Origin: Acidobacteriota bacterium
GTDB taxonomy: Bacteria > Acidobacteriota > UBA6911 > RPQK01 > JAJDTT01
Length of the DNA stretch: 64,000 nt
NCBI GenBank assembly: GCA_965217775.1
Contig: CBDCJH010000002.1
Span: 2,272,001-2,336,000 of the forward strand
Direction: 5' to 3'
Part shown: positions 1-64,000 of the stretch, piece by piece
Layout of the letters: each line of letters begins with the position of its first letter
How positions within the stretch are numbered: position 1 is the stretch's first letter
Made by a program: the position numbers and the translations under genes
Notes under the pieces: generated by a model
What the model was told of the DNA's origin: nothing
What the model saw: the letters and a program-made list of their open reading frames with translations, nothing else
The model's database searches: none

Positions 1-96
1 AAGGAATTCCTGCAGTTCCTGCGGGGACAGCTTCCCCACCCTCCCCCGCCAGCTCCGGTCTTCGTCCGACTCTCGAACCATCGCCGGATCACCATA
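1..96 (+). CDS. 3' end of an upstream gene (partial)
   Basis: Open frame KEFLQFLRGQLP...SP* ending TAG at 94-96; too short to assign a function. Confidence 0.35.
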
Positions 97-230
97 GCCC
101 AGTCGGCGGCGCCTCACAAGGGCGTCGCCGGTCGCTGGAACGCAACGGTTTCGCTCGTCCCGCACCGCCTCGAAATCGGGGGTGGCCAAGTTCGCATCCG
201 CTGATCTTTGACGGTATCCTTCTCTTCATC

Positions 231-1088
231 ATGGGGCTGACGACTTCCGCGGCACCGGAGTATCTGGAGGGGTCCACCGTCGAGGTGCTCCAGGACGTTT
301 CCCGCACCCAGCCCCCCCGTTGTGCCCTTTTCGACTTCGACGGCACCCTCAGCCTGATCCGAGAAGGTTGGCCCCAGATCATGATCCCCATGATGGTGGA
401 CATCCTGAAGCAGAGCGGCAGCGGCGAGAGCGATGAGGAGTTGGAGCGTGTGGTCACCGACTTCGTCACCGAGCTGACGGGCCGGCAGACCATCTACCAG
501 ATGATCCGACTGGCGGAGGAACTGGAAAAAAGAGGGGGAACACCTGCTGATCCGCAGGAATACAAGAGCCGCTATCTGGACCTCCTGATGGAGAAGATCC
601 GGCACCGGCGCCGGCGCCTGCGCACCGGCAAGGCCCTCCGCGCCGACTACCTGGTTCCGGGATCGGTCCGGATGCTGCGCGCCCTCCGGGAGCGGGGCGT
701 CCAGCTCTACCTGGCCAGCGGCACCGACGAGCAGTACGTCCGGGAAGAAGCACGCCTCCTGGAGCTGGACGGATTCTTCGGAAGCCATATCTACGGCGCC
801 CGGGAAGACTACGCGAACCACTCCAAGCGAAGGGTCATCGAACGAATCCTGCGGGAGAACCGGATCGACGGCGCCTCTCTGGTGGGGTTCGGGGACGGTT
901 ACGTGGAGATCGAAAACGTGAAATCGTGCGGCGGAATCGCCGTTGCCCTGGCCACCGACGAAGCTCATCCCGGCGGGGCTCCCGACCCCTGGAAACGAAC
1001 CCGGTTGAGCGCGGCGGGCGCCGACCTGTTGGTTCCCGACTTCCGGGACTGGAGGGTCCTCATCCGCTGCCTGTTCCCGCGAGTGTGA
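231..1088 (+). CDS. HAD-superfamily hydrolase/phosphatase
   Basis: Motif I FDFDGT, motif II ASGT, motif IV GFGDG..E; GC3-rich codons. Confidence 0.9.
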   Translation: MGLTTSAAPEYLEGSTVEVLQDVSRTQPPRCALFDFDGTLSLIREGWPQIMIPMMVDILKQSGSGESDEELERVVTDFVTELTGRQTIYQMIRLAEELEKRGGTPADPQEYKSRYLDLLMEKIRHRRRRLRTGKALRADYLVPGSVRMLRALRERGVQLYLASGTDEQYVREEARLLELDGFFGSHIYGAREDYANHSKRRVIERILRENRIDGASLVGFGDGYVEIENVKSCGGIAVALATDEAHPGGAPDPWKRTRLSAAGADLLVPDFRDWRVLIRCLFPRV

Positions 1089-1091
1089 AGA

Positions 1092-2096
1092 TTGCCCTTC
1101 CCCCAGTTCGACCGCAGCCGCCTGCGCCTTCTGCCCCTGAGCCGGCGGTCCCACGACCTGAAGGCGGAGGACGTGTTGAAGACCCCGGGAGGGAGTCGGG
1201 AGCCTTTCCGGCATCCGGCACTGCCCACACTGGCCCGGCGCATGGTGGACGCCTCGCGGGCGGGCCGGTCCGTCATCTTCGCCTGCGGCGCCCATGTCCT
1301 GCGGGAAGGCAACGCCCCGTTGCTCATCGATCTCATGGAGCGGGGAGTCCTCGGCCACCTGGCCCTCAACGGCGCGGGAGCCATTCACGATTTCGAGCTG
1401 GCGCTGGTGGGCGAGACCTGCGAGAGCGTTGCGCGCTACGTCGCCGAAGGACAGTTCGGACTCTGGCGGGAGACCGGACGCATCAACGAGGCCGCTTCGG
1501 CCGCGGTCCGCGACGGGATCGGCCTGGGGGAGGCGGTCGGCCGGATGATCCAGGAGGAGTCCTTTCCCTATCGGCGCGAGAGCGTCCTGGCCGCGGCCTA
1601 CCGGCTGCAGATCCCGGTTACGGTCCACGTCTCCATCGGCCAGGACATCATCCACCAGCACCCGGGATTCGACGGAGCCGCCACCGGGGCCGCCTCCTAT
1701 ACCGACTTCCTGATCTTCACCGAGTCGGTGACCCGCCTCGAGGGTGGAGTTTTTCTCAATATCGGGTCGGCCGTCATGGGACCCGAGATCTACCTGAAGG
1801 CCCTGGCCATGGCTCGCAACGTGGCTCACCGGGAAGGCCGGCGTATCGCCCACTTCACCACTGCCGTCTTCGACCTGGTTCCTCTGGGAGACACCTCCCG
1901 GGAGGCCGACAAGTCGGATGCCCGATACTATTTCCGGCCCTTCAAGACCATCCTGGTGCGCACCGTGGCCGACGGCGGCGAGAGCTACTACGTCCAGGGG
2001 AACCACGCAGCCACGGTACCTGCCCTCTACGATCTGGTCCTCGCCCGGCTTCAGGCAAGGGAGCTCTCCGCAGGCGATCCTTCACCGGACTCATGA
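1092..2096 (+). CDS. Uncharacterised deoxyhypusine-synthase-like fold protein (GSU2086-like)
   Basis: GAHVL, LALNGAGAIHDFE, HVSIGQDIIH and GSAVMGPE motifs recognised from memory; TTG start 3 nt after the HAD stop. Confidence 0.7.
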   Translation: MPFPQFDRSRLRLLPLSRRSHDLKAEDVLKTPGGSREPFRHPALPTLARRMVDASRAGRSVIFACGAHVLREGNAPLLIDLMERGVLGHLALNGAGAIHDFELALVGETCESVARYVAEGQFGLWRETGRINEAASAAVRDGIGLGEAVGRMIQEESFPYRRESVLAAAYRLQIPVTVHVSIGQDIIHQHPGFDGAATGAASYTDFLIFTESVTRLEGGVFLNIGSAVMGPEIYLKALAMARNVAHREGRRIAHFTTAVFDLVPLGDTSREADKSDARYYFRPFKTILVRTVADGGESYYVQGNHAATVPALYDLVLARLQARELSAGDPSPDS

Positions 2097-3154
2097 AGAG
2101 ATCGAGACTGGAAGAATTGACGGGCCGGTTCCCCTCCTGCCGGATCGCGGTCTTGGGGGATTTCTTTCTGGACCAGTATCTGGACGTCGATCCGGCCCTG
2201 GAGGAGAGGAGTCTGGAGACCGGAAAGAGAGCCCACCAGGTCGCCGCCGTACGCTCCAGTCCCGGCGCCGCCGGAACGGTGGTAAACAACCTGGTCTCGC
2301 TGGGCTGCGGCCAAGTCCACGCTCTGGGAATCATCGGAGATGACGGCCACGGATTCGAGTTGCGACAATATCTGGACCGGATCGGCTGCACGACCCGGGG
2401 ATTGCGGCGCCGGAAGGCATACCTGACTCCCACCTACCTGAAGCCGAGGGACCTGTTCCGGACGGGACTTTCCGGAGAGCACGAGCGCTATGACATCCGG
2501 ACCCGAGCCCCCACCTCCCCGGATCTCCTTCAGGAGATGTTGGCCGACCTGGAAGGTTTGCTGGATCGCGTCGACGCGGTCATCATCGAGGATCAGGTGG
2601 AAGAACCGGATTTGGGCGTCGTGACCGAAAGGGTCCGCGACGGCTTGGCGGATCTGGCCCGTCGTCACCCTCGGGTCGTCTTCTGGGCCGACAGCCGGGC
2701 CCAGATCCACCGCTTCCGCCGGATGATCCTGAAGCCGAACCAGTTCGAGGCGGTGCGGCGTTCCACCCCCGGACCCGGAGAGAAGGTCCCGGTCGAATCC
2801 ATCCGGCGGATCCTGCCCCGGTTCCGGGCGAGGGTCTCCGCTCCCATATGCGTGACCTTGGGTGATGCGGGAGCCCTGGTGACCGACCCGGAGATGGCGC
2901 GGGTGCCGGCCGTCCAAGTGGAAGGGCCGCTGGACGTGACCGGAGCGGGCGACAGCTTCACCGCCGGCGCGGTGTTGGCGCTGTGCAGCGGGGCGAGCCT
3001 CCCGGAATCCGCCCTGGTGGGCAATCTGGCGGCTTCGGTCACGATTCGGCAACTGTCCGTGACCGGCACGGCGACGCGCCGTCAACTGTCCCGGCGGCTG
3101 TCGCTCTGGAAGAAACAGAACGAGGAGCAATTTATGTCGGGGCGGCCCTTGTGA
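2093..3154 (+). CDS. PfkB-family carbohydrate kinase, RfaE/HldE kinase-domain-like
   Basis: IAVLGDFFLDQY, PGAAGTVVNN, KPNQFE and DVTGAGDSF (PfkB signature); ATG at 2093 overlaps the upstream stop (ATGA). Confidence 0.9.
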   Translation: MKRSRLEELTGRFPSCRIAVLGDFFLDQYLDVDPALEERSLETGKRAHQVAAVRSSPGAAGTVVNNLVSLGCGQVHALGIIGDDGHGFELRQYLDRIGCTTRGLRRRKAYLTPTYLKPRDLFRTGLSGEHERYDIRTRAPTSPDLLQEMLADLEGLLDRVDAVIIEDQVEEPDLGVVTERVRDGLADLARRHPRVVFWADSRAQIHRFRRMILKPNQFEAVRRSTPGPGEKVPVESIRRILPRFRARVSAPICVTLGDAGALVTDPEMARVPAVQVEGPLDVTGAGDSFTAGAVLALCSGASLPESALVGNLAASVTIRQLSVTGTATRRQLSRRLSLWKKQNEEQFMSGRPL

Positions 3155-3242
3155 CCGTCCTGCCCCGCTTTCGGCCGGGATGCAGCACCGGTCGAGTTCG
3201 CAGGCGGCGATTGCCGCAGGCTGCTGGCAGGAGAGCACGACC

Positions 3243-4406
3243 ATGATCCTGAAGACACTGGAATTTCTCGACCCCCTTTGGCTGGGACTGGCCCTGGTGA
3301 TCCTGACCGGACTGACCAGTTGCGCATCCCCTCCGAAAAAGCCGGCGCCCGCACCCCGGTTGCTGGTCCTGAAGAATGGACTTTCCCAGGTCACGCTGGA
3401 CCGCTGGGGCGGCGGTATCATCGACATCCACTTCCTGGACCACGCGGTCAATCCGCTGAGCTGGCGGGCCACGGAGGACATCGAACCGTTGAACCCGGAC
3501 GAACCGAACCTGCAGGGGCATTTCATCTGCTTTGATCGCTGGGGCGCCCCATCTCCGGCCGAGGAGAAGATGGGGATGCCCTACCACGGCGAAGCCCCGC
3601 GGGTGGTCTGGGAACGGCTCGGCCCTGGCGCAGATGAACCCTCGGACCACGGGCTCCGCATGGGGTGCACCCTTCCCTTGGCGGGTATGGAAGTGACGCG
3701 TACCGTCCGGCTCCAGGAGAAGGAGGCGTCCCTCACGGTGACTGAACAAGTCACCAACGTCCGGGCGGCGGGACGCGTCTACAACCTGGTGCAACATCCC
3801 AGCATCGCCCCTCCCTTCCTGGACGACACCACGATCGTGGACTGCAACGCCTCCCATGGGTTGGTCCAGGAAGAACCGGTGCCCCAATCGACGGACGACG
3901 CCGACCACTGGCCTCGGATCTCCATTGGAGGGACGCCGGCGAACCTTCGTTTCTTCCGCGGCACCGAGGATGGCGCCTCGGGACACGACGTCACCGCGTT
4001 CATCTTCGATCCCGGAGTCGAGTACGGCTGGGTGACGGCCGCGACACCTTCGGCCGGCCTTCTGGTGGGGTATCTCTGGAAGATCTCCGAGTACCCTTGG
4101 CTCAACATGTGGCGTTACCGGCAGCAGGGAAAAGTGAGCGCCCGCGGGCTCGAGTTCGGGACGACGGGGATCCACCAGCCGTTCCCGACCCTGCTCCAGT
4201 TGGGAAAAGTGCTGGACCGAGGAGTCTACGAGTACCTGGATGCGGGGGAGACGGACACCCGGAGCTACATCCTGTTTCTGGCGCGGGTCCCGCACGATTT
4301 CCAAGGCGTGGAGTCCGCCGAATACGATGGCGCCCAACTCCGCATCCGGGAGCGTCGCGATGACCAACCCAGAAGCCTGACCGTCGAGGTAGGGGCCCTG
4401 CCCTGA
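3243..4406 (+). CDS. Putative lipoprotein, galactose-mutarotase/aldose-epimerase-like fold
   Basis: Hydrophobic N-terminus with lipobox LTSC; HGEA, QHP and GLEF residues resemble the aldose epimerase superfamily. Confidence 0.6.
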   Translation: MILKTLEFLDPLWLGLALVILTGLTSCASPPKKPAPAPRLLVLKNGLSQVTLDRWGGGIIDIHFLDHAVNPLSWRATEDIEPLNPDEPNLQGHFICFDRWGAPSPAEEKMGMPYHGEAPRVVWERLGPGADEPSDHGLRMGCTLPLAGMEVTRTVRLQEKEASLTVTEQVTNVRAAGRVYNLVQHPSIAPPFLDDTTIVDCNASHGLVQEEPVPQSTDDADHWPRISIGGTPANLRFFRGTEDGASGHDVTAFIFDPGVEYGWVTAATPSAGLLVGYLWKISEYPWLNMWRYRQQGKVSARGLEFGTTGIHQPFPTLLQLGKVLDRGVYEYLDAGETDTRSYILFLARVPHDFQGVESAEYDGAQLRIRERRDDQPRSLTVEVGALP

Positions 4407-4451
4407 CCGTCCATGGCCTGATCGACTGACTCGGAAGAAGGAGAGGAATCG

Positions 4452-5720
4452 ATGAAAAGGATGTTCGGCCATCCCCGGCTCAGCCTGATGATGTTCCTGC
4501 AGTACGCCATCTGGGGGGCCTGGGCTCCGGCCCTGGCCGGGTACCTGGAAGCGCAATTGGGGTTCTCGGGATGGGGGTTGGGGCTGATCTACGCTGCTTT
4601 TCCTTTGGCCAACCTGGTGGCTCCCTTCACCGGAGGCCAAGTGGCGGACCGCTGGCTTCCGACCCAGGTGGCGCTGGCCATCTTTCATCTGCTGGGCGCC
4701 GGATTCCTGCTCTGGATGGCCTACAGCGAGACCCTGAGCGCCATGTTGATCCTGATGCTCCTGTACTGCCTGGTCTTCGCGCCCACCCTGGCCCTGACCA
4801 ATGCCCTGGCCTTTCAGCATCTGGCCGACGGACAGCGGGACTTCGGACCCATCCGGGTCTGGGGCACATTGGGTTGGATCGGCGCCAACTGGGCCCTGAC
4901 CGGGATGCGGGTCCTGTTCGACACCGAGTCGGCCGGCTACATCGACACCTTCGTCCTGGCGGCCGGTTTTTCCCTGATCCTGGGCCTCTTCTCCCTGGCG
5001 CTTCCCCACACGCCTCCCTCCCGGGAGGCTTCGGATCCCCTGGCCTTCAGGAAATCGTTCGGGCTGCTCAAGGACCGGAACTACCTCAGCTTCTTCATCA
5101 TCGCTTTCGTGGTGGCCACCGAGCTCCAGCTCTACTACATCCTCACCTTCCCCTATCTCCAGACCATCGGTCCCGCGGTGGGCATCACCTCCGAGAATCT
5201 GCCCGCCTGGATGACCATCGGACAGATCGCCGAGATCTTCACCATGGCGTTGATCCTCCCCTACGCCCTCTCCCGCTGGGGGGTGCGGGTCTCCATGCTG
5301 GTGGGCATCCTGGCCTGGCCCGTCCGGTATGTCATCTTCGCGGCCGCCTGGCCGCTGTACGAGAGCGCTCCGGTGCTGGTCTGGGTCGTCGTGGGATCAC
5401 TGAGCCTGCACGGTTTCTGCTACGTCTTCTTCTTCGTGGTGGCGTTCATCTACACGGACATGGTGGCGCCGGCCGACATCCGCGCTTCCGCCCAGTCGCT
5501 GATCAACGTGGCGGTCCTGGGCATCGGACTGTTCATCGGGAGCCTGTTCTCGGGCTGGCTCAAGGAGGTGGCCACGGTGGGTGAAACGACTCGTTACGAT
5601 GTCGTCTTCGCCGTCCCCGCGGTCATTACGGCCCTCTGCGCACTCGTTTTCTGGCGAGTCTTCCGGGAGCCGGGGACGGGTCCCGGATCGGGCGCCCGTT
5701 CGGAAAGAATCGCCGCCTGA
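4452..5720 (+). CDS. MFS transporter, nucleoside:H+ symporter (NupG/YegT) family
   Basis: MMFLQYAIWGAW, IRVWGTLGWI, GQIAEI and LHGFCY motifs; about 12 TM segments. Confidence 0.9.
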   Translation: MKRMFGHPRLSLMMFLQYAIWGAWAPALAGYLEAQLGFSGWGLGLIYAAFPLANLVAPFTGGQVADRWLPTQVALAIFHLLGAGFLLWMAYSETLSAMLILMLLYCLVFAPTLALTNALAFQHLADGQRDFGPIRVWGTLGWIGANWALTGMRVLFDTESAGYIDTFVLAAGFSLILGLFSLALPHTPPSREASDPLAFRKSFGLLKDRNYLSFFIIAFVVATELQLYYILTFPYLQTIGPAVGITSENLPAWMTIGQIAEIFTMALILPYALSRWGVRVSMLVGILAWPVRYVIFAAAWPLYESAPVLVWVVVGSLSLHGFCYVFFFVVAFIYTDMVAPADIRASAQSLINVAVLGIGLFIGSLFSGWLKEVATVGETTRYDVVFAVPAVITALCALVFWRVFREPGTGPGSGARSERIAA

Positions 5721-5833
5721 GGAGCGGCGGTTTCCAACCGCCGAAAAGGAGCGGCGGTTTCCAGCCGCCGAACTCCGAAATCGCGTCCATGAGCCCACCG
5801 GGGAAGGAATGGGCGATTGGAAATCGCCCCTCC
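5721..5833. repeat. REP-like palindromic repeats (two direct copies and one inverted copy)
   Basis: GGAGCGGCGGTTTCCA(A/G)CCGCCG at 5721-5743 and 5748-5770; inverted variant GGAGGGGCGATTTCCAATCGCCC at 5811-5833; located between convergent genes. Confidence 0.8.
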
Positions 5834-5840
5834 AGGCAGC

Positions 5841-7796
5841 CTACCCGCCGATCCCGGCCAGCGTTACGGTGAGCCAGATCAAGCCTCCCACCGCCACCCA
5901 GGCCAGACCGAATCCGACCAGCCCCACCACGCCCGGACGGGGAATCTCCAGTCCGGCCGCCGAGAACAGCTTTTCGGTCTCGGCCGGCAACGGATTCTCC
6001 GGGAGGGTACAAGGCTCGTCGATCTTTTCGCCCTCCCGGACCGGAGTGTGGATGAGACGGAAGAAATGGTCCAGCTTGGCCCGGGCGACGGGCCGGGTCA
6101 GAAAGCTGGTGACCAGACCGGCCGCCGCGCCGAATGAGAGATAAATGAGAATCTGGTAGGGAAGGCGGGTCCGGTAGGCGACTTCGCCTCCCGCCCCCTG
6201 GACCACCTGCATGATTCCGGGAACCTGCTCGTAGAGCCAGCCCCGAACCAGGCCGGGAAGATAGTCGATGTTGAGCTGGAAGAACTGGGAGCTGCCCAGG
6301 GCGGCGATGGTCTCGAACGGATTGTGAGTCTGGGTCAGGTACCAGGCCAGAGCCGTGGCGATGGTGGAGGCCCAGACCGCCCTGGCCGTGTAGCCCCTCC
6401 ACGTGATACCGAACCAGAAGGCCAGGCCCATGAAGGTGGGGATGGGCTGGATGTAGCGGGTCAGGACCTGAATCACGTTGTCGAACTGGGTGAGCATCAG
6501 CAGCGCCAGGCAAACGATCCCCAGGCCGGTCAGGCGCCCGACCCACAGATAGTGACGCTCACTGCCGCGGGGACGGATGAAGCGCTTGTAGATGTTCTCG
6601 GTGAAGAGCCCGGACCCCACCACCATCTGGGCATCGCAGGTGCTCATCACCGCCGCCAGCAGTGCAGCCATGAGGAGTCCCACGAGGCCGACCGATATGG
6701 TGGGAAGAATGTCGTGGGCGGCCCGTCCGAAGACCTGGTTGGCGAAGGCGGCCAGCGCACCGGGATCGGCCTGGACCCGCTGGATCTCGGCGGCCGACAG
6801 GTACCCGTTCTCGGGCGTCAGGTAGATGATGATGCAAGCCAGCCCGGTGAAGGTCCAGGCGATGGTGCAGAACCGCTTGATGAAGTTGCCGACGGTGAAG
6901 CCGAACCGTCCCTCGAACTCGGTGCGTCCGGCGCCGCAGACCCCCATGATGTGGGGCTGGACCACGATTCCGATAAGCCCGGTGAGAGAGAGCATCACCA
7001 CATAGAAGAGGGTGATGGGCTCCTGCCCCATCAGGCTGCTGACTTCCTCCGTGACCGTGAGGCTCAACAGCTCGGAGCCGCTCCGGCCCGGAACGCCCTG
7101 GTGCAGCGCCGCGAATCCGCTGGAGGTTCCGGCGACCCGGGCCGCGGCGGTAAACGCGAAGGGGAGGAGCAGGAAGGAGAAGACGATGGTCAGGACGCCC
7201 TGGATGAAGTCGGTGATGATGGCGGCGCCCAGACCTCCGGCCATCCCGTAGAGGACGAAGAGCACCGTCATCCCGGCGACGGCATATTCCATTGGGAAAT
7301 AAGGCTTTCCCGTTGCCGGGTCGGTGCCTCCCGCAAGTCCTTCGATCATCTCGCCGCTGCCATACAGGGCGCCCGCCATGAAGACCACGGACATGACGAT
7401 CCCCAGGCACGAATAGAGCGTGGCGGTGGATGAATCGTAACGGGCCTGGAAGAAATCGCTGGTGGTCAAGGCCCGCATGCGGCGAAAGACGGGAGCGATG
7501 ATCCAGTAGAAGGGTGTGGCCCAGAGCCACAGAAACTGGTACCAGATCCCGGCCAGTCCGTAGCGGAAGGACCCGGCGGCGACGCTGAGGGCCTGCTCGC
7601 TGCTGGTTCCGACTCCGAAGGCGAAGAACATCATGAAGACCTTGCCGAAGCGGCGTCCCCCCATGAAGAAGTCGGTGAGATCCTTCACCTTCCGGTAGGA
7701 CCAGAATCCGATGAAGGAGACCGCCAGCAGGTAGACCATCAGGACGATCCAGTCCACCCAATGCAGTCCCAGCCAGATGGATTGAGTCAGGATCAT
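5841..7796 (-). CDS. Sodium:solute symporter (SSS family)
   Basis: DFFMGGR, TDFIQG and AAVMST motifs; 13-14 TM segments; purine-rich RBS before ATG 7796. Confidence 0.9.
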   Translation of the reverse strand: MILTQSIWLGLHWVDWIVLMVYLLAVSFIGFWSYRKVKDLTDFFMGGRRFGKVFMMFFAFGVGTSSEQALSVAAGSFRYGLAGIWYQFLWLWATPFYWIIAPVFRRMRALTTSDFFQARYDSSTATLYSCLGIVMSVVFMAGALYGSGEMIEGLAGGTDPATGKPYFPMEYAVAGMTVLFVLYGMAGGLGAAIITDFIQGVLTIVFSFLLLPFAFTAAARVAGTSSGFAALHQGVPGRSGSELLSLTVTEEVSSLMGQEPITLFYVVMLSLTGLIGIVVQPHIMGVCGAGRTEFEGRFGFTVGNFIKRFCTIAWTFTGLACIIIYLTPENGYLSAAEIQRVQADPGALAAFANQVFGRAAHDILPTISVGLVGLLMAALLAAVMSTCDAQMVVGSGLFTENIYKRFIRPRGSERHYLWVGRLTGLGIVCLALLMLTQFDNVIQVLTRYIQPIPTFMGLAFWFGITWRGYTARAVWASTIATALAWYLTQTHNPFETIAALGSSQFFQLNIDYLPGLVRGWLYEQVPGIMQVVQGAGGEVAYRTRLPYQILIYLSFGAAAGLVTSFLTRPVARAKLDHFFRLIHTPVREGEKIDEPCTLPENPLPAETEKLFSAAGLEIPRPGVVGLVGFGLAWVAVGGLIWLTVTLAGIGG

Positions 7797-7855
7797 GCGC
7801 TTCTCTTCCCCTCGGTCCCCGGGAAGCAGGACCCGCACATCCTCTCAGAAAATGT

Positions 7856-9295
7856 TCAGATAGTCAGGACCCGGAGCAGATCGGTTCCACCGGAAAGGCC
7901 GATGGGGACGCCGGCCACCAGCACCACCAGCGCCCCTTTCTTGAGACCGGCGCGGCGCACGGCTTCCTCCCGGGCCCGGTCGAAGAAGTCGTCGGTCTGC
8001 TCCAGGCTTCCGGTGGTCACCGGCTGGACCCCCCAGGTAACGGTCAAGGATCGGCGCGTCCGCTCGTTGTGGACCAGAGCCAGGACCGGCGTCTGGGGCC
8101 GGTACTTGGAGACCCGTTTCGCGGTGCCCCCCGATTCGGTGAATGCCACGATCAGGGAGGCGCCCAGTTGATGGGCCGTCTGGCAGGCATTGTAGGAGAT
8201 GGCGTCGTCGGTCAGGGGCTCCAGATGGTCTCGCTTGTCCACCAGCATGGCATCGTAGGGAAGGGCTTTTTCGGCCTCCATCGACACCTCCGCCATGAAC
8301 CGGACCGCTTCCAGGGGATACCGCCCAATGGAAGTCTCGCCTGAGAGCATGACGGCGTCCGTGCCGTCGAACACGGCGTTGGCCACGTCGGCCACCTCGG
8401 CCCGCGTCGGAACCGGCAGGGAAATCATGGACTCGAGCATCTGCGTGGCCGTGATCACCGGTTTTCCCAGCTCGTTGCAGAGGCCGATGAGCTCCTTCTG
8501 GACGATGGGAACCCGGGCCAGCCGGATCTCCGTTCCCAGGTCTCCCCGGGCCACGATGATGCCGTCGCTCACGTCGATGATGGACGCCTGATTGGTGACG
8601 GCCCGGGCACGTTCGACCTTCGAATAAATTCCTCCGGCGAACCCCATTGCCCACAGGATCTCGCGGGCTTTCAACACGTCATCGGATGTGGTCACTGTGG
8701 AGAGTGCGACGAAGTCCGCCTTCTGCCGAGCGGCAAATCCCATTGCGGCCGTTGCTTTTTGGTCGGGAAAAGGCTGGGAGGGTTCGACGCCCGGAGTCGT
8801 GACTCCCCGACCCGGAGTGATTCGACCCGCGGTGAGAGCCTCGCAGAGAACGTCCACGCCCTGAACCTCCCGGACCTCCAGGGTAATCATTCCGTCGTTC
8901 AGAAGGACCCGGTTTCCAGCCCGGGCGTCCCGGTGGATTCCCGCAGGTTTCACCGGCACCACGAGATCTTCCTCGCCCGTCCCGCTCTGCCGGCTGGTGA
9001 GCGTGACCCGTCGACCCACTTCGAAGGAGAGTGATCCCGACGGAATATCACCCGTCCGGTACTTGGGGCCGGGCACGTCCACCATGATCCCCACGGGTTG
9101 TTTCAGTTCCTCGGCGATGGCGCGAACGTGGCCGAACGCCGTCACGTGGTCCTCCAGGGTCCCGTGGGCCATGTTGAGGCGGGCGACGTTCATGCCGGCC
9201 TCGACCATTTGCCGAATGCTGGAACGGGATTGCACCGACGGGCCCAGAGTGCAGACGATCTTGGTTCGGGGCCGGCTCCTGCTGGAGAACATCAT
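7856..9295 (-). CDS. pyk: Pyruvate kinase
   Basis: TKIVCTLGP, ARLNMAHG, VARGDLG, ATQMLESM, PTRAE and DAVMLSGETS. Confidence 0.97.
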   Translation of the reverse strand: MMFSSRSRPRTKIVCTLGPSVQSRSSIRQMVEAGMNVARLNMAHGTLEDHVTAFGHVRAIAEELKQPVGIMVDVPGPKYRTGDIPSGSLSFEVGRRVTLTSRQSGTGEEDLVVPVKPAGIHRDARAGNRVLLNDGMITLEVREVQGVDVLCEALTAGRITPGRGVTTPGVEPSQPFPDQKATAAMGFAARQKADFVALSTVTTSDDVLKAREILWAMGFAGGIYSKVERARAVTNQASIIDVSDGIIVARGDLGTEIRLARVPIVQKELIGLCNELGKPVITATQMLESMISLPVPTRAEVADVANAVFDGTDAVMLSGETSIGRYPLEAVRFMAEVSMEAEKALPYDAMLVDKRDHLEPLTDDAISYNACQTAHQLGASLIVAFTESGGTAKRVSKYRPQTPVLALVHNERTRRSLTVTWGVQPVTTGSLEQTDDFFDRAREEAVRRAGLKKGALVVLVAGVPIGLSGGTDLLRVLTI

Positions 9296-9422
9296 TGGGG
9301 GTTGGACCGTGTTTGGGAGCCCTGTGGAGTCCAGCTTACTACGGGAGGCTGAAACAAGACCAGATCGAATCCCTCCCAGGACCGTGGACCCCGTCGAATT
9401 ATTCGACTATTCTCACAATTCA

Positions 9423-10742
9423 TTGAAAATTCACGGTCCGACCCTGCTATTCGTCCTCCTGCTGGCGGCCATCGCCTCCTGCGAGCAGCGCCGGGAATTC
9501 CCTGCGAAACCAGAGCAACCCAATATCCTTCTGATCCTGGCCGACGACGTGGGACGCGAGGTGCTGGGCAGCTACGGCGGCACCTCCTACCCCACTCCCA
9601 ACCTGGACCAGTTGGCCCGAACCGGGCTGCGCTTCGAGCACGCCTACAGCATGGCCGTCTGCCACCCCTCCCGGATCTGTCTGATGACCGGGCGTTACCC
9701 GTTCCGGCTGGGACATCCGGTCTGGGGAACCTTTCCGGAAGGGTGGGAGGAGAGAACTCTGCCCCAGGTCCTGAAGCGAGCCGGATACGCCACTGCCATT
9801 GCCGGCAAATGGCAGCTCACGCTCCTCCGGGAAGATCCCGAGCATCCGTTTCGCCTGGGTTTCGACCAATATTCCCTCTTTGGCTGGCACGAAGGTCCCC
9901 GTTATCACCAACCTCTCATCTGGGAGAACGGCCGGATTCGATCCGACGTCCGGGAGCAGTACGGTCCCGACGTCTACGTCCAGTTCCTCACGGAATTCAT
10001 GGAACGGCACCAGTCGGGTCCCTTCTTCGCCTTCTATTCCATGGCACTCTGTCACGACGTCACCGATGATCTGGAAGCACCGGTCCCCTTCGGTCCCCAT
10101 GGGCGTTACGACAATTATCGGGAGATGGTGGAGGCCATGGACCAGCGGGTCGGGCGCCTTGTTGGAACTCTGGACCGCCTCGGATTGCGGGAGAAGACGT
10201 TGATCTTCTTCACCACCGACAACGGGACGCCCAAGAGGTCCATCATCACGGCCCAGGGCGGAAAGCTCGTCCGGGAACCCGTATCGAGCCGGATGGGAGA
10301 GCGCACGATTCCCGGAGGCAAGGGAGACCTCACCGACGCCGGCACCCGGGTCCCCACGATCGCAAACTGGACCGGGACGCTGTTCCCGGGTCAATCGACA
10401 GAGGCTCTGATTGACTTCAGCGACTTGCTGCCGACGCTGGCGGAGCTGGGCGGCGCCGAGGTCCCCCCGGGGGAGACCCTGGACGGGACCAGCTTCGCGG
10501 CACTACTGAGAGGAGAACCGGGACCGGGACGAGATTGGGTTTTCGCGGAACATCGGGGCCGCAGTTGGGTTCGGACCCGGGATTGGAAGCTGTACCGGGA
10601 CGGCCGATTCTTCCGCATGACGGCCGACCCGGACGAGACACGGCCCGTCCCCGAGGAGGAGAAGACTCCCGTCCGTAGCCATATGCGGACCGTACTGGAC
10701 CGCCTCTTCGAGAAACGTCCGCCGGGCACCGCCGACGATTGA
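9423..10742 (+). CDS. Formylglycine-dependent sulfatase (lipoprotein)
   Basis: PNILLILADD, CHPSR (CxPxR), GKWQL and TTDNG; lipobox IASC; TTG start at 9423 is inferred. Confidence 0.9.
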   Translation: MKIHGPTLLFVLLLAAIASCEQRREFPAKPEQPNILLILADDVGREVLGSYGGTSYPTPNLDQLARTGLRFEHAYSMAVCHPSRICLMTGRYPFRLGHPVWGTFPEGWEERTLPQVLKRAGYATAIAGKWQLTLLREDPEHPFRLGFDQYSLFGWHEGPRYHQPLIWENGRIRSDVREQYGPDVYVQFLTEFMERHQSGPFFAFYSMALCHDVTDDLEAPVPFGPHGRYDNYREMVEAMDQRVGRLVGTLDRLGLREKTLIFFTTDNGTPKRSIITAQGGKLVREPVSSRMGERTIPGGKGDLTDAGTRVPTIANWTGTLFPGQSTEALIDFSDLLPTLAELGGAEVPPGETLDGTSFAALLRGEPGPGRDWVFAEHRGRSWVRTRDWKLYRDGRFFRMTADPDETRPVPEEEKTPVRSHMRTVLDRLFEKRPPGTADD

Positions 10743-10809
10743 CTTGCCGTCGATGTGGAGCGTGAGGCCTCTTTTCGGAGCTGAACGCCGAACCGAGCGG
10801 CTACTCCGA

Positions 10810-11340
10810 TCAGGGAGGAAGAATCTCCACCATCTCGGCCAGAACCCGGCCGTCCTCACCGGATATCAGATTGTGCCGCCCGTATAGGGGATCACGGCTT
10901 TCCAGTTCCAAGGCCTCCGCTACGATCTGGTCCGGTTCGACTCGGAGATAGCGCTGAGGGTCGCTCCGGTGAGGGACGTTCTCCCGCTTCAAGATGGTCC
11001 CCAGCGGGAGCAGGCCTTCCCGGATCATTTCTTGAGCCGACGCCCCGAAACCGTCGAGCCGGATACGGATCGCTCCGAACTCCACCGGCTTGGCGCTCTC
11101 CGTAGTGACCAGGACGACTTCCCGGAAGAGAATGCCGGACGGGGCGTCACGGCTCATCACCCGGAGCTGGATCGGCTCTCCGTGGAACGCCTCCAAGGTG
11201 GGGGTCATGTCCCGGTCGTGGACCAGCAGGTCCCGGTAGGGTTGGGGGATCACCGGACCCTCGACCCGCTCGATGGCAGGCAAACAGAGTCTCCGCCTGG
11301 AATATGCTTCAGCCAGAGGATCCAACTCCCGGGGCGTCAT
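10810..11340 (-). CDS. Chorismate pyruvate-lyase (UbiC)-like protein
   Basis: DMTPTLE, REVVL, PLGTIL, YGR and VEIL pattern of the chorismate-lyase fold. Confidence 0.6.
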   Translation of the reverse strand: MTPRELDPLAEAYSRRRLCLPAIERVEGPVIPQPYRDLLVHDRDMTPTLEAFHGEPIQLRVMSRDAPSGILFREVVLVTTESAKPVEFGAIRIRLDGFGASAQEMIREGLLPLGTILKRENVPHRSDPQRYLRVEPDQIVAEALELESRDPLYGRHNLISGEDGRVLAEMVEILPP

Positions 11341-11470
11341 ACGGGGTCCAGATTCTAGCAGATGCGGCTGCCTCCACCTCGGACCAGAGGGTGCACTCCT
11401 CTTCCCTCTTCTCTCTTTTCTCTTTCCTGGTTTCCTATTTCCTTTCCGGCGAATGTTAGAATCGGGCCCT

Positions 11471-13030
11471 ATGTTGGATCTCATCGTTCAGGGCGGAATT
11501 CTCATCGACGGCACCGGCAATCCACGCTTCAGGGCGGATCTGGGCATTGGCGGGGACCGGATTCAACAGATCGGGGACCTGACCGGCAAGGACGCCGGCG
11601 ATCGGATCGATGCCCGGGGGCGGGTCGTGGCGCCGGGTTTCGTGGATGTTCACAATCATTCCGATTCGTGGCTGCTCACGAACCCCAACTTCCTGTCCAA
11701 GACGGCCCAGGGATTCACCACCGAGGTGATCATGGCCGACGGCATCTCCTACGCCCCCGTCGACCGGGAGACGGTCCACGCCTGGACCTACTACCTGCGT
11801 TCGCTCAATGGACTCCGGCTCGAGGAGTACGAGGGCTGGGAGAGTCTCGCCGAATACATGTCGCTCCTGGATGGCCGGACCGTACAGAACAGCATCCCTC
11901 ACATCCCCTACGCCAACGTCCGTTCCCTCGCCTGCGGGTTCGGACGGCAGGCGCCGGACGATGTCCAGATGGCTCAGATTCTTAGGGAGATCGAAAAGGG
12001 AATGGAGGCGGGCGCCGTGGGAATCTCCACGGGGCTGGACTACATCGCCCAATGCCACGCCTCCACCGACGAACTGGTCCGGGCCTGCCGGGTCATGGCT
12101 CCCCAGGGTCTGTACGCGACCCACATGCGCTACAAGATGGGAACCTTGGAGGCCCTCAAGGAGGCCGTGGAGATCGGCCGGAGAGCCGGGGTCCCGGTGC
12201 ATATCTCCCACCTGAAGGCCGTCAACGAACCCGCGGCTGAAGAGATTCTGAACTACGTCGACCAAGTGGCCACTCAAGAGGTGGACTTCTCCTTCGACGT
12301 CTACCCCTACCTGCCCGGGTCCACCATGCTCAATTTCCTCATGCCCTACGAGATCTGGGACCGGGGACCGCTGGCGGCTCTGGATCAGCTCCGGACCCGC
12401 AGGTTCCGGGACCGGCTGGCCTCGATCCTGGACGTCCCGCCCTTGGATCAGGCGATCATCGCCTGGACCTCCAGCAAGGGCAACCACCACCTTCAGGGCA
12501 TGTCCATGGGCGACTACATCTCCCAACGCGGACTCCCCCCGGCCGACGCGGTCGCCGACCTGCTGATCGAGGAGAACCTGTCGATCCTGCTAGTGTTTCA
12601 CCGGGGGAACGACTCCATGGTGGAGCCCTTTCTGAGCCACAGCCACTACATGATGGGCAGCGACGGGATCTACCAGGAAGGGGGCCTCATCCACCCCCGG
12701 CACTACGGATCGGGCCCACGCCTGCTGGGTCCCTGTGTCCGCGACCGGAACCTCTTCTCCCTGGAAGACGCGGTTCACAAGCTGAGCGGCTACCCGGCCC
12801 ACCGTTTCGGGCTGCGGGACCGGGGGGTCCTGAAGGAGGGGAACTTCGCGGATCTGGTGGTCTTCGACCCGGAAACGGTCCGGGATCGAGCCACCTACAA
12901 GAATCCCCACCAACTCCCCCTGGGGATCGATCACGTGGTGGTCAACGGCGTACCGATCCTGCGGCACTCCCAGCCGGTGGAAGGCCTGGAGAGCCCCTTG
13001 CCGGGCCGAGCTCTGCGATTTCACCAATAG
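11471..13030 (+). CDS. N-acyl-D-amino-acid deacylase (amidohydrolase_3)
   Basis: APGFVDVHNHSD, GISTGLDY, THMR, HISHLK, GSDG, HPR and ADLVVFDP. Confidence 0.92.
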   Translation: MLDLIVQGGILIDGTGNPRFRADLGIGGDRIQQIGDLTGKDAGDRIDARGRVVAPGFVDVHNHSDSWLLTNPNFLSKTAQGFTTEVIMADGISYAPVDRETVHAWTYYLRSLNGLRLEEYEGWESLAEYMSLLDGRTVQNSIPHIPYANVRSLACGFGRQAPDDVQMAQILREIEKGMEAGAVGISTGLDYIAQCHASTDELVRACRVMAPQGLYATHMRYKMGTLEALKEAVEIGRRAGVPVHISHLKAVNEPAAEEILNYVDQVATQEVDFSFDVYPYLPGSTMLNFLMPYEIWDRGPLAALDQLRTRRFRDRLASILDVPPLDQAIIAWTSSKGNHHLQGMSMGDYISQRGLPPADAVADLLIEENLSILLVFHRGNDSMVEPFLSHSHYMMGSDGIYQEGGLIHPRHYGSGPRLLGPCVRDRNLFSLEDAVHKLSGYPAHRFGLRDRGVLKEGNFADLVVFDPETVRDRATYKNPHQLPLGIDHVVVNGVPILRHSQPVEGLESPLPGRALRFHQ

Positions 13031-13051
13031 GCCTCCCGACAGGAGCACGAT

Positions 13052-14440
13052 ATGAGCATCGACCCAGAGGTCCACGCGCGAGTCTCCGCTGCCGCCGAGG
13101 GGCTATACGACGAGACCGTCCAGCTCATCCGGGAGCTGGTGCGGATTCCCAGCGAGAGCCCCAATTACGCCTACGCCAAGATCTACCAGGAGCGGGGCTA
13201 CACCAAGCTGTACGACGCTCCCGTGACCTTGGGCGGCGAGAAGAAGGTGGCCGAGCACCTGCATCCGATCTTTGCCCGGCTGGGCGCGGAGACCTTCATG
13301 GAGGCCAAGGAGCCGCTTCGGCCCAACCTCATCGGGATTCTCCCCGGTAGCGGCGGTGGGCGGTCCCTGGCGGTCAACGCCCACACCGACACCGTCCCCA
13401 CCGGCCCCCACGAGGAATGGCGCTGGGGAGATCCGTTCAGCGCGCGTCTCGCAGAGGGGAAGCTCTGGGGCCGCGGCTCCACCGATGACAAGGGTCCCCT
13501 GGCCTGCATGATCAAGGCCGTGGAGGTGATCCAGCGGGCCGGTTGTCGTCTCCGGGGCGAGCTGCAGCTCCACGCCACGGTGGGCGAGGAGACCATGGAC
13601 GGGAAGACGCACGGCCCCGGATATTTCCTTCCCCGGAACCCCCGTTGCGTCACCGACGCCTGCCTGGTGTGCGAGTCGTCGGCGCCGCCTCACCGCCATG
13701 GTATCTGCCTGGCTTCCGGCGGAGCCTCATGGCTGCACATCGAGGTCACCGGCAAACCGGTCCACGCCGCCATGGGTTACCGCACCTACCGCATGGGCTA
13801 CGAAGGGGGAGACGTGGGCATGGACGCCATCGGCAAGGCCCTGAAGATCTACCGGGGCCTGGCCGAGCTGGATGAGGAATGGGCCGCCAGCAAGCTCGAC
13901 CCGCGGGGTCTCACGCCCATGGGGTATCCGTCCATCATCACCGCGTGGATCCACGGCCACCCCAAGGGAATCGAGATCCCCTTCTTCGTGGCGGATCACT
14001 GCGAGTTGGGAGCGGCCGTCTGGCGGGACCCGCAGGACAGTTACGAACGGGTCCGGGAAGAGGTCGACGACCGGATTCAGGCCATCTGCCGGATGGACCC
14101 CTGGCTCCGGAAGCATCCTCCCGACGTGCAATGGCGTCTGGACTGGCCGCCGTTTCGGATCGAGCAGGACCACCCGCTGGTCACCGCCGCCGGCCGCGCC
14201 TACGAAACGGTGCTGGGGCAGGAACCGCGCTACATGACCTGGCAACCGGTGAGCGACGCCCGCTTCTACCAGGAATGCGGGGTGCCCTCAATGCTCATGG
14301 GGCCGGGAGACTACCGCCGGGCTCACTGCTACGACGAGTATCTGGAGCTGGATCAGATCGTGGAAGGACTCACGATCTACGCACTGACCATCCTGGAGTG
14401 GTGCGGATTCGACACGCAGAGTGCCGTACCAAGCTGTTGA
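13052..14440 (+). CDS. M20 family ArgE/DapE-type deacylase
   Basis: NAHTDTVP, GRGSTDDKG, VGEE, GKPVHA and AHCYDE metal-binding motifs. Confidence 0.9.
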   Translation: MSIDPEVHARVSAAAEGLYDETVQLIRELVRIPSESPNYAYAKIYQERGYTKLYDAPVTLGGEKKVAEHLHPIFARLGAETFMEAKEPLRPNLIGILPGSGGGRSLAVNAHTDTVPTGPHEEWRWGDPFSARLAEGKLWGRGSTDDKGPLACMIKAVEVIQRAGCRLRGELQLHATVGEETMDGKTHGPGYFLPRNPRCVTDACLVCESSAPPHRHGICLASGGASWLHIEVTGKPVHAAMGYRTYRMGYEGGDVGMDAIGKALKIYRGLAELDEEWAASKLDPRGLTPMGYPSIITAWIHGHPKGIEIPFFVADHCELGAAVWRDPQDSYERVREEVDDRIQAICRMDPWLRKHPPDVQWRLDWPPFRIEQDHPLVTAAGRAYETVLGQEPRYMTWQPVSDARFYQECGVPSMLMGPGDYRRAHCYDEYLELDQIVEGLTIYALTILEWCGFDTQSAVPSC

Positions 14441-14580
14441 CAGTCCTATGCCGCATTTCTCACCAGGTCGCTACGCGTATGATGAAAAATAATCTGTTTT
14501 TGAGCATTTACGCGGAATTTGCCAAGATTTCTCCGGGACAGACTGCGCGATCGTCACGCCCCCTTCTGAGAAACAACCCT

Positions 14581-15924
14581 TTATGCCCCCTGCGGAACCA
14601 GCTTGTAGCCGAGGAGACGGGCCTGGTTTCGCACCCGGCGTTCGAAACGTTGCCGGTCCTGGTGCTCGGTCTCGGTGAGCTTGTCCTCCTTATAGTCCAC
14701 GCGATCGGTGATGAGGCGATAGATGATCCGGGCGAGTTTATGCGCGGTGGCGACGATCGCCGCCGGCGTGCCCACTCGGGCGCGCAGCCGGCGGAAGTAT
14801 TGCCCGAGAGGCGATTGGCTGCGAAACAGGGACTGGGTGGCCCAGCGCAGAGCCTGGGCGGCCCGGTTCGCGCCCGGTCCGGTGCTGGAACTGATCACCT
14901 TGCCGCCGCTGATCTTGTTCTTGGGACACAGGCCCAGCCAGGAGGCGAAGTGCGCCGAATTGGGAAAGCGGGACAGATCCGGTCCCACTTCCGTGAACAG
15001 GACCAGGGCGGTCTGCTCCCCGATGCCGGGGATGCACATCAGGTCCGTGCCCATCAGTTGCTTCAGTTGCACCCGCAACGGCACCGCCGCAGCCGAGGCG
15101 TCCGCACCCTCTGAGGCCCTCGCTTCAAGCGGTAGCGTCGAGCGTTCGAACCCCCGGATCAGGACGGCGATTTCCTGATCACATTCCCCCAAGAGCTGCT
15201 GGAAGTGGGCATAGGTCTCCCGAGCTTGGCGTAGCGTGAACAGCAGTTCGTCGCGCCAGTTCCCTTCCAACGCTGCGATCAACAGTTCCCGTTTTCGGGT
15301 CCGAATCCGCGGGTGGGCCAAGTCGGCCAACCGGGCCGGATCCCGCTCGCCAGCCAGGATGGCGTCGATGATCCGCAGCCCCGAGAGTCCCGTGATGTCG
15401 GTGATCGCATGGTGCAGATGGACATTCATCTGGTCCATCGCCTTTTGCATGTGCAGCGTCGCCTTCGCGGCGGCCTTGACCAAGGTGTCGCGGTGCCGTA
15501 GCAGGGTGCGCACCCGACAGCTCTCGTCGGCCGGTCGGAACGAGCCCCGCAACCAGCCCACCGAGTGCAGGTACCGCAGCCACTCGCAGTCGGCCACGTC
15601 GGACTTGCGTCCGGGGACCACACTCACATGACGGGCGTTGACCAGCACCACATCGAACCCGTAGTGCTCCAGGATCTGGTACACCGGGATCCAGCAGACT
15701 CCCGTCGACTCCATGGCCACGCTTTTTACGTGGCACCCCTGCAGCCACCGCGCCAGGGCGTGCAGTTGGGAAGTAAAGCTGCGAAACGATCGGATCGGCT
15801 GCGGATCGCGGTCGGGGCGGACCGCGACGTACAGTTCCCGAGCGCCGATGTCGATGCCGGCGGCCTCCGGATGCACGACGTTGGGTTGGGCGCTCCGAGT
15901 GCCGGTGCGTTTGCGTCTTGCCAT
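14581..15924 (-). CDS. IS110 family transposase (DEDD recombinase)
   Basis: GIDIG, AMESTG and KSDVAD (DEDD); IPGIG, ASWLGLCP..ISGG (catalytic Ser) and VATAHKLARIIY; GGAGGG RBS before ATG 15924. Confidence 0.95.
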   Translation of the reverse strand: MARRKRTGTRSAQPNVVHPEAAGIDIGARELYVAVRPDRDPQPIRSFRSFTSQLHALARWLQGCHVKSVAMESTGVCWIPVYQILEHYGFDVVLVNARHVSVVPGRKSDVADCEWLRYLHSVGWLRGSFRPADESCRVRTLLRHRDTLVKAAAKATLHMQKAMDQMNVHLHHAITDITGLSGLRIIDAILAGERDPARLADLAHPRIRTRKRELLIAALEGNWRDELLFTLRQARETYAHFQQLLGECDQEIAVLIRGFERSTLPLEARASEGADASAAAVPLRVQLKQLMGTDLMCIPGIGEQTALVLFTEVGPDLSRFPNSAHFASWLGLCPKNKISGGKVISSSTGPGANRAAQALRWATQSLFRSQSPLGQYFRRLRARVGTPAAIVATAHKLARIIYRLITDRVDYKEDKLTETEHQDRQRFERRVRNQARLLGYKLVPQGA

Positions 15925-15964
15925 GATGATTCCCTCCACGTTGATTTGGGAAATGTGCCAATAT

Positions 15965-16145
15965 GGAGCGGGGCGGCCAGGGCGTGAGTTCCGGTAATCT
16001 TCTGTTTGGGATGATCCTCTCTGGCTTGCTGCCAGGGAGGATCTCACCATGGATTCCGCCACCCGCCCCGGGGCCAAGCTGATGACCGGGTTCGCCTTGA
16101 AAGGCTCAACGCCAGTGGGGGACCGGACTACTTCGCGCCCCACTC
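15965..16145 (-). ncRNA. Putative IS110 bridge RNA
   Basis: Non-coding leader with two stem-loops carrying internal loops. Loop segments match the target (TCATCAG, reverse complement of CTGATGA at 16223) and the element ends (CAGAAG; GCGGAATCCA). Boundaries are approximate. Confidence 0.7.
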
Positions 16146-16241
16146 CGAAACGACCCCAGTCTAGCGAAAGCGAACCCCCCTGTTTCTCTTAGGATTTCGC
16201 AGGCCGCAGGCCGGTGGGGGAGCTGATGAGAAATGCGGGCT

Positions 16242-17798
16242 ATGGCTGAAATCTCCGAGATCAACTACAAGCTGGGTCAGGACAACGTCCAGTTCCTCGG
16301 CCTCGACGTCCATCATCCGGTTTTCGTCGTCTCCAGCCTCACCATCATCGCCTTCGTCGCCGGGGTGCTGGCGTTCCAGGCCGAGGCGGCGGTCGCCTTC
16401 GAGGCGCTGCGCGCGTGGCTCACGTCGACCTTCGACTGGGTGTTGATGGGCACGGGCAACCTCTTCGTGCTCTTCTGCCTGCTATTGCTGGTGACCCCGC
16501 CTGGCCGTGTGCGCCTGGGCGGCGCGGATGCCCGGCCGGACTACTCCCGAACGGCCTGGTTCGCCATGCTGTTCGCCGCGGGGACGGGCATCGGCCTGAT
16601 GTTCTTCGGGGTGGCAGAACCGGTGGAGCATTTCCTGCAACCGCCGCTCGGTCTCGATGCGGCCGACACGGCGGCGGCGGCGCGCCTCGGCATGGCCAGC
16701 GCCATCTACCACTGGGGAATCCATGGCTGGGCCATGTACGCGGTGGTGGCGGTGGCGATCGCCTTCGCGTCGTATAACCTCGGCCTGCCGCTGGCGCTGC
16801 GGTCGGCGTTCTATCCGCTGATGGGGGAGGCTGTGTGGGGCCGGTTCGGCCACGGCCTCGACACCCTTTCCGTCTTCGCCACGCTCTTTGGGCTGGCCAC
16901 ATCGCTCGGCCTGGGCGCCGAGCAGTTGGCGGCGGGGCTGGCACGCCTGTGGGGCACGCCGGCGACCGACACCACCCAGGTGCTGCTGATCGTCGGTATC
17001 ACCGGCATGGCGCTGGCGTCGGTTATCAGCGGCATGGAGAAGGGGGTGAAGCGGCTGAGCGAGGCCAACCTGCTACTCGCCCTGCTGCTGCTGGTGTTCG
17101 TGCTGACGGTCGGGCCGACGCGCGCCATCGCCACCGGCGCCGTCACCAGCCTGGGCCAGTATCTCGCGTCGATCGGACCGCTCAGCAACTGGGTGGGCCG
17201 CGAGGATCTCGACTTCATGCACGGCTGGACGACCTTCTACTGGGCTTGGTGGCTCTCGTGGTCCCCCTTCGTCGGCCTGTTCATCGCCCGGGTCTCGCGT
17301 GGCCGGACGGTGCGCGAACTGGTCGCCTGCATGCTGGTCATCCCGACGCTGACTGCTACGATCTGGATGAATGCCTTCGGAGGGACCGCGGTGTCGCAGT
17401 ACGTCGACCGCGGCCATTCCGCCGTGATCACGGCGGTGCAGGCGCAGCAGCCGGAGATCGCCCTGTTCGCGCTGCTGGAGACGCTGCCACTTGCGACCGT
17501 CACCTCGTTCATCGGCCTCGTGTTGGTGGTGGTGTTCTTTGTCACCTCCTCCGACTCCGGATCACTGGTCATCGACACCATCACCGCCGGCGGCAAGCTG
17601 GATGCGCCGGTTGTCCAGCGCGTGTTCTGGTGCGTCTTCGAGGGGCTGATCGCCATCGCGCTGCTGCTCGGCGGCGGCCTTGTGGCCGCGCAGGCGGCCA
17701 CGCTCGCCGCCGCTCTCCCCTTCGCGCTGGTGCTGGTCGCCATGTGCTACAGCACCTGGAAGGGCCTGCGCGCGAGCACGGCGGGCAGGGTCCGTTAA
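16242..17798 (+). CDS. BCCT family (betaine/carnitine/choline) transporter
   Basis: WFAMLFAAGTGIGLMFFG, HWGIHGW, WTTFYWAWWLSWSPFVGLFIARVSRGRT and FFVTSSDSG. Confidence 0.95.
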   Translation: MAEISEINYKLGQDNVQFLGLDVHHPVFVVSSLTIIAFVAGVLAFQAEAAVAFEALRAWLTSTFDWVLMGTGNLFVLFCLLLLVTPPGRVRLGGADARPDYSRTAWFAMLFAAGTGIGLMFFGVAEPVEHFLQPPLGLDAADTAAAARLGMASAIYHWGIHGWAMYAVVAVAIAFASYNLGLPLALRSAFYPLMGEAVWGRFGHGLDTLSVFATLFGLATSLGLGAEQLAAGLARLWGTPATDTTQVLLIVGITGMALASVISGMEKGVKRLSEANLLLALLLLVFVLTVGPTRAIATGAVTSLGQYLASIGPLSNWVGREDLDFMHGWTTFYWAWWLSWSPFVGLFIARVSRGRTVRELVACMLVIPTLTATIWMNAFGGTAVSQYVDRGHSAVITAVQAQQPEIALFALLETLPLATVTSFIGLVLVVVFFVTSSDSGSLVIDTITAGGKLDAPVVQRVFWCVFEGLIAIALLLGGGLVAAQAATLAAALPFALVLVAMCYSTWKGLRASTAGRVR

Positions 17799-17818
17799 CC
17801 CGCCACGTGCATCCCTGT

Positions 17819-17943
17819 TCATGGGGCCGGGCGACTACCGGCGGGCGCACTGCTACGACGAGTACCTGGAACTGGATCAGATCGTGGAAGGACTCACGAT
17901 CTTCGCGCGGGCCATCCTGGATTGGTGCGGATTCGACGGATAG
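17819..17943 (+). pseudogene. Displaced duplicate 3' end of the M20 deacylase gene
   Basis: 17819-17937 aligns without gaps to 14295-14413 (about 10 mismatches in 119 nt) and encodes MGPGDYRRAHCYDEYLELDQIVEG...WCGFDG*. Confidence 0.85.
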
Positions 17944-18018
17944 TCAGACAGGCACGGCCCGAGCCACCGCGGGTCGTCCGGCGCCAGAATGACTTTCGTC
18001 CAACCGATTCCGGTCGAA

Positions 18019-19479
18019 CTACCCCCACAGATCCGGCAAGGGGGTCCCCTTCACCAGCTCACGAGGCTGTCCCAGGTGGTTGAGAACCTCCATGTGCGGA
18101 TCGATGCCCAGGCTGAAGTAGACGGATGCCAGCAGATCGTTGGGATGCACCGGCTTCTCCCTGGGTGAGGATCCGGTCTCGTCCGACTCTCCGTAGAGCG
18201 CCCCGCGAGCGATGCCTGCGCCCGCCACCAGCGCCGTGTAGCAGTAGGGCCAGTGATCCCGGCCGTCGGGGGAGTTGGTGTTCCCCGAGGTGCTCACACC
18301 GAGCCGAGGCGACCGTCCGAACTCTCCCACCGTGACCACCAGGGTCTCCTCCAGCAGCCCCCGGTCGTCCATGTCCTCCAAAAGCGCCGAGAGCGCCTGA
18401 TCCAGGACCGGACAATGCAGATTCTTCAGGGGACCGAAGTTGGCGGCGTGGGTGTCCCAGGCCGTGGTCTCCGGGTTCCCGTTGGCCACGGACGGCCAGT
18501 TGAGCTGAACGAATCGGGTTCCGGCCTCCACCAAGCGGCGGGCCATCAGAGCCCCCTGGCCGAAGGTGGTGCGCCCGTAACGCTCGCGCACGGCGACCGG
18601 CTCCTGCTCCAGATCGAAGGCGGCCCGGGCCTTGCCCGAGAGGACCAGGTCGTAGGCCCGCTCGTAGTACTCGTCGAGTGCGTGCTGGCCCACGGCCTTC
18701 TCCAGGTCGGGCATGGACTTGTTGATCCCCTTCAACAGAGTGAAGCGATCCTTCAACCGCTGGGCCGGGACTTCCTGGCGCAGGGACAGGTCATCCAGGC
18801 GGATCGGCTTGTTGGGATCCTGGTAGAGCCGGTAGGGATCGTAAGCCTTGCCCAGGAACCCGGCGGCTCCTCCCTTCCCCACCACGTTGGATTCCTGCAG
18901 CGGACGCGGCATCTCCACGAAGGGCAGCACCGGTTCATCCAGGGGAAGCATCTTGGAGATGTGAGATCCCGCAGTGGGAAAATCGGCCGGCGACGGGGGT
19001 TCCAACTGTCCCGACGGCGAGACCCGATCGGGTGGATATCCGGTCAGCATCTGGTAGATGGCCGCCGTGTGGTTGAACAGCCCCTTGGGCGTGTAGCTCA
19101 TGGAGCGGATCAAGGTGCACTTGTCCACCTGCTGGGCCAGCATGGGCATGGTTTCGCTGAGCCAGATTCCGGGGACCTTGCTCTTGATGGGCTTGAATTC
19201 GCCCCGAATGTTGGCCGGGGCGTCCGGCTTGGGGTCCCAAATGTCGATGTGACTGGGTCCGCCTTGGAGAAAAAGGAGGATCACGCTCTTGGCGGAGCCG
19301 AAGCCTTTGCTGGCCACCAGGTCGCCGGCGACCGACGGCGTGGAGGCGGCTTGGGCGGCCTGCCAGGAGAAGAAATTGGGAAGGCCGAGACCGAAAAGGC
19401 CGATGGAACCGACCCGTAGGAATTCCCGGCGCGTCGGACCGTCACAGAGAAACGCGCGATGACCTGGTACGACTAGCAT
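18019..19479 (-). CDS. DUF1501 domain protein (Tat-exported)
   Basis: TRREFL Tat motif, [31 protein letters not shown] and GRDHW. Confidence 0.9.
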
Positions 19480-19587
19480 TGGATACCTCCGTGTTCAAAA
19501 GCTGGCCCACGACGGCAGGTAGAGAACCGGCCGTTGCGGTCCATTCTCTATTTTCGGTCCCCGTCTTGCAACCTCGTGCAACTCCAC

Positions 19588-22104
19588 TCACCGATTGAAA
19601 AGAAAGGCGTTGCTGTTCAGCAGTGCCCAGAGTAGATCCTGGGCCGTCCCGGCCCGGCTCTCCCGCTCTTGGAACAGAAGCGCAGCCGAGGCGTATTCGG
19701 GAGCCGTGGGCGGCCGACTCAGGGTGGACAGGTAGAGATCCTCGATCAGCTCGCGATCCGAGGCGCCTTCCAGAACCAGGGATGCGATCCGCCCCTCGGG
19801 GTCCGCCACGGCCCGGCCCACGGTGGGGCCGTTGACCAGATTCAGCGCCTGGGAAAGGCTCATGTCGCTCTTGCGCTCGCACTCGCAGGGCTGGTCCCGC
19901 TGAGGCCGCCCGAAGAGGTCCAGAAACTCGCCGTTCTCCACGTGGGGATCGGGCAACTGCGCCGCGCGCGAGTCGTCGGGAACGGTTTCGAACTCGACCC
20001 GCGAGCCGGTCGCCGCGGAGATGGCGTCGGCCAACTGTTCCGCGCTCAGGCGCCGGGGAATCCGGCGGGAGAAGTTGATGCCGTCGTTTTCATTCCAGGA
20101 GTTGGTCCGGATCGACGCCTGGTAGGTCCGGGACTCGACGATGGTCCGCATGAGATGCTGAAGATCGTAATCGTGGTCCTTGAGATCCTGCGCCAAGGCA
20201 TCCAACAGGGGAGCGTTGACGGCCGGATTGGAGGCCCGGATGTCGTCCACCGGTTCGATGATGCCCCGGCCGAAAAAATAGCTCCAGACGCGATTGGCCA
20301 CCGCCCGCGCGAAGAAGGGGTTCTCCTTGGAGGTCAACCACTCCACCAGGGCCGGACGCTGGTCGCCCTCACCCTTAACTGCGGGAGCTCCCTTGACCGG
20401 AACCAGATACTCAGGCTCCACGACCCGCCCATCCTTGGGATGTTTCAGCTCGGCGTCCCGGCGTTTCTCGTAGACGATCTCTTCTCCGCTCTTGAACCCG
20501 GGCCGGATTCCGATGGCGGAAAAGAAGGCCGCCATCTGAAAGTACTGGTCCTGGGTCCATCTCTCGAAGGGATGGTCGTGACACTGGGCGCAGACCATGC
20601 GGACTCCCAGGAACAACTGGGTGGTGGTCTCCATGGCGTCCTGGGGAGTCCTCGCCACGCGGAAGTAGTTGACGGCGGGGTTCTCTCCCGTGCTCCCCTT
20701 GGAGGCCAGCAGTTCCCGGACCAGCTCGTGATAGGGCTTGTTCTCGGCCACCGACTGCCGGATCCACTCCTGGAAGGACCAGATGCCCTTGTGGCCCAGG
20801 AACTTCCGGTTGTTGCGCAGGAGATCGCCCCACTTCAGGGTCCAATGATCGACATAGGCGTCACTGCCCATGAGCCGGTCGATGGCCTCCCGACGCTTCT
20901 CCTGCGGGTCGGCCGGATCCTCCAGAAAGGCCTGCACTTCCTCGGGCCGGGGGAGACGCCCCGTCAGGTCCAACGAGACACGGCGCAGGAATTCGCTGTC
21001 GGACGCCGGGGGCGAAGGCCGCACCCGGATCCGCTCCAGCTTCCCGTCCACCAGGCGGTCGATGTAGTTGTACTGGGGCAGCGGACGCCACTCGAAACCG
21101 GAACTGGGATTCAGAACCGTGACCGGGACCGTCACGAACTTTCCCTCGTAACGGACCAGCAGGGCCCCCTCTCCGACCCGCTCGCCCTCCACCACCGCTC
21201 CGTCCGTCACGGCGATGGCCTCGGTGTTGCTGCTGCCCAGATGGGCCTCCCGGGTGACGTCCCGGAGGCTGCCGTCCACATATTCCGCCAGAATCACGAC
21301 GCTCTGTTTCTGGCCGGGCGCAGTCAGGAAAACCTCCTCCGGCAGGACCTCCAGCCGCCGCACCCGATCCGTCGACTCTTCGCCGAAGGGCACTCCATCG
21401 GTGATCCACTGGAGGAGGGTGTCGTAGTAGGGGGAGTCCGGTGGCAGCCTCAGGCCGCCCCCATGGGCCACCTGCTGGGCGGGCTTGGCCAGCATCAGGC
21501 TGCGGGCCGGATCGGCGCGATTGAAGCGGCGGCCCGACATGTCGTAGAGGAGCGACTGGTAGTCGAAGCGGGGATCGTAGCCCCGCAGCGAGAGCTTGAA
21601 GCCGTTCTTCCCCTTCGCCGCCCCGTGACACATTCCATTCGTGCAACCCACCTTGTTGATGACCGGCAGGACGTCCTTCAGGAAGGTGGTCGGTTGTTCC
21701 CGGGCCGGCTCGATCCGAACCGGCAGATCCACACTGAGAGCTTCAGCCGTCACCTGAAGCGTCGTTTCTCCCGGCTCCCTCGGGTGGAGAAAGCCATTGC
21801 CCTGGACCTCCACCAGACCGGCCGGATCATCGTAGCGGGCCTCTGCCGTCAGGTCCCGTTTTTCGCCCGTTGTCATGATTCCGGTGACCAGAATCCGCCT
21901 GGCGGAACCCGGTCCGGAGAAGACCAGAGGAGAGGGCTCGACCCGAATCTCACGGAACACTTCGCCGGCTGCCACGAGAGGCCCGGCGGCGAGCACTGCC
22001 GCCATAGCTATGGCCCCGAACACGCCTGCCAACACCGTCCTGTTCGGGTTCAACTGCATCGATACGCGTTCCGTGAACATAGACGCCCCCGATCCATTCA
22101 TCAT
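19588..22104 (-). CDS. DUF1549/DUF1553 (PSCyt2/PSD1) protein with Ig-like domains
   Basis: GCTNGMCHG, GFKLSLRG, FLRRVSLDLTGRLP, CAQCHDHP, NRVW..FFGRG, PCECER and DLLWALLNS. Confidence 0.9.
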   Translation of the reverse strand: MMNGSGASMFTERVSMQLNPNRTVLAGVFGAIAMAAVLAAGPLVAAGEVFREIRVEPSPLVFSGPGSARRILVTGIMTTGEKRDLTAEARYDDPAGLVEVQGNGFLHPREPGETTLQVTAEALSVDLPVRIEPAREQPTTFLKDVLPVINKVGCTNGMCHGAAKGKNGFKLSLRGYDPRFDYQSLLYDMSGRRFNRADPARSLMLAKPAQQVAHGGGLRLPPDSPYYDTLLQWITDGVPFGEESTDRVRRLEVLPEEVFLTAPGQKQSVVILAEYVDGSLRDVTREAHLGSSNTEAIAVTDGAVVEGERVGEGALLVRYEGKFVTVPVTVLNPSSGFEWRPLPQYNYIDRLVDGKLERIRVRPSPPASDSEFLRRVSLDLTGRLPRPEEVQAFLEDPADPQEKRREAIDRLMGSDAYVDHWTLKWGDLLRNNRKFLGHKGIWSFQEWIRQSVAENKPYHELVRELLASKGSTGENPAVNYFRVARTPQDAMETTTQLFLGVRMVCAQCHDHPFERWTQDQYFQMAAFFSAIGIRPGFKSGEEIVYEKRRDAELKHPKDGRVVEPEYLVPVKGAPAVKGEGDQRPALVEWLTSKENPFFARAVANRVWSYFFGRGIIEPVDDIRASNPAVNAPLLDALAQDLKDHDYDLQHLMRTIVESRTYQASIRTNSWNENDGINFSRRIPRRLSAEQLADAISAATGSRVEFETVPDDSRAAQLPDPHVENGEFLDLFGRPQRDQPCECERKSDMSLSQALNLVNGPTVGRAVADPEGRIASLVLEGASDRELIEDLYLSTLSRPPTAPEYASAALLFQERESRAGTAQDLLWALLNSNAFLFNR

Positions 22105-24599
22105 TCCCCCGTCCGGAGAGAAGCCACGCCGGTATCGTCCTCCTGCGACTCCTTGCCGGCGACGATCAAACGGGTGGCCACCGACGGAATCCGATAGGGG
22201 ACCTGCGTTTCCGTCCGGGTCGCCAGAGTCGAGGACGAGGACAACTCCATGGCGTACTCACCCGGCTGTACCGATTGCCCGGCCCTGCAGGGGATCTGAA
22301 ACTCCTCCTGGTCCAGACCCACCTGAACCGGCTCGCACAGAACGCCGTTGGGGAAATTCTCGGGTTGAACGTTCACCGGCCGGTCGAAAAGCGGGTCGCG
22401 TTCGACCCGGCCCCGAAAATACCCGCTACCCCCCGGCTGGAGCGTCAGACCCGTTTCCTCTACCCGGATGTGGTAGCCCTGCACCACGTCGAAGGTCAGG
22501 GGACGGCTCCGGATCGTCTGCTTGCGTCCCCGGATCTCCACTTCCCCCTCCGCCAGGAAGTTGAACTTTCCATGGACCGTGCCCATGGTGGTGGCCACGA
22601 TAATGGCGCCGGTGCCCGGTTCATCCTGCCCGCTGCCTTTGACGGCCCGAATCCGCAGTTCGCGGGCTATCGCCCTGTTCGTCTCGAGCTTCCGGGGCAG
22701 GGTCACTGCGGGATCGGCGGCCACCATGCGCCAAGTCACACGCTGGTCCATGCCAGGCAGCAGGCGCTCCGAAGACACTCCCGCCAATTCCAGGCGAATG
22801 GGAACCTCAGGGCTCACGTTCACCGGCACTCCAAGACCCAGCCAGGGAGCCGTGAACGGTTCTTCACGCATCCGCATGGAGGGTTCCGGCAAACCCGTTC
22901 CGGGCTTCACCGCGGTGATGAGACCCGGCGCCCGGGCCCAACGTTCGATCCGGGTGCCGTCGGGCAACACGGCCGTTCCCCGGACCGAGACCCGGCGTAC
23001 TCCCTGGGAGGCTCCGCTCTTGGCCGTGACGGTCAGAATCCCGGGAGCGGAGCGGAAGGGACTCTCGGGGGCCACCAATTCGGGAGGCACGTCACCCCCC
23101 TCAACCAGCAGAGCGTCTCCCGCATCCGGGATCTCCAGCCGGACGGCACCGGCATACCCCCGTCGATCGATCCTGGCTTCGATCCATGCGGTTCCATTTC
23201 GCGGCACGTTCAGGTAGGGAGTCAACACGGAGACGGTGAAATCGGCGGCACCCTTCCAGGCCGAAAGCCGGTAGGCGTAATCCGGCCCGCCGCGCCCCAC
23301 CAGATCTTCCACGGTGACGGTCACCTCTCGCGCCCCATCGGGGGCCTTGAAATTCAGATGGGGATCGCGGCTGACGTTGCCGTGCACCCGGAACGAGTCG
23401 TTCCTCAAGGGCACCTGATCGCCTCCCGAGGCCAGGAGTTTTCCCTGGGAATCCAGGACCGAGACCCGGCCGAAGAGGCGCGTCGTGCCCAATCGAGACC
23501 CCGCCAGATGAACCGACCATTCCTCTCCCGGTGCAACATGAAGACGGTAGCGGTCGACTTCGCCGGGCGCCGAGATCCGCCCGTTGACCACCGTGGAGGG
23601 CTCCAGCACTCCCAAAGGCTGGTCTTCCGGCTCCAGCCGCTCGGGAAGGTCGCCCACCACGAAGGGCAGCGGAAGCGCGCCCGGGACTCCTGGAGCCTGA
23701 AGCATCACGAATTCCCCGTCCACTCCCGACAGGTCCAGAGGGACCTCCCGGGGACCGGCGGGGCTTCCACCGACCATTTGGACCTTGACTTCTTCGCCTC
23801 TTTGCCAACCCAGGGGGAAGACCCCCTCGGCGTAGTCGAAGGCGCCGATCTTCAGCCGATAGAAGTTCTGGTCCTGGCGGCTGAACCGGGCGTCGTGGAC
23901 CACCGCATAGTAGTCGCCGTCGGGCAGCGAAAGGTCGAGGCGCGAATCGACGCCGATTCCGGGGGCGTCATCGTTTCTGGCGACCTGTTTCCCCTGGGAA
24001 TCGAGGACCAGAAGCACGGGGTCCAGAGCCGAGGCGACTCGGCGGCCCTCCACCTCCAACACGAACCTCTCCCCTTCCCGGGCCCGGAAGCGATAGACGT
24101 CGCGGTCGGGTCCCTCCAAGGTCCCGTTCACCGTCACGGGAACGGAAACCATCTGACTTCCCGCGGGGGTGTCGTTGGATCCTTCCTTCTCTTCGTTGAC
24201 TTCGGGAAACTCACCCACGGAGAAGAGCAGGACGTTGGAGAGTCCCCGGTCGCTGTGGACGCGAATAGGGTAGAGGCTGGGGGCCGCGTCTTTTCGGACC
24301 TCCACCAGAAAGGCCGCCGATTCCACGTCCTGGGCCGGGGCGTCCGGGGCCTGCGCCGCCAGCGGGGTGAAGCTTGCCGGAAGCGAAGAGAGGACCTTCA
24401 GATTCCCGCCCAGGCTCTTACCCGATACGGTCAGGGTCACGGCCGACCCCTTTTGGGCGCCCGGGGGATGCATCTGTTCCAGCAACGGTGCCTCGGCCCC
24501 CAGCAAAGACCCACAGAGCAGGGCCAGCAACGCCGTCATACCCCGGAATCGTGTTCCTGCCGAGAAATGGAAGCGGGAGTCGTTCATGGTTGGATCCAT
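22101..24599 (-). CDS. Secreted protein with PPC (pre-peptidase C-terminal) repeats
   Basis: PPGAQKG, VNGT...DVYRF, LDPVL, DSRL, VNGRI...DRYR and GRGGPDYAYRL; 4-nt overlap with the next gene. Confidence 0.85.
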   Translation of the reverse strand: MDPTMNDSRFHFSAGTRFRGMTALLALLCGSLLGAEAPLLEQMHPPGAQKGSAVTLTVSGKSLGGNLKVLSSLPASFTPLAAQAPDAPAQDVESAAFLVEVRKDAAPSLYPIRVHSDRGLSNVLLFSVGEFPEVNEEKEGSNDTPAGSQMVSVPVTVNGTLEGPDRDVYRFRAREGERFVLEVEGRRVASALDPVLLVLDSQGKQVARNDDAPGIGVDSRLDLSLPDGDYYAVVHDARFSRQDQNFYRLKIGAFDYAEGVFPLGWQRGEEVKVQMVGGSPAGPREVPLDLSGVDGEFVMLQAPGVPGALPLPFVVGDLPERLEPEDQPLGVLEPSTVVNGRISAPGEVDRYRLHVAPGEEWSVHLAGSRLGTTRLFGRVSVLDSQGKLLASGGDQVPLRNDSFRVHGNVSRDPHLNFKAPDGAREVTVTVEDLVGRGGPDYAYRLSAWKGAADFTVSVLTPYLNVPRNGTAWIEARIDRRGYAGAVRLEIPDAGDALLVEGGDVPPELVAPESPFRSAPGILTVTAKSGASQGVRRVSVRGTAVLPDGTRIERWARAPGLITAVKPGTGLPEPSMRMREEPFTAPWLGLGVPVNVSPEVPIRLELAGVSSERLLPGMDQRVTWRMVAADPAVTLPRKLETNRAIARELRIRAVKGSGQDEPGTGAIIVATTMGTVHGKFNFLAEGEVEIRGRKQTIRSRPLTFDVVQGYHIRVEETGLTLQPGGSGYFRGRVERDPLFDRPVNVQPENFPNGVLCEPVQVGLDQEEFQIPCRAGQSVQPGEYAMELSSSSTLATRTETQVPYRIPSVATRLIVAGKESQEDDTGVASLRTGE

Positions 24600-24657
24600 G
24601 GACTTGGATTAAAGATGTAGTTCCCAGTCTACTACGGACGAGTGTCAGAATCCCGCG

Positions 24658-26037
24658 TTACCGGGACGAGACCAGCGTCTCCCGGATCGGCACCGGGATG
24701 AATTCGGAGACGGTCCGGCCCGAGTCCAACTCACAGATTCTCACGGTGCCGTCGAAGCCACCCATGGCCAGACGGGCGCCATCCGGATGAAAGGCCACGG
24801 CGTAGACTCCCTGGTGGCCGGCATCGCAGACTCCGGAGGCGGCTCCGCTCTCCACCTCGTACAGGGGGACGCGGCTCGAGGCGCCGGACACGGCCAGCGT
24901 CCTCCCGTCCGGACTGAAGGCCAGATCGAAGATCTCGCCGTCCTGCTTCTCCAACTCATGAAGCAGGTTCGTGTTGTCCGCGATCAACATCTTGGCGGCC
25001 TTGTCCACCCGGTAGAGAAGGGGCGTCCGGTCCTCGCCGCCGATGGCGACGGTCTCGCGGCTGGGATGCCGGGCGATGGCCGTCAACTCTCCCTTCAGCA
25101 GATTGACGTTCTCGATGAAGGCACCGCTGGTGGCATCCACCAACTTGGCCGCCCGGTCCCGGCCCACCGAAATGACACGCTTGCCGTCCACCCCGAAAAC
25201 GGTCCCCAGGACCCAGTTCTCGTGATGACGCATCTTCAGCAGCTCTTTGCCTGTGGCCACTTCCATGATCCGGACCGTGTGATCGGCGCAGCCGAAGGCC
25301 ACCCGGGTCCCGTCCGGAGACAGAGACGCCCCGAAGAGCGTGTCGTGACAGCTCCGCACGGCCCTTCGGAGTTGTCCGGACTCCACGTCCCAGAATTGGA
25401 CCTCCCCGAAGCTGGCCGGCCTGCCCCCTGCCACCATGAGGGTCTTGCCGTCGGCGGTGAAGCCCAGCGACTGGATCCGATCGGCGGTCCCCACCAACCG
25501 GGCATCGGGTTCCGAGTCCGAATCCCGGTGCAGCAGCACTTCCCGGTAGCCGGACACGGCCAGCGTGCCGCCATCGGGAGAGTAGGCCAGCGCGGTGATG
25601 ACGGGCGGCTGCCGGTACACGGGAGGCTTTCCGCCAGCCAGCCGGGTGGCCATCTCCGAAGAGTCGTCCCGGGCCCCCGACGCGATCCAAGCCCGAAACA
25701 GCTCGATATCGGAAGGGTCCAAGGGCGGCTGTCCCAGCGGCATCCGAGGCTCCCGGTCCCCGGTGAGGTGCGCCAGGAGAAGGCTCCTGTCCGGGACGCC
25801 CACAACGAAGGCTTCTCCATGTTGGCCCCCGGTTCGAAGACTCTCGATATTGGTGACGTCCAGTCCCCCTTGACGGCTGGAAGGCTGGTGACACCCCTGG
25901 CAACTGCGTTGGAGAAGGGGCTGGATGTCCTGAGAGAAGCTCACCCCCGCGATCGATTTGGACTCCGCCTCGCCGCTGCCGAAAAGGCCGGAAGCCAACA
26001 GGACCGAAGTGCTCAGAAAGGCAATCAAACGAATCAT
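24658..26037 (-). CDS. Planctomycete cytochrome c (PSCyt1) + WD40 repeat protein
   Basis: Signal peptide, CQGCH heme motif, MP...WI..GA and repeated LAFSPDG-type WD40 units. Confidence 0.9.
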   Translation of the reverse strand: MIRLIAFLSTSVLLASGLFGSGEAESKSIAGVSFSQDIQPLLQRSCQGCHQPSSRQGGLDVTNIESLRTGGQHGEAFVVGVPDRSLLLAHLTGDREPRMPLGQPPLDPSDIELFRAWIASGARDDSSEMATRLAGGKPPVYRQPPVITALAYSPDGGTLAVSGYREVLLHRDSDSEPDARLVGTADRIQSLGFTADGKTLMVAGGRPASFGEVQFWDVESGQLRRAVRSCHDTLFGASLSPDGTRVAFGCADHTVRIMEVATGKELLKMRHHENWVLGTVFGVDGKRVISVGRDRAAKLVDATSGAFIENVNLLKGELTAIARHPSRETVAIGGEDRTPLLYRVDKAAKMLIADNTNLLHELEKQDGEIFDLAFSPDGRTLAVSGASSRVPLYEVESGAASGVCDAGHQGVYAVAFHPDGARLAMGGFDGTVRICELDSGRTVSEFIPVPIRETLVSSR

Positions 26038-26094
26038 TTCGCGCGTTCCGCCATCATAGGATGCGGGCTATTCGGGGTCAAGAAAAGGGGCGCG

Positions 26095-26182
26095 GTGGGG
26101 TGCGGCTTTCCGGCCGCCGGACTCCCAAAGGAGCGTACGGCCAGTAGGGGCGACCCTCGTGGTCGCTCTCCCCCGTCCCTAC
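26095..26182. repeat. REP-like elements (GTAG type)
   Basis: GTAGGGGCGACCCTCGTGGTCGC at 26144 with inverted CCCTAC at 26177-26182; GCGGCTTTCCGGCCGC hairpin at about 26102-26117. Confidence 0.55.
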
Positions 26183-29019
26183 GGGGCCGGAGCGTTTTTC
26201 TCGGGGTTGAGGACACCCATAACGTAGCGCTCTGGATTCAGGTAATTCCGTAGCGTGTCCCGCATGCGGTCGGAGGTGACGCTCTCGACCAGGGGTTGGT
26301 AATCCAGGATGAGGCGGGGATCGGTGCCGTAGCGGTAGTGGCCGGCCAGCCGGTTCAACCAGAATCCGTTGCGTTTCAGCGACACTTCCCGGGATCGGAC
26401 CTGGCCTTCGCGGACCTTGACCAGGATCTCGTCGTCCACGCCGTGCTCGCGGATCTTCCCGAGCTCGTCGAGGGCGGCCTTCACCAGCTGATCCACGTTC
26501 TCGGGAGCGCAGCCGAAGGAGATGGTGAAGGTGTACGACTCGGTGGGCCGGCGGCGGAGTCGGCTCCTCACCCGGACGCCGTAGGTGCCTCCCATATCCT
26601 CTCGGAGCACCTCTCGCAGGCGGATGCTCAAGACCCGCGCCAGGGACGTCAGGTCGTGCTGGCTCTGGCGGCTCCAGCCGGCTTCGCCCAAATACTGGAT
26701 ATGAACCCGGCTCTTGGGCTCGAGCCCCTTCTTCACTTCGAAACGGACCACTTCCTGCGAGGATTGGACGCCCACGTCCCGCCATTCCTCCTCACGGCGA
26801 CTGGACGGCAGACCGCCTACGTAAGTGAGCAGAGGTCCCCGGAGAGCTTCCAGATCCAGGTTCCCCACCAGGACGAAGGTGAAATCGCTGGCGTCCTGAA
26901 ACCGCTCCCGATAGATCTCCAACGCCTTCTCCGGGTCCATCCGGCCCAGGCTCTCTTCGGTGGGGGGCCGGCGCCGGAGATGATTTTGGCTCAACACTTC
27001 CTGGAGCCGGTCGCCGAAAACGGCCTGGGGCATGACCAGGCGGTTGCGCACCGATTCCAGGGCGTTGGCCTTCCACGCGGCGATCGCATCCGGGTCCAGG
27101 CGGGGAGCGGTCAGGCGAAGATAGACCAGTTGGAGCATGGTCTCCAGGTCCTGGGGAGATGCCCGGCCACGCACCGTTTCCTCCAGCTCGAAGATGGAGG
27201 TGGAGACCCGGACCACCTTTCCGGCCAAGGCCTTTTCCAGCTCCACGGCGCTGAAGCCTCCCGCTCCGCCCGTCCCGACCACCGAGTCGGCATAAAGGGC
27301 CGACGGGTAGTCCTGATCGGAGGCCAGAGAGTGGCCTCCCGGGCTGAAGCCGGAGAGCAGGATCTCGTCGTTTTTGAAGTCGGTGGGCTTCAGGATCACC
27401 CGAACCCCGTTGGAGAGCTTCCAGACGGTGACCCCCAGCTCCGGGATCCCGGATTCCTCGGCGATACGGCCGGGCGGCGGCGGTTCGGGCACCAGAGGCC
27501 CGGCCTTGGCCCGGTCCTGATAGGCCTCGACCTTCCGGTCGCCGCGGTCCATCAGGGCCAGAAGCGCCTCCTGTTTGGGGACCTGCGTCCCCTCCAGGGC
27601 GGTGACGGTGACGACCCGGCTTCCCGGCCGGCCCCACTCACGAGCCACGGCATTCAGGTCATCGGCGTCGATGCCGGGAAGGAGCTCCTTCAGCAACTTC
27701 AGCTCAAAGTCGATCCCGGGCATTCCCTCGCCCACCAGGAAGTGGCGCAGGATCTCCGAGGTGTAGCGCCGCGACCGGACCTTGTCCTTCTCCCGGGCGC
27801 TGGTCTCGTAGCCGCGCAGCATCTCCTTCTTGACCCGATCCAGTTCCGAGGGCTGGAAACCATGGACGGTGGCCCGCTCCACCTCGGTCAGGAGGGTCTC
27901 CATGCTCTCGGCGATCTGGTCCTGCTTGGCCATGGCCGCCTGGACCAGGATGTCGGCGGACCGGACCATGGAACGAACGGTCTGAGACATGGAAAAGCGG
28001 AACGGGGCGGCGGCGGTGCGCCGTTTTTCCTCCAAGCGGGCATTGAGCATGGCGTGGAACAAGCGTTCGATCACCATCTGCCGGTAGGCGGCCCGGCTGT
28101 TCTGGGGCAGCGCGGGCAGCTTCTTGAGGAGAGAGACGGAGGTGCCGGGAACCTCGGGGTCGGTGACGATGGCGACCAGGGTCTCCTCATGGGGCGGAAC
28201 CGGATGCATGACCCGGGGACGCGGATTCTCCGGACCCTTGAGGTCGCTGAAACGCTCCCGAATCGCTTTTTCCACCCCTTGTCCGTCAAAGTCCCCCACC
28301 GCGATGACCGCCATCAGGTCGGGCCGGTACCAGTCTCGGTAGAAGCGCTTCAGGGCCTCGGGCTGGGCCGCCTTCAGGATCTCCTCGGTGCCGATGGGGA
28401 GCCGATTTGCATACCGGGACCCCTTGAAGATGACCGGAAACTGCTGGTCGCGGATCCGCGACTGGGCCCCCAGGCTGGCGCGCCTCTCCTCCAGGACCAC
28501 GCCCCGTTCCTTCTCCACCTCCTCCGGGTCCAGGACGATCCCCTGGGCCCATTCATGGAGAATCAGAAAGGCCTTCTCCATGTATTCGGGGTTGTCCGTG
28601 GGGACCTCCAGCATGTAGACCGTCTCGTCGAACGAGGTGTAGGCGTTGACGTCGGGGCCGAAACGCATCCCGATGGTCTCCAGGTAGTCGACGATCTCCT
28701 GCTTCTGGAACCGGCGCGTGCCGTTGAAGGCCATGTGCTCCAGGAAGTGGGCCAGACCCTGCTGATCGTCGTCTTCCTGCATGGAACCGGCGTTGACCCC
28801 CAGCCAGAGAGCCATCCGCTTCTCCGGTTGCCGGTGGACCCGGACGAAGTAGCTGAGACCGTTGTCCAGGCGCCCCTTGGTGACGGCCGGGTCCAGGGGC
28901 AGCGCATCGGAGGCCGGTGTTTGATGCGATTCCAGGGCCAGAACCGGTGCGGAGCCCAGGCCTCCCGCCAGCAGCCAGAACGCCAGGATCCAGACGATGC
29001 GCCGCGACCTGCAGATCAT
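26179..29019 (-). CDS. pqqL: M16 family zinc protease (PqqL-like)
   Basis: HFLEH (HxxEH), NAYTSFDETVY, FYRDWYRPD and LSNGVRV; signal peptide; RBS GAGGAGG before ATG 29019. Confidence 0.9.
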   Translation of the reverse strand: MICRSRRIVWILAFWLLAGGLGSAPVLALESHQTPASDALPLDPAVTKGRLDNGLSYFVRVHRQPEKRMALWLGVNAGSMQEDDDQQGLAHFLEHMAFNGTRRFQKQEIVDYLETIGMRFGPDVNAYTSFDETVYMLEVPTDNPEYMEKAFLILHEWAQGIVLDPEEVEKERGVVLEERRASLGAQSRIRDQQFPVIFKGSRYANRLPIGTEEILKAAQPEALKRFYRDWYRPDLMAVIAVGDFDGQGVEKAIRERFSDLKGPENPRPRVMHPVPPHEETLVAIVTDPEVPGTSVSLLKKLPALPQNSRAAYRQMVIERLFHAMLNARLEEKRRTAAAPFRFSMSQTVRSMVRSADILVQAAMAKQDQIAESMETLLTEVERATVHGFQPSELDRVKKEMLRGYETSAREKDKVRSRRYTSEILRHFLVGEGMPGIDFELKLLKELLPGIDADDLNAVAREWGRPGSRVVTVTALEGTQVPKQEALLALMDRGDRKVEAYQDRAKAGPLVPEPPPPGRIAEESGIPELGVTVWKLSNGVRVILKPTDFKNDEILLSGFSPGGHSLASDQDYPSALYADSVVGTGGAGGFSAVELEKALAGKVVRVSTSIFELEETVRGRASPQDLETMLQLVYLRLTAPRLDPDAIAAWKANALESVRNRLVMPQAVFGDRLQEVLSQNHLRRRPPTEESLGRMDPEKALEIYRERFQDASDFTFVLVGNLDLEALRGPLLTYVGGLPSSRREEEWRDVGVQSSQEVVRFEVKKGLEPKSRVHIQYLGEAGWSRQSQHDLTSLARVLSIRLREVLREDMGGTYGVRVRSRLRRRPTESYTFTISFGCAPENVDQLVKAALDELGKIREHGVDDEILVKVREGQVRSREVSLKRNGFWLNRLAGHYRYGTDPRLILDYQPLVESVTSDRMRDTLRNYLNPERYVMGVLNPEKNAPAP

Positions 29020-29044
29020 GGAAATACTCCTCCTCGGCAACCTT

Positions 29045-30100
29045 TCAAACGCTCGTCGAGACGTAAAGCTCCAGATCGACACTCTCGGCGCCGATGCGGA
29101 ACCGGTCCGGGAAACGGGCGGTCCTCCGGAATCCCGCTTCACGGGCCAACTTCAACTTGGCGTCGTCGCAGGAGGCGAAGCGGGCCTCTACAGTCTGGAC
29201 GCCTCCTTCGCGGGCCTGGTTCAGAACGGCCGTCAGCAGTTCATGTCCCTGATCCAGGTACTCGGGCCGGATCAGGAAGTCGAGACGCCCCACGTGCGCC
29301 TGGAAGGGAGCAGGTTCGGGAAGCAGCGCGGCCAGCCCCACGATGCGCTCCCGGCTCGTCTCCAGCACCTGCACCGATCCCCCGGGCCGCTCCGCCCGGA
29401 GCATGAGCGCGGGGAAGATGGAAAAATACCGGAGTTTCTTCAGGGAGGGATGGATGATGAGGCCTTCCTGGTAGTCCTGGACCAGCCCGGGATGGGGAGC
29501 GGCGTACAGGGCCGCGACCCTTGAGGCGTCGCTCCAGACGGCAGGCCGGACATCGGCGGGTCCGGTTCGCGCAAACAGCCTCCGTTCGAATCCCTTCGCC
29601 TCGGTGCCGGGACTCAGGCGCCGCATCACGTGTCCGTTGTAATCCCGAAACCCGTATTTCTCGTAAACGTGATGGGCGATGGGATTCCCGGTCCCCAGCA
29701 GCATGCAGACTCCTCCCCGGTCCTGGAACCACTGGACCGCCAGCCGGGTCAGGTGCGAGCTGATTCCCTTCCCCCGTTGGGCCGGATCGGTGAAGACCCA
29801 GCCGAGGCTCCCCACCTCGGGGCAGTCCCGGGAGACCTGGCAGCCCACGTCCCCGGCGATCCTCCCGTCGAGGCGCCCCAGGAAGAGGGGGTCCAAGCCG
29901 GTTTCGGCGAACCGGCCCTGGAGGCACCGCTTCAGGTAGAGGGACTCGGCCACGGAGGCCCACGAGTCCAGGGTCTCGACCTGGATCACGAAGCGGGTGA
30001 TCTCCGCCGCCAGCGAGGCGGGAACCTGGGGTCCCGGCTCGAAGTACTCGATCGAGAGCGTCTCACCGCTCTTCAACTTGCAACTTGGGATGGTCTTCAC
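29045..30100 (-). CDS. GNAT family N-acetyltransferase (tandem GNAT-like domains)
   Basis: VFTDPAQRGKGIS motif A and YEKYGF; second degenerate domain ending AREAGF; GTG start is inferred. Confidence 0.85.
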   Translation of the reverse strand: MKTIPSCKLKSGETLSIEYFEPGPQVPASLAAEITRFVIQVETLDSWASVAESLYLKRCLQGRFAETGLDPLFLGRLDGRIAGDVGCQVSRDCPEVGSLGWVFTDPAQRGKGISSHLTRLAVQWFQDRGGVCMLLGTGNPIAHHVYEKYGFRDYNGHVMRRLSPGTEAKGFERRLFARTGPADVRPAVWSDASRVAALYAAPHPGLVQDYQEGLIIHPSLKKLRYFSIFPALMLRAERPGGSVQVLETSRERIVGLAALLPEPAPFQAHVGRLDFLIRPEYLDQGHELLTAVLNQAREGGVQTVEARFASCDDAKLKLAREAGFRRTARFPDRFRIGAESVDLELYVSTSV

Positions 30101-30134
30101 GGTATCGGCTCGAACGGGCTCGACTCCGGGACCT

Positions 30135-31184
30135 TCAGCGCCGTTTCTTGGGTGGTAGCCACCGGACCACACCCATGTGGTAGCGGCGGTGGTCATGAAT
30201 TCCGTCGCTGTAGTACGCCGTCACCAACATTTCATCCGCCAACTGCACCGTGGCGGGATAACCGCCGTCGCCGGTTCCCTCCAGATGGAGCAGATGTTCG
30301 GGGGCACCCCAGGTCCTGCCGTCATCGGAGCTGACGCGGTAGCCGACTCCCTTGTGGCCTGCCTCCCGGATCCCGTAAGTCAGGATCACCCGCCCGTCGT
30401 AGAGCTGAAGCAGATGAGCCGGGTGGTGACGCGACGGCGTCAGCGTTCCTCCAGGCGCCCAGCTCCTGGCCTCGTCTTCCGAGCTGAACAGTTCCAGGTG
30501 ACCGTCTCCATGAGTCCGGATCGCCGCCAGCCAGCGGCCGCTCTGGAGTCGGATCAGGGCCGTTTCGTTGTAGTCGTCCTCGGCGATGACCGCGTTCTCC
30601 GTCCAGCTCCGCCCGTCGTCGCGGCTGAAGACCACGTAGGCGGTAGAACCGGCGGGCGGGATATGAGGCAGTCTCCAGGAGTAGCCGGGAGCGACCAGGA
30701 TGTTCCCTGGGGCCTGGACGATGTCTCCAAAGGGGATGAGATTTTGGACCCCTTCGGGCAGGGTAACGCCGGAACTCTGCTCCCAGGTCCGCCCGCCGTC
30801 GCTGGAACGGCACACCAGGGACGGCAGAATCCGCTCGCGGAAGCCGGCGCCCCCCCAGCCGGAAGCCAGCACCACCACCGACCCGTCGTGGGCCGCGCCG
30901 GCGGCCACGTTCATGCGGTTCGAGCCGTCCTCGTGGGGAGCCACGACACCTCCCCGTTCCCACATCCGGCCTCCGTCGGTGCTGACCCACGACTCCACGT
31001 CTCCCTCTCCCTTGCCGTGATGGGGTTGGTTGAAGATGGTGGCGGTCAGGGTGCCGTCCTTGAGCAGCGTCAGGTTGGGCCAGGCGCAGACGTTGTCCAC
31101 CGACACGTACCGCTCCAAAGGTTGGGCCGGCAGAAGCGTGAACATGCTACAGACCAGGATGCAGATGGGGAGAATTCGGCTCAC
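30135..31184 (-). CDS. BNR/Asp-box sialidase-like exported glycosidase
   Basis: Asp-boxes STDGGRMW, SSDGGRTW, SRDDGRSW and SSDDGRTW; C-terminal GYP; signal peptide. Start may be 31184 (GTG) or 31274. Confidence 0.8.
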   Translation of the reverse strand: MSRILPICILVCSMFTLLPAQPLERYVSVDNVCAWPNLTLLKDGTLTATIFNQPHHGKGEGDVESWVSTDGGRMWERGGVVAPHEDGSNRMNVAAGAAHDGSVVVLASGWGGAGFRERILPSLVCRSSDGGRTWEQSSGVTLPEGVQNLIPFGDIVQAPGNILVAPGYSWRLPHIPPAGSTAYVVFSRDDGRSWTENAVIAEDDYNETALIRLQSGRWLAAIRTHGDGHLELFSSEDEARSWAPGGTLTPSRHHPAHLLQLYDGRVILTYGIREAGHKGVGYRVSSDDGRTWGAPEHLLHLEGTGDGGYPATVQLADEMLVTAYYSDGIHDHRRYHMGVVRWLPPKKRR

Positions 31185-31270
31185 GATGGACCTCGCTCGT
31201 GGTTGAATGCCCTCCGGCCTGAACCGGAGGCAAGCGTGAATGGAAAGGGAATTGGGAGCCGGACTCTCGC

Positions 31271-32410
31271 TCATTGGTAGGCGATGTTGCCGTCGGGCTC
31301 GATGACGAAGGGCCGATGCCATTTCTTGAGCGGATTGCCGGCAAAGGCCTTCTCGTTGAGTTCGACTCCCAGTCCCGGATCCTGGGGCAACTCCAGGTAG
31401 CCGCCCACCCGTTTCATGGGCTCCAGGACCAAGTTTCGCATGGGACCCCGGCTGTCGTCCCGGTATTCCAGAATGATGAAATTGGGCGTCGAAGCGGCAA
31501 AGTGGGTCGACACGGCCGTGGAGACGGGACCCAGCGGGCTGTGCGGAGCGATGGTCAGGTACTCGGCCTCGGCCATGGCGGCGATCTTCTTGGACTCCAT
31601 GAGCCCGCCGCACAGCAGCAGGTCCGGTTGCAGAATGTCGGCGGCTTCGGCCGCGATCACGTCCCGGAACTCGTACTTGGTATAGAGCATCTCCCCGGTG
31701 GCGATGGGAATGGGGATCTTCCGGTGCAGTCTCCCCATGGCCTCGATGTTCTCGGGCCGGAGCGGCTCTTCGAAGAACATGGGATGGTAGGGCTCGACCG
31801 CTTCGGCCATCTGCAGGGCCCGGACCGGCTCGAAGATCCGGGCATGGGGATCCAGCCCCACGTCCAGGTCGTCGCCTGCGGCCTTGCGAACCGCCTCCAG
31901 CCTCGCCGCCGTCCCCCGGAGCACCTGGTCCCAGGGGAGCTTCTCGGCGTGGGGTGGTTGCGGAGCCATCTTGACGGCGGTGAACCCCTGGTCCACGGCC
32001 CGCTTGGCCGCGTTGGCCACCTCGCGCGGTGTGCTTCCGCCGATGCCCAGATAGACCCGGACCTTATCCCGGCAGCGGCCGCCGATCAGTTCATAGACGG
32101 GGACCCCCAGGGCCTTGCCCTTCAGGTCCCAGCAGGCGATCTCGATGCCGCTGATGGCAGCGTTCAGGATGGAGCCTCCCGGGAACCGGGAGCCGTTGTA
32201 GAGGAGGCGCCAGATGTACTCGATCCGAGTCGGGTCCTGGCCCAGGATCCAGTCCTTGAAGTAGTGGACCGCCTCCTCCACCGCATGGTCCGGACCGACG
32301 CGGTAAGCCTCGCCGACCCCGTGCAGATGCTCGTCGGTCAGGATCTTGACGAAGACGTGGTTGCCGTCTCCCAGGTTCACGCCGAAGGTCTGGACGTCGA
32401 TGATCTTCAT
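31271..32410 (-). CDS. Mandelate racemase/galactonate dehydratase family enzyme (DgoD-like)
   Basis: AISGIEIACWDLKGK, GFTAVKM, DPHAR, FFEEP, ATGE, QPD and APH. Confidence 0.9.
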   Translation of the reverse strand: MKIIDVQTFGVNLGDGNHVFVKILTDEHLHGVGEAYRVGPDHAVEEAVHYFKDWILGQDPTRIEYIWRLLYNGSRFPGGSILNAAISGIEIACWDLKGKALGVPVYELIGGRCRDKVRVYLGIGGSTPREVANAAKRAVDQGFTAVKMAPQPPHAEKLPWDQVLRGTAARLEAVRKAAGDDLDVGLDPHARIFEPVRALQMAEAVEPYHPMFFEEPLRPENIEAMGRLHRKIPIPIATGEMLYTKYEFRDVIAAEAADILQPDLLLCGGLMESKKIAAMAEAEYLTIAPHSPLGPVSTAVSTHFAASTPNFIILEYRDDSRGPMRNLVLEPMKRVGGYLELPQDPGLGVELNEKAFAGNPLKKWHRPFVIEPDGNIAYQ

Positions 32411-32422
32411 GGTCCTCCTCGA

Positions 32423-32680
32423 CTACAGCTTCCGGATGGTGTCGCCGATCCGGATTCTTTCCGCCTCCACCACGTCAGCGAAGCATCCACGCAGCCGGAG
32501 GTCCTTCGAACCGGGCCCGTTGACGAACTTCAGGGCGTCGGCACCGTAACGGGTCGAGAATTTCTTGCAGCCCCGGTGAGGAACCTCCGAAACCTCCGGA
32601 AACACCCGTCCGACCTGGAACCAAAGCCGTCACCAGGTTTTCGATGGGAAATTGTACATCAAATATTCCATGGCCCGTTG
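32423..32680 (-). pseudogene. Truncated/frameshifted MOSC-domain gene
   Basis: EVPHRGCKKFSTRYGADAL...RLRG..A.VV...I.IGD.I is a MOSC-type C-terminus; the preceding PIENL segment lies in another frame and the N-terminus is missing. Confidence 0.65.
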
Positions 32681-32852
32681 ACACAGGGAAAGTCTGTCTG
32701 ATTGAGTCACTCGATAAATCCAAGTTTTTGATTTTTTGCCTTTTTTTGCCTCTTGGAAATTCAATTTATTGGATCAAGAGGGTTGATCGCGGGGGCTGCC
32801 CAGTTGACATAAGTAAAGAAATGACTCCACTTAGTCAGCTTCTTGAGTAACG

Positions 32853-32868
32853 TGGCACCATTCTTGCT
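32853..32868 (+). promoter_or_regulatory. Sigma54 (-24/-12) promoter
   Basis: TGGCACCATTCTTGCT with GG at 32854-55 and GC at 32866-67 (canonical spacing), upstream of the TonB receptor. Confidence 0.7.
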
Positions 32869-32892
32869 GAATTTGGGCCGATATTATTAACA

Positions 32893-32910
32893 TTGCTAGT
32901 GATCTAGCAA
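32893..32910. promoter_or_regulatory. Palindromic operator-like site
   Basis: TTGCTAG-TGAT-CTAGCAA, a perfect 7-bp inverted repeat in the AT-rich leader. Confidence 0.4.
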
Positions 32911-32922
32911 GTTCTTTTCCAA

Positions 32923-33083
32923 CAGCCCGTGGTAAAAGTCGGCACGGCATTCGGTCGGGGCTGCATCCCGGCCCACTTCATTAACTCCTTGATCACATAC
33001 GGTCGAGTATGCTGCCTCGCCGCGCCTTGTCCGGCGGGCGCAGCCCCCGTCTCGGTGCTATGCGGGACTATCACCACAGACTG
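32923..33083. mobile_element. IS1182-type MITE (161 bp)
   Basis: Left end CAGCCCGTGGTAAAAGTC matches the IS1182 terminus at 55373 at 17/18; the reverse-complemented right end matches the left end at 14/18; flanked by CAA on both sides. Confidence 0.65.
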
Positions 33084-33186
33084 CAAGAACAAGCCAAAAA
33101 TCGGCTCGTTGTCTCACTGAGTCTGCCAGGAGCGTGATTTTGCCATCTGGGCGGACATTTTAATTCGCCAAAGGGAGGACGCAGCG

Positions 33187-36100
33187 ATGTGGACCGCAAA
33201 TTACAGGACCGTGATCGCAATCTGTGTGTTTTGCCTGATGGGTGCCGGCTCGGCGTTGTTGGCTCAGGGGCATCGGGCCATTATCTCGGGCCTGGTCGTC
33301 GACGCGAGTGGCGCCAGTGTCCCGGGAGCCGAGGTGAGGGTCATCCATCAATCCACCAACATTGCCCGCAATACGATTACCAGCGACAGCGGTTACTACG
33401 AGGCCCCGGGACTGCTGCCCGGCCAGTACCGGATTGAGGCCGCACTCGAGGGCTTCAAAACCGCTGTGGTCGAGGACATACCCGTCGCCAGCAACGAGCG
33501 GGTGCGGGTTGACCTCAGTCTCGACGTAGGGGAGGTCGAAGACAGCGTGACGGTGACCTCCGATCCCACGCTTCTCCAGTCGGCGGATGCCGATCTGGGC
33601 GTCGCCTTTGGGCAGAAGCCGCTCACCTCGCTGCCCATCGGCCAGGGAAACCCCACTTATCTGTTCCTGCTTTCACCCTCGGCCGACTCAGCTGCAGGGT
33701 ACGGCAACTTCAGTATGAACCAGGAGCCCTATCAGCGGGCTGGATCCGGTCTGGTCCGGTTCAACGGAATGCCCACGGGAACTGCAGAGTTTACAATGGA
33801 CGGAACTCCCAACACCCAGCGAAACAATGCGGTCGACGGCGGTGCCGTTTCCTTTAATGCGACCACGGAACTGGTCAAGGAAGTGCGCATCCAAACCACC
33901 ACCTTCGATGCCAGTGTGGGGCATACCGGCAGTACGACCGTTGACGTCATCATGAAAACGGGCACCAATGACTATCACGGTGAGGCCTTTTACTTCGGGC
34001 GCCATGACATGTTCAACGCGAACAGCTGGGTCCGCAACCGGGCTGGACAGGATAGAAGCAGTTTTCCCTACAAGCGTTACGGTTTTACAGGAGGAGGTCC
34101 GGTTATCAAGGACAAGACCTTCTTCTTTCTGGGCTGGACCCATTGGGAACAGGTCAGGTTCGGTGACTCTCAGGCAACCGTACCCAGAGCGGCACATAAG
34201 TCCGGCGACTTTTCGGACCTGCTGGCACTGGACCCAGAATATCAGCTCTACGACCCAATGACCGCGGTTCTGAACGCGGAGGGGCGAGTCGAGCGCCAAC
34301 CTTTCCCCAACAATATCATTCCATCCAGTCGCATCCACCCGATTGCAGCACCCCTCCTCGGGTTCTTCCTTGCCCCCAACAATTCGAGTGGGGCGAGTTC
34401 GGACGGCTTTCGCAACTATCTTTACGACAAAGGCTATACCCCGCTTCCCAGAACGGACCGGCACACGGTTCTTCGAATCGACCATGACTTGAACGATTCG
34501 CACACACTGTTTGGCAGGTATCTCAATTCGGACGGTCCTTCCAGCGGGTGGACCATGTTCGACAACCACCCGGGAGGTCCGGGCTGCGAGTGCGTCGACG
34601 TGCACGGTACGCGACACCAGATTTGGAATTTCTCGGTCGGCGACGTTTGGACCATCAACCCCACTTTCGTGGCTGACTTTCGCGCCACGAACAATCGGCA
34701 TACCTCAAGGGCTCGGAACAACGCGGGGGGACTGACCTGGGCGGATCTCCCCACCAACATGTCCCAGTTCGTCGACGTCGAGTTTACGGGTTTTCCCTAC
34801 GTTTCAATCACCGGTTACCCCAAACTGAGTAACCTTCCCGGTGGCCACAACGGGTTTACCAATTTCGATCCGGGCCTCCAGGTTGATGAGATTCGAAGCG
34901 CCTCCGCCCATTTCACCCAGATTTCAGGGAACCACAGTTTCAGGTTTGGGGCCGACTGGAGGGGCTATGTCTACAACTCCGTTCGAAGCGATCAAGCCCG
35001 AACTTTCTTCACCGGTCAATTCAGCAGTGGTCCCTTCGACAACTCCCCGCCCCCTCCGCGGGGCCACGGTCTGGCAGACTTTCTGTTGGGCCTCCATTCC
35101 TCCACCAACCGGAACGTACGTGCCGATTATGCGAATTATTCCACCTATACAGGCATCTATCTCCAAGACGACTGGAAAGTCACACCCCGACTCACCGTGA
35201 ACCTCGGGCTCCGGTGGGAGCGCGAAGGTCCCCCCACCGAGATGCATGACCAGGCACTGACACGATGGGCGGCCGACGTGGAGAATCCTGTCTCGGCAGC
35301 GGTCCAGGCAAATTATGCCAAGAACCCGATTCAGGAAATCCCGGTGGATCAGTTTCGGCTGATGGGAGGCGTGCTCTTTGCCGGAGTTGATGGAGAACCC
35401 CGCACCGTCTACGACTCTGACAACAACAACTTTTCTCCGCGGACCGGCGCGGCCTACCGCTTGAACGACAACACGGTCCTGAAAGGCGGCTACTCGCGTA
35501 CTTTCATCCCCCTCAACCAGCGTCACTTCGCTGCCCGTTTTCCGATTGCCGGATTCGACACGAGCACATTCGCCTTTTCCAGCACCGACGGAGGCTTGAC
35601 CTTTCCGGGCTCTCTGAACGATCTCTTCCCGGGTGGCTTAAACCAACCCCGGGGGTCCAGCGACGGACTGATGACCAATCTGGGCCAGCTCATCTGGATG
35701 AACCACGGGGTCGATCGAAGTACCACAAACCCCTATGCTCACCAGTTTCAGTTGGGCATCCAACGCAGATTGTCGCCCAACGCCACCGTGGAAGTGCGTT
35801 ATGTGGGGAACCGGACGAGGGACTTCGGCATTTCCAACAACGACCATAACCGGCTGCCGGGGCAGTACTTGACCAGATCGATAGAGCGGGATCAGGCCCA
35901 TATCGACTACATGACGGCGCGGGTCCCGAATCCGTTCCAGGGAGTCGAGGGTGTGGGTGGTTCTCTGGGAGTGGCGTCGACCATCCAACGCCAGGCTCTG
36001 CTGCGACCCTATCCCCATATCAGCGGGCTTCGCTCGTGGGCCGACAAGGTAGGCTCGACCGACTACGATGCCATGCAGGTAGAATTCCGGGCCCAGGACC

Positions 36101-36753
36101 TTGGGGGCTGGGACGTTCAGAGCAGTTACACCTGGGGTAAGACCATGGAGGAGCTGCAGTTTCTCAATGGTTTCGGAATTGACCCGGGGCCGGAAAGGAC
36201 GATCGGCATCAACGACCGTCCCCATGTCCTTCGCTTTGCGGGCACCTTCAGCTTCCCCTTCGGCAAGGGCCAGCGTTTTGGACCAAAGTCGGGCCTTGCC
36301 AGTCACCTGATCAGTGGGTGGAGTGCAACCTTCATTGGGTTCGCGCAGAGTGGAATCCCCATGAAATGGGGGAATATTATTTTCCGGGGCAACATCAGGA
36401 ACATCCCGGTTGGCCAGCATGAGGCGACCCGAATGTTCAACCAGAATGCCGGGTTTGAGAGGAGCTCCGCCAAACAGCCCGCCTACAATCTGCGCACCTT
36501 TCCCCTTCGTCTTTCCGGGGTCCGGGATCAGGCGCCCACGGACGTGGGTTTGACTCTTGTCAAGAACACTTACATCGGCGAGCGGTTTCAGGCCCAGTTT
36601 CGGTTGGAAGCCTACAATCTCCTCAATTCGCACTACTTCTGGGGCGCCCACCGCAACGCGGTCAATACGAACCCCAGGAGCAGCGGGTTTGGGACGCAAG
36701 GCTTCTCCTCGGGTCCGCGAATCGTCCAGTTTGGCGTGAAGTTCATTTTCTGA
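33187..36753 (+). CDS. TonB-dependent receptor, Oar-like with carboxypeptidase-regulatory N-domain
   Basis: ISGLVVDASGASVPGAEV, YLQDDWKVTPRLTVNLGLRWE, NNFSPRTG and C-terminal PRIVQFGVKFIF; RBS GGAGG. Confidence 0.95.
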   Translation: MWTANYRTVIAICVFCLMGAGSALLAQGHRAIISGLVVDASGASVPGAEVRVIHQSTNIARNTITSDSGYYEAPGLLPGQYRIEAALEGFKTAVVEDIPVASNERVRVDLSLDVGEVEDSVTVTSDPTLLQSADADLGVAFGQKPLTSLPIGQGNPTYLFLLSPSADSAAGYGNFSMNQEPYQRAGSGLVRFNGMPTGTAEFTMDGTPNTQRNNAVDGGAVSFNATTELVKEVRIQTTTFDASVGHTGSTTVDVIMKTGTNDYHGEAFYFGRHDMFNANSWVRNRAGQDRSSFPYKRYGFTGGGPVIKDKTFFFLGWTHWEQVRFGDSQATVPRAAHKSGDFSDLLALDPEYQLYDPMTAVLNAEGRVERQPFPNNIIPSSRIHPIAAPLLGFFLAPNNSSGASSDGFRNYLYDKGYTPLPRTDRHTVLRIDHDLNDSHTLFGRYLNSDGPSSGWTMFDNHPGGPGCECVDVHGTRHQIWNFSVGDVWTINPTFVADFRATNNRHTSRARNNAGGLTWADLPTNMSQFVDVEFTGFPYVSITGYPKLSNLPGGHNGFTNFDPGLQVDEIRSASAHFTQISGNHSFRFGADWRGYVYNSVRSDQARTFFTGQFSSGPFDNSPPPPRGHGLADFLLGLHSSTNRNVRADYANYSTYTGIYLQDDWKVTPRLTVNLGLRWEREGPPTEMHDQALTRWAADVENPVSAAVQANYAKNPIQEIPVDQFRLMGGVLFAGVDGEPRTVYDSDNNNFSPRTGAAYRLNDNTVLKGGYSRTFIPLNQRHFAARFPIAGFDTSTFAFSSTDGGLTFPGSLNDLFPGGLNQPRGSSDGLMTNLGQLIWMNHGVDRSTTNPYAHQFQLGIQRRLSPNATVEVRYVGNRTRDFGISNNDHNRLPGQYLTRSIERDQAHIDYMTARVPNPFQGVEGVGGSLGVASTIQRQALLRPYPHISGLRSWADKVGSTDYDAMQVEFRAQDLGGWDVQSSYTWGKTMEELQFLNGFGIDPGPERTIGINDRPHVLRFAGTFSFPFGKGQRFGPKSGLASHLISGWSATFIGFAQSGIPMKWGNIIFRGNIRNIPVGQHEATRMFNQNAGFERSSAKQPAYNLRTFPLRLSGVRDQAPTDVGLTLVKNTYIGERFQAQFRLEAYNLLNSHYFWGAHRNAVNTNPRSSGFGTQGFSSGPRIVQFGVKFIF

Positions 36754-36784
36754 ACCGGGATCAAAAGGTTGTAACTGGCAAGAC

Positions 36785-36820
36785 AAAAGCCGGCTATCAA
36801 ATTTGACGGCCGGCTTTTTT
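36785..36820 (+). terminator. Rho-independent terminator
   Basis: AAAAGCCGGC...GCCGGCTTTTTT downstream of the TonB receptor stop. Confidence 0.8.
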
Positions 36821-36913
36821 GGTGCGCCCAGCCGGGCCCGCTTCTGCGATTGAAGGACGGACGCGGGCCCTGCCTACCCAGAGCCCGTACCTTGGATTGG
36901 AAGGAGACTTGGA

Positions 36914-38590
36914 ATGCGAGCAATAGGGTTTGTCCTGCTGGCCATGCTGACGGGTCAGACGGCCCTGCCTGCCCAGAGCAACCCTCTGGACGTCGCCAGC
37001 CGAAGGCAGGTGTTCATCGACGAGCGTTTCCTGGAGGTTTCCGATGGCGTCGAGCTGGTCGTTCACCAGCCGACCAAGACGAACGAACTCACGATTGCGC
37101 CGGAACACCCCTGGGAAACCGTAATTTCCGGCTCCTCCACCGTCATCAAGGCAGGGGATGTCTACCACCTCTGGTACAGCGCCAGGGCTCCCAAGAAGAG
37201 GGATCCCGACACCGGCGAACCGATGTGGAACAAAGGGAGGTTTCAGAGTCTGGCTTATGCACGCTCGCAGGACGGGATTCACTGGGAAAAGCCCATGCTG
37301 GGTCTGGCTGAGATCTTCGGAAGCAAGGAGAACAACATCGTTCTTGGCTACGGTGCCGGTGGCGTCAAAGCGGGACTCATCGGCACCACTGTGTTTCTGG
37401 ACCCCAACGCAGTTGCCAAAGAGAGATTTCGCCAGTTGGCTTACGTCAGAAACCCCCCTGCGCTCCCCGCTTCCGCCCTGCACCTGTTTTCTTCGCCAGA
37501 CGGAATCCACTGGAGCCTCACCCGCAAATCCGTCATCGTTTTCGAGTCGAAAAAGCACCACCTGGATTCCCCAAATGTGATCTTTTGGGATGATCGCATC
37601 CACAAATATGCGGCCTACATCCGGCGAAATCTGCGTCCTCCCGGATCCCAGGGCAGGGCCGTGGCCCGCAGCGAATCGGACCATCTCGAACGGTTCATGA
37701 ATGCCGAAGTTACGCCTGTCGTACTGGCTGTCGATCACCTGGATCCCCACCACTACGATTCGAGGGAAGACCGTAATGTCCAGGTCATGGATTTGTATAC
37801 GAACGCCACTGTGAAGTATCCCTGGGCCCAGGACGCCTACTACATGTTCCCCTCGGCCTATTACCACTACCACAGCCGGTTCCTCCGCGAATTCGAAAAC
37901 GATCCGGTCTACGATTTCGAATCTTTCTGGGACAAGAAAGGAGAGACCATGCCTCGGGAAGGTCAGACGGCTGCCAACACGGGACCACTGGACATCCGGT
38001 TCGCAGCAAGCCGGGATGGAATCGACTGGCACCGATATGACCGCCGCGCCTTTGTGGACCTGGGCATGAAAGGCGAATTCGATTCAAAGTCCAACTACAT
38101 GATTCTCGGCCTGGTTCCCGCTCTCAACGGGCGCGAGATGTACATGTACTACAGCGGCAGCGATCAGATACATGCCTGGGGCTTTCAGCCTCAGAGCGAA
38201 GCGGTTCGAAGGGAGGGGCTGGGTCCCATTCGGAATATTCGAGCCCTCAGTCGGCTGGTTCTGCGGAGGGACGGGTTTATCTCCGTTCGAGCCTCGTACC
38301 CGGGAGGGCAGTTTACCACCCCCCTCCTGAAATTTGAGGGTCGGGAGCTGGTCTTGAACGTCGACACCTCAGCCTTGGGCACGCTCAGAGTAGAAATACT
38401 GGACGAGTTCGACAATCCCCTGGAAGGTTTTCGACTGGCGGACTGCGACCGTATTCACACCACCAACGAGATGAACCGGATCGTCACCTGGCACCGGCAG
38501 TCGGACCTGAGTCGTCTCGCCGGAAAGCCGATCCGACTCCGGTTCGTCATGAATGACACCGACCTGTACGCCTTCCAGTTCAGGCAGTGA
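36914..38590 (+). CDS. Secreted beta-propeller glycoside-hydrolase-like protein (paralogue 1)
   Basis: Signal peptide; SQDGIHWEKP, SPDGIHW, DSPNVIFWD, SRDGIDW, LRRDGF and DLYAFQF. Confidence 0.75.
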   Translation: MRAIGFVLLAMLTGQTALPAQSNPLDVASRRQVFIDERFLEVSDGVELVVHQPTKTNELTIAPEHPWETVISGSSTVIKAGDVYHLWYSARAPKKRDPDTGEPMWNKGRFQSLAYARSQDGIHWEKPMLGLAEIFGSKENNIVLGYGAGGVKAGLIGTTVFLDPNAVAKERFRQLAYVRNPPALPASALHLFSSPDGIHWSLTRKSVIVFESKKHHLDSPNVIFWDDRIHKYAAYIRRNLRPPGSQGRAVARSESDHLERFMNAEVTPVVLAVDHLDPHHYDSREDRNVQVMDLYTNATVKYPWAQDAYYMFPSAYYHYHSRFLREFENDPVYDFESFWDKKGETMPREGQTAANTGPLDIRFAASRDGIDWHRYDRRAFVDLGMKGEFDSKSNYMILGLVPALNGREMYMYYSGSDQIHAWGFQPQSEAVRREGLGPIRNIRALSRLVLRRDGFISVRASYPGGQFTTPLLKFEGRELVLNVDTSALGTLRVEILDEFDNPLEGFRLADCDRIHTTNEMNRIVTWHRQSDLSRLAGKPIRLRFVMNDTDLYAFQFRQ

Positions 38591-38787
38591 GGGGGCCTCC
38601 GACTTGTCAGCCCGAGGCGTTTGCCGATTTCCGCAATCTGCCGGACCAGAAAGATATTGACGCCGTCGGGGTCGTCACACCGGATCACCGGCACGCCATT
38701 CCGGCCGTTTGGGCCGGTCAAGCCGACTGTCCTCTCTTCGAATCCGGCAATTGAATTTACCTGCCAAAAACTACGAGGGAAACATCC

Positions 38788-39906
38788 ATGCCAACCCATC
38801 GCTCATCCAAACCGCTGATGGTGCTGACTCTCATGGCACTGGCCAGCGCCGGAACGCTGCCGGCCGAGCCGGCGGGCAAGGCGCCGTGGGCGCGCATTAC
38901 CGAGGACGACAACACCATCAAGATCGAGACCGGCAAACTCGAAGCCGTCATCCCCAAGAAGAACCCCAAGCAGTGGATGACCGGCATCGAAAAGGGATCG
39001 TTTCTCGATAAGCGCACCGGCTTCCGCGAAGCCGGCGACGGGCTCTGCATCGTGGACTGGATCATGGAGCCCGGCAGCGACGAGGCCTGGCAGGAGCAAG
39101 GGACCAAGACCGTTCGTTATCGATACAACAACGACAACCACGGGACGCGGGCCAAGCGCATCATCGAGGGGCCCCAGCTCTGCCACAGGATGAAGCCGGT
39201 CCAACCCCAGGTGATCCGGGGCCAGGATTTCGTCGCCGTAAAGACGACCTACCGCTACGAGTACGCCGCCCCCGGCTACAACGCCGGATCGCAATGGACT
39301 CAGCTACTGGTGTTCCCGAAAGGCAAGCGCTACTTCTTCTCGATGGACAGAATCGACAGCGTCAACGACTCGGACGAAATGTTCCTCCGCGTTGACATGC
39401 CGGGCTGTGTCCGCCACCGGCGCGGCGAGACGTTCAGCGAGATCTACCTCAGTTACCTGGGTGGTCCGGAAGGGCTGCGGATCCCGCCCAGCGAGTTCTA
39501 CGACGTCTTTCCGCCCGATGAAAAATTCAACTACCGGCGAGACACGCACGAAATGCCGGAGCATTTCATCCGCGCCTACCGCTTGCGCGACCCGGAAACG
39601 GGCAAACAGGGTCCGTGGCTGGCAGGTATCACGCTCGAACCCTCCGTCGTCTACGAGGCGTGGTGCAACCAGCGGCCCGGGATCGTGATCTTCATCCATG
39701 AGATTGGGGGCCGGCCGATCAAGGCCGGCGAATCCTTCAGCGCTGCCTTCATCGTCGGCTACTTTGACAGCATCGAGGAAATGCACGCCCTGAATGACCG
39801 CTACCGGGGCCACCGCGCCCTCAGCGTTGACGGATCGGGATGGCGCCTGGAAAAACAAAGGGTACGCCCTGATCAAGGGTATGAGGCTCGTCAATCCACA
39901 AACTGA
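38788..39906 (+). CDS. Secreted hypothetical protein
   Basis: Signal peptide and strong codon bias; no motif recognised. Confidence 0.75.
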   Translation: MPTHRSSKPLMVLTLMALASAGTLPAEPAGKAPWARITEDDNTIKIETGKLEAVIPKKNPKQWMTGIEKGSFLDKRTGFREAGDGLCIVDWIMEPGSDEAWQEQGTKTVRYRYNNDNHGTRAKRIIEGPQLCHRMKPVQPQVIRGQDFVAVKTTYRYEYAAPGYNAGSQWTQLLVFPKGKRYFFSMDRIDSVNDSDEMFLRVDMPGCVRHRRGETFSEIYLSYLGGPEGLRIPPSEFYDVFPPDEKFNYRRDTHEMPEHFIRAYRLRDPETGKQGPWLAGITLEPSVVYEAWCNQRPGIVIFIHEIGGRPIKAGESFSAAFIVGYFDSIEEMHALNDRYRGHRALSVDGSGWRLEKQRVRPDQGYEARQSTN

Positions 39907-41447
39907 AACGCATACAGATCCGCATCTTTCAGTTGGAATTGCAGCCGGACCGGCTTTTCGGCCCACCTGCCGACGTCCCTGCCGGATTTCCAGGTGACAG
40001 CACGGTCATGCGTGTCACCGAAGACTTCATTGCAGTCCGCCATCGAGAATCCTGGTATCGGCGATCCATCGGGACGTCGCAGAGCGACGCGGATACTTCC
40101 AGCACCAGAGGTGGCGAAGTTCAGGTGAAGTTCTTTTCCTGAGAAGGTCAGCGGTTTCGTCACCAGTTGGCCGCCGCTCATCGGGGCACTCACCGAGACG
40201 AAGCCGTCGAGGCGAAGGGTGTAACGCCGCATCGCACTGCTGGTCCCGGTCCAGCCACCCTCCTTCGCGTACAGAGACAGTTCGTTCGGCGCTCCTTTGA
40301 GTGCCGACTTGGTTTCGACGACATGCCAAGCCGTGAATTGATGGCTATAGTTCCAGGTGTCCTGCCGCTCGATTCCGGGACGCAGGAAGGCTTCGTTCCA
40401 GCGTTTGAATCTGACGCCGTCCCGGCTGGCCATGAGCAGCCCTTCCGTGAGCGCCGTACCGTATCGCAGGTTTGCCTCGGCTCGCAGTTCGCGGTGTTCA
40501 CGCTCCGGCAAGGCACGCATCGAATCGGACCAGCCACGTTCCGTATAACGCACCGGAAAGCCAATCAGGATGTGCGGTGCCCGGTAATAGGGTTTGATTT
40601 GATTCGTGTAGAGATGCTCGTCGGGCGAGTCCTCGTAGGTCAGGTCGGCTTCGTCACCCCAGTTGAGGAAGTCGCTGGATGATCCCGTGCGGATGGCTCG
40701 GTGCCCGGCCGGCTTCCAGACCTTTTCCGTGGTGATCCCCGCCGTGAAAGTCCGCCAGTAAGCCCGGTACTTCCCCAGTGTCGGATCCCAGAAAGCCAGA
40801 TTCTGTGAATCGAACGCTCCGTTGGTAATGACCGGTTTGTCGCTAATCAGCGACCAGTGGATGCCGTCGGGCGACTTGAACGCAAACAGGCCGCCTTCGG
40901 CTCGGAGTCCGCCCAGCGCCTTGTAGCGGGCCTCGGCAGGACAGTTCGGACGAAGGTCCTTGAACGGTGTGAAGTTATGAATGCCCACACCATCCCACAC
41001 GATGTTGTTCTGCTTTGAACCGTCGAACTCGAACAGACCGAGGATCGGTTTGGTCCAACCGATTCCGTCCCGGCTCTCCGCATAGCAATAGACCGTCTGG
41101 TGGCGATCCGTGATGAGCCGGCCGTCTTTCACTTCGAGCTGTGACCCGCGATAGTACATCCGGTAGAGGTCGCCATCCTGAAACACGGTATGGTAACCAC
41201 TGCTGGTGCCTTCCCAAGGGGCATCGTGGACAAGTGCGAGCTCACGCGGAATCGGGTGGTGCAGCCGCGATTCGGCCTTCCCCTCCAATCGTTCGATCAG
41301 AAAATTATCGACAAACAGCTCGCGCCGCGAGCCGATGTCGATCCAGGATTCCTGCTGTCGCTTTCCGGCGAAGGAAGTCGAGGGAGCCAGGGCTGTGAGC
41401 CCCAGTGCCGTAGATTGCACGAACTCTCTTCTTCTTATCTGGTTCAT
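39891..41447 (-). CDS. Tat-exported beta-propeller glycoside-hydrolase-like protein (paralogue 2)
   Basis: RRREFV Tat motif; YRMYY, FDSQNLAFWD, SRDG, LRLDGF and DLYAFQF. Confidence 0.8.
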   Translation of the reverse strand: MNQIRRREFVQSTALGLTALAPSTSFAGKRQQESWIDIGSRRELFVDNFLIERLEGKAESRLHHPIPRELALVHDAPWEGTSSGYHTVFQDGDLYRMYYRGSQLEVKDGRLITDRHQTVYCYAESRDGIGWTKPILGLFEFDGSKQNNIVWDGVGIHNFTPFKDLRPNCPAEARYKALGGLRAEGGLFAFKSPDGIHWSLISDKPVITNGAFDSQNLAFWDPTLGKYRAYWRTFTAGITTEKVWKPAGHRAIRTGSSSDFLNWGDEADLTYEDSPDEHLYTNQIKPYYRAPHILIGFPVRYTERGWSDSMRALPEREHRELRAEANLRYGTALTEGLLMASRDGVRFKRWNEAFLRPGIERQDTWNYSHQFTAWHVVETKSALKGAPNELSLYAKEGGWTGTSSAMRRYTLRLDGFVSVSAPMSGGQLVTKPLTFSGKELHLNFATSGAGSIRVALRRPDGSPIPGFSMADCNEVFGDTHDRAVTWKSGRDVGRWAEKPVRLQFQLKDADLYAFQFVD

Positions 41448-41540
41448 TGGCAACTCCATTCTACTGAAATCCCATCCGGACGAGGCCAAGCCCTTCGCCT
41501 TCCGGTTGGTGGAGGAGTGAAGGCACGGCCCGGTTGGCGA

Positions 41541-43667
41541 TCAATCAGCCATTTTCTCTATTTCTTCCGCCGACAGGGCCCGGTCGAACACCGCCACCTC
41601 ATCGAGGCGGCCTTCCCAATTGGACTGATTGTCGCAGCGGCCGCCGAAGAACAAGTGGTCAAACCGGACGGGAAAATCTGCAGGTGACTCGGTCTCGATC
41701 TCGGGCTGGCGCCTGCCATTCAAATGAACCCGCACGGTTTCATCGTCGCGTACGAACACAACCTGATTCCAACTCCAGCGCCGAATCTCCGTACGACCCG
41801 CCACCAGCTTCCCTCCCTCGCCGTTCTCACCGCGGAGGAAGATAAGCTTACCCGGATGACTCGTGCCTCCCAGGCCGAGGTGGTCGCCTTCCAGACCATG
41901 GTCGCGGCCACGTGAGAACATCCAGCCGGCGATCTGGCGAGCATCTGCCGGCATGCCATTCCAGAACCAGAGGGCCACGGAATACTGTTCACCCAGGTCG
42001 GCAATTCGTGCCCGCAGCCGTCCTCCCGCAAAGTGGGCCGCTCGATTCTGTTCATTGTCGCTGCAGTAAGTCTCCGAGCGTGGACCCTCGAGGAAGAACG
42101 CCACACCCGGCTCGTACCGCGCGTCACGATCCTGACCGGACGAATCCAGGGCACGGGAACCAGTGAATTCATCGAGTCGCCAGTAGGCCGCCGGACTGGC
42201 TTTCAGGAGCACGTCGGAGGCGGGACCTCGACTCTGTCGGTACGGATGCCGGGGCCGTGCGGCCACCTTTTCCAACAGTTGGAGGGCGACTTCGGTGATT
42301 TTCGGCTCGGCCTCGATCTCCAGTCCGGCCCCGCGTTTCGCCCAGGTGTTGTAGCCTCCAAGAAAATGCTGTTCGGGTGGCGGAATGTAGCCGTCCCCGC
42401 CGTTGGCCAGATCCATGACCATGGTCTTCGGCAGCGGGCTCTGCAGCTTCAGCTTCAAGCCGGTGAGGGCATAGGTTTCGGTGGGAGTCGTCGCGACTGC
42501 GATGTCGCCGATGCGGAGGGCCTGAACCACGATTTCGGCCGACTGCAGTTCGTGCATGACGATTTGCTCACGGGCGTAGGCTTCCACGCTCACTTTGGGT
42601 ATCCGATCTCCCATCGCTTCCACGATCCGACGGGCCCACTCCAGGCGCTGTTCGTCCGGGACACGATACTTGAGTTCCAGTCGCTTCTCCGCCATGGCCA
42701 AGTCCACATCCTCGCGATATTCGATCGTGCCATAGGCGCCCAGAACGATGTCCACCATCTCCGCCGAGTAACCTTCGATCGTGGGCTCATACCTGGAGGC
42801 CGGGGGCTTTGCGTAATCGCGTCTCCAGATATCGCCGCTGCAGCCGTGTGACATGATCCCCACGAAGGGCGGGCCGCTGTCGTCGTGGTGTTCGCCAAGA
42901 CGGGACTTCAGCCCTTCGCAGAACAATCCGAAGTAATCCGCGCTGAGGCCCTGCTCACCCGAAAAGTAGTGCATGGAAAAGTTGGCCAGCACCGCGATCG
43001 GGCGGCCGTCGAGCGCTTGAAACGAAATCAGCGACAGCTCGGGATCCTCCGGCCCGGAGGGGCCGGTGACGTTGTCCCAGTTGCTGGCGGCGTGCATGGT
43101 CGCGCGTACGGTGGGGTTGCCGAACACGTCGTCGGCAATTCGGTCCGGCCGGCGAATCCAACGCCGCGTGGCCGTGAATTTCTCGGCGTTCACGACGGTC
43201 CAGCCCACTTGAGCGGGTTCGAGGTTCGCTTCCGCCTCGGCCAGGGCTTGGGCGATCCTCCCCGGAAGATAGGGCAGATAAGTCGGCTCAGCGTGCACCA
43301 TGCTATCCGCGACCGACGGCGCGGAGTGCGTATGCGTCGCCGAGATCAGCATTCGATCGGTTCGGATCTGCGTTCGCCGCGCCGCCAGTTGCTTCACCTC
43401 ATCCAAGAACGGACGCTGCATCAAACAACTATCGACAACCACAATCCCGAGACGCACTCGGCCGTCGTCGAGCACGATCGCCCGTGAATTCAATGGGGTC
43501 TTCACCTCGCCGACAGTACGGGCGACGAGGCCGCCGTTGACGACAACAGGTAGCTTCAGGGGTGTCACGTCCACCACCGCCGCCCCAGCCTTGAACTCAG
43601 CCGAAGCGTCTACCGTCGTCAAGACCGACAAGACGCAAAACAGAAGAGGTGCTGCAGGCGACTTCAT
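41541..43667 (-). CDS. Neutral-ceramidase-like hydrolase with C-terminal LamG domain
   Basis: AGAAVVDVTP, ISATHTHSAP, NFSMHY and GYIPP; C-terminal YWRLDE...GRLDEVAVFDRALS. Confidence 0.8.
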   Translation of the reverse strand: MKSPAAPLLFCVLSVLTTVDASAEFKAGAAVVDVTPLKLPVVVNGGLVARTVGEVKTPLNSRAIVLDDGRVRLGIVVVDSCLMQRPFLDEVKQLAARRTQIRTDRMLISATHTHSAPSVADSMVHAEPTYLPYLPGRIAQALAEAEANLEPAQVGWTVVNAEKFTATRRWIRRPDRIADDVFGNPTVRATMHAASNWDNVTGPSGPEDPELSLISFQALDGRPIAVLANFSMHYFSGEQGLSADYFGLFCEGLKSRLGEHHDDSGPPFVGIMSHGCSGDIWRRDYAKPPASRYEPTIEGYSAEMVDIVLGAYGTIEYREDVDLAMAEKRLELKYRVPDEQRLEWARRIVEAMGDRIPKVSVEAYAREQIVMHELQSAEIVVQALRIGDIAVATTPTETYALTGLKLKLQSPLPKTMVMDLANGGDGYIPPPEQHFLGGYNTWAKRGAGLEIEAEPKITEVALQLLEKVAARPRHPYRQSRGPASDVLLKASPAAYWRLDEFTGSRALDSSGQDRDARYEPGVAFFLEGPRSETYCSDNEQNRAAHFAGGRLRARIADLGEQYSVALWFWNGMPADARQIAGWMFSRGRDHGLEGDHLGLGGTSHPGKLIFLRGENGEGGKLVAGRTEIRRWSWNQVVFVRDDETVRVHLNGRRQPEIETESPADFPVRFDHLFFGGRCDNQSNWEGRLDEVAVFDRALSAEEIEKMAD

Positions 43668-43951
43668 GTGATGTTCCCTCCCGGTCGTGGAAGACGGCTA
43701 CACGATGTGGAGCTGAATAACTTGTTGGTCGAACAAATCGACAGCACTGGAACTCCCCGAATTTATGGCTAAATCGACCGCCACAGTTGTATCCTAGCGT
43801 AGTGCGTGGTGAAAGCCGCGTGCGGTCGCGGGGCTTTCAGCGCCAGCCTTCTGGATATTGTCAACATATGATGGGGGAAAACCCGTCCTTCGCGAGCGCT
43901 CTATTCTCGCCTTGGATTTCAGTCACTGGCAGCCTCGAACGAAAAGGGCTG

Positions 43952-45469
43952 ATGCGACGATGCCTGCAGAGCCGGAGATATTCGATACCGCCTGCAGTCG
44001 TGTCCAGCCTCCTGGTCTTCCTCTTCCAGGCTGGGGCCGGGGCCTGGTCTCAGGAGAAGCGACCGGGCGATTCCTTTGCCATCCGCTCACCAGAAATCTG
44101 CGGCGCCGCGAACCGGACGCTCCCCAAGTGGGCATTTGAGCAGGAATCACCAGAGCAGGCTGTGCGGCTGTTGCAGGATCGTCTCCGCTCGAACCCTCAA
44201 GATCCCATGCTCAATTATCAACTGGGAATCCTCTACCAAGCCCAGAATCAGTTCCGGAAAGCCATCGCCCAGTATTGGAAAAGCAGGAGCCTGGATCAGG
44301 ACTCAGATCTTTACTCGCTGGCCCTAGCCTCGGTTTTGTTTCACTGTAAGCAACGGAGAGAAGCCATTCAAGTGCTGCAGACCTTTCTGGTACGGCATCC
44401 GAAGTCTCTCCCCGGTATTCGCTTCCTGTGCCGGATATACATCCGGGAGGGCCAGCATGATCAAGCACTGGCTTTGGCTCAGAAGGGCCTGACGCTGGAC
44501 CCCGGCGACAGCTACGGACATTACCTCTTGGGAGTCAGCCATAAGGGGCTGATGCAATTCGAGGAAGCGCAAGCTGCATTGGAGCAGGCTGTTGCCCTGG
44601 CTCCCTCGTTTGCCGACGCCCGCTTGGAGTTGGGTTTACTTTACAGCGCCGATCACAAGACCTTCGGCCTGGCCGTTGAGCATCTGGAGATGGCGATCTC
44701 GTCAGGATTGGTTCGACCGGATGTTCACAAGAACCTGGGCTTTGTGCTCCTCAAACTGGGAGAGCATCAGAAAGCGGTTGCACAACTGGAGCTGGCTTTG
44801 CAAGGCAGCCCGGATTATGCGGAACCCCATTTTCTGCTGGCTGACGCATTTCGCAAACTGGGGATGAAGGAGAAAGCGGCTGCCGCTCTGAAACGATTTC
44901 AATCTCTGCGGACAGCGGCCCGGGAAAGGCTGGCGGTGGAGAACAGAGGCCCAAGGCTATACGCGCAGGGAATGGACCTCTTGTCCAAGCAAGCTGCACC
45001 GGAGCAGGCCTATGCGGCCTTCCTCAAATCCATTGAGGCTTCTCCCGACATGGATCTGGGTTTCTATCGCCTGGCCCAAATCGATTACAAAATGGGGAAC
45101 CGCCAACGTGCGGCCGATTGGATTCGCCAGGCGATTCAGGTGTATCCGCTTGACGCACGATACCACTTTGTGCTCGCCAGACTCTTGGAGCAAACGCATG
45201 TCGCGGGCTCCCTCGACGCCGTCAAGACGGCCATCGACTTGAACCCGGCGAATGCGGATTACCACAACCTCCTGGGCAACCTACTCTTCAAGCAGAATGA
45301 CTTTCAGGGTGCTGTCCAATCTTATCGCCGGGCTATAGAAATGGACCCCGATGACCCCATCCCTCACCTGAATCTTGCCACTACGCTGCCTAGAATCGGA
45401 GCCGTTCAGGAAGCCGAGAGAGAAAGAGAGATCTACCTCCGACTGACCCGCGGAGGGAATCCCGAGTAG
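43952..45469 (+). CDS. Tetratricopeptide-repeat protein
   Basis: Many TPR units (for example AQAALEQAVALAP and YHNLLGNLL..A..SYRRAIEMDP); start is uncertain. Confidence 0.85.
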   Translation: MRRCLQSRRYSIPPAVVSSLLVFLFQAGAGAWSQEKRPGDSFAIRSPEICGAANRTLPKWAFEQESPEQAVRLLQDRLRSNPQDPMLNYQLGILYQAQNQFRKAIAQYWKSRSLDQDSDLYSLALASVLFHCKQRREAIQVLQTFLVRHPKSLPGIRFLCRIYIREGQHDQALALAQKGLTLDPGDSYGHYLLGVSHKGLMQFEEAQAALEQAVALAPSFADARLELGLLYSADHKTFGLAVEHLEMAISSGLVRPDVHKNLGFVLLKLGEHQKAVAQLELALQGSPDYAEPHFLLADAFRKLGMKEKAAAALKRFQSLRTAARERLAVENRGPRLYAQGMDLLSKQAAPEQAYAAFLKSIEASPDMDLGFYRLAQIDYKMGNRQRAADWIRQAIQVYPLDARYHFVLARLLEQTHVAGSLDAVKTAIDLNPANADYHNLLGNLLFKQNDFQGAVQSYRRAIEMDPDDPIPHLNLATTLPRIGAVQEAEREREIYLRLTRGGNPE

Positions 45470-47182
45470 ATGCGGCGTCGACTCCTGACCGCGGTGCTTT
45501 TCCCGCTGCTTGCCGTCGAAGCTTGGGCCCTGGTCGAATCGCCCGACCCCGGCTCCTCGGTAACCTTTCAGGATGTGACCGCACAAGCCGGTCTCAGTTT
45601 CTTGCACCGGAATTCGCCTACTCTCAAGAGATACGCCGTGGCAACGGTGGGATCGGGATGTGGTTTTATCGACTTTGACAAAGATGGCTACCAGGACATT
45701 TTGCTCATCAACGGCGGCTGGACTCCGGGTACCGACCAGAATCTCTCCTTCGATCACTCCCTTTATCGAAACCGGGGAGACGGCACCTTCCAGGAGGTGA
45801 CCTCCCGGGCCGGAATTGAAGCCAATCAGTACTATGGAATGGGCGTCGCCGTCGGCGATTATGACAATGACGGGTTCGACGATATCTTTATAACCAATTT
45901 TGCCGGTCCCGATCTCCTTTATCGCAATAACGGAAACGGAACCTTTCACAACAGGTCCTTGGCGGCGGGTGTGGGAGGCGATGGCCGATGGAGCTCGAGT
46001 GCAGCCTTCTTCGATTATGACAATGACGGTTTCTTGGATCTCTATGTGGCCAGTTACACAGACCATTCACTTGAGAAGAATAATCCGATCTGTAAACACG
46101 GACCCATCGTGGCCACCTGTGGTCCCGAGGCCTTCAACGGTGTCCCGGATGTCCTCTATCGGAACAATGGCGACGGCACCTTTGCCGAGGTGGGTCAAAA
46201 AGCCCGCGTCGCTCAGTTTGCAGGAAAGGGTCTGGGGGTGGTGCCATTGGATTATGATCGGGACGGCCTGGTCGACATTTACGTGGCCAACGACGGAGTC
46301 GACAATTTTCTCTTCAGGAACCAGGGAGATGGATCGTTTTCCGAAGTGGGGCTGTTGACCGGAACCGCTCTTGACGAGAACGGGGAGCCGCAGGCAGGCA
46401 TGGGAGTCGTAGCTGGAGACTACGATGGGGACGGGCTTCTGGATCTGGCGGTGACCAATCTGGACTTGGAATACCTGGCCCTTTACAAGAACATGGGTGA
46501 CGGCTTTTTTGAAGACATGAGCTCCCGTGCCGGTGTTCTGGCTCCCAGCCGGCCCTTTGTGGGTTTTGGCCTGGGTTTGATCGATGTGGACAATGATTCG
46601 GATCCGGACCTGGTCGTCGCTAATGGCCACATTATGGACAACGCGGCCCAACTGAGAGCAGGGGCATCCTACCGGCAACCCAAACTTCTGCTGGAGAACG
46701 TTGGCGGCCTGTACGAGGACGTCACCTCTGAGCGGGGCGAAGTATTGACGGTTCCTCAGGTCAGCCGGGGCCTGGCCTGGGCCGATTACGACAATGACGG
46801 CGACCTGGACGTGCTGGTCAGCAATTGCGGCGGAAGCCCGGTGCTGTTGCGCAACGAGGGAGGCAACGAAAATGCCTGGCTGCAATTGAAACTGGTCGGT
46901 AGAAAATCCAACCGAAACGGTTTCGGGGCGCTTGTGGAGCTCAAATTTGGCGAGAAACGCCTAGTCTCTCAGGTCACCTCGGCCGGCAGCTATCTTTCGG
47001 CCAGCGACTATCGAGTTCATTTTGGCCTGGGAGATTACGAGGGCAAGGTTGAGATCACGGTTCACTGGCCAAGTGGAGCCCGAGACTATCTCCGAGAGCT
47101 TCAACCTCGGCAGGTTGTCGTGCTGGAGGAAGGAAGCACCAACCACCCAGTGACAGCAGCCGAGGCAAAAGATCCGGGCTAA
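45470..47182 (+). CDS. CRTAC1-family protein (FG-GAP repeats + ASPIC/UnbV)
   Basis: Repeated DYDNDGxxD, LYRNNGDGTF, SNRNGFGA and SYLSASD..VHFGLG; starts immediately after the TPR stop. Confidence 0.92.
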   Translation: MRRRLLTAVLFPLLAVEAWALVESPDPGSSVTFQDVTAQAGLSFLHRNSPTLKRYAVATVGSGCGFIDFDKDGYQDILLINGGWTPGTDQNLSFDHSLYRNRGDGTFQEVTSRAGIEANQYYGMGVAVGDYDNDGFDDIFITNFAGPDLLYRNNGNGTFHNRSLAAGVGGDGRWSSSAAFFDYDNDGFLDLYVASYTDHSLEKNNPICKHGPIVATCGPEAFNGVPDVLYRNNGDGTFAEVGQKARVAQFAGKGLGVVPLDYDRDGLVDIYVANDGVDNFLFRNQGDGSFSEVGLLTGTALDENGEPQAGMGVVAGDYDGDGLLDLAVTNLDLEYLALYKNMGDGFFEDMSSRAGVLAPSRPFVGFGLGLIDVDNDSDPDLVVANGHIMDNAAQLRAGASYRQPKLLLENVGGLYEDVTSERGEVLTVPQVSRGLAWADYDNDGDLDVLVSNCGGSPVLLRNEGGNENAWLQLKLVGRKSNRNGFGALVELKFGEKRLVSQVTSAGSYLSASDYRVHFGLGDYEGKVEITVHWPSGARDYLRELQPRQVVVLEEGSTNHPVTAAEAKDPG

Positions 47183-49147
47183 GTGGGTACTAAGAATGGA
47201 TGAGATCGGCGTTGGATCCGGAACTCATTCCCCAAACTGAAACGCATACAGATCGGCATCCTGCAGGCTAAAGCGCAGACGTATCGCCTGACCCGCAATC
47301 CTGCTCACATCCGTTGAATCGTTCCAGGAAACCGTTCGGTCGATCTCATTCCCGAAGGTCTCATCCGCTTCCGCCAACGAGTAGCCGGGGATCGGACGGC
47401 CCTTGGCGTCCTGTATTTCAACCTTGAGTGTGCCCGCCGCCGAGGTGGCGAAATTCACCTTCAGCTTGCTTCCTTCGAACTTCAAGATTCGGGTCAGCAA
47501 CTCGCCTCCCTGCATCGGCGCCGAGGCTGAGACGAATCCATCCAGGCGCAGGGTGTAGCGGCTCATCTTTCCACCCCTGCCGTGCCAATAAGCCGAGGAG
47601 GCATAGAAGGACAATTCATTGGGGGCCCCGGCTCGGGCCGCTTTCGTTTCCAGCATCTTCCAGGCCACTGTCTGGTGAGCGTAATACCACGAGTCGTCAC
47701 GTTGAATGCCCGGTCGAATGAAACCTTCATTCCAGCGCTTGAACTTCACACCGTCACGGCTTGCCATGATCAGGGTTTCGGTCAAAGCTGTCCCAAAGCG
47801 TTGATGCGAGCTGGCTCTCAATTCCCGTTTCTCGAGGTCCGGAAGAGCTTTCATCGAAGCTGACCAACCCCGCTCGATATATCGTTGCGGTGTTCCCACC
47901 AGGATGTGGGGCGCCCGGTGGTAGGGCGCCACGTTGTTTATGTACATATGTTCTTCGGGAGAATCGACATAGGTCAAATCAGCATGGTTGTCCCAGTCAA
48001 GGAAATCTGCAGAAGTGGCGGTTCGAATGGCTCGGAATCCAGCCGGCTTCCAATTGTCCTTTTCGGTGACGCCGCCGGTGAAGGTTCGCCAGTAGGCACG
48101 GTACCGGCCGATGGTGGGATCCCAGAAGCCAAGGTTGGCAGAATCGAACGCACCGTTGGTGATCACCGGTTTTTCCTGCATCAAGGACCAGTGGATGCCG
48201 TCCGGGGACTTGTAGGCGAACAGTCCGCCCTCTCTCTTGATGCCGGCCAATGCCTTGTACCGTTCCTCCCTCGGGCAGGCGGGGTTCTCGTCGATCACGG
48301 GCATGAAATTATGAGTGCCAATTCCATCCACAATGATGTTGTTTTGTTTCGATCCCTCGTATTCGACGATGCCGAGTTCGGGCTTGACCCAGTGAATTCC
48401 ATCCTGGCTCTGGGCAACACAGGTGACCGGTTTGCCGTCGAATACGAGTTTGCCCGGGAGGGTGTTGAAGTTCCAACCGCGATAGTACATGCGGTAGCCG
48501 TCGCCATCCTGGATTACGGTGTGGCTTCCGCTGGCGTTTCCTTCCCAGGGTGCATCATGTTCGATCACGACCTCGCGAAAGACCGGATGATGAAGTCGAA
48601 GTTGAGCTTTCCCTGAGAGTTGCCCGATCATGAAGTCGTCCAGGAACAACTCGCGGCGCGACCCTATGGGAACGGCCTCATCGGTGCTCTTCCGACCCGG
48701 GCGGGCCAGTAAGGCCGGACGCATGGCAGCAGCTGCCGTTATCAAGGGGATGTGATTCAAAAAGGTGCGACGATTGGTGGTCCCGTTCATTCTCCATCTC
48801 CTCTGCGATGATGACAATCTTCGGTCCTGAAACGCTATTCGGAACGTCGAGTCCAGCCTCCTGACCCGCAGTTCTCACCGGAAACCTGGATACAGGCCGG
48901 GTTCTGTGCTATAAGTTCTTTTTTAACAACAACTTACGGAACCACGGGAGCACAAGCTTATGAACTCGGATTGTACCAGAACCAAGCTCAGTGCCGCGCT
49001 GCTGAAAAAGGCTGCCCTGGGGAGGATCGAAGGGACAGGAATCTGAAATTCTCCATGCCGAAAGTCGGCTCTCTTTTGCTGCTCGCAATTCCGGCGCTCT
49101 TACACCTATGTTCTCCCCTTCTCGCCGGCCCCAGCAGGCTGTTGCTT
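47181..49147 (+). repeat. Direct segmental duplication, copy A
   Basis: Nearly identical to 61861-64000: gene, divergent intergenic region and start of the next gene. Confidence 0.9.
47225..48790 (-). CDS. Tat-exported beta-propeller glycoside-hydrolase-like protein (paralogue 3)
   Basis: NRRTFL Tat motif; same family motifs; closely similar to 39891-41447. Confidence 0.8.
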   Translation of the reverse strand: MNGTTNRRTFLNHIPLITAAAAMRPALLARPGRKSTDEAVPIGSRRELFLDDFMIGQLSGKAQLRLHHPVFREVVIEHDAPWEGNASGSHTVIQDGDGYRMYYRGWNFNTLPGKLVFDGKPVTCVAQSQDGIHWVKPELGIVEYEGSKQNNIIVDGIGTHNFMPVIDENPACPREERYKALAGIKREGGLFAYKSPDGIHWSLMQEKPVITNGAFDSANLGFWDPTIGRYRAYWRTFTGGVTEKDNWKPAGFRAIRTATSADFLDWDNHADLTYVDSPEEHMYINNVAPYHRAPHILVGTPQRYIERGWSASMKALPDLEKRELRASSHQRFGTALTETLIMASRDGVKFKRWNEGFIRPGIQRDDSWYYAHQTVAWKMLETKAARAGAPNELSFYASSAYWHGRGGKMSRYTLRLDGFVSASAPMQGGELLTRILKFEGSKLKVNFATSAAGTLKVEIQDAKGRPIPGYSLAEADETFGNEIDRTVSWNDSTDVSRIAGQAIRLRFSLQDADLYAFQFGE

Positions 49148-51757
49148 CGAGAGTTCGATCGGGCCCTCAGCAGGTGGGTGGTCCGAGACGGCGAGGGGAT
49201 CCGCTACCTCCTGACGGCCAGGAGGGGACCCGAGGGACGGGCCGGCTTCACCCTTCGAATCTCAAAAAACTCCAGACCTCGATCCCTGGAGGATTTTCTT
49301 CCCCCGGCCGACCTCGTCCCTCCCCGGAATGCCCGGGAATCGATGGGCTGCGCCGGCATGGCCCTGGATGGCGCCGACCGTCTTCATTTTGCCTGGAGCA
49401 CCGAAAAGGGCCTTTCCGGTTACAGCTTGATGAGCCTGGATCGACTCAAGAGGCGTCTGGAGGCCGGAGAGGAGCCACCCTGGGTGAATCCAGCCGACGG
49501 GACGCCGGGAGCGCTGATTCTGGCTGAGGCGGGTTCGCTCGTGGGTGATATCAGGCAGGCGCCCAATGGCGACGTCTGGCTGGCATGGACGGCCGGGGCG
49601 GGCGACGACATCTCCCTCCATCTGGGGAGCACAAGGGGTGGAAAATGGGAAGCTTTCGAAGTCGCGGCCGGAGACAGCCATGCTCCACCCGCGCTTCTCA
49701 TTGACAGCGGGGGGCGCCTTCACCTGGCGTGGCATAACCGGGAAGGGCGTGGTTTCTATCTCAGCAAAGAGCCTTCGGATCTGCGAGAGACGCTCAAGGG
49801 TTCTGCCGTTGAAACCCGGACCTCCTCTTCCGTGCCCGCCGGACCCTGGAGGCTCTGGGCCTATCGGCCGGCCCTGGTGGAGACACCCGCTGGAATACTG
49901 GCGGTCCATGAGAGCGGAACCGCGGAGTTGAGATCCGTGTTTCCAGGGGGCGAAAAAAAGCAACACTTTCCTCTTACCGGTGAGGACGAAAGGTTCGCGT
50001 GGGATTTCTGTCACTCGCCCCGGTTTGCCGTCGACCGCTACGGCATCCCCTGGGTTTTCTTCATCAACGGCACCCGCCAGCACGTGTTTTACGCCCGCTG
50101 GCTGGAAAAGCAGTGGAGTCCGGTCTTGAACGCCTACTGGCTCACGCGCAATACGCCCAGAATGGATGAAAATCATCTCTCCATCGAGCGGCTGGCGGTG
50201 GAGGAGAGAATGGCTGACGATGCTGAGGGGATCGGCGTCTCCATTACCCATGAAAGCCGGTTTCCCCAGACGGCCTATCACACGATGCCGGTCCCGTCTC
50301 TAACGGCCACACCCGGAACCACCGTCTTGTTTTTGGACCTGAAGGAGTTGAAAGCGCTGGACGGTCTGCGCCTGAAGGTCAATGAGGCCACGAAATACGA
50401 GGGAAACCCGGTGATCGGGAGGGGAGCAGCCGGTGATTTTGATGCCGGGGGAGCCTCGCAATTGGGCGTCCTGAAAGAGAACGGCGTGTATCGAATGTGG
50501 TATTCGGGGGTCTTCCGCGAGCCCGGGTCCAAGTGGCCCGAGTCGGGCCCCGTACCCATGCGGCGGATCGGTTACGCGGAGAGTCAGGACGGTTACGATT
50601 TCAGGAAAGTGGATCTGGGGATGGTTCCCTTTGGAGGCCGGGAGCGTACGAATCTGGTTCCGGGACTTCCCCCCGCCCCGGTTTACAAGCCCATTTTTGC
50701 GGGGGGCATCCATCGTGACGCCCACGAGGCGAACCCGGCGAAGAGGTACAAACTGCTGAAGTGGGACCGGGATCCCGTCGAAGATTCGAATGCGCCGCAC
50801 CTGCCGGAGAGGCAGCGCTGGACCCTGTTCACTTCACCTGACGGAATCCGGTGGAGGGAGCAGGTGGCAGGGAACATTTCCTTTCCTGCCGGCCAGCCCA
50901 GTTCTTTCGTGCCGATGTCGCTTTTTTTCGACGAGGCCGAAGAGGATCCGGGAAAGAAATACAAGGCTTACGGTTTTACTTCTCTGAATATCAGCCGCCG
51001 CGGGGGAGCCTACGGCTACAGCCCGGATGCCGTTCACTGGACGGGGCATCCTCAAAACCCCATTTTTGACCCCTTTGCCCGAAGCATACCCGTCGTGAGA
51101 AGCGGCAAGGTGGAACAGATCCATGATGCGGTGGTGTGGAAGCACCACGGCTACTACCTGGCCCTGTATCAATACCAGCACAGCGGGACGAACATGGATG
51201 TGGAACTGGCCGCGAGCCGTGACGGAGAGCACTTCGTATTCATCCAGCCCGGCGAGAAGGTGATCACTCGCGGCATTCCGGACGCCTGGGACTCGGACAT
51301 GGTCGCCCCTTCCGTGCCCCTGGTGGATGGCGAAGATATCAAGCTGTACTACGGAGGCTGGCGCAGTTCGCCCTGGGCGGAAGGACAGCCCTCGGGGGGC
51401 GTGGCGACGCTGAGACTCGACGGCTTTACCCATCTGGAGTTGGTGAAGGACCGGGCGCGAGGGAGTCTCACCACCATTCCCATCGGCCCCGGCACGGCTT
51501 CTGAACTTTACGTGAACGCCGACTGCAGCGAGGGCGGCTCCCTGCAGGTCGAGCTGATCGATCCCGCCACCGGACGGCCCCGGCCGGGGTATTCCAGAGA
51601 GGAGAGTCCCCGGTTCGAGGGGGACTCGGTGGCTTGGAGAGTCGAATGGGAGCAAGGAAGAAGCCTCGATGGGCTGAAGCGGGATTCGTTCCAGATCAAG
51701 TTCCACCTGGCCGCCACCGGGGGATCCCCCAAACTCTATTCATTTAGTTTGAAGTAG
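49055..51757 (+). CDS. Large secreted protein, extra N-terminal domain + beta-propeller GH-like domain (paralogue 4)
   Basis: Signal peptide; YRMWY, YAESQDG, SPDGIRW, SRDG, LRLDGF and KLYSFSL. Confidence 0.75.
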   Translation: MPKVGSLLLLAIPALLHLCSPLLAGPSRLLLREFDRALSRWVVRDGEGIRYLLTARRGPEGRAGFTLRISKNSRPRSLEDFLPPADLVPPRNARESMGCAGMALDGADRLHFAWSTEKGLSGYSLMSLDRLKRRLEAGEEPPWVNPADGTPGALILAEAGSLVGDIRQAPNGDVWLAWTAGAGDDISLHLGSTRGGKWEAFEVAAGDSHAPPALLIDSGGRLHLAWHNREGRGFYLSKEPSDLRETLKGSAVETRTSSSVPAGPWRLWAYRPALVETPAGILAVHESGTAELRSVFPGGEKKQHFPLTGEDERFAWDFCHSPRFAVDRYGIPWVFFINGTRQHVFYARWLEKQWSPVLNAYWLTRNTPRMDENHLSIERLAVEERMADDAEGIGVSITHESRFPQTAYHTMPVPSLTATPGTTVLFLDLKELKALDGLRLKVNEATKYEGNPVIGRGAAGDFDAGGASQLGVLKENGVYRMWYSGVFREPGSKWPESGPVPMRRIGYAESQDGYDFRKVDLGMVPFGGRERTNLVPGLPPAPVYKPIFAGGIHRDAHEANPAKRYKLLKWDRDPVEDSNAPHLPERQRWTLFTSPDGIRWREQVAGNISFPAGQPSSFVPMSLFFDEAEEDPGKKYKAYGFTSLNISRRGGAYGYSPDAVHWTGHPQNPIFDPFARSIPVVRSGKVEQIHDAVVWKHHGYYLALYQYQHSGTNMDVELAASRDGEHFVFIQPGEKVITRGIPDAWDSDMVAPSVPLVDGEDIKLYYGGWRSSPWAEGQPSGGVATLRLDGFTHLELVKDRARGSLTTIPIGPGTASELYVNADCSEGGSLQVELIDPATGRPRPGYSREESPRFEGDSVAWRVEWEQGRSLDGLKRDSFQIKFHLAATGGSPKLYSFSLK

Positions 51758-52314
51758 AACAACGAAAACGCCCCGGAATCTCGAATGGGGGCGAAAACCA
51801 CGGCCCTCTTTATGTCAATTACGGATCTCCTCTACGCTGGCCCGATCCTCCGATTTACCCTCCTATAATCTATCGTTAGACCGCCTCAACGTTAGCATTA
51901 ACGGACGAAATGGGGCTTTTTTCTACGGGCCGATAGACACCGGTTTTCGAGAACAAGAACAGCCGGCCATTCGGCCGGCGGTCCCCGAACCGGACGGTAG
52001 CCGTTCCAGTACCTTCAGGCTTTGTGTAGACCCAGATTATTCATCACGCAAACATAAAATGAGCAAGCGTGTCCGTCATGTCGAGTCGGATCAGAGGGTT
52101 ACCGGATACCCACAGAAAACGGCTGAGACCCGACCTGGGTGAAACGCTATCTTTGTTTTCAACGTCGGTTTAATCCCAGGATTCAAGTGGGTCCGAAACC
52201 CAAGTACTTCCACGGTTTTCGTCCCCTCCAAGGGCGGCAAGAAGAGGCGGCGTGCCCGTCATTTATGGTATGATTATGGTGTTGCTAAAACAACCACAAA
52301 GAACGGAGCACGCC

Positions 52315-53731
52315 ATGCCTGAGACGATACCGCTGATCCGACCCTCATTCAACCGATCCCTCCGCCTCGAGACCCGCCCCGAGTTGCTCAGTGCGGACAC
52401 GGGAGCCCTGGTGCAACGGGAGATGATGGATCGCAGCGGCCTCATCGATTGGTTGACCGAGCGGTTGCACGATCCGCGACACCCGAGTTCGATCCGCTAT
52501 CCGCTGTCGGATCTGCTGCGGACTCGACTCCTGCTGTTGGGGCAGGGCTGGCGCGACCAGTCCGACGCCGACCGCCTGCGTCAGGATCCGAGCTTGCGGG
52601 TGGCGAGCCAGACCCGTCGGGGCACGGCGGCCTTGGAGGAGGGCCACGGGCTGGCGTCACAGCCGACCTTGTCCCGACTGCTGGGCACGCTGAGCCGGGA
52701 GGAGAACCTTCCGGTCCTGCACCAGGCGGTGACGGAGCTGGCGTGCCGTCGGATCGAGATGATCGAAGGTCGGCGGCGAAAACGGGGGAAAAAGAGACGG
52801 AAAAAGACGATGTATCTGGACGTGGACGGTCTCCCGGTGGAGGTCCATGGGCATCCCCCGGGAAGCGAATGGAACGGACACTATCACCAGCGGATGTACC
52901 ATGGGTTGGTGGCGAGTTGTGCCGAGACGGGGGACCTGATCGACGGGGAGATTTTTCCGGGAGCCAGCTACCTGGGGAAGAAGGCGCTGAAGTTGACGCT
53001 CCGGGTGGTGGACCGCTGTCGGGGGCGTCTGTGCGGCTCGATGATCGTGCGGATGGATGCGGGGTTCCCGGAGCCGGGGCTGCTGAAGGGGTTGGAGTCG
53101 AGAAGCGTGCCCTATATCGCTCGAATCCGCAAGAATGAGGTCCTGAACCGGATGGCGAAGCCCTACTTGACCCAACCGGCGGGGCGATCCCCGAAAGCAC
53201 CACCGAGGCTCTGGTTCCATGAGCTGACCTACCAGGCGGAGAGTTGGGATCGGGCGCGCCTGGTGGTGCTGGTGGTGCGGGAGCGACCGGGGGAGTTGTA
53301 TCCGGATCATTTCTGGTTGCTGACGAGCCTGAGCCGGAAGCGTTACGAGGCGGAAGTGTTGCTGGCACAGTATCGCAAGCGGGGGAAGGCGGAAGGGCAC
53401 ATGGGGGAGTTGATGGACGTGCTCGATCCGGCCTTGTCCTCCGCGAGCCGGCCCAAGACGCACTATCACGGAGGCCGGGGTTCGCCCCCACAACGAAGTC
53501 CGGTTCCTGCTGAATCTGCTGGGGTACGAGATCCTGCACCTGGGTCGGGTGCTGATGGAGCAGGCGACGCGTCGGGGCTGGAGTCTGCGTCGTTTTCGCG
53601 AGCGGGTGTTGCGAGTGGCGTCTCGGGCGCTACGTCAGGGGAGGCGATTGATTTTCGTCATCAGTCAAGGGGCGACGGACTGGAAGCGGTTGTGGAAGAA
53701 ACTGGCGCGGGTGTCCTGGGCGCCGGGATAG
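52315..53731 (+). pseudogene. IS1380 family transposase, frameshifted
   Basis: LSADTG, LASQPTLSR, YLDVD, VRMDAGF and YRKRGKAE; a short deletion near 53467 relative to copy 2 shifts the C-terminus into another frame. Confidence 0.85.
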
Positions 53732-53897
53732 TGGACGGAGGAGGCATCGGGCCCGTGGAAGGGACCGAAACGGTGGGAATTTCTCACCGGAAAGTCAACC
53801 TGTCGGCGGGTGACGCCCCCCCTGGCCGATAAACGGTTTATGACTGGTTCAATCGCCCTGTTTTTGAGCCAATTCAGTCGAATCGACAGAGGTTCAA

Positions 53898-55373
53898 CAG
53901 CCCGTGGCAAAATCCGGATTTCTCGGGTTTATGTTCTTTTCGAACGCTGGCGTTGAGATGGCCTAATGATGGATTCGAGGAGCGCAAAACAGCGAATCGG
54001 GCCGGATCGAAGCCCAGCAACGCCCCCAATGGCGATTCCTGGCTATCCAGCGGCCCATTTGCGCCCAAATAAACGTAAAAAGGCGCATCCAGGCGCGACT
54101 TTGGAGACTCCGAGGCGTGCCGACCCCCGTCAGGTGACGCATCAGCAATCCCAGGTTGAATCCGCAGACATGGATCAGCAGTCGCTTGCGCACGTTGGCG
54201 TGCCCCCGCACGAAGATCCGGCGCAACCCCCCGGTCACGAACTGATGCGCGAACGGCCGCTCCACCAACTCGCTCCGCTGCCGCTGTAACCGTCGCCCCC
54301 GCCGGCCCCGAATGCGCCGCCGATTCGCGTACACCGGCGCTTGGTATTTCTTGTTGTTCCCCTTCCAATTTCGCCGCCCCCGATCCGTTTCCGACAGATA
54401 GCTCCGTAGTCCGACCGCCTTCAACTCCAGCACCGTCTCGTTGCTGTGGTATCCCTTGTCCGCCACCACTTCATGGACCTCCGCGTCCGGCTCGACCGCC
54501 GTCACCTCCTCCTGGGCCATCCGGAGCGTCTCGCCCATCGTCTGAGTGTCCCCCAATTCGTCCGGCGCCGTCACCGCCACCACCGCCCCTGTCTCCAGGT
54601 CCACCGCTTCTTCCACCTTGTGGCCCAAACGGGTCCGCCCGTCCTTCAGCTTCGTGATCTTCGCGTCCGGGTCGTGGGGATTCATCCACTCCTCGTTGCT
54701 CATCTTTTTCGGCTTGCGCTTGCGGTCGAACCGGATCAGTTCCTCCCGAGTCGGCGTCTCCACTCCCGACGCCTCCGCCAATCCCCTCACGAACGTCTCA
54801 TAGTCTTTGCCCGTGTCCCGGCGCACGATGCTCCGCATCGCCGCGTTCGCCTCCAGCGTCCTCGCATCGATCCCGATCGTCTTCCCCTTCACCAGTCCCG
54901 CTTCCGCCAACTGCTTCAGCACCCAGGTGAACACCTCTCCGTGCGTCTCCACGTCGATCCGCCGTCGCGTCCGCGACAAGGTCGAATGATTCGGCGGCGC
55001 CTCCTCCGGGTCGTATTCCAGAAAGGCTCGCACGCTCGCCGAATCCGACACCCGCCAGGCGATGGCCCGCTCCGAGTTCAGCCCCTCGAAGTACCCCACC
55101 AGCAGCAGCCGAAAGTACCGTCCGGGCCGCAGACTCGGGCGGCCCAACCGCTCCGCATAAAAGCGCGCACAAAGCTTCTCGACAAAGGCGTCAAACCCGG
55201 CTTTCACCAGCACCTGGTTCAACCGCTCGTAGAAGGGATGTCCCGGACTTCGAGGCAGTTTCTCCGTCGCCACCCACATCTGCCGTTGCCGTCCCGCTGA
55301 CGGTTTCTTTCCCATAGACATAGCGCCATTTTATGTCAGCAGTGTGACTTCTCACGACTTTTGCCACGGGCTG
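53898..55373 (-). mobile_element. IS1182-family insertion sequence
   Basis: TIR CAGCCCGTGGCAAAA at both ends; 4-bp TSD TCAA (53894-97 and 55374-77); the empty site is visible in IS1380 copy 2 (about 58786). Confidence 0.9.
53963..55321 (-). CDS. IS1182-like DDE transposase (intact ORF)
   Basis: GHPFY, GRPSL, PNHSTLSRTRRR, GIDARTLEANA, DPDA, VADKGY and VERPFAH. Confidence 0.85.
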   Translation of the reverse strand: MSMGKKPSAGRQRQMWVATEKLPRSPGHPFYERLNQVLVKAGFDAFVEKLCARFYAERLGRPSLRPGRYFRLLLVGYFEGLNSERAIAWRVSDSASVRAFLEYDPEEAPPNHSTLSRTRRRIDVETHGEVFTWVLKQLAEAGLVKGKTIGIDARTLEANAAMRSIVRRDTGKDYETFVRGLAEASGVETPTREELIRFDRKRKPKKMSNEEWMNPHDPDAKITKLKDGRTRLGHKVEEAVDLETGAVVAVTAPDELGDTQTMGETLRMAQEEVTAVEPDAEVHEVVADKGYHSNETVLELKAVGLRSYLSETDRGRRNWKGNNKKYQAPVYANRRRIRGRRGRRLQRQRSELVERPFAHQFVTGGLRRIFVRGHANVRKRLLIHVCGFNLGLLMRHLTGVGTPRSLQSRAWMRLFTFIWAQMGRWIARNRHWGRCWASIRPDSLFCAPRIHH

Positions 55374-55499
55374 TCAAGAGAAACCGGGCTGCGACCGCAC
55401 GAAAACGCCGCGTTGGAAGCCCTTATCAACATGTTCCATGAATAATCTGGGCTTATTGCGAGTCAACTCGCAGGGTGGCGTGTTCCACGTTATTCTGCT

Positions 55500-56447
55500 A
55501 TGGTCTCTTTTATTATGAAGCTTGTTCTAGACACTCTTGAGCGTCCAACCTCCCGACTGCTGGTCGTCGTGATCGGTTTCCTCATTGCCGGAATCGGTCT
55601 TGCCGAACCCGATCTGGGAAGCATACACCCGAACATAGTTGTCATTGCAGGTTACGCAATTTCAATACTCGGATTGATGTTGATCCTCGTTGCGCATAAC
55701 GCTTCGATTAAACGAAATAATGAAGTAATAGAGGAAATTGACCGAACATTGAATCGGTATTCGACATTGAGTCGTATAGAAAGAAGTTCGAATTCCCAGA
55801 GCGATATCATTAGAAAAACTGCATGCAGCACTCTTATATCGCTTGTTGATAAAGATATACCAGAATTGGCACAAGCAATATATAGCTTCCAGAAAACAGG
55901 AACTACGCAGCTGCAATTAGATGATAACTATCTCGCTAAGAACTCACCATTCGAGTTGTTAAAGTTGCTACCACCTGGTAGCATTTGGCTAGGTGTTTCA
56001 CTGCTTGATCAAGCAAATTGGCAAAGCGATCATCTTCGTGGATTTCTAGATAGGTCAAGGTCGATGTGCGCAGGCAATAGATTGCACATGTGCCGCATAT
56101 ATGCACATGATGGAACTCGTCCTCGAGTATCCAAGGACATGATTGATAGAGATGAGCGAGCAGGTATTAATCTAAAGTTTCTGGACTTACTCAAATTTAA
56201 GGGGGCCAGCTTACCTCGAGACCTTACGCTAATTGTGAAGAACAAATTAGGCTCCGCGAATAAACTCATTGAAAAACTAAATAATCCAAAATCCAAGATT
56301 GACTATGAAGCGATAGGTGCTTTGGTGTTTGAAATTGATCGAAACAGGGCTCTCTCTAAGGTCACGCTATATACCGGGGGTTCGACAGCGTTCGATGGTT
56401 ATTTTAATGACTTTCGACATTGGTGGTCTAGTAGTCTAATCCCATAG
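55500..56447 (+). CDS. AT-rich hypothetical membrane protein (2 N-terminal TM helices)
   Basis: 315-aa ORF with foreign codon usage that fills the gap between the two IS1380 copies. Confidence 0.75.
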   Translation: MVSFIMKLVLDTLERPTSRLLVVVIGFLIAGIGLAEPDLGSIHPNIVVIAGYAISILGLMLILVAHNASIKRNNEVIEEIDRTLNRYSTLSRIERSSNSQSDIIRKTACSTLISLVDKDIPELAQAIYSFQKTGTTQLQLDDNYLAKNSPFELLKLLPPGSIWLGVSLLDQANWQSDHLRGFLDRSRSMCAGNRLHMCRIYAHDGTRPRVSKDMIDRDERAGINLKFLDLLKFKGASLPRDLTLIVKNKLGSANKLIEKLNNPKSKIDYEAIGALVFEIDRNRALSKVTLYTGGSTAFDGYFNDFRHWWSSSLIP

Positions 56448-56736
56448 TCTAACCCCAGATTATTCATCATGCAAACATAAAATGGGAAAGCGTTCCCGCC
56501 ATGTCGAGTCGGATCAGAGGGTTGCAGGATACCCACATAAGAAGGTCGAGAGCCGCCGTGAGTGAAACGCCATCGTGGTTTTCGACTCCGCCTTAATCTT
56601 TGGGTTCAGAGGGGTCCGAAACCCTCGCATTTCCAAGGTTTTCTCCCCTTCCATGGGCGGCAATAAGAGGCGGCGTGCCCGTCATTTATGGTATAGTTAT
56701 GGTGTTAAGAAACAACCACAAAGAACGGAGCACGCC

Positions 56737-58623
56737 ATGCCTGAGACGATACCGCTGATCCGACCCTCATTCAACCGATCCCTCCGCCTCGAGACCCGCC
56801 CCGAGTTGCTCAGTGCGGACACGGGAGCCCTGGTGCAACGGGAGATGATGGATCGCAGCGGCCTCATCGATTGGTTGACCGAGCGGTTGCACGATCCGCG
56901 ACACCCGAGTTCGATCCGCTATCCGCTGTCGGATCTGCTGCGGACTCGACTCCTGCTGCTGGGGCAGGGCTGGCGCGACCAGTCCGACGCCGACCGCCTG
57001 CGTCAGGATCCGAGCTTGCGGGTGGCGAGCCGGACCCGTCGGGGCACGGCGGCCTTGGAGGAGGGCACCGGCCTGGCGTCACAGCCGACCTTGTCCCGAC
57101 TGCTGGACACGCTCAGCCGGAAGGAGAACCTTCCGGTCCTGCACCAGGCGGTGACGGCGCTGGCGTGCCGTCGGATCGAGATGATCGAAGGCCGGCGGCG
57201 AAAACGGGGGAAACAGACCGCACGGAAGAAGAGACGGAAAAAGACGATGTACCTGGACGTGGATGGTCTCCCGGTCGAGGTCCATGGGTATCCCCCGGGA
57301 AGCGAATGGAACGGATACTATCGCCAGCGGATGTACCATGGGTTGGTGGCGAGTTGTGCCGAGACGGGGGACCTGATCGACGGGGAGATTTTTCCGGGAG
57401 CCAGCTCCCTGGGGAAAAAGGCGCTGAAGTTGGCGCTCCGGGTGGTGGACCACTGTCGCGGGCGTCTGTGCGGCTCGATGATCGTGCGGATGGATGCGGG
57501 GTTCCCGGAGCCGGGGCTACTGAAGGGGCTGGAGTCGAGAAGCGTGCCCTATATCGCTCGAATCCGCAAGAATGAGGTCCTGAACCGGATGGCGAAGCCC
57601 TACTTGACCCAACCGGCGGGGCGATCCCCGGATGCACCACCGAGGCTCTGGTTCCATGAGCTGACCTATCAGGCGGAGAGTTGGGATCGGGCGCGCCGGG
57701 TGGTGCTGGTGGTGCGGGAGCGACTGGGGGAGTTGTATCCGGATCATTTCTGGTTGCTGACGAGCCTGAGCCGGAAGCGTTATGAGGCGGAAGCATTGCT
57801 GCCAATGTATCGCAAGCGGGGGAAGGCGGAATGGAGTTGACCCGCTTTCGTGGACACATCCAAAGTAGGGGGAGAAAGGAGGGATCCACGATGGCAAGAA
57901 AGCAGCGGCCGTACCCGCCGGAGTTCCGGCGGGAGATCGTGGGGCTGGTACGCTCGGGGCGATCGCCGGAGTCGCTGGCGCGGGAGTTCGAGCTCTCGGC
58001 GGCGGCGATCCGGAAGTGGGTCAAGCAGGCCGATCTGGACGAGGGGCACCGGAGCGATGGGTTGACGACGTTCGAGCGCCAAGAGTTGCGCCAGGCGAGG
58101 CGGGCCGTCTTCGACATCATTGAGGGATTCTACAACCGGCGGCGCCGACACTCGGCGCTGGGCTACGAGTCGCCGTACCGCTACGAGCAGCAGGCAGCGT
58201 AGGACCAACGGCGGCGGCGAAACTCGATCCGGACGACGAGATCCTCGATTCGTGCTCTCGCCGAATGGACGTGTTCGATCCGGCCTTGTCCTCCGCGAGC
58301 CGGCCCAAGACGCACTATCGGGCCAACCGCTGAAGTCCGAAGCAAAGCCGGAAGCGACGACGGAGGCCGGGGTTCGCCCCCACAACGAAGTCCGGTTCCT
58401 GCTGAATCTGCTGGGGTACGAGATCCTGCACCTGGGTCGGGTGCTGATGGAGCAGGCGACGCGTCGGGGCTGGAGTCTGCGTCGTTTTCGCGAGCGGGTG
58501 TTGCGAGTGGCGAGTCGGGCGCTGCGTCAGGGGCGGCGATTGATTATCGTCATCAGTCAAGGGGCGACGGACTGGAAGCGGCTGTGGAAGAGACTGGCGC
58601 GGGTGTCCTGGGCGCCGGGATAG
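56737..58623 (+). pseudogene. IS1380 family transposase, interrupted by an IS3 remnant
   Basis: Nearly identical to copy 1 up to KAE (57831); homology resumes at about 58265. Confidence 0.85.
57832..58202 (+). mobile_element. Internally deleted IS3-family remnant
   Basis: IRL-like TGGAGTTGACCCGCTTTCGTGGACAC; OrfA HTH (YPPEFRREIV..IRKWVKQ) fused in frame to the OrfB tail (FYNRRRRHSALGYESP); no right IR seen. Confidence 0.8.
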
Positions 58624-58916
58624 TGGACGGAGGAGGCATCGGGCCCGTGGAAGGGACCGAAACGGTGGGGATTTCTCACCAGAAAGTCAACCTGTCGGCG
58701 GGTGACGGTCCCCCTGGCCGGTAAACGGTTTATGACTGGTTCAATCGTCCTGTTTTTGAGCCGATTCAGTCGAATCGACAGAGGTTCAAGAGAAACCGGG
58801 CTCCGACCGCACGAAAACGCCGGGTTGGAAGCCCTTATCAACATGTTCCATGAATAATCTGGGGGAAAAGTACCTCTCGCACTTATCTGGATAAGAAATC
58901 ACTAAAATACCACTAC

Positions 58917-59044
58917 CCAGAATTTCTCACCGGGTCGCTGAGTGCATAACTAAAATGATCGTATCTTCAGTCACTTACCGGTATTTTATTGAAATCTCGA
59001 GGGCACAGCCTGCGCTGGGCGCGCCCCCCGGTGAGAAACGCGGG
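58917..59044. mobile_element. IS1380-type MITE (intact, 128 bp)
   Basis: CCAGAATTTCTCACCGGG...CCCGGTGAGAAACGCGGG; collinear with the element at 14450. Confidence 0.7.
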
Positions 59045-59106
59045 CGAAACAAACCGATTACTGCTTCTCTCGTGAGAAGTGCAGGCGAGACCCTGAAGTC
59101 GCGAGT

Positions 59107-61833
59107 CTACTCAAAGCGTAAAGAAAAGAGGTCTCCGTCCTTGATTTCAAACTTGAGGCGGATGGCCTGGCCAGCCAGATGGGCCAGGTCGGAACCGTCC
59201 TTCCAAGTGACCAGGCGGTTGGTTTCGTCCCCGAAGATCTGGGGACAGTCCTCCAGACTATAGCCCGGGAGCGCCTTCCCCGAAGCGCTTTGAATTGCTA
59301 CCCGAATGCTCCCCGCCGCTGAAGTCGAGTAATTGATACGGAGTTCAGCACCCGAGAAACGTAGAGGCTTCGTGAGTACGGATCCTCCCTGGTAAGGGGC
59401 CCGAAGCGAGACGAATCCGTCCTCTCGCAGCACTCCGCGGCGAATGCGCACGTCGGGGAGATAGTAATGTTCCATGTAATACACGGACATCTCCCCTGGT
59501 CCTGTGGGCACCAGGGTGGGACCGATCTCAATAGCGCGGGGGGCCCAGTTCTTTGGATCCGGACCCGGGCGCAGGAACGCCTCCATAAAGCGGCGGTCGA
59601 AGTGGAATCCATCGCGGCTGAACATGAACACCACGTCGGAGAGCCCGCGGAAAGACCAGTTCTTGGGATACTTTTCAAGATAAGGCTCCGGGTAATCGGG
59701 GTGAAACTTGCGGTCAGGCACCAAGCGTTTGGGAAACATCAGAACGAGGTCGGGTCGACGATAGTAGGGGGTAGCGGCATTCTTGTATAGATGCTCCAAA
59801 GGGGTAGATCCCAGGTCGATGTATTCGGGGCCGGTCCAGGTGCGGAAGTCCGGAGACGTGTAGCGCCGGATGTCGCGGACCCGGGTGAAGCGGCGCACCT
59901 CCCCGGAAGGTAGCTCCACCAGGATTCGGTTCAATTCTTCCCCGACCTGCTTGCCTTCCAGCGGAGGCGCTCCCTCGCGATACCACCCGCGAGCGTAAAC
60001 GACGTACTGCTGCCGGGCGGAATCCCACAAGGCGATGTTGTGGGAATCGAACTGGGGATCCTCCGGGGGCGCTACGATCATGGGCTCAGGTTCGCGCAAA
60101 CGCCAGCGCAGACCGTCCGGGGAAACCAGGGCATAAATGCCGGCCCGCTTCTCGCCTCCCACGGTCGGTTCCCCGCCAATGGCTTTGTAACGCTCCTCAG
60201 CGAGCGCCGCCGGATTTTCGTCCCTAAAGATTGACAGGGAGCGCCCCCGGCCTCCCGGAATTGGCCACACCAGGTTGTTTTCTCTCGAGCCCTCGTACTC
60301 GATCAGCCCCAGATCAGGTTTCGTCCAATGAATTCCGTCGGCACTCTCGGCATAGCCCGTGTGGGGAGGCAGCGAGTAATAGTTGGTGCGGTACCACATC
60401 CGGTAGCGGTCACCTTCCTTGATGACGACGGGATCGTACATGAGCCCGTCCTCGTAGGGACGGTCCGCCTCGATGACCACCTCTCGGGGTTGTGGACTGT
60501 GCAGGACTTGCCTGACGTTGTCCAGCGACTCGATTAACCACTCGTCCAGAAACAACTGAAGCTGATCCGATACCTCCAGCGCGGTTGGAGGTTCCACCGC
60601 AAAACTACCTTCGTTACGCCACCAGCGTAATTCGAGGGAGCCCCTCTCAGCGACAGCGGCAATGTCGGCCCGGCCATCCCCGTTGAAATCGTCAATGATG
60701 ACCTGATTGGCGTTGCTCCATCCTGCTTTCAGGAGGTGCCGGGTCCATCGTCCCCGGGCCTCACCAGGGTTTTCGAACCAGGCCAGGATTCCCGATCCGT
60801 GTCCGGTGGCTGCCACATCCACATCCCCGTCCCCGTCCAGGTCGCCGGCCACCGCCTCAAAGCCCCTGGGGAGTTTCTGACTGATGATGTGCTTCCTCCA
60901 CTGTAGCCGGCCCTCTTCCATCTCCAGGTTTTCGTACCAGAGGACGCCACCTCCCGGATTCTCACCCCAGCCACCCAGTGCCATTACGACGTCCAAATCC
61001 CCGTCACGGTCTATGTCAAAGGCCTCGCCATGAACCGGCTGGACCCCCAGGGTGAGGTCGATGACGTGCCTTTTCCATCGATCTCGCCCCGACCGGCCCG
61101 TGTTTTGATACCAGAGCACGATCCGTGCCACAGCGCTCGTTCCCAGAAGATCCGGCCGTCCGTCCCGGTCAAAGTCCGCCACTCGAACAGTCCGGGTGTC
61201 TTCGGGCAGCGTGTCGATCGGCTGTGCTGCCCACGGCTCCTGCCCGGTCGTGCCCGGATGGGCAAACCAGGTGAAATTGTTCCCGAGGCGCCAACTGGAG
61301 GCGGCCACGTCCGGGAAGCCGTCTTGGTTAATGTCCGCTATGTCCAGGTCATAAGCCCCGAGCAGACCGCCTTTGCTAATGTAATGACGTTTCCAGAGCA
61401 CCCCTGGCCGGAAATCCCCCGGATTCTCATACCATTTGACGTCGCCGAAGAAGTTCTCCACGATGACCACGTCGGGACGGCCGTCCCGGTTGATGTCAGC
61501 GACCCGGTGACGCTCCGGCCGGTAGGGGTCCTTTCTAGTGATAAAGTGCCGTCGAAAGTTGCCCCGGCCATCGTTTTCAAACCAGTAGAGGGCATTGTTT
61601 CCGCCGGCATCGGCACTCGTCAAATCGGGATCCCCGTCGCCGTCGATATCGGCTGCACAGATGCCATAGTTATAAGTGTAATCGCTCCAGATCAGGTGCT
61701 CCGTGAAACGGATGACGCTCGTCTCCTGGCCCACGGACCCGCCTTCGGTGCTCTTGACAGTGACCATGCCCAAGCCGACCAGCACCAGCAATGTCGCGAA
61801 ATGCGACCGCACGATGCTCTCGAACTTTTCCAT
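59107..61833 (-). CDS. FG-GAP repeat + beta-propeller GH-like fusion protein (paralogue 5)
   Basis: Seven DxDGDGxxD-type repeats, then YRMWY, YAESADGIHWTKP, FDSHNIALWD, SRDG, LREDGF and DLFSLRF. Confidence 0.8.
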   Translation of the reverse strand: MEKFESIVRSHFATLLVLVGLGMVTVKSTEGGSVGQETSVIRFTEHLIWSDYTYNYGICAADIDGDGDPDLTSADAGGNNALYWFENDGRGNFRRHFITRKDPYRPERHRVADINRDGRPDVVIVENFFGDVKWYENPGDFRPGVLWKRHYISKGGLLGAYDLDIADINQDGFPDVAASSWRLGNNFTWFAHPGTTGQEPWAAQPIDTLPEDTRTVRVADFDRDGRPDLLGTSAVARIVLWYQNTGRSGRDRWKRHVIDLTLGVQPVHGEAFDIDRDGDLDVVMALGGWGENPGGGVLWYENLEMEEGRLQWRKHIISQKLPRGFEAVAGDLDGDGDVDVAATGHGSGILAWFENPGEARGRWTRHLLKAGWSNANQVIIDDFNGDGRADIAAVAERGSLELRWWRNEGSFAVEPPTALEVSDQLQLFLDEWLIESLDNVRQVLHSPQPREVVIEADRPYEDGLMYDPVVIKEGDRYRMWYRTNYYSLPPHTGYAESADGIHWTKPDLGLIEYEGSRENNLVWPIPGGRGRSLSIFRDENPAALAEERYKAIGGEPTVGGEKRAGIYALVSPDGLRWRLREPEPMIVAPPEDPQFDSHNIALWDSARQQYVVYARGWYREGAPPLEGKQVGEELNRILVELPSGEVRRFTRVRDIRRYTSPDFRTWTGPEYIDLGSTPLEHLYKNAATPYYRRPDLVLMFPKRLVPDRKFHPDYPEPYLEKYPKNWSFRGLSDVVFMFSRDGFHFDRRFMEAFLRPGPDPKNWAPRAIEIGPTLVPTGPGEMSVYYMEHYYLPDVRIRRGVLREDGFVSLRAPYQGGSVLTKPLRFSGAELRINYSTSAAGSIRVAIQSASGKALPGYSLEDCPQIFGDETNRLVTWKDGSDLAHLAGQAIRLKFEIKDGDLFSLRFE

Positions 61834-61908
61834 ATTTCCCCTTTCCAGGTCTTTTGGCCCAAGTGGGTACTAAGACTCAATGGGTGAGATCAAGGTTGGA
61901 TCCGGAAC

Positions 61909-63474
61909 TCATTCCACAAACTGAAACGCATACAGGTCCGTATCCTGCAAGGTAAAGCGCAGACGTACAGCCTGACCCGCAATCCTGCTGACATCCGTGG
62001 AACCGCTCCAGGAAACCGTTCGGTCGATCTCATCCCCGAAGGTCTCATCCGCTTCCGGCAGCGAGTAGCCGGGGATTGGACGGCCCTTGGCGTCCTGTAG
62101 TTCAACCTTGAGTGTGCCCGCCGCCGAGCTGGCAAAGTTCACCTTCAACTTGCTTCCTTCAAACTTCAAGACTCGGGTCAGCAACTCGCCCCCCTGCATC
62201 GGCGCCGAGGCTGAGACAAATCCATCCAGGCGCAGGGTGTAGCGGCTCATCTTTCCACCTTTGCCGTGCCAATAAGCCGAGGAGGCATAGAAGGACAATT
62301 CATTGGGAGCTCCGGCCCGGTCCGCTTTCGTTTCCAGCATCTTCCAGGCCACTGTCTGGTGAGCGTAATACCACGAGTCGTCACGTTGAATGCCCGGTCG
62401 AATGAAACCTTCATTCCAGCGCTTGAACTTCACACCGTCACGGCTTGCCATGATCAGGGTTTCGGTCAAAGCTGTCCCAAAGCGTTGATGCGAGCTGGCT
62501 CTCAATTCCCGTTTCTCAAGGTCCGGAAGAGCCTTCATCGAAGCTGACCAACCCCGCTCGATATATCGTTGCGGCGTTCCCACAAGGATGTGGGGCGCCC
62601 GGTGGTAGGGCGCCACGTTGTTTATGTACATATGTTCTTCGGGAGAATCGACATAGGTCAAATCAGCATGGTTGTCCCAGTCAAGGAAATCTGCAGAAGT
62701 GGCGGTTCGAATGGCTCGGAATCCAGCCGGCTTCCAATTGTCCTTTTCGGTGACGCCGCCGGTGAAGGTTCGCCAGTAGGCACGGTACCGGCCGATGGTG
62801 GGATCCCAGAAGCCAAGGTTGGCAGAATCGAACGCACCGTTGGTGATCACCGGTTTTTCCTGCATCAAGGACCAGTGGATGCCGTCCGGGGACTTGTAGG
62901 CGAACAGTCCGCCCTCTCTCTTGATGCCGGCCAATGCCTTGTACCGTTCCTCCCTCGGGCAGGCGGGGTTCTCGTCGATCACGGGCATGAAATTATGAGT
63001 GCCAATTCCATCCACAATGATGTTGTTTTGTTTCGATCCCTCGTATTCGACAATGCCGAGTTCGGGCTTGACCCAGTGAATTCCATCCTGGCTCTGGGCA
63101 ACACAGGTGACCGGTTTGCCGTCGAATACGAGTTTGCCCGGGAGGGTGTTGAAGTTCCAACCGCGATAGTACATGCGGTAGCCGTCGCCATCCTGGATTA
63201 CGGTGTGGCTTCCGCTGGCGTTTCCTTCCCAGGGTGCATCATGTTCGATCACGACCTCGCGAAAGACCGGATGATGAAGTCGAAGTTGAGCTTTCCCTGA
63301 GAGTTGCCCGATCATGAAGTCGTCCAGGAACAACTCGCGGCGCGACCCTATGGGAACGGCCTCATCGGTGCTCTTCCGACCCGGGCGGGCCAGTAAGGCC
63401 GGACGCATGGCAGCAGTTGCCGTTATCAAGGGGATCTGATTCAAAAAGGTGCGACGATTGGTAGTCCCGTTCAC
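61909..63474 (-). CDS. Tat-exported beta-propeller GH-like protein (paralogue 6, duplicate of 47225-48790)
   Basis: Near-identical protein; GTG start replaces ATG. Confidence 0.8.
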   Translation of the reverse strand: MNGTTNRRTFLNQIPLITATAAMRPALLARPGRKSTDEAVPIGSRRELFLDDFMIGQLSGKAQLRLHHPVFREVVIEHDAPWEGNASGSHTVIQDGDGYRMYYRGWNFNTLPGKLVFDGKPVTCVAQSQDGIHWVKPELGIVEYEGSKQNNIIVDGIGTHNFMPVIDENPACPREERYKALAGIKREGGLFAYKSPDGIHWSLMQEKPVITNGAFDSANLGFWDPTIGRYRAYWRTFTGGVTEKDNWKPAGFRAIRTATSADFLDWDNHADLTYVDSPEEHMYINNVAPYHRAPHILVGTPQRYIERGWSASMKALPDLEKRELRASSHQRFGTALTETLIMASRDGVKFKRWNEGFIRPGIQRDDSWYYAHQTVAWKMLETKADRAGAPNELSFYASSAYWHGKGGKMSRYTLRLDGFVSASAPMQGGELLTRVLKFEGSKLKVNFASSAAGTLKVELQDAKGRPIPGYSLPEADETFGDEIDRTVSWSGSTDVSRIAGQAVRLRFTLQDTDLYAFQFVE

Positions 63475-63682
63475 TCTCCATCTCCTCTGCGATGATGACA
63501 ATCTTCGGTCCTGAAACGCTCTTCGGAACGTCGAGTCCAGCCTCCTTGCCCGCAGTTTTCGCCGGAAACCTGGATATAGTCCGGATTCTGTGCTATAAGT
63601 TCTTTTTTAACAACGACTTACGGAACCACGGGAGCACGGGCTTATGAACTCAGATTGTACCAGAAAAAAGCTCAGTGCTGCC

Positions 63683-63848
63683 CTAGGAGCCTGCGCGGCA
63701 GAAATTAATCTACTGCGAAAGCGTAGAATCGGTCCATATTTCCCCGATTTCTCGGCGAATAGAACAACTATGCACCTCAAAATCGTGAAAATCTGGCCTC
63801 GATTCTCCACTTTCTCGCTACGATCATTTCTACCGCGCAGACTCCTAG
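63683..63848. mobile_element. CTAG-flanked MITE (166 bp)
   Basis: TIR CTAGGAG(C/T)CTGCGCGG(C/T)AGAAAT, 21/23 match; absent from duplication copy A. Confidence 0.85.
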
Positions 63849-63901
63849 TGAGAAAAGGCTGCCCTGGGGAGGATCGAAGGGACAGGAATCTGAAATTCTC
63901 C

Positions 63902-64000
63902 ATGCCGAAGGTCCGCTCCCTGTTGCTCCTCGCGTTTCCGGCGCTTTTATACGTATGCGTATGTGCTCCCCTTCTCGCCGGCCCCAGCAGGCTGTTGCTT
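63902..64000 (+). CDS. 5' end of a duplicate of 49055-51757 (partial)
   Basis: MPKVRSLLLLAFPALL... versus MPKVGSLLLLAIPALL... Confidence 0.75.
   Translation, partial: MPKVRSLLLLAFPALLYVCVCAPLLAGPSRLLL

Follow-up and report, generated by a model that had tools for sequence, protein, structure and literature searches.

An IS110-family element with a predicted two-loop bridge RNA and mirrored guide arms, inserted in the terminal repeat of an IS1380-type MITE

The textbook element with which the one reported here may be compared is IS621. In the available text of the IS621 reports (Durrant et al. 2024, PMC11208160; a paper on directionality, PMC13626964), the left target lies next to the left end, where the RNA is encoded; the RNA has a 5' arm that copies the left target and core and a 3' arm complementary to the core and right target, and handshake dinucleotides follow the 3' arms. 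The accessible part of another report (Siddiquee et al. 2024, PMC11187229) describes ISEc21, an upstream-RNA element tested there, as having its bottom-strand match 5', and members of IS1111 as having the top-strand match 5' of the bottom-strand match in the RNA; it also gives, for the subgroup that holds IS110 itself, the size class into which the 447-aa transposase of the present element falls. A 2026 preprint (10.64898/2026.10.21.760802), as far as its open text goes, presents 86 bridge-RNA covariance models, many of them unlike IS621, together with signed strand maps. Half-matched insertions of IS621 are reported in the abstract of a 2026 preprint. Site- and orientation-specific insertion into multi-copy sequence, as seen at our locus, is reported for ISPpu9/ISPpu10 (REP sequences) and ISEc21 (IS3-family transposase genes), as is insertion into the terminal repeat of another transposable element for IS4321/IS5075 (terminal repeats of Tn21-family transposons). 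Unlike the targets of all of these, the present target is a MITE derived from IS1380.

The element lies on the minus strand at 14565-16222 of the window (the whole 64-kb stretch of DNA that was analysed) and is flanked on both sides by a CT core, AG in the element's sense. Very probably it is an intact, recently active IS110-family RNA-guided recombinase whose 5' leader encodes a two-loop bridge (seek) RNA. The only fitting long open reading frame, at 14581-15924 (minus strand), encodes a transposase of 447 aa from an ATG with GGAGGG upstream. The IS110-family identity proposed in the original prediction is upheld by profile matches of this protein to PF01548 (7e-17, 62 bits) and PF02371 (6e-16, 59 bits), which place the RuvC-like DEDD and Tnp (Transposase_20) domains at the level of whole domains rather than residues, and by a score of 260 bits, for a cut-off of 140, with NF033542, "IS110 family RNA-guided transposase." The nearest solved relatives, both distant, are IS621 (8wt6; E 9e-10) and ISCro4 (4e-8); in the alignment with IS621 the SG of the Tnp domain is matched. 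The gene is preceded by a non-coding leader of about 300 nt, and its stop codon is followed by just 16 nt.

Three full copies of the element, each 1658-1659 bp long and 98.9-99.9% identical to one another, are present in the genome (2 contigs, 6.43 Mb). Aligning these copies with their flanks set the element ends, as the sequences diverge at fixed points that give a body of 1658 bp in the window. The CT at the right-end junction (14563-14564, plus strand) and at the left-end junction (16223-16224, plus strand) represents the sole bases common to the empty site and both junctions, and it occurs once in empty MITE ends. The element thus has the short core at both junctions, single in the empty site and without terminal inverted repeats, that is expected of IS110. 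The right end (RE; 14565-14575, minus strand) finishes in ...TGTTTCTCAGA and is followed by the core AG, and its CAGA plus AG is copied in the donor loop of the predicted RNA. The left-end (LE) terminus CTCCCCCACCGG (16211-16222, minus strand), which constitutes the right donor, is followed by a short GC hairpin. The string for an RE-core-LE circle junction had no match in the assembly, and no such joint was found among the sequencing-run contigs examined.

The MITE that houses the window copy spans 14450-16239 and is bounded by two copies of the 4-bp CTAT (14446-14449 and 16240-16243, plus strand), a probable target duplication. IS1380 elements make target duplications of 4-5 bp. The left part of the MITE (14450-14562, plus strand) begins with the left terminal repeat GCCGCATTTCTCACCAGG and closes with the 7 nt ACGCCCC, which are the right target in the element's sense (GGGGCGT); GATGAGAAATGCGGG (16225-16239, plus strand), which makes up the outermost 15 nt of the right terminal repeat, serves in the same sense as the left target. 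A DNA contig from run X4 joins 14445 to 16240, representing the site without either the MITE or the IS. The repeat family hosting all three copies has the terminal repeats CCCGCATTTCTCACCAGG and is short, non-coding and multi-copy; the genome yields 120 repeat-end hits (at most 3 mismatches) and 34 copies of 100-250 bp with paired ends. Of 12 uninterrupted copies examined, 4 are bounded on either side by CTAG or CTAC, and the others are imperfect in this respect. Furthermore, a 5.2-kb element (C2:2805838-2811071) carries the MITE's ends around a split transposase that matches PF13701 (179 and 280 bits) and NF033539, "IS1380 family" (215 bits against a cut-off of 180). Since the MITE thus shares its ends with a full-length IS1380-family element, the assignment of the host repeat as an IS1380-type MITE is correct. 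Six of the 12 uninterrupted right ends examined read ...CCCCCTGGTGAGAAATGCGGG, which is the two junctions joined through a single CT, and a truncated MITE end at C2:3538013 has the variant CCCCCTGATG. The reconstructed empty target, originally given as ACGCCCC-CT-GATGA on the plus strand, is therefore real, in the form ACGCCCC-CT-G(A/G)TGA.

All three genomic copies occupy the same position in the same orientation, at the inner edge of the right terminal repeat in three diverged copies of the MITE, and so three of three use the same site rather than the unrelated sites that the original prediction named as speaking against it. The window copy is flanked by GATGA, an exact match to the guide described below, and the other two by GGTGA, which leaves a G:U wobble; in the element's sense these two read TCACC-AG and could be read by the same guide through U:G pairing. 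One IS-bearing MITE copied by the IS1380 transposase would also place all three copies inside one MITE family, as a composite of this kind would keep both MITE terminal repeats, and the leader-flank match would then be uninformative about targeting. We regard such common descent as extremely improbable. The IS bodies are nearly identical, whereas the adjoining 120 nt of MITE are 87.5% identical between two of the copies and about 40% identical with the window copy; the window MITE lacks an internal segment, the left arm of the third host is strongly diverged, and the flanks themselves differ (GATGA against GGTGA). Relatives of the element with other loop sequences, moreover, have flanks that have changed to match. 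Host MITEs that are far more diverged than the IS copies they contain therefore indicate three separate insertion events.

Target choice could also be followed among the MITE ends of the genome itself. Seventy-five uninterrupted repeat ends read TTTCTCAYCAG, 16 of which continue with GGGG. The three occupied ends all have GGGG beyond the element, and all 59 ends with a different right half are empty; by our arithmetic, three hits in this 19-of-78 class would arise by chance, were the right half disregarded, with a probability of about 1.4%, a figure that rests on just three insertion events, with 16 matching MITE ends empty. The full string TCAYCAGGGGG occurs at 28 sites in the genome, 16 in MITE ends and 12 outside MITEs, all of them unoccupied, and with three events the 12 empty non-MITE sites say nothing about a need for MITE context. 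Describing the MITE target as a "safe haven," as was done originally, is an interpretation. The locus nevertheless offers a bridge-RNA programme that may be read straight from the genome, with a single set of guides, 19 sites that match it, of which three are filled, and dozens of empty sites that match by half, as well as a case of one mobile element using the terminal repeat of another for a landing pad.

The predicted bridge RNA is a structured segment of 182 nt within the leader (15965-16146, minus strand), delimited by an outer stem from P1 to P1'. Folded as a single sequence, this core is more stable than all of 200 shuffles (z = -3.87), and the whole 299-nt leader folded alone is not distinctive (z = -1.65). 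RNAalifold analysis of 13 leaders predicted 33 pairs, 18 of which show compensatory changes. In a consensus structure for 20 leaders from 19 lineages, 84.4% of cells are paired, compared with 33-51% when the pairing partners are slid by 1-3 columns, a control in which the consensus is favoured because it was partly derived from the test sequences. The double changes are independent of that advantage: they affect 26 of the 37 consensus pairs, and the observed covariation score was reached by none of 500 shuffles. The structure has six parts: P1 on the outside, two stems that close loop 1 and the loop-2 domain respectively, an inner helix UGG/CCG, a UGGUGA/AUCCC pairing, and a distal stem. The near-invariant UGGUGA (16044-16049, minus strand) is predicted to pair with AUCCC (16008-16012) as the inner helix of the donor loop. 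The leader thus supplies the long non-coding end of an IS110 element with a structured RNA of two internal loops, here as a covarying predicted fold. The two-loop fold foreseen for this leader is conserved, with compensatory changes across the 20 leaders, and the loop drawn in the original prediction, with its 5' arm, CUGG/CCGG inner stem and 3' arm, is the target loop of the covariation-supported consensus.

The fold also bears on the strand from which the RNA would be made. Two U:G pairs in the consensus hardly vary, one being kept in 20 of 20 leaders and the other in 18 of 20, and these would be A:C on the opposite strand; the RNA strand is therefore that of the transposase. Alternatively, the internal copies of flanks and ends could be DNA sites, either protein-bound repeats or sequences for DNA pairing of the IS200/IS605 kind, and the fold a translational leader. 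A DNA-level subterminal inverted repeat does exist in the clade, as would suit this reading. We nonetheless consider it very improbable, as the compensatory changes, together with U:G pairs that do not vary, suggest that a single-stranded RNA of the transposase strand is under selection, and as the arms sit in internal loops at fixed places, just as in known bridge and seek RNAs. In addition, experiments described in the available parts of two reports (PMC11208160, PMC11187229) show that this protein family uses such RNAs.

Evidence bearing on transcription of the predicted bridge RNA is sparse. A search of Rfam 15 over 14000-17000 under permissive filters found nothing at E values up to 1, and a scan for sigma-70 promoters and terminators over 14400-16400 gave no sites under a model that does not cover the promoters of this phylum. 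Three metatranscriptome runs contain 5-9% of the sampled words, and in the two examined further the contigs, at depth 2-5, reach parts of the transposase gene as well as 16021-16169, with strand and ends not given and DNA a possible source. The sole RNA-library evidence on the leader is one low-depth contig of 152 nt over 16021-16169, which may be DNA carry-over. We do not count these contigs as expression.

The arms of the two loops match the ends and the site of the element. In the target loop, the 3' arm UCAUCAG, followed by CU (16077-16085, minus strand), equals the left target (5 nt) plus the core AG, and the CU repeats the first 2 nt of LE in a position like that of a handshake dinucleotide. 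In the element's sense, the sequence at the junction is TCATC-AG|CT and that in the leader UCAUCAG-CU. The corresponding 9-mer, AGCTGATGA, is found exactly twice in the window, at this leader loop and at the junction (16221-16229), just as the original prediction had it. The 5' arm of the same loop, UCCCCCA (16116-16122, minus strand; TGGGGGA on the plus strand), contains CCCCC, which would pair with the core G and the GGGG of the right target; this five-pair run occurs for all three own copies, and the right-target pairing is just 5 bp, all G:C. The donor-loop 3' arm AAACAGAAG (15999-16007, minus strand) comes directly after the conserved AUCCC, and its CAGAAG equals the RE end plus core. The motifs named in the original prediction match the site, but its left and right sides and its core were named on the plus strand, the element being on the minus strand: by the IS621 convention UCAUCAG is the left target plus core, on the 3' side, and CCCCC pairs with the right target, on the 5' side. 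Chance might be invoked for a repeated 9-mer and a CCCCC in G+C-rich DNA, given that CCCCC is low in information and that AGCTGATGA occurs on average 0.48 times per shuffled window, with 12 of 100 shuffles holding it at least twice. However, the second copy of the 9-mer lies exactly at the junction, and the first lies in an arm whose sequence changes along with the junction in 15 of 19 lineages, which makes coincidence a vanishingly small prospect.

This covariation was seen in relatives with 37-66% protein identity, drawn from five MAG loci, from matches in 12 of 61 related genomes and 17 of 401 phylum-sample genomes, and from further copies. Loop arms were cut by script from 33 copies, using conserved neighbours. 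The 7-mer of the donor-loop 3' arm recurs directly past the transposase gene, exactly in 17 of 19 lineages and with one mismatch in the other two, and is exact with the ends of other lineages in only 2 of 316 pairs; because the flanks of multi-copy elements (own genome, G048, G055, G028, G320, G173 and G280) diverge at this match, the arm corresponds to the right end plus core. The target-loop 9-mer (7 nt and the next 2) matches with 0, 1 and 2 mismatches in 9, 6 and 4 of the 19 lineages, with few exceptions at 113-138 nt upstream of the arm, and the matched sequence consists of 5 nt of left flank, the 2-nt core and the two bases with which the element begins. At one mismatch or fewer, 15 of 19 lineages match their own flank, compared with 14 of 340 comparisons across lineages. 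The 5' target arm ends in CA and from its C pairs with the second core base and then the right flank, with runs of at least five pairs in 12 of 32 copies against 14 of 954 comparisons across lineages; many natural copies match the left half only. In G175, where the core is AA, both 3' arms end in AA and the 5' arm ends in UA instead of CA. The guide columns therefore covary with the flanks of homologous copies, as the check proposed earlier had anticipated: the arms match the element's own insertion site, they are complementary to both target strands around the core, and in relatives they change together with the target.

Donor recognition could be followed in one half. The complementarity of the second loop to the left donor is the exact match in 17 of 19 lineages given above. 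Pairing of the donor-loop 5' arm with LE, the right donor, gave no signal, the mean longest match being 4.1 nt within lineages and 3.6 nt across them, in a comparison where the 5' arm was cut imperfectly in 3 of 17 rows. G009 and G011, whose left ends are ill-defined, are included in the 3'-arm counts and left out of those for the right donor and for the subterminal repeat. The latter is an inverted repeat with one half, TGTTTCTC, within the right end (14568-14575, minus strand) and its reverse complement, GAGAAACA, at LE position 35 (16181-16188, minus strand). All 17 lineages compared have it, at LE positions 32-40 and with a length of 5-9 nt, and it averages 7.6 nt compared with 5.5 nt across lineages; neighbours change together, as in AGAAACTGC with GCAGTTTCT and AAGGAAC with GTTCCTT. 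The subterminal inverted repeats of IS1111 elements are 7-17 bp; the present repeat is similar but asymmetrically placed, about 5-14 nt from the RE tip and 32-43 nt from the LE tip.

In several respects the element is built like IS621. Both have a DEDD/Tnp transposase, an RNA specified by the long left end, ahead of the gene, two internal loops whose 5' and 3' arms read opposite strands around a 2-nt core, two extra loop bases placed like a handshake past the 3' target arm, and a repeated genomic target. Unlike IS621, however, the arm order is reversed: the left-half copy is on the 3' arm in both loops in every lineage examined, with the top strand matched by the 5' arm. When set against the genes for the RNA and the transposase, the predicted guide arms mirror those of both IS621 and ISEc21 and follow the IS1111 order. 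The core is AG in the element's and the RNA's sense rather than CT, so that the IS621-type geometry does not apply as such. The transposase is longer (447 aa against 328 in chain 8wt6_A) and distant, and the element has a 5-9-bp subterminal inverted repeat and a right-donor guide that did not emerge from the comparison. As far as the accessible text describes them, the IS1111 seekRNA elements ISEc11, ISPa11 and ISKpn4 share the top-strand match 5', and IS1111 members have subterminal inverted repeats, which the present repeat resembles. Unlike IS1111, in which the non-coding region is downstream of a transposase of 330-350 aa according to the available part of PMC11187229, the present element has an upstream leader and a 447-aa protein; by the same text ISEc21, which is of the IS110 type with upstream RNA, has the opposite arm order to ours.

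Read on the plus strand as ACGCCCC-CT-GATGA, the site restores agreement, as the arms then obey the IS621 rule and CU takes the handshake position. The simplest reading would be IS621 chemistry with the gene module inverted relative to the crossover site, and the difference from IS621 thus likely lies in that orientation rather than in the chemistry. The target in the element's sense is ...TTTCTCA(U/C)C-AG-GGGGCG..., at the inner edge of the right terminal repeat. Since UCAUCAG-CU repeats the left target, the core and the two bases with which the element begins, the target loop would pair with the bottom strand through its 3' arm and CU; the CCCCC of the 5' arm would pair with the second core base and four right-target bases of the top strand. 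In the donor loop, CAGAAG repeats the right end and core and would thus read the donor (circle) junction. What is known of IS621, ISEc21 and IS1111-type elements suggests by analogy that the RNA is made and bound by the transposase, that the element passes through a circle, and that crossover takes place at the 2-nt core. As the arm polarity differs from that of the two experimentally studied upstream-RNA elements, the analogy carries one presumptive step. The idea of a naturally programmed bridge recombinase aimed at the MITE end draws support from the family, the fold, the covariation of arms and flanks, and the use of one site in three of three insertions. On its sequence features, the element is a naturally programmed bridge/seek-RNA recombinase, a known kind of system.

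The only part that might be new is the mirrored layout at the level of the clade. A literature search found no text on the combination of upstream RNA, mirrored arms and subterminal repeat, a geometry that supplements (Durrant, Siddiquee and the 2026 preprint) may show, and no description of an IS110 element in an IS1380 MITE. tblastn against plasmids matched 362 records, 275 of which, from many phyla, are 43-48% identical over 80% or more of the protein, and these plasmid relatives are annotated solely as "IS110 family transposase." Three of them were examined for arm matches. Both arms are exact in the copy on the Burkholderia vietnamiensis G4 plasmid; in a Nostoc plasmid copy the donor arm is exact and the target arm exact by eye, the script pattern having missed it; and a Caballeronia copy has two mismatches in each arm. 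Because plasmid copies follow the same arm rule, the layout belongs to a large clade, whose members seen so far come from Planctomycetota, Acidobacteriota, Burkholderiales and Nostoc; given a clade of this size, specialists are likely to have seen the layout.

It is a tentative and rather doubtful suggestion, then, that these elements form a large cross-phylum clade of long-transposase IS110 elements, with upstream bridge RNA, arms mirrored as in IS1111 and a covarying subterminal repeat, that would be the missing intermediate between IS110 and IS1111 if it is undescribed. Were this true, the gene module would have been inverted relative to the crossover site, and the RNA would not have been moved to the other end. 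The rules of the clade are relevant to the relationship between the IS110 and IS1111 layouts and to designing bridge-RNA scaffolds. They offer a second, mirrored scaffold for comparison with IS621, in which the left guide with the core takes up 7 nt of the 3' arm, the right guide on the 5' arm is short, a dinucleotide resembles the handshake, and the subterminal repeat covaries.

The closest relative, G005 (66% identity in the genome search, 64% by tblastn), adjoins a partial copy of a similar leader, which is followed by (AAG)n. Its flanks match its arms partly (2 mismatches; a run of 1), and it was kept in all counts.

Three copies of the IS1380-derived MITE that lie outside the window in the same genome (contig C2, positions 1848201, 6235496, and 4962249) carry no IS110-family element, and their target reads ...CCCCCTTCTGAGAAATGCGGG. 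In this sequence, the last bases of the element come directly after the terminal repeat (TTTCTCAGA-AG-GGGG in the element's sense). A 7-bp direct repeat, TTTCTCA, is present both in the left target, which adjoins the RNA-encoding left end, and in the element's right end, and the sequence at the three IS-free targets is the product expected of a deletion between these repeats. On sequence grounds, the three targets are possible scars of imprecise IS loss. Alternatively, the three MITEs may share this sequence by common descent instead of having been scarred separately.

Likeness between the left target and the element's own right end, over 12 to 19 nt, was seen in several relatives, namely, L044, L058, and L061 to L073 in the related genome G028, L086 and L087 in G280, and the copy on a B. 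vietnamiensis plasmid (L088); an example is AAATCAAGTTTCATCTTAG beside AAATCAAGTTTCAGCTTAG. Some copies among these relatives are arranged head to tail. Judging from these flanks, the clade tends to insert beside sequences resembling its own right end. The closest relative (L037, in G005) has a partial second copy of a target-loop-like leader segment upstream of the element and is followed by an (AAG)n run; these surroundings may point to an insertion that is nested or has been rearranged.

Contig C2 carries at least 10 solo copies of an approximately 50-nt module that is similar to the outermost 50 nt of the element's left end (e.g., positions 4420759, 4306330, 1871098, 2159188, 3529000, and 4027144, as well as 4453340, 4798063, 4914607, 5372610, and 3164348). 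The layout is AG, CTCCCCCACCGGCC, a hairpin, and then GAGAAACAGG, and the copies are preceded by the purine-rich sequence GAG(A/G)AAAG. No transposase was found near the solo modules, and the genome has a single other, distant IS110-family gene (C2:322577-323497). The modules may be remnants or mini-elements, or else may belong to a repeat of the host.

Within the window, a 122-nt direct repeat (91% identity; 14292-14413 and 17816-17937) corresponds to the 3' end of an M20-type peptidase gene. Between its two units lie the MITE with its IS and a BCCT transporter gene (16242-17798; PF02028, 564 bits), and the transporter block looks to have been inserted or duplicated into the end of the peptidase gene. 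The CTAT target duplication of the MITE overlaps the transporter ATG (16240-16244); thus, the MITE and IS directly abut the start codon, and the native upstream region has been replaced.

The MITE's full-length partner, an IS1380-family element (C2:2805838-2811071), is itself interrupted by three adjacent tyrosine-recombinase genes, all three with PF00589, an arrangement that looks like a recombinase-in-trio element.
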